A stretch of DNA of 63,999 nucleotides, filler included, from Octopus bimaculoides (lineage: Eukaryota): the NCBI RefSeq assembly GCF_001194135.2. It is 9 parts of 7 records of this genome, joined end to end, with 100 filler letters (N's around TTAATTAATTAA, not from the genome) between each part and the next. Parts side by side here need not be neighbours in the genome. Positions count along the whole stretch, not along the records: positions 10,826 to 25,185 come from NC_068988.1; 8 more parts are not named here. The stretch is one strand, 5' to 3'. Positions 1 through 63,999 of this stretch are shown one piece after another; the first letter of the stretch is position 1, and each line of letters begins with the position of its first letter. A program made the translations under genes and the position numbers. The notes beneath the pieces were generated by a model, which was not told the DNA's origin, searched no databases, and saw only the letters and a program-made list of their open reading frames with translations.

Positions 1-1392
1 ATATATATATATATATATATACATACACACACACACACACATATATATGTCTCAAGTGTAAAAACTATATCACTATATTCGTAGTTACATTTACGATATA
101 AGATTTAATTATGCTATCATCCTTATATAAATTGATTATAAGTAAATAAATTGAATTGTATAACAGTAATATATGAATAGTTTTATAAAGGGGCCTACCG
201 TGATTAAATTATTTTTATTGTAAGTACATATTTCCGGTTATTTTTCCGTAAGCAATCAGCGTATAAATATATAAACATTGATTTACAGCAGTATTTTCCT
301 CTGATAAATTAAGCAGATTTATGTTTTTTTACTTGTTATTTATCAAGAATAATGTTTATATTAGTACGAATAAATAGATTAGAATAATTATTATACATAA
401 TTATATATCTTTTTGAATAATTATGAATACATGAATATCTCTTGTACACCCTATAATATTGAGTATATATCATCATATTATGTTCCTTCGAACTTGTATA
501 CAAATAAAAAATCATAGAATAATAAAACTATTGGTCTAAAAACTAAGTAAAGCTCTCATATTTTATTTATCTATGTATTATTATCATTTTATGTAAGTAG
601 TATTGTTTACGGTAATCGTAACTTTATAGATTCGTTTATCATCAGCGTATTTTGTAGAAAATCTTCAGTGAAGGTGTCGTTGATTTAAAATTTGTTAAAT
701 GAATTTAGTGTCTGAATAAAATATACCCTTATTTATTTATTTATTTTATTCATCATAGTACATAGTAATTTTAAATAAAATATATTTCCTACTATAAATT
801 CTTAACATATCATATAGATCTTATTATATAATAAAATAGGTAGTGATTATTTCCGATTAAAATATCTTTAGATTAATATTATTGGAGATGTATAAGAAAT
901 TTTATGACTGTCTTTTTTCTTTTCTTAACTATTTCATTGATTTGAATTTTGTCTTTATTGCATTTATTATATTTTTGAATTATTAACGCTCACGCTTGTA
1001 CACATTGGTATATTCTAACTCAGTCTCTTTGATCATTTTATCAGCCCTTGCACGGATGTTTTGACTACTTTTTGAACAAATATTTCCCTGAAGCGTCTAA
1101 TATGCATAAATGTGAGTTTTTTTATGAATTCACTGGAGGATATGAGTCGAAACCAATTATTGTATTTATATTTGCTTCAATTATTCGTTAAATTATATTA
1201 TATTATACCATTTTATCGTGAATACTTATATTATATTATAATGTAAATAAATTTTTAATATGTCAATTGTATTTGTCTATTTCCTTTAATATTTGTATAC
1301 TGTAATTATACAATTTTATTTGCGGTATTCAACTGAAGTACCAATGAACATTAGATCTTTCCCATCTCTTTGATCGAAATGTTTTCCCTCGG

Positions 1393-1433
<41 letters not shown>

Positions 1434-1744
1434 TACATATATGTATGTATCAGTTGAATGAAGTTACAACATTGTCTGGTATTCCCGATTTCTATTATTG
1501 TATTTAAACATCACGGCTTCAATATTGCGGTTTGCCTGCCGCACCGATATTACTGGCACAGATCCCGCCTTTATTTTAACCAATTAGCTTGCGGTTTACA
1601 TGTAATGGTTTTATGAGTGAGCAAACTTAGTTGGTTTCTATAGTTTTTATTTCAATCAGTGGGAGACTTCTATAATTTCTTTATATTCATATGTTAAATA
1701 TTTTTTTTTAATCTACATCATTTACTGGTTGTTACATATTGTTG

Positions 1745-2185
1745 TTATTTCCGTTCAGAACATTCCACATGATTTAGGAATTACTGCCATAAAATATTGG
1801 GTCGAGAAACATAGAGAAGTGATCCCCAGTTGATTTACTGTAAATTCCATACTAGACGCGGTCAGCGTCATCCTCTAAAACAATACATTCCAATAATACA
1901 TTCGAAACAATACATTCCTTTTCAACGGAAAAAAAAAACTACCTCCACACTCGAGGCACAGCTATGGGGACGTGATTTGCTGCAGTTCTCGCGAGCTGTT
2001 TATTGGGATACTTGGAACAAAACTTATATCAAAGAATTGATGAAAACTATGGCATGACGTTTAGAAAATATATAAAGGACACGTGGATATCTCGATGACT
2101 GTCTCCTAATATGGACCAAATCCCTAGAAAATCGGGAAGAATTCAGCACCCTCCTCAATAATCTGCATCATAGTCTCAAATTTTT
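1745..2185 (+). mobile_element. Penelope-like element reverse-transcriptase remnant (stops and frameshifts)
   Basis: Manual translation across frames gives NIPHDLGITAIKYW...NNTF, RGTAMGT...LGYLEQ and (Y)LDDCLLIWT...LNNLHHSLKF, the typical PLE RT motifs including YxDD. Confidence 0.8.
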
Positions 2186-2985
2186 AGGCTTCAAGTAGAC
2201 TTCTGCATATTATCACACGCACTACAAACGCATGCATAAATATACACAGAAAAACACACACACACACGTACACACACACACAAACACATACATTTATGTG
2301 CGCGTGTGTATGCGTGTGAAATAGTGTATCTTCACGTATGTGGAATTTTGGGGTGTAAGACTATACGTGAAAACAGCTATTCGATATCGAAGGAATACAT
2401 CAGTACGTCCCATTTGCCTATCATGACCACGCATTATCAACACGTGAAATACTGTGTGATTCAGCCCAAAAATTTTGAGGAGTAGAGCAGAAGGGATAAT
2501 GTCCATATCAAAATGAAAAGAACATAGCAGAAAGTGTACAGAATATAACAGGGAGATATATAAATAACAATAAGTTTTCTTTCCAAATGATATTCTTACT
2601 TATCTCATGTCAACTTACATTGTTCTGTTTTCGATATTTTCTATTATTCTTTGTTATTTTACTTTGCAGATTGTTTCAACTGGTCAACCGTTCAATTATA
2701 TTTCGTTTAAACATTGCAATATATACTTATAATATGGTATAATAAATCCGCTATTTTTTTTATTTATAAACATACATACATACACATATAGGTATATGCA
2801 TATATATGTATGTATATATACAATTTTTTTTTCTCCGTGTTTTTCTCCTTGTCTCCGTATTCTGTCTGTTGAAGAGCGTAGCTCGAAACGTCAAAGACTT
2901 TCCGTATTCCCGAGCGTCATACTAATACATCCTTTTGTTATTTACACCACCTGTCCTCGTCTGTTGTTGTTTTTTCGTACATTGT

Positions 2986-3016
<31 letters not shown>

Positions 3017-3233
3017 NNNNNNNNNNNNNNNNNNNNNNNNNNNNNNNNNNNNNNNNNNNNNNNNNNNNNNNNNNNNNNNNNNNNNNNNNNNNNNNNNNNN
3101 NNNNNNNNNNNNNNNNNNNNNNNNNNNNNNNNNNNNNNNNNNNNNNNNNNNNNNNNNNNNNNNNNNNNNNNNNNNNNNNNNNNNNNNNNNNNNNNNNNNN
3201 NNNNNNNNNNNNNNNNNNNNNNNNNNNNNNNNN

Positions 3234-3271
<38 letters not shown>

Positions 3272-3470
3272 ACAATATAGCGTGGGAACATACTCGCACT
3301 TGTGCATATGTGCACATAAGCACATTTACATGTTTAAGCGCATATATGCATTTATATAGTGTTTATATAATGCGCTGTTGCATTTATACAGTGTTTATAT
3401 AGAACCTTTATTGACTGAAGAAATTACCTACTTCTTTACAAATAATATCCCCGTGTGTGTGTATGTGTTT

Positions 3471-3532
<62 letters not shown>

Positions 3533-3597
3533 GAGTGCGTGCGTGCGTACCTGCATGTACTGTCCAAATTTTATCTCGTAATATTTTCTGTATCGAA

Positions 3598-3960
3598 AGC
3601 GGCGAGCTGGCAGAAACGTTAGCACGCCGGGCGAAATGCCTAGAGGTATTTCGTCTGCCGAGGTCGAATTTGCTTTTCATCCTCTTGGGGTCGATAAATT
3701 AAGTACCAGTTACGCACTGAGGTCGATGTAATCCACATAATCTCTTTGTCTGTCCTTGTTTGTCCCCTCTGTGTTTAGCCCCTTGTGGGCAATAAAGAAA
3801 TAAGAAACGTTAGCACGTCGGGCGAAATACATAGCGGTATTTCGTCTGTCTTTACGTTTTGAGTACAAATTCCTCCGAGCTTGACTTTGCCTTTCATTCT
3901 TACGTGGTCGATAATTTAACTACCAGTTGCGTACTGGGCTCGATCTAATCGACTGACCCC
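3598..3960 (+). mobile_element. Two tandem degenerate copies of tRNA-derived SINE family A
   Basis: GGCGAGCTGGCAGAAACGTTAGCACGCCGGGCGAAATG head and GGGGTCGATAAATTAAGTACCAG body. The same family recurs at 6256-6314(-), 28089-28305, 31839-31976(-), 59653-59830 and 59945-60135. Confidence 0.7.
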
Positions 3961-4195
3961 ACCCCGCTCTTAAAAAATTTCAGGACTTGTGCCTAGAACA
4001 GAAAAGAATATTTTCTGCATCGGTATCACTGTCCCACCCAGAGCGAAAGTACATATCAGTAATATGTTGTGGCATTTTAAACCTGAAAGCAATGCCTCTT
4101 GCTGATCAATTACCGTACGATATATAAACTCATACATACATACATACATACATACATACATACATAAATACATACATACACACGTATATATATAT

Positions 4196-4295
4196 NNNNN
4201 NNNNNNNNNNNNNNNNNNNNNNNNNNNNNNNNNNNNNNNTTAATTAATTAANNNNNNNNNNNNNNNNNNNNNNNNNNNNNNNNNNNNNNNNNNNN
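4196..4295. other. Artificial assembly spacer (44 N + TTAATTAATTAA + 44 N); also at ~10770, 25230, 43944, 51751, 58410, 61673 and 62940
   Basis: The same 12-mer (stops in all six frames) sits centred in N runs eight times. Confidence 0.95.
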
Positions 4296-5050
4296 GACTA
4301 CACCATTGAATATCGAAAATCAGCAGATCATGGCAATGCTGATGCCCTCAGTCGCTTGCCATTCGGTGATGATAACGACTTTGACAGAAAGGAAAATGGT
4401 GAAGACATAGACATGGTGTGTGCCATCAAAGCTCTTAGTATTCACGTCCAACCTGTGGATGCTAATCTCCTCCGTCAAGAGTCAGGGAAAGATCCAGTGA
4501 TATCTACAGTGATGCGCTACGTCCGTGAAGGCTAGCCACCAAAGAACATGGAGATCAATGACGAAGTCAACAAGTTCCGTAAGTTATCAAACTCACTCAG
4601 TATCTGCCATGGATGCCTTATACATGGATCTAGAGTTGTGATTCCACATAGCTTGCAGCCAAAGATCCACAATCTTCTGCATCTTGGACTCTTTGGCATG
4701 GAACGCATGAAACAACTAGCAAGAACTGTTGTTTATTGGCCTGGTATCGATGCTGCTATAGAGATAGCCAGTCGACGATGTGATTCGTGCAACGAACATC
4801 AAATGCAGCCATCTAAGCCTCCAGTCCACCCATGGATTTTACCAGAAAAGCCGTGGAGCCGCTTACACCTAGACCACGCAATAAATTTTATGGGTAGAGA
4901 TTGGCTGGTGATCACAGATGCTTATTCCAAGTAGCCATGCATTCATCCTACTTCCTCCACGTCCTCCAAAGCCACTTTAAATCTGCTTGAGGAAGACTTT
5001 GCACACTTCGGATTTCCTCACACATTGGTCACCGATAACGCACCAACTTT
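4296..5050 (+). mobile_element. Ty3/Gypsy LTR retrotransposon pol fragment (RNase H end, integrase zinc-binding domain and core), with in-frame stops
   Basis: EYRKSADHGNADALSRLP; H..LFGMERMKQLARTVVYWPGID..CDSC; PWSRLHLDH; FGFPHTLVTDNAP. TAG replaces the expected Trp codons near 4533 and 4932. Confidence 0.9.
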
Positions 5051-5979
5051 NNNNNNNNNNNNNNNNNNNNNNNNNNNNNNNNNNNNNNNNNNNNNNNNNN
5101 NNNNNNNNNNNNNNNNNNNNNNNNNNNNNNNNNNNNNNNNNNNNNNNNNNNNNNNNNNNNNNNNNNNNNNNNNNNNNNNNNNNNNNNNNNNNNNNNNNNN
5201 NNNNNNNNNNNNNNNNNNNNNNNNNNNNNNNNNNNNNNNNNNNNNNNNNNNNNNNNNNNNNNNNNNNNNNNNNNNNNNNNNNNNNNNNNNNNNNNNNNNN
5301 NNNNNNNNNNNNNNNNNNNNNNNNNNNNNNNNNNNNNNNNNNNNNNNNNNNNNNNNNNNNNNNNNNNNNNNNNNNNNNNNNNNNNNNNNNNNNNNNNNNN
5401 NNNNNNNNNNNNNNNNNNNNNNNNNNNNNNNNNNNNNNNNNNNNNNNNNNNNNNNNNNNNNNNNNNNNNNNNNNNNNNNNNNNNNNNNNNNNNNNNNNNN
5501 NNNNNNNNNNNNNNNNNNNNNNNNNNNNNNNNNNNNNNNNNNNNNNNNNNNNNNNNNNNNNNNNNNNNNNNNNNNNNNNNNNNNNNNNNNNNNNNNNNNN
5601 NNNNNNNNNNNNNNNNNNNNNNNNNNNNNNNNNNNNNNNNNNNNNNNNNNNNNNNNNNNNNNNNNNNNNNNNNNNNNNNNNNNNNNNNNNNNNNNNNNNN
5701 NNNNNNNNNNNNNNNNNNNNNNNNNNNNNNNNNNNNNNNNNNNNNNNNNNNNNNNNNNNNNNNNNNNNNNNNNNNNNNNNNNNNNNNNNNNNNNNNNNNN
5801 NNNNNNNNNNNNNNNNNNNNNNNNNNNNNNNNNNNNNNNNNNNNNNNNNNNNNNNNNNNNNNNNNNNNNNNNTGTTACCCGTTCCAGAGTATGGACCAGA
5901 CAACCCAAGACGGTCCAAGAGAACCCGTAAAACCCAAGAGAGACTTTGCTGTTGATACTTCTTGTGTAGCATCAATTTC

Positions 5980-6252
5980 AGTGGGGAGGTGTTATATGGA
6001 CTGTTGGATGTGTTATTCGTCTGTCGTTCCGTGTGTCACTGTGGTTCGTCTGAGTTCATTGCTTCATTGTTGTTGTTTTGAATGACTGTGGTAATAGAAT
6101 GTCATTGATAGATATGGCGGACATGACTCTTGTTTATTCACATCGAACTTTCGGTGAGTGCGTTCTTTGTATGTAATTGAATAATAAATGTAATAATTAA
6201 ATTGTACAACTCGTTATCTTTTCTCTGCGAGTCTCCCGAAAGGAATACAACA
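5980..6252 (+). mobile_element. Polypurine tract plus 3' LTR, probably of the Gypsy element at 4296-5050
   Basis: AGTGGGGAGG (5980-5989) is followed directly by TGTT... and the unit ends ...AACA (6252). An AATAAA lies inside. It is on the same segment as the pol fragment, across an N gap. Confidence 0.7.
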
Positions 6253-6681
6253 AGTACTCAACTGGTACTTATTTTATCGACCTCGAAAGGTTGAAAGGTT
6301 AAGTCGACCTCGGTTCATACATACATACATACATACATACATACATACATACATACATACATACATACATACGTAAGTCCGACGATGTTTTGCTGGCCGA
6401 AATTTTATAAGTCACTGCCAACAACATTCTTGTTTAAGAAGCAAGACTTTGACATAGATATAGGAGTTTTCGACTCCCATTTCTAGCAATGCTGTGCTCC
6501 TTGCACCCTTTGGTCACTTTTAGTGACGGCGAATTATTTCCTTTTTGGTTTAAATTGCTTCCGGCCACCTTTATTATTCTATAGCTATCGCATTACTACT
6601 CCGTCAAATCAGCTACTGATTTCTGTGGCCTTTTCTATAAGGATGATAGGCGAGATTTCAGATTCACCGCCCGCAATGGAG

Positions 6682-6740
6682 TAAGCATTCCTGACGAGTA
6701 TCAATTTCTTATACGAAATTTACATCTTAATCTAATGCAT
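6682..6740 (+). ncRNA. Candidate (probably degenerate) type I minimal hammerhead ribozyme
   Basis: CTGACGA (6691-6697), stem II GTAT/ATAC, GAAA, then T-TTAC-A-TC. Stem I pairing (gcatt/aatgc) is offset rather than contiguous. Confidence 0.35.
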
Positions 6741-6877
6741 CTAGCTCACGGTGGGGAGATGTTCTCTCCCTTGTCAGTGCAAATAAAACATGTGGCTTTT
6801 TGTGGCTTGTCTTTGACTCCTATTTCGAGCAATACTGGTGTTCATTACACCTTTTTGTCACTTTTAGTGACGGTGAA

Positions 6878-6919
<42 letters not shown>

Positions 6920-7805
6920 NNNNNNNNNNNNNNNNNNNNNNNNNNNNNNNNNNNNNNNNNNNNNNNNNNNNNNNNNNNNNNNNNNNNNNNNNNNNNNNNN
7001 NNNNNNNNNNNNNNNNNNNNNNNNNNNNNNNNNNNNNNNNNNNNNNNNNNNNNNNNNNNNNNNNNNNNNNNNNNNNNNNNNNNNNNNNNNNNNNNNNNNN
7101 NNNNNNNNNNNNNNNNNNNNNNNNNNNNNNNNNNNNNNNNNNNNNNNNNNNNNNNNNNNNNNNNNNNNNNNNNNNNNNNNNNNNNNNNNNNNNNNNNNNN
7201 NNNNNNNNNNNNNNNNNNNNNNNNNNNNNNNNNNNNNNNNNNNNNNNNNNNNNNNNNNNNNNNNNNNNNNNNNNNNNNNNNNNNNNNNNNNNNNNNNNNN
7301 NNNNNNNNNNNNNNNNNNNNNNNNNNNNNNNNNNNNNNNNNNNNNNNNNNNNNNNNNNNNNNNNNNNNNNNNNNNNNNNNNNNNNNNNNNNNNNNNNNNN
7401 NNNNNNNNNNNNNNNNNNNNNNNNNNNNNNNNNNNNNNNNNNNNNNNNNNNNNNNNNNNNNNNNNNNNNNNNNNNNNNNNNNNNNNNNNNNNNNNNNNNN
7501 NNNNNNNNNNNNNNNNNNNNNNNNNNNNNNNNNNNNNNNNNNNNNNNNNNNNNNNNGTAACGAAGTTGAGAGTGAATGGGGCCGCGCTAGTGTAGCCGGT
7601 CTGAACGGAAAAGAAGAAAAAAAAAACGGAAGAAAAAACAACAAAAACTGTTATTATAAAGAGTTAAAAAAAGAAAAAAAAACCGGCGGATCGAACACAA
7701 ACCCGAAAAATATATCATCATTTAATTTTTAATTCATTTCGATTTCATTGTACTGTGTAAATTCATTCGATTTCATTATATCCTATTTTTAGACGAACTA
7801 ACTAA

Positions 7806-8236
7806 TGTATAACCCCAGTCCCTAAATGTTTTTTGTTTTGTCCTTGTGTTTCCCCTTTGTGTGAGAGCGACTACCAGTGAGGGTGAACGGACAACTAGAG
7901 TCATAGCCAGAAGCAGGCAGCCACTAGAGACCAAACGGCCAGAGACAATTACCCCGACTCTCTCACTTTCACTGACTCACTTTCTTTTCTCTGTAACATT
8001 ACCATATCTCTCTATATTATAATACTATGAGATCGTGTACACACATACCGGCCGAAATTAACTCTTTTTACCTCGCATGCTTTTTACTAATTATACATAC
8101 CAACCCGTCGTAGCTTTGGATATATACAAAGTAACGGTAAATAAATATCGCTTTACAGCTTCGATCACTGTTCTTCTTCCATCTTGCATACTGGCAACCA
8201 ACACCTTAACAACAAACCGTTACAATTGGTGACCCT
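7806..8236 (+). mobile_element. LTR followed by a primer-binding site (5' end of a truncated LTR retrotransposon)
   Basis: TGTA...TACA termini (7806-8224), internal AATAAA, then TGGTGACCC 2 nt downstream. Confidence 0.6.
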
Positions 8237-8822
8237 CAACTGCAACGAAGAACTAACTGTTACAAAGTGGTGACGACTCCGACGTTCCATCCTATTGTTT
8301 ATCAATTATTGTTAAACCGTTACACACATATATATATATATATGACGAGCTCCTTTCAGTTTCCTAAACCACTTACAAGGCTTTGGTTGGCCAGGGGTTG
8401 TAGAAGACACTTGTCCAAGGTGCAATGCAATCGGACTTCAAGCCAGAACCACACAGCCACGCCTACGCCTACAAGTATCAAGGTTCTTTCCTGAATCATA
8501 GGACTCTTAAGGCCGGTGTCCCCGGATTCTGTTGGAAGATTATTCAATTTTGCCAACTGGATGGACAGGGGCAATGTGAAATGAAGTGTTTTGCACAAGA
8601 ACACATCGCCCGGTTCAGGAATCGAAACCACAATCTAACGCTCATGAGTTTAAACATCCTCGGCTCACAAACTAGTATTTGGTAAACATTACAAGAGCCA
8701 GTATTACAGACTAATTGCTCAAGCCAATGAGGTAACGTCTACCTGGTCACTCGATGTGCTTGAAATAGTAGCTAAATATCCCTCAAATCACACCTACCAT
8801 CTAAAATAAATAAATAAACACC

Positions 8823-9004
8823 GCTGGCATGGTTGCGTGGTAAGAAGCTTGCTACCATGATACAAGGCTTCGGGTTCAATCCCACTGCGTGACACCTTGG
8901 GCAAGTGTCTACAACAAACCAACCAAAACCTTGTGTGTGGGTTTAGTAGACGGAAACTGAAAGAAGCCCGCTTTGTTTGTGTGTGTGTGCGTGCGTGTGC
9001 GTGT

Positions 9005-9055
<51 letters not shown>

Positions 9056-9290
9056 TTTGTGTATGTTTTTGTCTCCTATCACCGTTTCACAACCGCTACT
9101 GGTGTGTTTACGTACCCCGTAAATTAGCGGTTCGACCAAAAGAGACCGATAGAATAAGTACCAGGTTGTAAAAAAACAAAAAGTATTAATACTGGGATCG
9201 ATTCATTCGACTAATAATTCTTCAAGGCGGTGCCCCAACATGGCCGCAGTCAAATGACTGAGACAAGTATAAGATAAAAGACAAAGATAA
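8823..9290 (+). mobile_element. Near full-length tRNA-derived SINE family B with an internal (GT)n tract
   Basis: TGGTTGCGTGGTAAGAAGCTTGC...GGGTTCAATCCC head (A/B-box-like), TAGACGGAAACTGAAAGAAGCCC, and GGCGGTGCCCCAACATGGCCGCAGTCAAATGACTGA tail. Partial copies at 8362-8460(-), 25286-25620, 28893-29005, 31357-31520, 33342-33590, 36285-36490 and 38885-38960(-). Confidence 0.8.
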
Positions 9291-9581
9291 AAAGAACACA
9301 TTGGGAATATTGTTATGAACGTACAAAACACGAAGGGATGGTCACGGTTGGAACCTATGATTAACAAGCAATAGCTACAACGAAGAACAGATTCTCTATA
9401 GAATAATGACAGAGTAAAATATAGCCAGGGACACCTACTGCATGAACACTAAACAGTAAAGTGAGCGCTAGCATATTTGATGATTCTAATGTAGCGGGGC
9501 TGATAGGACGATCATTTACAAATGTCCCGGGACTAATTTAGTTGGGAATGACTTCCTCCTAGCTATCCCCATCAGTTCTTT

Positions 9582-9665
<84 letters not shown>

Positions 9666-10585
9666 TATCTATCTATCTATCTATTTATCTATCTATCTCT
9701 TTGCCAACTGTCTATCTCTTTGCCAACTGACAAACTAGCCAGTCAGTCGTATAATAATGGTGGGGATGGCGGTGTGGTAGAGGTGGTGATGATGGAGATG
9801 GTGGTGGCGGCGGCGGCGGTGGCGGCAGTGGTGGTTGAGGTGGTGGTGACTGCGGTGGCGGCGGGGGCCGTAGTGGTTGTGGTGGTGGCGCTGGTGATGT
9901 ATCAACCCAACATCTGACTCACACTTCATGAGTCTTCTTATAAATATTTCATTCCATTATTACTTCGCACGCCGTTAGACAATTAATAAGATACATTCTC
10001 TCTCCAAAAACAACAATAACAACACCACCAACAACAGCAACAGGGAAAACAATATAATTATAATATATTAAAACGAAAAACCATAAAAACAACAATAACA
10101 ACAACGAAAACATGAAAACAATAAAAACAAAGACAAATTTCTTAATTCTATACTAAAAATTAATATTTCTTTTAAGACAGACACAAATACCTTCCTCTCC
10201 CTCTCTGTGTCATGCACAAACACACACACACAGACACACACACACACACACACACAAACACACACATACACACACACACATACACACACACGCACGAACA
10301 CGCACACACATACACACACACGTACACGCACGCACGCACGCATGCCCACAACAGTACACACGCGCACACATGCATATACAACCGCACACTTACACACACG
10401 CACTCAGACATACACACTCACACTCGCACACACACATACATACACACACACACACACATGCGCACAATAACAGTACACACGCGAAATACGCACATACACA
10501 ATCGTACACAATGAAACACACACCATCACACACACATATCCATCCACACAAATCACACAAACACATATATGCATACATACATACA

Positions 10586-10617
<32 letters not shown>

Positions 10618-10825
10618 CACAAGCACACACTCACAGCCACGTGCATATGTATATATACGTACATCGTCCGCTCTATCCTCACCACCCTCACCACCACCAC
10701 ACTATTACTATCTCCATTGACCACCNNNNNNNNNNNNNNNNNNNNNNNNNNNNNNNNNNNNNNNNNNNNTTAATTAATTAANNNNNNNNNNNNNNNNNNN
10801 NNNNNNNNNNNNNNNNNNNNNNNNN

Positions 10826-10891
<66 letters not shown>

Positions 10892-11466
10892 ACGTATATA
10901 CATATGCGTGTGTGAGTGTGTGTCTATGTATGTGTGGGGGTTATGTGTTATTGCATTTTGCAGCTTAACCGATTTACGTATGTACAATAAGTAGAATATC
11001 GATGTTATATCCTCATCGACCCGTCTGCATTATATTAAGCATTGTCCACGGTTGATCTATGAATTGACTCAAAGGACTTTTGTCTACTTCAGAAAAGAAG
11101 TTTATCTTCTAGCGTGGAGTTTAACTTAAGCTTAGGTTAAGTGTTATTGCTTTTCTTTATATACAGTGAGACTGTTGGATCACTATATTTATATATATAT
11201 ATATATATATNNNNNNNNNNNNNNNNNNNNNNNATATAATATTAGGGAATAAAGTCCAAAACTTACAGGGAAAAAATCAATTTAGCAATACTAAATCAAG
11301 TTTCCCAATATAAAATATATGTATATAATTTAGAGAAAAACCACTATTAAATAATTCAATAAAGAAGAATGTAATTCATACCCTCTATAAAATAAATATA
11401 TCATAAAAACATTATTCAAAAAATCAATAAAATACATAACAGAATAACTAGTAAATGGTATGAAAT

Positions 11467-11597
11467 GACTACGCACGTTTCGTGGCTATATTTTCAAATA
11501 GATAACTACTAAAACAAATTCGATTAATAATTTGATTAATAATAATAAAATCGATCTACAGTTAAATCTATTCAAAAATATAGTTACTCGTCAGGTC
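11467..11597 (-). ncRNA. Type I minimal hammerhead ribozyme candidate with a long stem II (left arm)
   Basis: Minus strand reads GAC-CTGACGA-G...~22-bp stem II...C-GAAAC-GTGC-GTA-GTC. Stem I is GAC/GTC and the cleavage triplet is GUA. Confidence 0.6.
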
Positions 11598-11910
11598 TAA
11601 AATAAAATTAAAAAATAATAATAAAAACAATGTACGCATTGTAACTTATACTAAATATCTAAAAAAAAAAAATACTTATATTAACAATAAATAAATAATC
11701 GAAAAACATTTAACAATATTTCTTAAAATAAAAACACAACTTATCGAAGAATTACGGTAATTCTTCAATTATATGTGTTTTTATTTTAAGAAATATTGTT
11801 AAATGTTTTTCGTTTATTTATTTATTGTTAATACAAGTATTTTTTAGATATTTAGTATAAGTTACAATGCGTACATTGATATTTTAAATTATCATTTTTA
11901 TTTTAATTTA

Positions 11911-12038
11911 GACCTGACGAGTGACTATATTTTTGAATAGATTTAGCTGTAGATCGATTCGATTATTAATTGAATTATTAATCGAATTAGTTTTAGTAGT
12001 TATCTATTTGAAAATATAGCCATGAAACGTGCGTAGTC
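11911..12038 (+). ncRNA. Type I minimal hammerhead ribozyme candidate with a long stem II (right arm)
   Basis: GAC-CTGACGA (11914-11920)-GTGACTATAT...ATATAGCCAT-GAAAC-GTGC-GTA-GTC. Predicted cleavage is after A12035. Confidence 0.55.
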
Positions 12039-12186
12039 ATTTTTTTCCATTTACTAGTTATTCTTTTACGTATTTTATTGATTTTATGAATAAGGTTTTA
12101 TGATATATTTATTTTCTAGAGGGTATGAATTACATTCTTCTTTATTGAATTATTTAATAGTGGTTTTTCTCTAAATTACACACACA

Positions 12187-12278
<92 letters not shown>

Positions 12279-12518
12279 ATCAGTATATGGTTTAACTTAT
12301 TAGACACAGTTCAACATATTCATTCATATTTATGTAATGGAGGAGGTTAGATGTTAAAATGAATTATAGTTTCAATTTTTCATGTTGCTATACAATTTGT
12401 TTCATACCAATAAACTCAGATATTCATAAGTAGAAAATCGTAATAGTCATATTTGTATCCGTCAGTAGCTGATATAAAAAATAAGACAGACGTTAGAAGT
12501 ACACAGACGTTCTCTTAC

Positions 12519-12574
12519 TTATCGTTATGGAATTATTGTATTCGTTCTTGCAGTCATGCCTATTTGAATCAAGG
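12519..12574 (-). other. Candidate small exon downstream of the GRL-like pair
   Basis: Minus strand has acceptor ACTTTTTCAG and donor-like AA|GTAAGA. The phase-1 reading is xLIQIGMTARTNTIIP*. Confidence 0.25.
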
Positions 12575-13199
12575 CTGAAAAAGTATATATTAAGTGGGTG
12601 CTGATATATGTAATATTAAAAACTGACATTCACTCAATGAAATCCAATATTTGTGTGTCTATTTAAAAATTCTTAAATGAATTGCATTACTGATTAAGCT
12701 GTATTTGTATAAAGGTTGTAAAATACCAAGTACCAAATAAGGAGATGAATGAAGTTTCAAATACTAATTTAGTTTTTACTTAACCGTCAATTACCCTTTC
12801 GACTTAAGAAATTTTTAGAAACGATGCTTGTTAATAATAGTATTAAAGAATAATTTCAATTATATTATAAATTTATAATTTAAATATTTATTGTAAATAA
12901 TAGGTCTAATATTCATAGACAAAAATATGTTATATGTCGTAATTGATTATCTAGTCACAGTATTGATATCTTTTAAAGAAAGTTAAGAAATAAATGTGAA
13001 GTATATTTGCCACTTAAATGCGGCTAAACCATAAGGGTGAATGTTACTGTTGCTTTTAGCCCCAGGAGAACATCTCCTCCAGCTGGCTATTGATACACAT
13101 CTGTGCCCTGTCGGTATTTGCANNNNNNNNNNGATACACATCTGTGCCCTGTCGGTATTTGCAAAGGGAAGTCATCCTTCCCATGTTGATCACGTGATA

Positions 13200-13244
13200 C
13201 GCACGGACTCGAGTTTCTGGGTATTTACCCTTCGTCAGCGTACG
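13200..13244 (-). ncRNA. Compact type I minimal hammerhead ribozyme candidate
   Basis: Minus strand: CGTACG CTGACGA A GGGT-AAAT-ACCC A GAAAC TCGA GTC CGTGCG. It has a 6-bp stem I, intact core, palindromic stem III loop and GUC site. Stem II is closed by a non-canonical A.A. Confidence 0.7.
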
Positions 13245-13784
13245 ACAATCACCGATCTTGGATGCGAAGGCGTCCCAATGCAAATACGTATATACTTTTT
13301 CCACTGACGAATATTCACTGATCTCCAAAAAATGAAAACAAGCAATGTTAAAGAAATAAATACTATACGAGTAATAAAGTCTAAATAAAGTGGATTACTT
13401 ACGCTACAAACTTATATAATCAGTTATAGAGGTATTAGTTAACGACAATTTCTTTTTAGTCTATGTCGAAATAGTTGTTTATAATATTGTTGAGTGTGTT
13501 TTAGTAGAAAAAATAAGGAAACAAAAAAGAAAACTGGAGAAGTTTGTTGTAATGTATGGGAGACAATAATTAATATACTTGGATATTTTACGGAAATAAT
13601 ATAGTCACACATAGATTTGCATATACAAACGCAAATAGACTAACAACACAGATATAGAAATAATACAATCAAATTATTTTCTGTCTACAACCAATACAAA
13701 TATATATATATGCGCATACATACCCATACAGCCATATATACATATATATATACACATTTATACATACATAGACACACACACATC

Positions 13785-13823
<39 letters not shown>

Positions 13824-14246
13824 NNNNNNNNNNNNNNNNNNNNNNNNNNNNNNNNNNNNNNNNNNNNNNNNNNNNNNNNNNNNNNNNNNNNNNNNNNNNN
13901 NNNNNNNNNNNNNNNNNNNNNNNNNNNNNNNNNNNNNNNNNNNNNNNNNNNNNNNNNNNNNNNNNNNNNNNNNNNNNNNNNNNNNNNNNNNNNNNNNNNN
14001 NNNNNNNNNNNNNNNNNNNNNNNNNNNNNNNNNNNNNNNNNNNNNNNNNNNNNNNNNNNNNNNNNNNNNNNNNNNNNNNNNNNNNNNNNNNNNNNNNNNN
14101 NNNNNNNNNNNNNNNNNNNNNNNNNNNNNNNNNNNNNNNNNNNNNNNNNNNNNNNNNNNNNNNNNNNNNNNNNNNNNNNNNNNNNNNNNNNNNNNNNNNN
14201 NNNNNNNNNNNNNNNNNNNNNNNNNNNNNNNNNNNNNNNNNNNNNN

Positions 14247-14282
<36 letters not shown>

Positions 14283-14374
14283 ATATATATATATTCATAT
14301 ACATATATACACATACAAATATATACACATTAAAATGTATACACATACATATACATACACCTACATATGTACAG

Positions 14375-14606
14375 TTAACCCATTAAGTCCCACTGTCCTA
14401 TAAATAGGACACTAAATGAGAGCATTAAATAATCTATATCATATTATCTCAGTTTCCTATTTATTGGACACAGAGTATTTTCCATTTCTACTTGAAGTAA
14501 AGGAGTTTTAATAATCATTTTCCCCCTTTTAACCTATTTTCAATCATCTGTAAAAAATTTAAATTAATATTCAGAAATTTAGGCACTCTAGGATTTAATG
14601 GGTTAA
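14375..14606. mobile_element. piggyBac-type MITE
   Basis: TTAA-CCCATTAAGTCC ... GGATTTAATGGG-TTAA: TIRs starting with CCC and a TTAA target duplication. Confidence 0.65.
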
Positions 14607-14793
14607 AAAGAGGTGCCTACACTCCTGTTAATATAGGTATTCATACACGTACACAGGCATAATCATATAAGTACAAGTCCAAATATTCTAAAGCACGTGT
14701 ATATACGCAGATACGACCATGCTCCAAATACTGCAGTGAAGAGGCACAATCTACATAGACACTCACATAGACGGCTACATAGACGCATCCCCC

Positions 14794-14927
<134 letters not shown>

Positions 14928-15353
14928 GTAGCTAGATATGTATATACTAGCTTAAAAGCCCCCCCCCCTCAATCGAGTGGCGTTTAAGCTATTTTATAGC
15001 TTTGAAGCAATTGACACTACATGGGAAGATCTGCGAAAAGATCTCTCACTCGTTGTGGGGGAATTTGTTGTATTTGTTTCCTCCAGAGTCACATCAAATG
15101 ATGATCATATTCGTCGCAAAAAAATAGTGTAAAAAAAACGGGTATAAACATCAAGATTGTTGTCTTAATTCAAAGAATACTTTATGGTTAAACATTCCAT
15201 TTGGTAAATAGGTAAATTACATTTTTTCAAAACGTTTGATATACCAATGAAATAACATTTTCCAATTAATCATATGTATTATCAAATCTTTTACAGACAC
15301 ACACACATATATATGTGTGTGTGCGTGTGTGTGTATGTGTGTCTGTCAGTGTG

Positions 15354-15386
<33 letters not shown>

Positions 15387-15573
15387 GTTTGTGTGTATAT
15401 ATGTATGTATATATAGGGATATATATATACAAGGACACAATATACATATATACTCAAGGACATATACACAATTTGTGTGTGTTTGTATGTGCGTGTGTGT
15501 GTGTGTCCGTGTATATATGTACGGTGATATATACACATACTTGAAATAGAGAACGGTTTTTATGCATAAATAT

Positions 15574-15604
<31 letters not shown>

Positions 15605-15643
15605 AAGAAGAAGAAGAAGAAGAAGAAGAAGAAGAAGAAGAAG

Positions 15644-15674
<31 letters not shown>

Positions 15675-15714
15675 GCAGCAAGATATGGCTAGATAAATAA
15701 ATAAACTGTTAAGA

Positions 15715-15827
15715 ACTGTAGAATGATCAGAAGAGCATTTGCTAATTAAAAATTACTTCTTCTAAAAATCTTGGTAAAGCGAAATTTTGTTTGGCGTCCC
15801 CAAGAGATGTCATACGATGAATTGTAG
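15715..15827 (-). pseudogene. Broken exon 2 of GRL-like gene A
   Basis: Same acceptor context as gene B (pyrimidine tract, TTAG|CTA). It has TGA at codon 6 (15810-15812), a 2-nt insertion and an ~140-bp deletion relative to gene B exon 2. Confidence 0.6.
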
Positions 15828-16040
15828 CTAATTCGCAAAACAAACGTCGAGAAAGAGTGAGTTAATGACGGAATTACAGAATGAGAGTCGAATGGCTATG
15901 AAAAAATTGTCATAGCGGAAGAGAAGGAGGAATTTGTTTTATAAGATATTAGGTAACATTAAAAGAAATCGAAACGAATATAATATATACTATGAAAATA
16001 TATATAAAAAAAAATGAGATTCGAGAATAATGTAACTTAC

Positions 16041-16994
16041 CGATTTATTTAAGCGAAGTCCAATCCAAACCATTCTGATCAAATACATCAAATTCAAAGA
16101 AATCACAAACATAACAGCAGAGTATTCAGTGAATAGATTTTGAAATGAACCATTTATAATCAAGTAAGTTGCAATACAACATCCAGTAATACTACTGAGT
16201 ATGATATATCCCGAAGTCAGCTGAAATGATTCATTCACTAAATTCAGTGTTTTACTCAGAGTATCATGTGAGTTACATATTTCTGTGATCTCTTTATATT
16301 TCTTAAAGAAATACGAAGTGTCTGATTGCTTTTCTTTTACGTACTTCTCAGCCTCGCTCGCTACTTTATTAAACTCATGCTGCAGTGCAGTGCCAGCTTC
16401 AATATTCATATACCAGTCAAGCGTCAGGGACGTAATTGTTATAGTATAAAATACAAAGCGTATTATTAAAAGTATTAAGACAGGACGCTCGATGGTTTTT
16501 AAATGAATTGTTGCGGAACTCCAAGTATTCGTAATGAAAAACGGGAGAATTTGATTAAAAATAGTGATAAGAATAAGAGGCAGCAACATCATTACAAAAA
16601 GAGATATAAAAGAAAACTTTAAGTTATTATTATAGAATATTTTATCGTCTTCATCAAAGGTAAGTTTGGCGAATATATCGATCATTTCTTTGTTTTTAGA
16701 TTTTCTGAAGATTCTGATCAAACAGTAGAGTGAAAGCAAAATATGTAAAAATATTGCGTAAATATGTGCCAATATTCTATCAGTCGTGCTATGATCCAAT
16801 TGTATAATATCAAAAATATATTTAATGGGGTTTACAATCAGATATACGAAGTACATGATATAAAAAGCATTGAAGCAGAGTGTACTACATTTGAGAGACT
16901 TCAACAATGATATGTTGATAATAGATATCCTTAATATATTAATTTTCTCATAAATTTGCAATATTCTATAAAATCGTGTTTCTTTTAGTTCCAT
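16041..16994 (-). CDS. Gustatory-receptor-like (7TM ion channel / 7tm_7-type) chemoreceptor, gene A, exon 1 (318 codons, TM1-TM6)
   Basis: Open frame with six hydrophobic segments. The amphipathic TM4-TM5 loop is ALQHEFNKV...CNSHDTLSKTLNLVNESF (GR-type L..F.......H..L......N..F pattern). TM6 ends W-I-G-L-R-L-N-K-S. Phase-0 donor TCG|GTAAGT. The family call is by pattern recognition, not a database search. Confidence 0.8.
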
Positions 16995-17049
16995 AATTTT
17001 TGCAATTGTGTATTTTTAACAAGTTGTGTAAAGAGTGAAACTCGCTCAC

Positions 17050-17300
17050 TTAAAACACACAAGCTGTATTTCTATGTATGATCTGTAGTTCTATAATGAG
17101 TTGCGAGTGTTGCAATGCTTCGTTTGTCACGAAAGACCTGGCAATAAAGAATGACCTGCCAACATATCTGTTATATAATGTCATCTGCATTGTTTGGACG
17201 TAGGGATTATTTCAAATCTGTTCTTATGGACTTAAGATATATATATATCAAATTAGATATAGATAACTAAGCTTCTTAAAACCCATGAATCGTAAATGCG
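17050..17300 (-). promoter_or_regulatory. Conserved upstream/promoter block of GRL-like gene A
   Basis: TTATATAA at 17171-17178 (177 bp from the ATG) and TAATCCC on the sense strand at 17203-17209. Alignable to 24150-24445 and 24845-25143. Confidence 0.6.
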
Positions 17301-17468
17301 TTATATTAAATCCAGGACGATGAATATAAATAAAAAATGTATATGTATATATATATNNNNNNNNNNNNNNNNNNNNNNNNNNNNNNNNNNNNNNNNNNNT
17401 ATATATACATACATATATATACATGTATATATACATATGTATATACACACACACACACATATATATAT

Positions 17469-17500
<32 letters not shown>

Positions 17501-17588
17501 GCATGCATATATATATACATATACATTTATATGCATACATATATATACATATATATGCATATATATACATATATATATATGCATATAT

Positions 17589-17665
<77 letters not shown>

Positions 17666-17992
17666 TATACACGCATAGACATATATATATATATACGTAT
17701 ACACACATATAGGGTTTATGCTTGACACTAATCTGCCCTACATTTGATTTTCGCAACACAATAACGAGATGAGGATATCGACGTAATATTAATATCCATT
17801 ATTTTGTATTGTATCAAACGTGGTTTCCAGATTGAGGTGTGTTGAGTAAAAGATCTATCAGTCACATAAAAGAAGCTTTCTCTTTTTCCCAATGAATATA
17901 TTAGCGTGAAATTTAACGCTAAGATAGCTTCTTACGTAGGAGCATTGTATTAGTTATATACTCTTATACAATTGTACATGCAAACATACATC

Positions 17993-18054
<62 letters not shown>

Positions 18055-18078
18055 NNNNNNNNNNNNNNNNNNNNNNNN

Positions 18079-18157
<79 letters not shown>

Positions 18158-18161
18158 CACA

Positions 18162-18830
18162 CAGGGTGTGGTCAATAAACTGTAGTCTGAATTACGGAAA
18201 AATGAAATGAACACTGACATCTGATTTTGACAGATATTTTTCTAACCAAAATTGCATAAAAGTGTATTCAAATATTACAGAGTAAAGATATTCAATAAAA
18301 TCGCCATTGTCTTCAACCACGACCTCCAGATGGTTTCGCAATCTCCTGCAACTCCTCTGGACGGTCTCCTTGTTTATATTGGTGAATGCTGCCATAACCC
18401 TTGCTTTCAGTTCATCTTTGGTGTTACATGGAGTTTTGTTGGTCTCTTGCTCAACTGCATCCCACACATAATAATCAAGGTGTTTGCAGTCTGGGGAATT
18501 AGGTGGCCAGATGTTAGGGGTGATGTGCCTGCAGAAATTATCTGACAGCCATGACTGTGTTCCCCTGCTAATGTGGCATAGTGCAGAATTCTTTTGCCAG
18601 ATATAGGGCCTTCCAGTAGCCACCCTCTTGACCCAGAGCAGCACTAATGCCTCCAGACACTTAATGTAGGCCACCGTGTTGAGTCTGAGGCCATGTAGGA
18701 AGATGAATAGGAGCATAACGTCACCATCACTAGTGATCACTCCGAAGACCATGATGTCTACTGGATGTGTCCACTGGCTGTTGTGCGGTAAAGCAAACCT
18801 CGAGAGAACAGAGCAATGGTATGAGCACAA
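18162..18830 (-). mobile_element. maT (DD37D-type) Tc1/mariner transposase 3' half with terminal repeat
   Basis: IMVFGVITSDG, WQKNSA..H, WPPNSPDCKHLDYYVW. A CAGGGTGTGGTCAATAAAC end lies at 18162. Confidence 0.85.
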
Positions 18831-18995
18831 ACCAGAAGGAGTAATGTAAAACGAACATTACAAATTAGCTGAACAGTTTTTCTACAATAAATCTAAAAGA
18901 TGAGTACTGTAAAGAGTGATAAATTAGAAGAACTGGCATTCTTTGCTGCAATATTTTAAGTAAAAAGTTTCTTATTCTTTACTTGAAGTAATAGT

Positions 18996-20215
18996 TTGTC
19001 CTATACTTTTACAAATGTAATAACTTATCCTGTACAAGCCGCCACAATTGGATTGGCCAAATATCTTCAAACAACCAACGATTGNNNNNNNNNNNNNNNN
19101 NNNNNNNNNNNNNNNNNNNNNNNNNNNNNNNNNNNNNNNNNNNNNNNNNNNNNNNNNNNNNNNNNNNNNNNNNNNNNNNNNNNNNNNNNNNNNNNNNNNN
19201 NNNNNNNNNNNNNNNNNNNNNNNNNNNNNNNNNNNNNNNNNNNNNNNNNNNNNNNNNNNNNNNNNNNNNNNNNNNNNNNNNNNNNNNNNNNNNNNNNNNN
19301 NNNNNNNNNNNNNNNNNNNNNNNNNNNNNNNNNNNNNNNNNNNNNNNNNNNNNNNNNNNNNNNNNNNNNNNNNNNNNNNNNNNNNNNNNNNNNNNNNNNN
19401 NNNNNNNNNNNNNNNNNNNNNNNNNNNNNNNNNNNNNNNNNNNNNNNNNNNNNNNNNNNNNNNNNNNNNNNNNNNNNNNNNNNNNNNNNNNNNNNNNNNN
19501 NNNNNNNNNNNNNNNNNNNNNNNNNNNNNNNNNNNNNNNNNNNNNNNNNNNNNATCAGGGGTTACGAAGTTCAGGGCTAAAAGCAGAGAGTGAAGGTTTC
19601 ATATTGGCTGCTCAAGACCAAAGCTTATTAACCCGGAACTACCAAGCCAATGTGATAAAAAATGGAGCTGACCTACAATGCCGATTCTGTAACGATGCGA
19701 TTGAAACTATAGACCACCTAATCTCAGGGTGTAGAGTCTTAGCACCTGTAGAATATAAAGCAAGACATGACAGAGTCGGCCAGTATTTACACTGGACAAT
19801 ATGTCGGCATTATAAATTCAAAACCGCTGACAAATGGTATAAACACCATCCTGAAGCTGTGACTGAGAGAGAAAATGTATCGCATCTCTGGGACTTCCCC
19901 GTACATACCGACAAATCTATAAAAACTAATAAACTGGATATTATTATAAAAGATCAGACAAAAAAGAGGTGTTTATTGATTGACATGAGTATTCCTTGCG
20001 ATCATAATATAGCGGCGAAATAATTTGACAAGAATTGCTATTAGAAATTGAAAAAATGTGGCATCTCAAGGCGACTACCGTACCAGTGATTGTAGGATCT
20101 CTAAGAAAGATTAAAAAAAGGGTACTGAAACCTATTTGAAAATGATACTAGGCCTACTATCCCTACAGAAAGTGCAAAAATTCGTGTTAACTGGAACAAC
20201 TTATGTACTGAGAAG
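18996..20215 (+). mobile_element. R4/Dong-like RLE non-LTR retrotransposon 3' fragment
   Basis: GLKAESEGFILAAQDQSL, CCHC knuckle CRFC...ETIDHLISGC, RHDRV, and restriction-like endonuclease LWDF...KLDII...LIDMSIP. Confidence 0.9.
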
Positions 20216-20410
20216 AGCATTATCGCTGTGAAAACAACATCCATTCTTGAATTTATTTATTTATTAATTTTTTTTTGCATACATATTTTACCTGTGAATT
20301 TGCGTGTGTAAACTGGAAATGCATACAATGAGCTTCTCTGCCCTAGGTGTACGGAAAACACTCGGCGAGAAATGGAAGAAAATTTGAAGAAAGAAGAAAA
20401 AAAAAACAAC

Positions 20411-20465
<55 letters not shown>

Positions 20466-20589
20466 ACAGTGAGAGAAGAAACATAGAATATTTGGTAAAC
20501 AGCAAAAAATCATGTTACATTATGCCGCTAGTGCAGAAGTAGTTAACAAAAATGGACTTGTGATTGCTCATAAATTCCAATCAAGAACA

Positions 20590-21430
20590 GTCAACGAGAA
20601 ACCCTACTCTATATGGAATTACATGGTCAGTTTCACCGTGAAACCAACAAATTCAAAGACCATAAAGCACCATGGAGGCGTCTCAACAAGGGTGACCTAA
20701 GAAAGAATACTGAAAGCTTAATCATCGCGGTCGAGGAGCATGCATTGAATACCAGCTCAATGAAAAAGAATATATACCACACAAGTGCATTGGACCTTTG
20801 CAGATTGTGTGTGAAGAGGGTCGAAAGCGTGACTCACATGGTTAGTGCTTGTGAAAGACTTACACAGAAACAGTACAAGCATAGACTCGACAAAGTAGCC
20901 CCAAACCTCCACTGGCTACTGTGCCTTAAGTATGGCTATGAGGTCGCTGATGCTTGGTGCCAACATACACCGGGAAAGGTAACGGACGAAAATGGGAAAG
21001 CAAAAATCTCCTGGGACTTTGATTTCCAGACAAAGTATTAGAGTATAGAAGGCCAGATATAGTAACCTTTAGGAGGAAAAACAAAAGCGCCTAATAATCG
21101 ACGAAACAGTGTCAGGGGGTCAAAACATCATTATGAAAGAAAGAGAAAAAGTTGATAAATATGGAGACCTGAAAATTGAGATCGCTAAGATGTGGCAGCT
21201 ACGAGAGTCGAACATAAAGATTATCCCTATTGTCATCGGAGCATTGGGTTCAATACCACCCGATCTGAAAAAAACATCTGAAAACTTTAGAAATACCCTA
21301 CAATCTAGGTGTATTGCAAAAGTCGGCATTACTTGGAATTACACGCATACTGCGCAAAGTACTCTCTGTCTGAGGTCCTTGATGTGACATAACAAACATT
21401 ACAAACCCCCGGTAGACAAAATATCTTCAA
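20590..21430 (+). mobile_element. Second R4/Dong-like RLE LINE 3' fragment
   Basis: GDLRKNTESLIIAVEEHAL, CRLC...ESVTHMVSAC, WDFDFQT, KYGDLKIEIAKMW, IPIVIGALG. Preceded by (AAT)n at 20412-20462. Confidence 0.85.
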
Positions 21431-21479
21431 TGAACAACCTCACAATACTGTGCAACGTCTATAAAAATAATAATAATGA

Positions 21480-22060
21480 GGAAGATTTGAAGGATGCTAG
21501 GGAACTGAAATGTCAAATGGGAAAACAATGAGAGCGGTTGAGAAACAGCAGAGGTATAAGTGCTTGGGAATACTGGGAGCATACGAGATAATAAATGAAG
21601 AAACTATACAAATTACCAGCAGGGAATACACAAAGAGAGGCAAGAAACTATTGCAATCAAAACTGAATTCCAAAAATCTTATGGAAGCAATAAATTCAAG
21701 AACAGTTTACCGTAATCAGATATAGAGTTGGAATTATAGACTGGATCAGAAACGATATAAAGAAATTTGACAGAAAAATTAGGAAGCTGTTGACGATGTA
21801 TGGAGCCCATCATCCGAAGAGGCTTAAATAGCAGTAGAAGAATGTGTACCGATGGAAAGGAAATGTTTAGTAAAGTATTTATGGAACACCACAGACAAAC
21901 TACGAAAGACAGTTAATAAAGAACAGGTGATGGGAGTGCGTAATAGGAGAAAAGGGCAAGAAGGGGATACATGGGAACACGTAAGACTTTGCTGTTTGTC
22001 ATTTCAGTGTCAATGAAGAAAGTACCAGTTGAATACTGGAGTTGAAGCAAGCGACTTACC
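21480..22060 (+). mobile_element. R4/Dong-like LINE internal fragment (post-RT region)
   Basis: YKCLGILG...REYTKRGKKLLQSKLNSKNLMEAINS...FDRKIRKLLTMYGAHHPK. Followed by (TTA)n at 22087-22150. Confidence 0.75.
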
Positions 22061-22086
22061 CTTCTGCCAAAATTTAGGCCTTGAGA

Positions 22087-22152
<66 letters not shown>

Positions 22153-22697
22153 AAGTCTTATCTTTCATCACGGGCTTTCACTGCACTACCGAGCGCAGCT
22201 CTGTGTGCCTTGGGTATGTGCTGTGGTTTCTTGTGGTGATCTTATTTTCTCTGTATTAAAAACGTTTTACGTAGGATTATTGTTATTTTGCAGTTGTTTA
22301 TGTTGTTTTTTTAATTAAAAGAATAAGGGGGAAGAGAAAGTTGAAAAAGAAGATGGAAAGGAGGAAAGAAAGAAAGAAAGAAAGAAGGAAGAACAGAAAC
22401 GAACACTATTAGGAAATGCAGAAATATCAGAAAAGCATTATCAAATTAAAAATGATGTCATCCAAGAGAAGGAGGGGAAGGAGAAGAAGAAGAAGAAGAA
22501 GAAGAAGAAGAAGAAGAAGNNNNNNNNNNAAGAAGAAGAAGAAGAAGAAGAAGAAGAAGAAGAAGAAGAAGAAAATTACTAGGAAATGCAAAATGATCCA
22601 AAACGCATTTCGTAAATTAAAAATGACGTCTTCCAAAAATTCTGTTTAACACATCAATCAATGTTATTCAAGTTATTAGAATGTTGTTCAGTGTGTC

Positions 22698-22838
22698 CTA
22701 AAAATAAAGCCTTTGCTGGAACGAGACAATAATGCATCCATGTGAATAGTTTTCCAGCCCCTCAATCAAGCCTTCTGCATTTCTTGGATAAGCGAGATTT
22801 TGTGTGGCGTCCCTAAGACGTTTTACGATGAATGGTAG
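22698..22838 (-). CDS. GRL-like gene B, predicted exon 2 (46 codons to a TAG; no recognisable intact TM7 motif)
   Basis: Pyrimidine-rich acceptor CTTAG|CTA, in phase with exon 1. Reads LPFIVKRLRDATQNLAYPRNAEGLIEGLENYSHGCIIVSFQQRLYF*. Confidence 0.55.
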   Translation of the reverse strand, partial: LPFIVKRLRDATQNLAYPRNAEGLIEGLENYSHGCIIVSFQQRLYF

Positions 22839-23144
22839 CTAAGTCCGACGACCAAGAGAGAGAAAGTGTGAATGAAGGAATGATGGAATAAGAGAATGAG
22901 TAGAATGCCTGTAGGGATAATAGCTATACTCTGGTAGAGATGGAAGATTTTCATCCATTATTTCAGATCTGTCTGAGGTTCACATTTGGGAAACAAAAGA
23001 TGAAAGACGGATGTCGGAAGATAAGATATCACATTAGTTTAAAACACCAATGGAATTGGGATAACATATTCGACATATTTTATGATGTAATATGTCAAAT
23101 AAAATTAAAATAAAACTACGATTATATATAATTATATAGCTTAC

Positions 23145-24095
23145 CGATTCATTTAAACGAACTCCAATCCACAGCATTCTGATCAAAAGTAACATGTTCC
23201 ACGAAGCCAGAAACATAACGAAAACGTAATCAGAGAGTATAATGTTTAATGAGTCATTTATAATCATATAAGTAGCAACACAACATGCAGCAATACTAAT
23301 GAACGCGATCAATCCCAAAGACAATTGAAATGACTCATTTACTAAATTCAGTGTTTTACTCAGAGTATCATGTAAGTTACATATTTCGGGAATCTCTTTA
23401 TATTTCTTAAAGAAATACGAAGTATTAGATTGCTTTTCTTTTACGTATTTCTCAGCTTCGCTCGCTACTTTATTAAACTCATACTGCAGTGCAGCCCCAA
23501 TTGCTGTATTGATATACCAATCAAATAGCATGCCCGTGAGTGATATACAATCAAATACAACGTGAGTTAATGCAATAATTAAGCCATGATTTTTGCTTGT
23601 TTCTAAATGAATTGTTGAGGAAACCAAATCAGAGCTCAGGAAAAACGGGAGAACGTAGTTCATAATAGTGAGTAAAATAGGCGGCAGCAATATCACTATA
23701 GAAAGTGATATAAAAGAAAATATTAAGTTATTGTTATAGAATTTTTCATCGTCTTCTTCAATTGTAAGTTCGGTAAATGCTTCGAGGATTTCTTTCTCTT
23801 TAGATTTTCTGAAGAATTTGATCAGACAGTAAAGTGAAAGCAAACACTGAAGAAACAGTGCATAAATATATACGAATATTCTATCAGTTTCGCTATGATA
23901 CAATTCTATTATATCATACGTATATATAATGGGGTTCATTATCAGATATACCGAATACAGGATATAAAAGGCAGAGATACAGATAGTGTTACAGTTGAGA
24001 GATTTCAGTTTTACGCTGATAAGTGATATTTTAGAAATATTAATTTTCCCATAAAATTGTAACATTTTATAGAATCGTGTTTCTTTTAGTTCCAT
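23145..24095 (-). CDS. Gustatory-receptor-like (7TM ion channel / 7tm_7-type) chemoreceptor, gene B, exon 1 (317 codons, TM1-TM6)
   Basis: Colinear paralogue of 16041-16994, with the same MELKETRFY start and a near-identical TM4-TM5 loop. Phase-0 donor TCG|GTAAGC at the same codon. Confidence 0.8.
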
Positions 24096-24149
24096 AATTT
24101 TGTAATTTGCTATTACTCACAAGTTACTTCTATATAACACGTTGAACTA

Positions 24150-52549: not shown

Positions 52550-52780
52550 TATATTCAAAACTTTACTAAGGGTCAATTGTATATATTTGTCATTTAATTT
52601 TCTTCTTTCTTATTTTAAATAATTATTTACATTATATGTGTTTATTTCCTGTTGTCACCTTTTGAAGTCTGTCAGTTCAAATGTCTCTTTATATACTCCA
52701 CTACAGAATATGACAAAGAAAGAATTATATTCTAAATGCTTATTTACATGCTTGCTAAATATGTTTGCTTTCATCTATAC

Positions 52781-55592
52781 CAGACATGTCAAACTCCTGG
52801 CCTGTGGGCCACTTCCAGCCCATGCAGCAATTTCATCCAGCCCACGAGACCATTTTGATATCAGCATGAAATTGGTCCAAAAGGCAGCATCAGCAAACAG
52901 AGCACTTTGCTGCCCTCAGCAACACCCATGCCTTGTTACAACTACACATACATAGTGTGTGGCTAAAGCAGGCCATTACATTATATATAGCACTAACTGC
53001 ACTACCTTTCTTACTAAAAGTAACAATAATTCAATATATGACTATAAACAACACCACGGCAACTATTACACCCTGTCTGTACAAAAAAAACACATTAAAG
53101 AGGCATGATAACACAGTCACAAGTCTTAATTGCAACTGCAACAAAGAATGCTGGGAAATGCTTCCTTCGATTCTCTAATCGCATGTTATGAAGTGCTGCT
53201 GACGCAAAATCTACTAATACCATAATGCACAACAGCCACCTTACTACTCTTTTGGATGATCCTTTTCATGGGATATCATTCAGTAGTAGTAGCTATCTAT
53301 ATCAATGGCCAAAGAGAAAAGTCAATGCTGGAAACAGAGCCTTTCAAATCCAGTGGGAAACCGAGCACATGTTTACTGACATTGATGGCAAACCCGTGTG
53401 TCTTAATTGTGGTGCTAATGTTGTTGTACTTAAAGAGTATAATCTCAAATGCCACCATGAGACAAAACATCAGAACAAGTATAAATAGCTCACTACTGAG
53501 CAGAAGCAATGAAAGGTACAGAAGCTGAAGAGGAATCTCACATTACAACAGACTTTTTTTTAATCAAAGCAAAATCACAAAGTGAAGTTGCTGTGAAAGC
53601 AAGTTTTGTTGTAGCAGAGATCGCAAGATCAGCCTGGCCATTTACCGAAGGAGAGTTTGTGAAGAGCTGCGTGATGAAAATGTGTGACATTTTGTGTCCA
53701 GACAAGAAGCAACTGTTTGCTAATGTGAGTATTAGCAGAAATATGGTTGCTGATCGGGTGCATGAGATGGCCACTGATTTGAAAATGCAGTTGATTGAAA
53801 AAGGCAAAGATTTTGTTGCATATTCTGTTGGTGTGGATGAGACTACTGCCACGACTGATACGGCACAGCTGGCTATTTTCATCCATAGAGTGGACTCCAA
53901 TTTGTTCGAAATTTGGAGAAAATTTTGGATATTAAATTGATACAAGGGACAACAACAGGAAAAGACCTTTTTGAAAAATTATATCAGAGTGTAACCAATA
54001 TGAATCTGCCATGGGACAAACTTGCTGGACTTACAACAGATGGAGCACTGGCGATGTGCAGTGAAAAAAGTGGACTAGTGGGTAGGATACATTTAAAGAT
54101 GCAAGAAGAGAACTGTGCTGGTGAGTTGACAACATATCACTGCATCATACATCAGGAAACGCTGTGCACTAAAGCTTTAAAAATGGAACATGTAATGAGC
54201 ACTGTAACACAAACCGTAAACTTTATCTGAGCTAAAGAGTTAAATCACTGCCAATTTCAGTCTTTCCTGTGGGAAATACATTCAGGATTCGGTGACGTGC
54301 CTTATCATATAGAGGTGTGGTGATTCAGTCGGAGAAAGGTCCTCAATATAGTTTTTGAGCTGGTTGAGGAAATGTGTCAGTTCATGGACAGTAAAGGAAA
54401 AGAATCCAAAGTTCTGCGGGATGAAAAGTGGAAATGTGAGTTGGCATTTCTGGTTGACATAATTGCACATCTCAATGTTTTAAATATTCAGCTCCAGGGA
54501 TGGGATCGCATGACCAGTGATATGCATGATGCAGTGAAGGCATTTCAAGTGAAACTGTGCTTATGTGAGACACAAATGCACCAATTGAACTTGTCTCACT
54601 TTCCCTGTTGCCAAGTAATGTTAAGCCAAGTCAGTGCCCTGGTGTTCCCAAAACAACACTTTACTGATAAATTGAATGCTCTTCACACTGAATTCGCGTG
54701 GCACTTTAGTGATTTTGAAGAACAGAAAAATAATTTCGAGCTGCTTTGCAACCCATTTGTGGTGAATGTGGAAACTGCACCTGTACAGATTCGAATGGAG
54801 CTGATAGAACTGCAATGTAATGAGACATTAAAAGCAGAATATGCCTCTGTGGGGCCCGCACAGTTCACTTGCTTCATACCTGTAGCAATGCCCCAGCTCT
54901 GTTTACATGATGCTTGAACGCTGTCCTTGTTTGGAAGCACATATCTGTGCGAGCAGCTGTTCTCTGTGATGGAGATGAATAAAACGTCACATAGGCGTCG
55001 TCTCACAGATAATCAACTGCAATCCATCCTGAGAGTCTCAACAACACAGAACTTTGTCCCAAACATCAATGAACTTGTTGCCAAGAAAAGATGCCAAGTA
55101 TATATATGCCAAGTATATATATGCCAAGTATATAAAGTATATGTACAAGTATATAAATGTATATATGCCAAGTATATAAAGTATATATACAAGTATATAA
55201 ATGTATATATGCCAAGTATATATGCCAAGTATATAAATGCCAAGTATATAGCTTGGACAGACTTGCATAAGGAAAATTAAAAGTTTTGATTTATTATTTT
55301 AATTTTCACTAAAAAGCACATTTTTTATTTATATTTTCTTTTTCTTTTGCAACATGTTCTTATTTTAAATTTTTATAATTTTGACAGGAAATATTTTTAT
55401 GTGGAGCAAAATATTTTAAGTAATTTAAGTTAAGAGTTAATTTATTTTTGGAATAAAATTATATGCCATCTGTTTCAATACATGTTCATGTTCAAAAAGT
55501 TTTAGTCTGTTCAATAAATATTTATCCTGTTCGACTTGTGACCTAAAGTGTGCTTTCAATTTTGGCCCCCTGTGTGATTGAGTTTGACACTC
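52781..55592 (+). mobile_element. Full-length decayed hAT (Buster/SPIN, GTF2IRD2-like) transposon
   Basis: TIRs CAGACATGTCAAACTC / GAGTTTGACACTC, with imperfect 8-bp TSD ATCTATAC / TTCTATAT. Zinc finger CLNC...HHETKH; VDETT, LTTDGA, HCIIHQE and FGSTYLCEQLFS motifs are split over frames. Confidence 0.92.
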
Positions 55593-56839
55593 TTCTATAT
55601 TGTTCTTATGCTATTTTAACATCATACTTTTTCTTCTCTCAAGTTAGAACCATATGTACAACTTTAAGATGAAGGACATGAAATTGGAATCACATCATTT
55701 TACAATCAGATTAATGTTTATGTGTGGAATTAATTATTTTGTCTTTAGTGTATTTCAGAATTATTTTCATAATTATTTATATAATTCTGGTCTAATTATG
55801 ATTTTACCAAATCCTGTTATAATTAGAATATTAATCATTTAAGATTTCATTATAATTTGGCAGCAAGTATTAGCCACTCTAGGTTCACTGTACTACATAT
55901 TTATCTTAACCTTGATTTCTTTGAATTGATGATGATGATCCTTGTAAAAATATATCAAATCTGTTGTGATGTAAACAACTCTGATACAAACAACAACATC
56001 TCTGTTTTTATACTTCTTTCAATGAAATTAACCTGTATTTTATATTTTACAATGGTTTTATCATAGAAGGAAAGCAGCTCTGATAACTTTTTGCAGAGCC
56101 TATGAGACTGGTTGAAGGAAGAAATAATAAATCAGGCCGGGGACTTAGTACAAATACATGTAGCAGAGATGACTTTGCTAAAAACATCCAGGGGCCATGG
56201 GATTTTTTTTATCTTGGTTGATGGATTGAAGTTCACTGCTTTATCTGTTGAAATTGGTTCTCTAAAAGTGAAAAATATGTTCATACGGCTTAGTGGCTAC
56301 TATGTTGGATTCAGGATCATAAGGATATGCATTTGATTCCTGAGTGGAGCAATGCATTGTGTCATTGAGCTAGGCATTTTATTTTGCATTGCTCCCATCT
56401 ACACAGCTGAAAATGGGTACCAGCCAAATACTGGTCTAACTCTATCACTCTCTCCCATTCTCACCTCTCTTCCCTTCTTTCTACCCTCTCCAACTATCAT
56501 ATCTTCAATGTTCCACTTGGTGAATGCAGGTTGGAACCAAATCAATGAGAAATATAAAGATCAAAATATATCATACATATAAACAATCTCTAATAAAATT
56601 AGGAACAGAAATAAGACAATAGCAATAAAGTCAAATATTTGTAAGAATGAAAAGAACAATAAAAATAGAAACTTCATTAAAAAAACGGTTAATTTGATAT
56701 TGTTGTTTTGGGCTAAACAATAAAAAAAAAAGGTTCTATGTGGAGGTCAGCTGGCCACACAACATCAATATGCTAAAATACTAATTTCAAGAGAAAAATG
56801 ACCACTATGAACCACTGATTATCAGTTTATAAATTCAGA

Positions 56840-57100
56840 ACATAGAATGCATTTTCAGACTAATGTCCAGCACAGTCTGAAGACCTCCATTCTGGAGTTA
56901 AGGATGTTCCCCGGGTCAAGGGAGTCCTTTAGAATCCTCACTCTTTCCACTATGTATAGTTTACAGCACTTGGTCCCGTTTATGTAGGGGTCTGGATTTT
57001 CTAGGTTTCTCCATGATATTGTGTATGGAATCCCGTCATCTTTCAACTGCCATACATGGCTGGCTAATGACATAACATATCTCCTTTCTGGTATCCTAAA
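56840..57100 (-). mobile_element. Penelope-like GIY-YIG endonuclease C-terminal remnant
   Basis: SLASHVWQLK...YTISW...Y..GTKCCKLY..ER..IL...LNSRME..C. Confidence 0.75.
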
Positions 57101-58465
57101 AGAGGATTTGTGGTTGGAGAGGCCTCATTTGAACATGTTCCTGGAGCAGTCGATGTATCTCTGTGGTTGGGTGTTAGCAGTGCTGTGTCTATTGGTATTG
57201 GTGCTGTTGCTACTGTTGTTGTTGGTACTGGCACTGTTGGTGCCATTACAGCTGGTGTTGGTAATGGTGCTGTTGCTGCTGTTGTTATGGTCATCATCAT
57301 TGATGGAGGTGCTGTCACTGCTGCTATAGATATCATGGCGATATCTGCATAGTGATCATTGGCAAACTCCAGAGGTGACACTTTCATTTCCTCTTAGACA
57401 TCACGTCACACAGTTGTTAATGTTTATTTGAGTTGGGTCACACCCTTCCAATTGCTATAGATCCATAATGCATCTTACGGCTGTGCCCGTCACATGTATG
57501 GTGAGGAATCCTACATTGGAGAGTGGTAACGACTAGGGTAGGGTAGCTGACTGCTTATTGTGATCATTTGTCTGTGGGTTTCCTGTAGTTTTGCTCTCTT
57601 TTACAAACTCAGTGAACATTCAGATATTTCTGATTTCAAAAGAAATTTGAACAATAGATATGAGATCCAAGCTAAAAAAGATTCCTAATAATTCAACTTA
57701 TCTGGTTGACTTTAAGACCCCAACCCCACAAAAGGGACTTTAACTCCCACATTTTACAGCTCCATGTGCTCCATTTTTCAGGAGAAAAAACCTTTGAATA
57801 GGTTTCATAAGATTTGGATTTTGGAATCTGGGCATAAAGATGAGTAATATGGAATAAATATGTCATGATTAGAATTTTTGTTAGGGTGTGTAAAGAGGGA
57901 AAGAACCCTCATTAAAATTCTTATTCTGCAATTTTGATGAAATTCAAATCATAGATATTCTAGTTCATTAGAGAAAATATAAAAGAAAAGTCTAATTCTT
58001 CAATTCCATGTGACATGAGCAAAGTCAGGTATCTCTGCTAGTATCGAAATTGAACTAAATTCAACGACTGGAACCCATGCCTACGTCGTCCCCTTCATTG
58101 GACATGAAACTCGGCTTGCGAAGACCTGTAGGAGCAAGCAAAAGTGAAATGGTGATGGCACCTGTGCCCAGCGTCGCCTTCCTAGCACTTGTGCCGGTAG
58201 CACGTGTAAGTCATTTGAAAGAGATCGTTGTCAGTGCCGCTGGACTGGCTCCTGTGCAGGCGGCACATAAAATACACCATAAGTCTTTAGTATATATATA
58301 TATATATATATATAAAAACAAAAGTAAATGAGTATATGCATATATACGTACAGGTATGTGCATACNNNNNNNNNNNNNNNNNNNNNNNNNNNNNNNNNNN
58401 NNNNNNNNNTTAATTAATTAANNNNNNNNNNNNNNNNNNNNNNNNNNNNNNNNNNNNNNNNNNNN

Positions 58466-58512
<47 letters not shown>

Positions 58513-58917
58513 ACGTATGTATATTTTTATGTATGTGTTAGTCTGTGTATACATACGTAATATATGTATTTATATAACCCTATATAGATATACATCCGTC
58601 TTCCTGTATATCCATCGATATATATACACACACCCAACATTAGTTTGTTTTTTGCGTGACAATATATTTATATTATCCACGTTTGTATACATGCGTACGT
58701 TTGTATGTATGAATATGCATATATATATATGTATATATATATGTATGTATGTATGTACGTGCGTTATACATGTACGTGTATATAAATATTCACATGAGTG
58801 TATGTGCTTATTAAAGATTTTGTACTCATGTATGCAAGTATTGTGTGTATGCATATATACATGCTATTCGTATTTATATATGCAAATTTGTGTGTATGTA
58901 TGTTTATATATATATAT

Positions 58918-58992
<75 letters not shown>

Positions 58993-59183
58993 CTGATGCC
59001 TTGATATACAATATGATAGATAGTTTTAATGCTGATGTATGCGTTGATATTCCTGGCTAAACTGCAATTTTGTACTTTGATGTCTGATGTTAAAGATATT
59101 TAAAATGACCTCTTCATATAACGCTGATAAATGAGAAATATATACGTATAAATTCATGCATATATATATATATATATATATAT

Positions 59184-59241
<58 letters not shown>

Positions 59242-60979
59242 ATACGTTCATTCATATACACAGCTCCAATGTGATTTATTGAAGATATCATCAACGTGTT
59301 ACTTGCGACGTATTCCTTCAATAATCTCTGTTTAAAAATAGAACGACAGTCTCTTATTTTTTTTCCTCTCTTTTCTTTTTTTTTTTTCTTTTCTAGAGCT
59401 TACGATATTTCCAAAATGTCCGACCATCAAACAAACGCAAAGTTTGAAAGGTTTTCAAACGGAAATATGTCTGCATACATTTTAATCTCAATGAACAAAT
59501 GCATAATGTAATACTGTATAATTTCTTATATTGTGACAACCCTCTCGTATAATGTCATTAATAATGTTATTTTTCATTGGTTATATTTTTATTGCGCGCT
59601 TATCTGAGCACTGCTGTGCGCGTCTCAGTGATGTGCAGTACAGAAGTGTTTAAAGCGGCGAGCTGGCAGAATCTTTAGTTTCATTTTGTCGCTTCTGTCC
59701 TCCGAGGTCGAATTTTCTGTCATCTTTTCTTGGTCGATTATATAAGTACCAATTGAACACTGGGGTCAATGCAATCAACTTACCTCCTCCTCCCCCGAAA
59801 TTACTGGCGTTATTCTAAAATTTTAAACCAATATATATGTCGCATCTAAAAGCGTTTCCCTAAAAACGGTGTTCTCCTAATGTATTCTTGTGCACGTGTT
59901 CAATCGTTCCCAATGCTTTTATTATCATATAGCAAAACAGAAGGCTGTTAACACGCCGGACAAAAAGCTTCACAGCATTTCTTTCGGCTTCAGGTACGGA
60001 GTTCAAATTTCACCGAGGATGAGATTGCTCTTCATCTTTTCTAAATCGATAAAATAAAATACCTGACATGTATAGATTCGATGTAATCAATTTTCTCCCT
60101 CCCGACGAAACTGTCAGCCTTCTGCCAAAATTAAAGATAATTATTATAAGGACGGATTAATGATATTAATCGTACTATTCTTTTCGTTATGGGAAATTCC
60201 AAACACTTTAATTGTTTAATTTATCGATCCTCTTCTATTTGCAAATAGATTATCATCAAATAATTCTGATACTTTGACTAAGATATACTCTCTTATTAAA
60301 CGTACAATGACAAAGCAATCTACTCCAGTGGTTCTCAACCGGAGCCTACATGGACACGAAACAAACCATGTAAGGTATTTTTTTTGTTGTTAAAATTTAT
60401 GTGTAATAAATTGAAAAGTAATGTTTATCGCCACTTAAAGATGAATGTTCTATAAGAACAGACGATGCTGCCATCTTAACCCCGGGAGGATGTTTACTCC
60501 AGCTGGAGACCACTATATCATGTGAATTCGATCTTAATTGAATATCCTCAGTGATGGATACTCGTCTCTTCCTGTGAAGCATTTTAGGATGATGATGAGC
60601 TTATTTCCGAGGTAGAGCCTTAGCTCCAGAGGTAACCTACCGACTTCCGCAGACAAGGTCTTTACATCTGCATAAAGCGGTGGCAGAATCGTGTCGGCAT
60701 TGATGAAGGCTATGTGGTGAAGGACTAATAATTATGCCAAGTTTTGTTTATCCCAATCCTTGAGAAGTGGGTCAGGCTAAATCTTTAATGAACGTTTCTC
60801 GTAAATACCTACACGTGCACAATATATGTATAAATATTCTGACAAATGTAATAAAGGATAATGAGATATTAATGATTGATGAAGTTGATGTTGTTGATAT
60901 TATGGCTAACCTTCACTCTCTTGTTCTTCAACTTTCTTTTTTTTACATCAGCTCTTGCCTTTTCTTATAGATAGATAAG

Positions 60980-61053
<74 letters not shown>

Positions 61054-61582
61054 TAAGTGTTTCCCTAAGAACATATATATGTGTACATATATATATATAT
61101 TGGATATGTGTGCATGTGTTTAGAATTTTATATGTCTCTACCTGCTACTATATTTAGATGTGTATGTTCGCATATAGTTGACAATTGTGGCAACCTTGTC
61201 AAAGAATTGAAATATCTATCAGCAGTACTTTTGAGGGGATTCCGAATGAAGCACGTTTGACACATATGTCTCCCATCAAGTATAACAGATTCTATATCAT
61301 ATTGTATAATATACATAGATGAATATACATGTATATGTGTGTCTGTGGTCTTTTGTATACGTATACATCTGTTTGCAACTATATATGTGTGTGTGTTTGC
61401 GCGCGCGCGTGTGTGACGGGTACGTGCGCCGTGTGTAAGTGTGTACTACACAATACTATGAACAAATAATGTTAAAGAATTGCGCTGCAACAGAGTTTTT
61501 TTTCCTTTTGAAAGACAATATTGAATATAGTTTATTTATTTTTCACTCTTCATATTCTACACTTATGTATATTTATATGTAC

Positions 61583-61628
<46 letters not shown>

Positions 61629-62590
61629 NNNNNNNNNNNNNNNNNNNNNNNNNNNNNNNNNNNNNNNNNNNNTTAATTAATTAANNNNNNNNNNNNNNNN
61701 NNNNNNNNNNNNNNNNNNNNNNNNNNNNTAAACATCCAATTCACTGGTACTTCAGTTGGATACCATATAAATATTGGTGTAATTCAATAATAAAGAGAAA
61801 TTAAATATGGAGATATTGTGGTGAAAATGCAATAATATATTTATATTACAATATTACATTAAATACTATGAATATAATATATAACAGTATTATAAAAAAC
61901 ATAAAAAGTCACCAAATTTTTCGTCTTAATATATTTTTTTTTTGTGATATACATAACCACAGTTCCATTATATATCAATCACTTCAGGGTCCTTGGTTCA
62001 GAAAGACGAAATCCCGTCTGAAAGGATGGCTGGATTGTCAAAATTAATTCAAATGTCAATGTTATGAGCGTGAGTGTTGACTATTTAATCTTACGTCAAT
62101 TACAATTAAAAAACAACAAAAACATTTTAACGGACGATATAATCAAGTAAGTGCAATCTACAACCATCAAAATTATCTTCGTTATATCTGAAACACACAC
62201 CAATTGGAACCCTTTGATGCCCAAGATATTCTCTTGTCATCACAACTTCCAATAATATGTGTATATAAATGTATATAATTAAGTGTCTAAATCTTTTCCT
62301 ATGTGTAACTTCAACAAAAAATATATACATCTTCAATACAACAACTCTTTTATAAATTTAAATCAGTTGGTGTAATAAAATTTATTGCTTAAATTAATTA
62401 ATAATAATCTTCTATATTTATTATTTCCTCGGAGGTATAATTCCGTATTAGATATGAATACAAATCTAATGAAAATTTCTCTCTTTGTTTACTTAATCTA
62501 TCGCAGACAGAATTCCATAATTATTGTTAAAATTTACATGCGACTGTAAATACGATAACCAAAATCCCCCATATATATATGTATATATAT

Positions 62591-62657
<67 letters not shown>

Positions 62658-63013
62658 TATTAGTCTACAACAATGGAAATCAAATTTACTAATTTTTTAG
62701 GTGTAATCAGATTTCAAGTTACTTAAAAATGATTGTTATTCTCACACATGGAACAGAGAATTTAGTGAGTCGACAGGAATCATCAACGCAAACCGAACAA
62801 GCATTTGGCACAGTTCCCGATAAACTGATCTATATTATTATTTACAAAATCACGGAACATATATGGTATATGTCCAAACTTTAGCAATACTTTCANNNNN
62901 NNNNNNNNNNNNNNNNNNNNNNNNNNNNNNNNNNNNNNNTTAATTAATTAANNNNNNNNNNNNNNNNNNNNNNNNNNNNNNNNNNNNNNNNNNNNACAAT
63001 AATAATAATAATG

Positions 63014-63074
<61 letters not shown>

Positions 63075-63129
63075 CAACAACAACGACAATAATGATAATG
63101 ATAATAATAATAATGGTAATAACAATATG

Positions 63130-63500
63130 ACCTTGTGAGACTTTAACATTCAGACTGTCAGAGTAATAGAAGCTAGAAGGCCTGATTTAATACCAGCAGA
63201 CAAAAGAGAAAAGAAAGTGCCAGGTAATTGACTTTACAATCCCAAATGATGAGAAAGTTAATATGAAAGATATGGAGAAACAGCAAAGTACCAGGACCTA
63301 GCCATTGAGTTACAGAGACTATGGAGAGTGCGGGTAAAATGTATCCCAGTAGTTATAGGCGCATTGGGAATTATCCTTAAAGATTTGAACAGATAGATAG
63401 GGGAAATTGGCATAAAACCCAGATTAGTACTGCCCCAGAAAACAGTATTATTAGGGACAGCTAGGATACTTAGGGGGGTTCTTGGCATCTAAAGTTACTT
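63130..63500 (+). mobile_element. R4/Dong-like RLE LINE 3' fragment embedded in (TAA)n
   Basis: DFNIQT...ARRPDLI...IDFTIP...KYQDLAIELQRLW...IPVVIGALG...LLGTARILR. Confidence 0.85.
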
Positions 63501-63555
63501 GTTGTAGCACGATGTTAAGACTTTTTCTTTTCCAAAAAATATCAACAGCAACAAA

Positions 63556-63589
<34 letters not shown>

Positions 63590-63614
63590 AATAATAATAA
63601 TAATAATAATAATC

Positions 63615-63930
63615 AGCGAAACGGGCTGATTACTACCTAGCTCAGATACCAGGAAACCCCAAAATCGCTGAAGTTCAAAAGATAGTGCTCATGGGAACTG
63701 CCCATATCCTACGTAAAATACTGTCTATGTGATCTCAAATTTTAAAACAAACACATAATTTTCTTATGGTTTCTTAAACATTCTCTAGAACAACACTATG
63801 TATAAATATAAATATATGGTACCCTAGGCATAACACCTACATGAACTTCTAATTTGTTGTCTCTTGAGGTCTCTGGGTGAGACTTGGATCCAACTTGTAC
63901 AAATGCAAAGCAAAAGTCAAACATAAAATA
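63615..63930 (+). mobile_element. Extreme 3' end of another RLE LINE, between (TAA)n tracts
   Basis: IPGNPKIAEVQKIVLMGTAHILRKILSM* followed by UTR and (TAA)n. Confidence 0.7.
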
Positions 63931-63936
63931 ATAGTA

Positions 63937-63999
<63 letters not shown>

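What the first reader, a model, noticed from the sequence alone, without database searches (positions are those of the whole stretch)
15715..23144. Intact TM1-TM6 first exons but broken private TM7 exons: possible variable-exon/shared-exon receptor locus, or 6-TM receptors
Seen: no stop or frameshift in 1905 bp of exon 1 (both genes), with donors and promoters intact, although the paralogues are well diverged. Gene A exon 2 has a stop at codon 6, a 2-nt insertion and an ~140-bp deletion. Gene B exon 2 stops after 46 codons, before any TYxxxxxQF-type TM7 motif; eroded TM7-like sequence may follow at ~22640-22700. Established: Drosophila Gr28b and Gr39a splice alternative long first exons onto shared C-terminal exons, and TM7 lines the pore. 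Inference: the first exons may stay under selection because they splice to a common downstream TM7 exon, or they make pore-less 6-TM modulatory subunits.
Basis: partly seen in the sequence, partly recalled or inferred. Interest (0 to 1): 0.75.

Follow-up and report, generated by a model that had tools for sequence, protein, structure and literature searches.

The report
Octopus taste-receptor-like alternative first exons
The window holds two intact, tandem "variable" first exons of an octopus gustatory-receptor-like ion channel gene. In related octopus loci, exons of this kind are spliced to one distant shared set of three small exons that supply the last membrane helix.

Summary
The piece is octopod DNA. 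On the minus strand lie two paralogous long exons: A at 16994-16041 and B at 24095-23145. They are 63% identical in protein, have no stop or frameshift, and both end in a phase-0 TCG|GTAAG donor. Their closest annotated relative is Octopus sinensis LOC118764608. There, five intact first exons on one strand are followed by a single set of three small phase-0 exons (69, 90 and 57 nt) that encode the loop and TM7 (TYILVVIQT). RefSeq isoforms X1 and X3 join two different first exons to those same exons. The neighbouring locus LOC118764606 has two first exons and one constant set. The O. vulgaris array closest to A and B holds at least 11 first-exon copies in 73.7 kb, with no TM7 exon at all. Profile comparison, Pfam on a paralogue and a confident AlphaFold model place the family in the insect OR/GR (7tm_7, GR-like) superfamily.

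They have no similarity to the real constant exons, no TM7 motif and no conserved acceptor, and they are no better conserved than the surrounding intron.

The shared-exon idea is therefore supported by comparison. This is the Drosophila Gr39a/Gr28b architecture, found in a cephalopod.

The parts
23145..24095 (-). Variable first exon B: coding part, 317 codons from ATG at 24095 to TCG at 23145. Encodes TM1-TM6 of a GR-like channel subunit.
   Evidence: Open frame. 42% identical to the first exon of O. sinensis XP_036361421.1. 69% identical to O. vulgaris array copies. Weak co-linear Pfam 7tm_7 match, E 0.25.
23140..23144 (-). Phase-0 splice donor GTAAG of exon B.
   Evidence: Same position and phase as the donors of all O. 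sinensis and O. vulgaris first exons.
24096..24412 (-). 5' flank of exon B. Homologous to the flank of A and of O. vulgaris copies, with a TATA-like ACATTATATAA about 170 bp before the ATG. Candidate own promoter and 5' UTR.
   Evidence: Its conservation is about the neutral level, so function is inferred.
16041..16994 (-). Variable first exon A: coding part, 318 codons.
   Evidence: Open frame. 63% identical in protein to B, dN/dS 0.61 with bootstrap interval 0.43-0.90. 41% identical to O. sinensis P0002.
16036..16040 (-). Phase-0 splice donor GTAAG of exon A.
16995..17312 (-). 5' flank of exon A, 77% identical to that of B. Candidate own promoter.
22701..22838 (-). Judged to be intron sequence duplicated together with the exon, not an exon.
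15715..15827 (-). Judged to be co-duplicated intron.
17313..23139 (-). Sequence between donor B and the flank of A. Under the model it is part of a long intron running from donor B over exon A. It is filled with microsatellites and transposable-element fragments and has four assembly gaps.
10826..16035 (-). 5.2 kb downstream of donor A. It holds no constant (TM7) exon, so those exons must lie beyond the edge of the piece.
   Evidence: tblastn and the C-terminal HMM both found nothing.

Best explanation
A and B are two members of a tandem array of alternative long first exons of one octopus gustatory-receptor-like (GRL, 7tm_7 superfamily) locus.

Proposed mechanism:
1. Each variable exon has its own 5' flank, which is probably its own promoter.
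2. Each variable exon encodes the N-terminus and TM1-TM6, the part that differs between isoforms and would form the ligand pocket.
3. Each ends in the same phase-0 donor.
4. Transcription starting at one variable exon runs through the downstream variable exons, which have no acceptor and are removed as intron.
5. The donor is then joined to a single shared set of three small phase-0 exons, kilobases to tens of kilobases away.
6. Those shared exons encode the end of the TM6 extension, the cytoplasmic anchor helix (S7a) and the pore-lining TM7 (TYxxxxxQ motif).

Every isoform would then have a different sensing half and the same pore and assembly half.

Shown: the exon anatomy in the window; the one-constant-set anatomy and the two annotated isoforms in O. 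sinensis; the absence of private TM7 exons in all sampled arrays; and the family's fold.

Inferred: that A and B are themselves transcribed and spliced this way, that choice is made by the promoter, and the channel function.
For: - Window anatomy: two open paralogous exons with identical phase-0 donors and homologous 5' flanks.
- The frames are kept against neutral expectation, with dN/dS 0.61, interval 0.43-0.90.
- O. sinensis locus L001 has first exons at 1457, 10001, 16398, 27576 and 42321, plus a decayed one at 6109. It has one constant set, at 46673-46741, 47649-47738 and 49533-49589, all with AG/GT sites in phase 0.
- XP_036361421.1 (isoform X1) is exactly exon 10001-10954 plus the constant set. 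XP_036361423.1 (isoform X3) ends exactly as exon 27576-28511 plus the same constant set.
- LOC118764606 has two first exons and one constant set.
- LOC118764607 in O. sinensis and LOC106880719 in O. bimaculoides also have numbered isoforms with this C-terminus.
- O. vulgaris loci L007 and L009 hold at least 11 first-exon copies on one strand, at least six of them intact, and no constant exon in 73.7 kb.
- An HMM of 21 GRL C-termini, run over six-frame translations of all these loci and the window, finds only the 3+3 constant exons (E 2.6e-13 to 1e-3). The next best hit has E 0.77.
- Family placement: an octopus-only profile matches proteins that pass Pfam 7tm_7. hhalign gives probability 98.6%, E 7.9e-16, over 202 columns. 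The paralogue P0018 passes 7tm_7 at 31.7 bits against a cut-off of 26.6.
- The AlphaFold model of P0002 has pLDDT 90.4. Its 24 best PDB matches are all insect Orco, OR or GR structures, with TM-scores 0.51-0.66.
Against: - No constant exon lies in the piece, so the link between A or B and a TM7 exon is by analogy only.
- No protein containing A or B is annotated anywhere in the 5.8-billion-protein collection.
- No RNA or read evidence could be obtained.
- Protein-level constraint is weak. dN/dS between B and the O. vulgaris copies is 0.7-0.8, with intervals that include 1.
- Several copies in the O. vulgaris array are truncated or carry stops, so some array members are dead.
- In no species did I reach the constant exons of the particular A/B-type array.
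- The O. sinensis isoforms are RefSeq model proteins. That they rest on RNA-seq is my inference from how such isoforms are called, not something I checked.
- The second AlphaFold alignment included true 7tm_7 proteins, which helps the model towards that fold.
Confidence: 0.75

Rival explanations
1. Dead or dying array members. A and B were variable exons of such a locus but are no longer used, and their open frames are a remnant.
For: dN/dS is high: 0.61 between A and B, and 0.7-0.8 against O. vulgaris copies, with intervals touching 1. Arrays of this kind contain many truncated or stopped copies. Neither exon appears in any annotated protein.
Against: Two copies 21.8% apart both keep about 317 open codons, with a single 1-codon indel between them and intact consensus donors. 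In simulation, about 0.1-0.4% of copies stay open per lineage. Second codon positions differ least: 0.164 against 0.249 and 0.240.
Confidence: 0.12
2. Stand-alone 6-TM products. Each first exon is translated with a short read-through tail (A +16 residues, B +36) and acts without TM7, for example as a modulatory subunit.
For: The open frames run on into the intron for a few codons. Nothing in the window excludes polyadenylation within the intron.
Against: The donor and its phase are conserved in every copy in three species. The read-through tails differ in length and sequence between A and B. In the model, residues 319-389 from the constant exons supply the end of TM6, the S7a helix and TM7. 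Annotated products in O. sinensis are spliced to TM7.
Confidence: 0.05
3. Ordinary separate genes whose private TM7 exons are broken (recent pseudogenes) or hidden in assembly gaps.
For: Sequence blocks downstream of both exons are homologous and carry stops and indels. Four gaps lie between B and A.
Against: The blocks do not resemble the real constant exons. They have no TM7 motif and no HMM hit. They lose the AG acceptor in O. vulgaris and are no better conserved than the about 585 bp around them. No sampled first exon in three other loci has a private TM7 exon. Three of the four gaps are 10-43 N inside microsatellites, whereas a constant set spans about 3 kb in O. sinensis.
Confidence: 0.05

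Closest known systems
Drosophila Gr39a, and likewise Gr28b and Gr23a: gustatory receptor loci with alternative large 5' exons
   Same: Several large 5' exons in tandem, each encoding TM1-TM6, are alternatively joined to three small conserved 3' exons that carry TM7 (PMC2204066). The octopus loci have the same 1 + 3 exon layout, and all three introns are phase 0. Exon gain, loss and pseudogenisation within the array also match.
   Different: The octopus is a mollusc and its proteins share only about 10-14% identity with insect receptors. The arrays are larger: 5-6 first exons in O. sinensis LOC118764608 and at least 11 copies in the O. vulgaris array, against 4-5 in Gr39a. The introns are far longer, up to 44 kb from donor to constant exon, and full of transposable elements. 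The TM7 motif ends in QT rather than QF.
Animal gustatory-receptor-like (GRL) proteins / 7TM ion channels (Pfam 7tm_7, PF08395)
   Same: Seven-helix fold matching Orco, OR and GR structures. [quoted passage not shown] Profile-profile probability is 98.6%.
   Different: The window exons and P0002 do not reach Pfam's own threshold. Only the paralogue P0018 does. This is a diverged, octopod-expanded branch.
Vertebrate clustered protocadherins and UGT1A (variable first exons with constant exons)
   Same: A tandem array of long variable first exons, each with its own upstream region, feeds one constant set of three small exons downstream. Downstream variable exons are removed as intron.
   Different: The protein family is unrelated. 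Promoter choice, and any rule of one isoform per cell, are untested here. This is an analogy of mechanism, not membership.

Membership tests
GR / GR-like 7TM ion channel superfamily (Pfam 7tm_7) | Significant sequence-profile similarity to recognised members. | tested here: met
   A profile built only from octopus-cluster sequences finds proteins that pass Pfam 7tm_7. hhalign of A5 against A6 gives probability 98.6%, E 7.9e-16, with 202 co-linear columns, of which about 140 are encoded by the variable exon. Direct Pfam scores of the window exons and of P0002 are below threshold. The paralogue P0018 scores 31.7 bits against a cut-off of 26.6.
GR / GR-like 7TM ion channel superfamily (Pfam 7tm_7) | Seven-helix fold of Orco, OR and GR subunits. 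| tested here: met
   The AlphaFold model of P0002 has pLDDT 90.4 and pTM 0.89. Its top 24 PDB matches are all Orco, OR or GR, with TM-scores 0.51-0.66; the next match has TM-score 0.21. Caveats: the alignment included 7tm_7 proteins, and the protein modelled is the O. sinensis relative, not the window product.
GR / GR-like 7TM ion channel superfamily (Pfam 7tm_7) | TM7 motif TYhhhhhQF. | tested here: inconclusive
   The motif is present as TYILVVIQT in the constant exons of the relatives. It is absent from the window piece, because TM7 is not encoded there.
GR / GR-like 7TM ion channel superfamily (Pfam 7tm_7) | [quoted passage not shown] | tested here: inconclusive
   L001 has three phase-0 introns in the C-terminal 71 codons, and L010 has the same exon layout. 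The window donors share the first of these positions. Whether these positions equal the canonical GRL positions was not checked against a reference gene.
Gr39a/Gr28b-type alternatively spliced receptor locus | Tandem array, on one strand, of long 5' exons encoding TM1-TM6 that end in the same-phase donor. | tested here: met
   Window: A and B. L001: five intact. L007 and L009: at least 11 copies.
Gr39a/Gr28b-type alternatively spliced receptor locus | A single shared set of short 3' exons carrying TM7, with no private TM7 exon per 5' exon. | tested here: inconclusive
   Met in L001 and L010. In the window and in the O. vulgaris array no private TM7 exon exists, but the shared set was not reached either.
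Gr39a/Gr28b-type alternatively spliced receptor locus | mRNAs that join different 5' exons to the same 3' exons. | not testable with these tools
   Two RefSeq model isoforms of O. sinensis LOC118764608 do so. No annotated protein contains A or B.
Gr39a/Gr28b-type alternatively spliced receptor locus | Each 5' exon has its own promoter. | tested here: inconclusive
   A homologous 5' flank of about 320 bp with a TATA-like element travels with each A/B-type exon. Its conservation is near the neutral level, and no transcription-start data were available.

The most novel reading that the evidence does not exclude
The A/B-type array is a protocadherin-scale single transcription unit. In O. vulgaris it holds at least 11 variable exons over more than 73 kb with no constant exon yet in reach. 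Promoter choice would give each octopus chemosensory cell one of many GR-like isoforms that share one pore and assembly module. This would be an independently evolved cephalopod route to receptor diversity and perhaps to one-receptor-per-cell expression, alongside the known nicotinic-receptor-like chemotactile receptors.
Probability: 0.2. Interest if true: 0.75.

Novelty: new member of a known kind. Interest (0 to 1): 0.45.

Why it matters
GR-like channels are ancient in animals, but they have hardly been studied outside arthropods and nematodes. The taste-by-touch receptors described in octopus so far belong to an unrelated, nicotinic-receptor-like family.

If octopus GR-like genes are built as large arrays of alternative sensing halves on one shared pore and anchor module, three things follow:
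- Many of these receptors are missed or mis-modelled by gene finders. A and B are in no annotated protein, and an O. vulgaris model in the array looks chimeric.
- The Gr39a/Gr28b layout is either very old or has arisen repeatedly.
- The arrays offer a natural system for asking how ligand-binding halves can be swapped on a constant pore.

For genome annotation, the practical lesson is that an apparently TM7-less GR exon should trigger a search for distant constant exons, not a pseudogene call.

Tried and rejected
- Pfam on the window exons and on P0002 gave nothing above threshold.
- A 3-sequence octopus profile against PDB sequences gave nothing.
- The first AlphaFold run, with a 6-sequence alignment, was unusable at pLDDT 48 and was not searched.
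- A search with the 71-residue constant region returned only one protein. Its gene could not be looked up, because only the longest isoform is on record.
- A homologue search with exon A found no annotated protein that contains it.
- tblastn, a motif scan and an HMM scan for constant or TM7 exons in the piece were all negative.
- Extending the O. vulgaris array by 5.3 kb (L009) found one more first exon, not the constant set.
- Literature searches for a description of cephalopod or mollusc GR-like alternative first exons found none in the held library. Robertson 2015 (Chem Senses), the main survey of non-insect GRLs, is not held there.
- I considered that the 'exon 2' blocks were relics of ancient private exons and rejected it.
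- I also considered that the conserved blocks were special regulatory elements. I rejected that because the whole first 585 bp or so of intron is equally conserved.


Full report
**What is in the window**

The piece (10826-25185) is AT-rich, microsatellite-laden animal DNA. On the minus strand are two long open reading frames. Read to their splice donors, they are:
- exon A, 16994-16041 (954 nt, 318 codons);
- exon B, 24095-23145 (951 nt, 317 codons).

Both start MELKETRFY... Both end ...W-I-G-x-R-L-N-x-S with TCG followed by GTAAGT (A) or GTAAGC (B).

A and B are homologous from about 320 bp upstream of the ATG, through the exon, and in patches of the downstream sequence. They are 76% identical over 1301 aligned bases.

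**Is the intactness more than chance?**

- The exons differ at 21.8% of aligned nucleotides. By codon position the differences are 0.249, 0.164 and 0.240, and protein identity is 63%.
- I mutated exon A with the local non-coding base composition. Only 0.45% of copies stayed free of stops at 10% substitution per lineage, 0.14% at 12.5%, and about 0.01% at 15%. This ignores indels, which are frequent in the flanks.
- Nei-Gojobori dN/dS for A against B is 0.61, with a bootstrap interval of 0.43-0.90.

The frames are therefore maintained, but protein-level constraint is weak. That is usual for young chemoreceptor paralogues.

**The assembly gaps**

Gaps 17357-17399, 18055-18078 and 22520-22529 are flanked on both sides by the same microsatellite (TA, AC and CTT respectively). 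Gap 19085-19553 lies between unique sequence and a retrotransposon-like reading frame.

**Relatives**

Exon B finds only four proteins among 5.8 billion, all from octopus or from unnamed assemblies. The informative one is P0002, which is XP_036361421.1, 'LOC118764608 isoform X1' of Octopus sinensis. It has 389 residues and is 42% identical to B across the whole first exon. It continues with 71 further residues, VHSITQ...GSFITYILVVIQTKPL, which include a TYxxxxxQ motif.

Its gene spans 39.6 kb. In that locus (L001), tblastn finds:
- first-exon homologues on the same strand at 1457-2413, 10001-10954, 16398-17354, 27576-28511 and 42321-43271, all open and all ending TCG|GTAAGT or TCA|GTGAGT;
- a decayed copy at 6109-6486;
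- exactly one set of C-terminal exons.

The constant exons are 46673-46741 (69 nt), 47649-47738 (90 nt) and 49533-49589 (54 nt plus stop). Each has AG and GT boundaries in phase 0. Joining exon 10001-10954 to them reproduces P0002 exactly.

A second RefSeq product, XP_036361423.1 'isoform X3' (P0012), is exactly the tail of a different first exon (27576-28511) joined to the same three exons. The distance from donor to constant exon ranges from 3.4 to 44 kb.

**The pattern is general in octopus**

- O. sinensis LOC118764606 (P0018, locus L010) has its first exon at 10001-11014 and a skipped paralogous first exon at 23267-24277. It has one constant set at 27093-27164, 30160-30258 and 37704-37781.
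- LOC118764607 (P0008, isoform X3) and O. bimaculoides LOC106880719 (P0005, isoform X3) carry a 90-92% identical constant region and are also annotated with several isoforms.
- The copies closest to A and B (up to 69% protein identity to B) lie in an O. vulgaris array (L007 plus L009, 73.7 kb). It holds at least 11 first-exon copies on one strand. At least six are intact with the TCG|GTAAGT donor, and the others are truncated or carry stops. It contains no constant exon at all.
- I built an HMM from 21 GR-like C-termini and ran it over the six-frame translations of the window piece and of L001, L007, L009 and L010. It finds only the six constant exons of L001 and L010 (E from 2.6e-13 to 1e-3). 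The next best hit has E 0.77.

In the DNA sampled there are therefore about 16 intact first exons and only two constant sets. No private TM7 exon exists, not even a degenerate one detectable at this sensitivity.

The letters are as described:
- In A, the block from 15827 reads L-Q-F-I-V-stop. A has two extra bases and lacks about 140 bp that B has.
- In B, 22838-22701 is 46 codons, then TAG.

But these blocks are not exons:
- The 46-residue peptide has no significant similarity to the true constant region. Its Smith-Waterman score is 22, against a shuffle mean of 19.5 with sd 3.7, and 23% of shuffles score as high.
- No [TS]Yx5Q motif occurs on the minus strand of the piece.
- The 'acceptor' TTAG is TTTG in the O. 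vulgaris copies, and those copies stop after 26 codons.
- The block is not specially conserved. The whole first 585 bp or so downstream of donor B is 70-76% identical to the O. vulgaris copies.

These blocks are intron that was duplicated along with the exon. I could not reproduce the 'eroded TM7-like sequence' at 22640-22700. That stretch is one copy of an 86-bp segment repeated on both sides of the CTT microsatellite.

**What family is it?**

- Pfam does not recognise the window exons (7tm_7 E 0.25 for B) or P0002.
- A profile built only from P0002, B and P0005, searched against 1.84 billion representatives, found 47 proteins at E of 1e-3 or better. Beyond the octopus sequences, these include proteins that pass Pfam 7tm_7 and often Trehalose_recp.
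- The octopus paralogue P0018 itself passes 7tm_7 at 31.7 bits against a cut-off of 26.6.
- Another relative is named 'Gustatory receptor' in UniRef.
- hhalign of an octopus-only alignment against four 7tm_7-passing proteins gives probability 98.6% and E 7.9e-16. It covers 202 co-linear columns (P0002 residues 180-388). This span includes about 140 residues encoded by the variable exon.
- With a 28-sequence alignment, AlphaFold2 models P0002 at pLDDT 90.4 and pTM 0.89. The 24 best PDB matches are all insect Orco, OR or GR structures with TM-scores of 0.51-0.66. The next match has TM-score 0.21.

One caveat: that alignment contained genuine 7tm_7 sequences. In the model, the variable exon (residues 1-318) supplies six long helices. 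The constant exons supply the end of helix 288-327, helix 336-351 and the last helix 366-385. From what is known of Orco (my knowledge), these correspond to the S7a anchor helix and the S7b pore helix.

**Mechanism**

The best reading is a Gr39a/Gr28b-type locus. Each long first exon has its own 5' flank; a TATA-like ACATTATATAA lies about 170 bp before the ATG in the A/B-type copies. Each is spliced from a common-phase donor to one distant set of three small exons carrying TM7, and the intervening variable exons are removed as intron. [quoted passage not shown] A TM7 motif and conserved 3' introns are the accepted hallmarks of animal GR-like genes (PMC7746228).

What is shown and what is inferred:
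- Shown: the anatomy, and the two O. sinensis isoform models.
- Inferred: that A and B are used this way.

The points against are these. The constant exons are not in the piece; 5.2 kb downstream of A is empty. No annotated protein contains A or B. No reads could be laid.

**Rivals**

- A and B are unused relics (confidence about 0.12). Weak constraint and many dead copies in such arrays favour this. Two open frames at 22% divergence argue against it.
- Stand-alone 6-TM products (about 0.05).
- Private TM7 exons that are broken or hidden in gaps (about 0.05). argue against this.

**Novelty**

The architecture is known in insects. It is implicit in RefSeq's octopus isoform models. I found no paper in the held library that describes it for cephalopods or molluscs, although the main survey of non-insect GRLs (Robertson 2015) is not held there. 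I rate this a new member of a known kind and of moderate interest. The array size in O. vulgaris and the fact that gene finders miss these exons are the noteworthy points.

Noticed in passing
window 24852-25119 (minus strand): A third copy of the 5' flank, 93% identical to the flank of exon B. It starts after a microsatellite just as B's flank does. The similarity stops about 45 bp before where the ATG would be, and no exon follows. This is a promoter-only partial duplication.
   Followed up: partly
window 19556-20020 (+), 20613-21041 (+), 21109-21387 (+), 18192-18830 (-): Transposable-element fragments fill the interval between B and A. Two frames give weak zf-RVT (reverse-transcriptase zinc-binding) matches, E 8.6e-4 and 8.5e-3. 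A 212-codon frame on the minus strand has no Pfam hit, but by eye it resembles the C-terminal part of a Tc1/mariner transposase (my knowledge, not tested).
   Followed up: partly
window 22554-22636 and 22382-22465: An 86-bp segment is repeated (78% identical) on both sides of the CTT microsatellite that contains the 10-N gap. A related segment follows exon A at 15705-15769. The microsatellite seems to have grown inside, or duplicated, this segment.
   Followed up: no
window 13123-13132: The 10-N gap is flanked by the same 31 bases on both sides (gatacacatctgtgccctgtcggtatttgca). This looks like an unmerged overlap from assembly rather than missing sequence.
   Followed up: no
L007 10001-58380 (O. 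vulgaris OX597821.1): The annotated 'hypothetical protein' P0004 spans 48 kb of the array. It appears to be a chimeric model: an unrelated N-terminal part, a middle piece of one variable exon and the first 45 residues of another.
   Followed up: partly
L010 23267-24277 (O. sinensis CM016866.1): LOC118764606 is annotated with a single product. It has a second intact-looking first-exon paralogue (43% identical) between its first exon and its constant exons, so it probably also makes two isoforms.
   Followed up: partly
L002-L006, L008 (Logan contigs of SRR11869384-SRR11869394): Short contigs from an unnamed source carry related first exons. Their called proteins read through the GTAAGT donor into the intron, as do many other proteins found. 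Automatic ORF calling therefore reports these exons as TM7-less proteins.
   Followed up: no

What the first reader, a model, noticed from the sequence alone, without database searches (positions are those of the whole stretch)
15990..24095. Tandem pair of gustatory-receptor-like (7TM ion-channel) chemoreceptor genes in a probable cephalopod genome
Seen: two colinear ~318-codon ORFs with six hydrophobic segments, an amphipathic TM4-TM5 loop with the L..F....H..L...N..F pattern, and a phase-0 intron right after TM6. Established: insect Gr/Or and non-insect GRL proteins share this topology and a phase-0 intron at about this position; they are ligand-gated cation channels, not GPCRs. Inference: this is part of a lineage-specific GRL expansion. 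Cephalopod chemosensation is usually discussed in terms of nAChR-derived chemotactile receptors, IRs and GPCRs, and I know of no characterised cephalopod GRL cluster.
Basis: partly seen in the sequence, partly recalled or inferred. Interest (0 to 1): 0.85.

Follow-up and report, generated by a model that had tools for sequence, protein, structure and literature searches.

The report
Octopus taste-receptor-like exons, alternative first exons
Two intact 318-codon exons in an octopus genome encode the first six membrane helices of insect-type gustatory-receptor-like ion channels, and they are most likely alternative first exons of one gene sharing a final pore helix, a layout so far described only in insects.

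Summary
Two minus-strand ORFs (exon A 16994..16041, exon B 24095..23145) have 318 and 317 codons, six hydrophobic segments and identical phase-0 tcg|gtaag donors. No assembly gap touches them.

The Gr/GRL assignment is supported, mostly through relatives. The window proteins score only marginally on Pfam 7tm_7 (11 bits). Close octopus paralogues pass the cutoff. A family profile retrieves only 43 proteins from 1.84 billion, and 19 of the 28 distant ones are 7tm_7. The AlphaFold model of a full-length paralogue matches only insect Gr/Or/Orco structures (top 21 hits, TM 0.43-0.62). K+R counts put the N-terminus inside the cell.

"Tandem pair of genes" is probably wrong. No TM7 exon lies between or after the two ORFs. 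In O. sinensis, five such exons precede one set of three small phase-0 exons, and three predicted isoforms join different large exons to that set. O. vulgaris has at least nine copies in 68 kb with no TM7 exon. This is the Drosophila Gr39a/Gr28b layout.

The constant exons lie outside the piece. This is a new member of known kinds and moderately interesting.

The parts
23145..24095 (-). Variable exon B: ATG plus 317 codons encoding the N-terminus and TM1-TM6 of a GRL subunit
   Evidence: ORF and sequence. 62% aa identity to A. 7tm_7 match of 11.1 bits covering residues 30-316, equal to profile positions 22-293 of 370. Six hydrophobic segments. AF2 model with pLDDT 69, whose only real structural matches are Or/Gr/Orco at TMq 0.44-0.64. 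No N.
23139..23144 (-). Phase-0 splice donor of exon B (gtaagc)
   Evidence: Sequence. The same LN(K/E)S|GTAAGT junction occurs in every O. sinensis and O. vulgaris copy.
16041..16994 (-). Variable exon A: ATG plus 318 codons encoding the N-terminus and TM1-TM6 of a GRL subunit
   Evidence: ORF and sequence. 41% identity to O. sinensis P0002 over its full length. Six hydrophobic segments. K+R count of 23 to 3 favours a cytoplasmic N-terminus. No N.
16035..16040 (-). Phase-0 splice donor of exon A (gtaagt)
   Evidence: Sequence. Conserved junction.
24152..24443 (-). Conserved ~290-bp element directly 5' of exon B; candidate exon-specific promoter region
   Evidence: Aligns to the 5' flank of A and to the 5' flanks of four O. 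vulgaris variable exons at 75-87% identity. Found only in that position.
17055..17312 (-). The same conserved element directly 5' of exon A
24852..25142 (-). Second, distal copy of the upstream element, 93% identical to the proximal copy of B, with no exon behind it
   Evidence: It is 86.6% identical to O. vulgaris L002 44234-44470, which is higher than the ~78% seen in coding sequence.
22467..22910 (-). Intron patches downstream of exon B that are shared with A (A: 15591-15897), including a (CTT)n microsatellite; marks the 3' end of the duplicated unit
   Evidence: blastn of A against B, 70-74% identity. Sequence.
16995..23144 (-). Interval from B's donor to A's ATG (6150 nt, 546 N): no TM7 or constant exon. 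Under the proposed model it is part of the long first intron of B-initiated transcripts. It carries transposon debris.
   Evidence: tblastn, motif and HMM searches are negative (best E = 1), while controls on L001 score 1e-8 to 1e-15. Tc1/mariner fragment and zf-RVT fragments.

Best explanation
The two ORFs are two variable first exons of a gustatory-receptor-like (GRL; Pfam 7tm_7; seven-TM ion-channel fold) locus in an octopod genome.

**What each exon carries.** Each has its own start codon and a conserved ~290-bp 5' flank, which is probably its own promoter (inferred). Each encodes the cytoplasmic N-terminus and TM1-TM6, and ends in a phase-0 donor.

**How a transcript is completed (inferred from O. 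sinensis, not seen here).** A transcript that starts at one variable exon splices over any downstream variable exons. It joins one shared set of three small phase-0 exons, which encode the TM6-TM7 linker and TM7 with the TYhhhhhQ signature. For this window those constant exons would lie beyond the piece's edge, below coordinate 10826 on the minus-strand downstream side.

**What the locus would produce.** A family of subunits with different TM1-6, the part that forms the ligand pocket in insect Gr/Or structures, and an identical TM7, the pore-lining and tetramer-forming helix. By analogy with insect Gr/Or these would be tetrameric ligand-gated cation channels used in chemosensation.

**Shown:** exon anatomy, homology and fold, absence of TM7 exons in the piece, and the shared-exon architecture in relatives.

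**Inferred:** that this particular locus is spliced that way, promoter choice, channel function and a chemosensory role.
For: **Anatomy.** Both exons have an ATG, 318 or 317 codons and a tcg|gtaag phase-0 donor, with no gaps inside.

**Family.**
- Pfam 7tm_7 scores are 30.3 and 27.4 bits (cutoff 26.6) for the octopus paralogues P0009 and P0010, 25.1 for P0007 and 11.1 for window B. All matches are colinear.
- The family profile finds 43 hits in 1.84e9 proteins. Of the 28 distant ones, 19 are 7tm_7, 15 are Trehalose_recp and 3 are 7tm_6, with no other membrane family.
- Named relatives include Lottia 'Gustatory receptor' and Haliotis 'gustatory receptor for sugar taste 61a/64a-like'.

**Fold.**
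- The P0002 model (pTM 0.68) gives Foldseek ranks 1-21 that are all BmGr9, Gr43a, Gr64a, Orco, MhOR5 or Ag/AaOR. Probability is 1.00 and TM 0.43-0.62. Rank 22 drops to probability <=0.16.
- The window exon B model shows the same pattern by TM-score.

**Topology.** K+R counts are 23:3 for A and 21:2 for B, which puts the N-terminus inside.

**Architecture.**
- No TM7 or constant exon is found in the piece by tblastn, motif or HMM (best E = 1). The L001 control gives 1.2e-14 and 1.3e-8.
- O. sinensis L001 has 5 intact variable exons plus 1 truncated one, followed by a single constant set of 69, 90 and 57 nt, all with phase-0 introns.
- Isoforms X1, X2 and X3 of LOC118764608 join three different variable exons to that set. 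The variable parts map exactly onto L001.
- The same pattern holds for LOC118764607 and for O. bimaculoides LOC106880719.
- The O. vulgaris 68-kb array has at least 9 copies, intact and decayed, and no constant exon.

**Constraint.**
- dN/dS is 0.3-0.8.
- B is closer to O. vulgaris copies (dS 0.26-0.30) than to A (dS 0.38), so both exons appear to have been kept intact since before that split.
- The conserved 5' element is found only in front of variable exons.
Against: - The constant exons of this locus were not seen, because they would lie outside the piece.
- The O. sinensis and O. bimaculoides isoforms are computational NCBI models. X2 and X3 are short (141 aa, starting at internal Met), so full-length use of those variable exons is not demonstrated.
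- A 469-N gap (19085-19553) between B and A could hide one small exon.
- The window proteins themselves do not reach the Pfam cutoff (B 11 bits, A no hit). Foldseek E-values are modest: 6e-3 at best for P0002 and 0.18 at best among Gr/Or matches for window B.
- The C-terminal ~60 residues of the P0002 model have pLDDT <50.
- dN/dS up to 0.8 is also compatible with weak constraint.
Confidence: 0.7

Rival explanations
1. A and B are two complete, independent tandem GRL genes, each with its own private TM7 exons.
For: - Each exon has its own ATG and its own conserved 5' flank.
- Tandem arrays of complete genes are the commonest form of chemoreceptor expansion (established knowledge).
- Gene A's 3' exons could lie beyond 10826.
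- Assembly gaps exist between B and A.
Against: - No TM7 or constant exon lies in the 6150 nt between B's donor and A's ATG. Three methods agree, and the controls are positive.
- In O. sinensis the three constant exons span 2.9 kb, so a 469-N gap could not hide them.
- Arrays in O. sinensis and O. vulgaris have no interleaved TM7 exons.
- Annotated isoforms share one constant set.
Confidence: 0.12
2. The ORFs are non-functional relics. Only the large exon was duplicated in tandem, and these copies are not expressed, or not spliced into a complete receptor.
For: - The O. vulgaris array contains several decayed copies, with a premature stop at 19978 and frameshifted fragments at 39.5, 46.4 and 58 kb. 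Exon death therefore happens in this family.
- dN/dS is 0.6-0.8 against the closest copies.
- No expression data could be obtained.
- The window exons have no match above 62% among 15 billion predicted proteins.
Against: - Both ORFs are fully open over 318 codons in 70% A+T DNA (P about 8e-11 each).
- Both keep the ATG, the perfect donor, all six TM segments and the conserved loop motif.
- dS of 0.26-0.38 to the nearest copies means ample time for stops to accumulate.
- The 5' element is conserved.
Confidence: 0.13
3. The proteins are not Gr/GRL at all. They belong to another multi-pass membrane family, such as a GPCR or a transporter, and the 7tm_7 signal is compositional.
For: - The direct Pfam hit is below threshold (E 0.25) for B and absent for A.
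- A profile search of PDB sequences found nothing.
- Foldseek E-values never reach 1e-3.
Against: - Paralogues pass the curated 7tm_7 cutoff with colinear alignments.
- In the reciprocal profile search, 19 of 28 distant hits are 7tm_7 and no other membrane family appears.
- Foldseek ranks 1-21 are exclusively Gr/Or/Orco, followed by a sharp drop.
- The N-terminus is inside the cell, opposite to GPCRs.
- The family-typical phase-0 3' introns and the TY.....Q TM7 motif are present in relatives.
Confidence: 0.03

Closest known systems
Drosophila Gr39a, and likewise Gr28b and Gr23a: insect Gr loci with alternative large 5' exons and shared small 3' exons (PMC2204066; beetle Grs in PMC6720082)
   Same: [quoted passage not shown] The octopus loci have 5 to 9 or more large exons (ATG through TM1-6, ~318 codons) and three small conserved exons of 69, 90 and 57 nt. 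Both belong to the same protein family (7tm_7). Both show exon duplication, pseudogenisation and loss within the array.
   Different: The octopus loci are in a mollusc, not an arthropod. In the searchable library this layout is reported only in insects. The octopus arrays are longer and spread over tens of kb, with transposons between exons. For the window itself, the constant exons and the splicing were not observed.
Octopus sinensis LOC118764608 (P0002, XP isoforms X1-X3) with neighbouring LOC118764607 and LOC118764606; O. bimaculoides LOC106880719; the O. vulgaris array on OX597821.1
   Same: These are the closest sequence relatives (41-72% aa). They share the exon size, the LN(K/E)S|GTAAGT junction and the N-terminal 'ME.KETRFYK.LQ.Y' start.
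   Different: The window's exons are not identical, or even more than 72% identical, to any copy found. They therefore come from another species or from unannotated paralogues. All database entries are named 'uncharacterized protein'.
Insect Gr/Or/Orco channels with solved structures (BmGr9 8vc2, DmGr43a 8jm9, Gr64a 8jme, Orco 6c70, MhOR5 7lic, AgOR28 8v3d)
   Same: They share the fold of the predicted model (TM 0.43-0.64), including long cytoplasmic extensions of TM4-6. The N-terminus is inside the cell. TM7 carries a TY.....Q motif in the octopus constant exon.
   Different: Sequence identity is only 10-14%. The motif ends QT and not QF in the octopus constant exon. Channel activity and ligands are untested.
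Molluscan GRLs (Lottia gigantea 'Gustatory receptor' V4C6X0; Haliotis, Littorina, Acanthosepion pharaonis predicted proteins)
   Same: The octopus family profile retrieves them at E 1e-4 to 1e-11. They share the C-terminal block ..LF..RL....IG....G.F.I......L...G...TY..V.IQ.
   Different: They are distant (13-25% identity). I did not examine whether they use alternative first exons.
Clustered protocadherin and UGT1A loci of vertebrates (variable first exons, each with its own promoter, plus constant exons)
   Same: They share the same gene logic: tandem variable first exons, each preceded by a conserved promoter-like element, with no acceptor site, spliced to shared constant exons. This rests on established knowledge and is an analogy only.
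   Different: The protein families are unrelated. Promoter choice in octopus is untested.

Membership tests
Gr/GRL family (Pfam 7tm_7, PF08395; seven-TM ion-channel superfamily) | The window's own proteins reach the curated 7tm_7 profile score | tested here: not met
   Exon B scores 11.1 bits (E 0.25) against a cutoff of 26.6, although the match is colinear over residues 30-316, equal to profile positions 22-293 of 370. Exon A has no hit. The exons lack the TM7 part of the profile.
Gr/GRL family (Pfam 7tm_7, PF08395; seven-TM ion-channel superfamily) | Homology to 7tm_7 through close relatives and a reciprocal profile search | tested here: met
   P0009 scores 30.3 bits, P0010 27.4 bits and P0021 31.7 bits, all at or above 26.6. 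P0007 scores 25.1. The family profile retrieves 43 hits in 1.84e9 proteins. Of the 28 distant hits, 19 are 7tm_7, 15 are Trehalose_recp and 3 are 7tm_6.
Gr/GRL family (Pfam 7tm_7, PF08395; seven-TM ion-channel superfamily) | Orco/Gr fold | tested here: met
   For the P0002 model, Foldseek PDB ranks 1-21 are all Gr/Or/Orco, with probability 1.00 and TM 0.43-0.62. For window exon B, only Gr/Or/Orco give TMq 0.44-0.64. Caveats: E-values are 6e-3 or worse, model pLDDT is 68-69, and TM7 is poorly modelled.
Gr/GRL family (Pfam 7tm_7, PF08395; seven-TM ion-channel superfamily) | Seven TM helices with an intracellular N-terminus | tested here: inconclusive
   Six TM segments are present in each exon. 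K+R counts of 23:3 and 21:2 place the N-terminus inside. The seventh TM is not encoded in the piece.
Gr/GRL family (Pfam 7tm_7, PF08395; seven-TM ion-channel superfamily) | TM7 motif (TYhhhhhQF) | not testable with these tools
   The TM7 exon is absent from the piece. In relatives the shared exon reads ..GSFITYILVVIQTKPL, so T, Y and Q are conserved and F is replaced by T.
Gr/GRL family (Pfam 7tm_7, PF08395; seven-TM ion-channel superfamily) | [quoted passage not shown] | tested here: met
   Both window exons end in a phase-0 donor just after TM6. In O. sinensis all three 3' introns are phase 0. Benton et al. 2020 list this feature as defining. I did not compare exact positional equivalence with insect introns.
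Gr/GRL family (Pfam 7tm_7, PF08395; seven-TM ion-channel superfamily) | Ligand-gated cation channel activity | not testable with these tools
   This needs heterologous expression and electrophysiology.
Alternative-first-exon Gr locus (Gr39a/Gr28b type) | Several large tandem same-strand exons, each with its own ATG and a donor in the same phase | tested here: met
   Window exons A and B. Five or more copies in O. sinensis and nine or more in O. vulgaris.
Alternative-first-exon Gr locus (Gr39a/Gr28b type) | No 3' (TM7) exons between the large exons | tested here: met
   tblastn, motif and HMM searches of the piece are negative, with positive controls. Caveat: 546 N lie between B and A.
Alternative-first-exon Gr locus (Gr39a/Gr28b type) | One shared set of small constant exons downstream of the array | not testable with these tools
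   For the window it would lie beyond the piece's edge. In O. sinensis L001 it is present at 46673-46741, 47649-47738 and 49533-49589.
Alternative-first-exon Gr locus (Gr39a/Gr28b type) | Transcripts that join different large exons to the same constant exons | not testable with these tools
At annotation level in relatives, the feature is met: X1, X2 and X3 of LOC118764608 use three different variable exons.
Rhodopsin-like or other GPCRs (considered and rejected) | Extracellular N-terminus, GPCR profile or fold match | tested here: not met
   No GPCR Pfam family appears at E<=10. Positive-inside counts put the N-terminus inside the cell. The only GPCR entry in the Foldseek list is rank 44, with probability 0.08 and TM 0.16.

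The most novel reading that the evidence does not exclude
Octopods may have evolved a protocadherin-like 'variable exon plus constant exon' GRL cluster, either independently of insects or retained from a protostome ancestor. In this reading, promoter choice among a dozen or more variable exons gives individual sensory cells, for example in suckers or the olfactory organ, distinct ligand-binding modules on a common pore helix. That would be a third, so far overlooked, ionotropic chemoreceptor system in cephalopods, beside the nAChR-derived chemotactile receptors and the IRs.
Probability: 0.2. Interest if true: 0.75.

Novelty: new member of a known kind. Interest (0 to 1): 0.55.

Why it matters
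Cephalopod chemosensation is currently explained by nAChR-derived chemotactile receptors, IRs and GPCRs. The reviews I could read do not mention GRLs in cephalopods.

This finding shows that octopods carry an expanded, fast-evolving array of insect-type seven-TM ion-channel receptor modules. It also shows that the array is organised like the complex Gr39a/Gr28b loci of flies: many alternative ligand-side modules on one shared pore helix.

That gives concrete candidates for expression mapping and channel assays. It also raises an evolutionary question: is this gene layout ancestral to protostome Grs, or convergent?

The claim is limited in three ways. GRLs are already known in molluscs. The octopus relatives are already predicted, though unnamed, in NCBI annotation. 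No expression or function is shown.

Tried and rejected
1. **blastn between the two downstream regions** to find conserved 3' exons. It returned only microsatellite matches.
2. **Searches for a TM7 or constant exon in the piece**, by tblastn of the P0002 C-terminus, a TY.....Q regular expression and a TM7-region HMM. No exon was found. The weak hits at 11.5 and 11.9 kb are the two arms of a palindrome, not an exon.
3. **Profile search of PDB sequences** with the family alignment. Nothing relevant turned up; the best hits were a PLP enzyme and an nAChR fragment at E>=0.5.
4. **RNA and DNA read evidence.** Splicing and species identity remain untested.
5. **The look-up of encoding contigs for P0007 and P0008.** They are not on record because only the longest isoform is indexed.
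6. **Third large protein search, using the 71-aa constant region,** meant to list all isoforms. It returned only one protein, P0062.
7. **Whether the conserved 5' element is a dispersed repeat.** Rejected: it occurs only directly upstream of variable exons.
8. **GPCR or transporter identity.** Rejected.
9. **Pfam scan of longer stretches of the transposon-like region.** This failed because of stop codons, and I did not pursue it.

Full report
**Observation.** The piece (10826-25185) contains two minus-strand ORFs at 15990..16994 (334 aa) and 23034..24095 (353 aa). Both start MELKETRFY and are 62% identical over their length (E 1e-146). Each ORF passes through an identical junction..LN(K/E)S tcg|gtaag. 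After it, similarity between the two copies decays and a stop follows within 16 or 36 codons. Reading that junction as a splice donor gives exon A = 16994..16041 (954 nt) and exon B = 24095..23145 (951 nt). That is 318 and 317 codons, and both introns are phase 0. The chance of 318 open codons at this composition (70% A+T) is about 8e-11. Each exon has six hydrophobic segments. The loop before TM5 carries HDTLSKTLNLVNESF.

**Gaps.** I tested these first, as asked. No N lies in either exon or ORF. All four gaps inside the finding's range lie between the exons. The gaps at 17357-17399, 18055-18078 and 22520-22529 sit in microsatellites. Only 19085-19553 (469 N) lies in complex sequence. The exons are sound, but the 6150-nt distance between them is an estimate.

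**Family.** Direct Pfam evidence is weak. Exon B scores 11.1 bits on 7tm_7 (E 0.25, cutoff 26.6), although the match is colinear over profile positions 22-293 of 370. Exon A gives no hit. The indirect evidence is strong.
- The only close relatives among 5.8 billion clustered proteins are Octopus sequences. Among them, P0009 (30.3 bits) and P0010 (27.4) pass the curated 7tm_7 cutoff, P0007 scores 25.1 and P0011 scores 22.5. Always, the large exon maps to the first ~290 profile positions and the C-terminus to positions ~293-367.
- An exhaustive HMMER profile search of 1.84 billion representatives found only 43 proteins at E<=1e-3. Of the 28 distant ones, 19 match 7tm_7 (best 7e-23), 15 match Trehalose_recp and 3 match 7tm_6. 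No other membrane family appears.
- Named relatives include Lottia gigantea 'Gustatory receptor', Haliotis 'gustatory receptor for sugar taste 61a-like' and '64a-like', Littorina, and the cuttlefish Acanthosepion pharaonis.

**Fold and topology.** An AlphaFold2 model of the full-length O. sinensis relative P0002 has pLDDT 68 and pTM 0.68, and its last ~60 residues are poor. Foldseek against the PDB gave ranks 1-21 that are exclusively insect Gr/Or/Orco cryo-EM structures (BmGr9, Gr43a, Gr64a, Orco, MhOR5, AgOR28, AaOR10). Probability is 1.00, TM is 0.43-0.62 and the alignments are full-length. Rank 22 falls to probability <=0.16 and TM <=0.25. The model of the window's own exon B (pLDDT 69) has weak E-values. 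Even so, only Gr/Or/Orco structures overlap it: TMq 0.44-0.64, against <=0.26 for the ABC transporters that interleave by E-value. K+R counts of 23:3 (A) and 21:2 (B) place the N-terminus in the cytoplasm. That is the Gr/Or topology and the opposite of GPCRs. Benton et al. 2020 list the defining GRL features as seven TMs with an intracellular N-terminus, a TM7 motif and conserved 3' introns. They also note that GRLs are already known in Mollusca.

**Two genes, or two exons of one gene?** A Gr needs TM7, and the exons end right after TM6.
- I searched the piece for the missing part with tblastn of the P0002 C-terminus, with per-exon peptides and a TY.....Q motif scan, and with an HMM built from 27 molluscan GRL C-termini against six-frame translations.
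- Nothing was found (best E = 1). The same searches on the O. sinensis locus scored 1e-8 to 1e-15. The weak hits at 11.5 and 11.9 kb are two arms of a palindrome.
- So exon B has no TM7 exon in the 6150 nt before exon A begins. Exon A has none in the 5215 nt to the piece's edge.

**The O. sinensis locus explains why.**
- P0002 (LOC118764608 isoform X1) is encoded over 39.6 kb.
- Locus L001 carries five intact large exons and one truncated one in tandem on one strand, starting at 1457, 6109 (truncated), 10001, 16398, 27576 and 42321. Each intact exon runs ATG, ~318 codons, LN(K/R/T)S|GTRAGT.
- They are followed by a single set of three small exons at 46673-46741, 47649-47738 and 49533-49589 (69, 90 and 57 nt). 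A unique GT-AG solution makes all three introns phase 0. The last exon encodes MIGSFITYILVVIQTKPL.
- X1 uses the exon at 10001 and skips three others. The variable parts of X2 (P0011) and X3 (P0012) map exactly to 17145-17354 and 28302-28511, and both continue into the same constant exons.
- LOC118764607 (X2-X4) and O. bimaculoides LOC106880719 (X2, X3) show the same pattern.
- In O. vulgaris, a 68-kb stretch holds four intact copies, one with a premature stop, and four fragments. All lie on the same strand and keep the same donor, and no constant exon occurs anywhere.

[quoted passage not shown] All such reports in the searchable library are from insects.

**The repeat unit in the window.** A and B align at 76% over 1.3 kb, from ~318 bp upstream of the ATG to just past the donor. 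They align again in intron patches that include a (CTT)n microsatellite. The ~290-bp 5' element occurs only directly upstream of variable exons, both in the window and in O. vulgaris, where it is 75-87% identical to the window. The distal copy upstream of B matches O. vulgaris at 84-87%, above the ~78% of coding sequence. I read it as a candidate promoter for each exon; that is an inference. B has a second copy, 93% identical, about 700 bp further upstream.

**Constraint and history.** Exon B is 70-72% identical in protein to three O. vulgaris copies (dS 0.26-0.30) and 63% to A (dS 0.38). The A/B split therefore seems older than the species split, and both exons have stayed open since. dN/dS is 0.3-0.8, typical of fast-evolving chemoreceptors but also compatible with weak constraint. 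Neither exon has a match above 72% anywhere, so the source is an octopod other than the assemblies sampled, or these are unannotated paralogues.

**Mechanism proposed.** Transcription starts at one variable exon. Downstream variable exons would need to lack an acceptor at their 5' end, by analogy with other alternative-first-exon loci; I did not test this. The donor would then join the first constant exon. The products differ in TM1-6, the part that forms the ligand pocket in insect Gr/Or structures. They share TM7, the pore-lining and tetramer-core helix. The roles of these parts come from established knowledge of Orco, MhOR5 and BmGr9. Their application here is inference. Channel function and a chemosensory role are inferred from family membership only.

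**Limits.**
There is no transcript evidence for this locus, and the species is unidentified.
- The isoforms in relatives are NCBI computational models, and X2 and X3 are N-terminally short.
- The constant exons of this locus lie outside the piece.
- A 469-N gap could hide one small exon, but not a set that spans 2.9 kb in O. sinensis.

**Verdict.**
- The Gr/GRL assignment is supported (about 0.9).
- 'Tandem pair of genes' is better replaced by 'two alternative variable first exons of a Gr39a-like complex GRL locus' (about 0.7).
- Both the protein family and the gene architecture are known kinds. What is new is their presence, size and organisation in octopods, which the literature I could search does not describe.

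Noticed in passing
window 11320-12184: A large near-perfect palindrome about 865 bp long. Its arms are 11320-11755 and 11757-12184, 92-97% complementary and centred on 11756, downstream of exon A. It could be a foldback element or an assembly artefact. Part of it (11260-11435) also matches the O. vulgaris array region at 73% (L002 27338-27520).
   Followed up: partly
window 13123-13132: The 10-N gap is flanked on both sides by the same 31-mer (GATACACATCTGTGCCCTGTCGGTATTTGCA). It looks like an unmerged overlap between contigs, not missing sequence.
   Followed up: no
window 18195-18830 (-): A 212-aa ORF matches the catalytic domain of Sleeping Beauty (Tc1/mariner) transposase at E 4.5e-4. It has no Pfam hit. 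It is a transposon fragment lying between the two variable exons.
   Followed up: partly
window 19556-20020, 20613-21038, 21109-21384 (+): The first two ORFs, on the strand opposite the receptor exons, have weak zf-RVT hits (zinc-binding region of reverse transcriptases; E 9e-4 and 9e-3). The third has only a chance-level TPR_DOCK hit (E 0.03). They are probably retrotransposon debris. The 469-N gap cuts the first one.
   Followed up: no
window 24852-25142 (-): An extra copy of the exon-proximal 5' element lies about 700 bp upstream of B's own copy and is 93% identical to it. No exon follows it. It is more similar to O. vulgaris (86.6%) than the coding exon is (~78%). It could be a duplicated promoter, or the remnant of a unit that lost its exon.
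   Followed up: partly
window 15560-15680 and 22460-22575 (-): A (CTT)n/(GTT)n microsatellite sits at the equivalent position in the intron after both exons, so it was part of the duplicated unit. The 10-N gap at 22520-22529 lies inside it.
   Followed up: no
L002 (O. vulgaris OX597821.1:107184675-107253054), gene model P0004: The annotated 'hypothetical predicted protein' (360 aa) is a chimera. It joins a transposon-like N-terminus, a TM3-4 fragment of one variable exon, and the start of the next variable exon. The array is mis-annotated in that genome.
   Followed up: partly
L001 constant exon 2 (46673-46741) and isoforms P0008, P0009, P0010: Isoforms of O. sinensis LOC118764607 either include or skip the 14-residue stretch VHSITRSIHYMQFQ between TM6 and the DIKPEVVAK segment. 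This suggests an alternative acceptor or a cassette in the TM6-TM7 linker.
   Followed up: no
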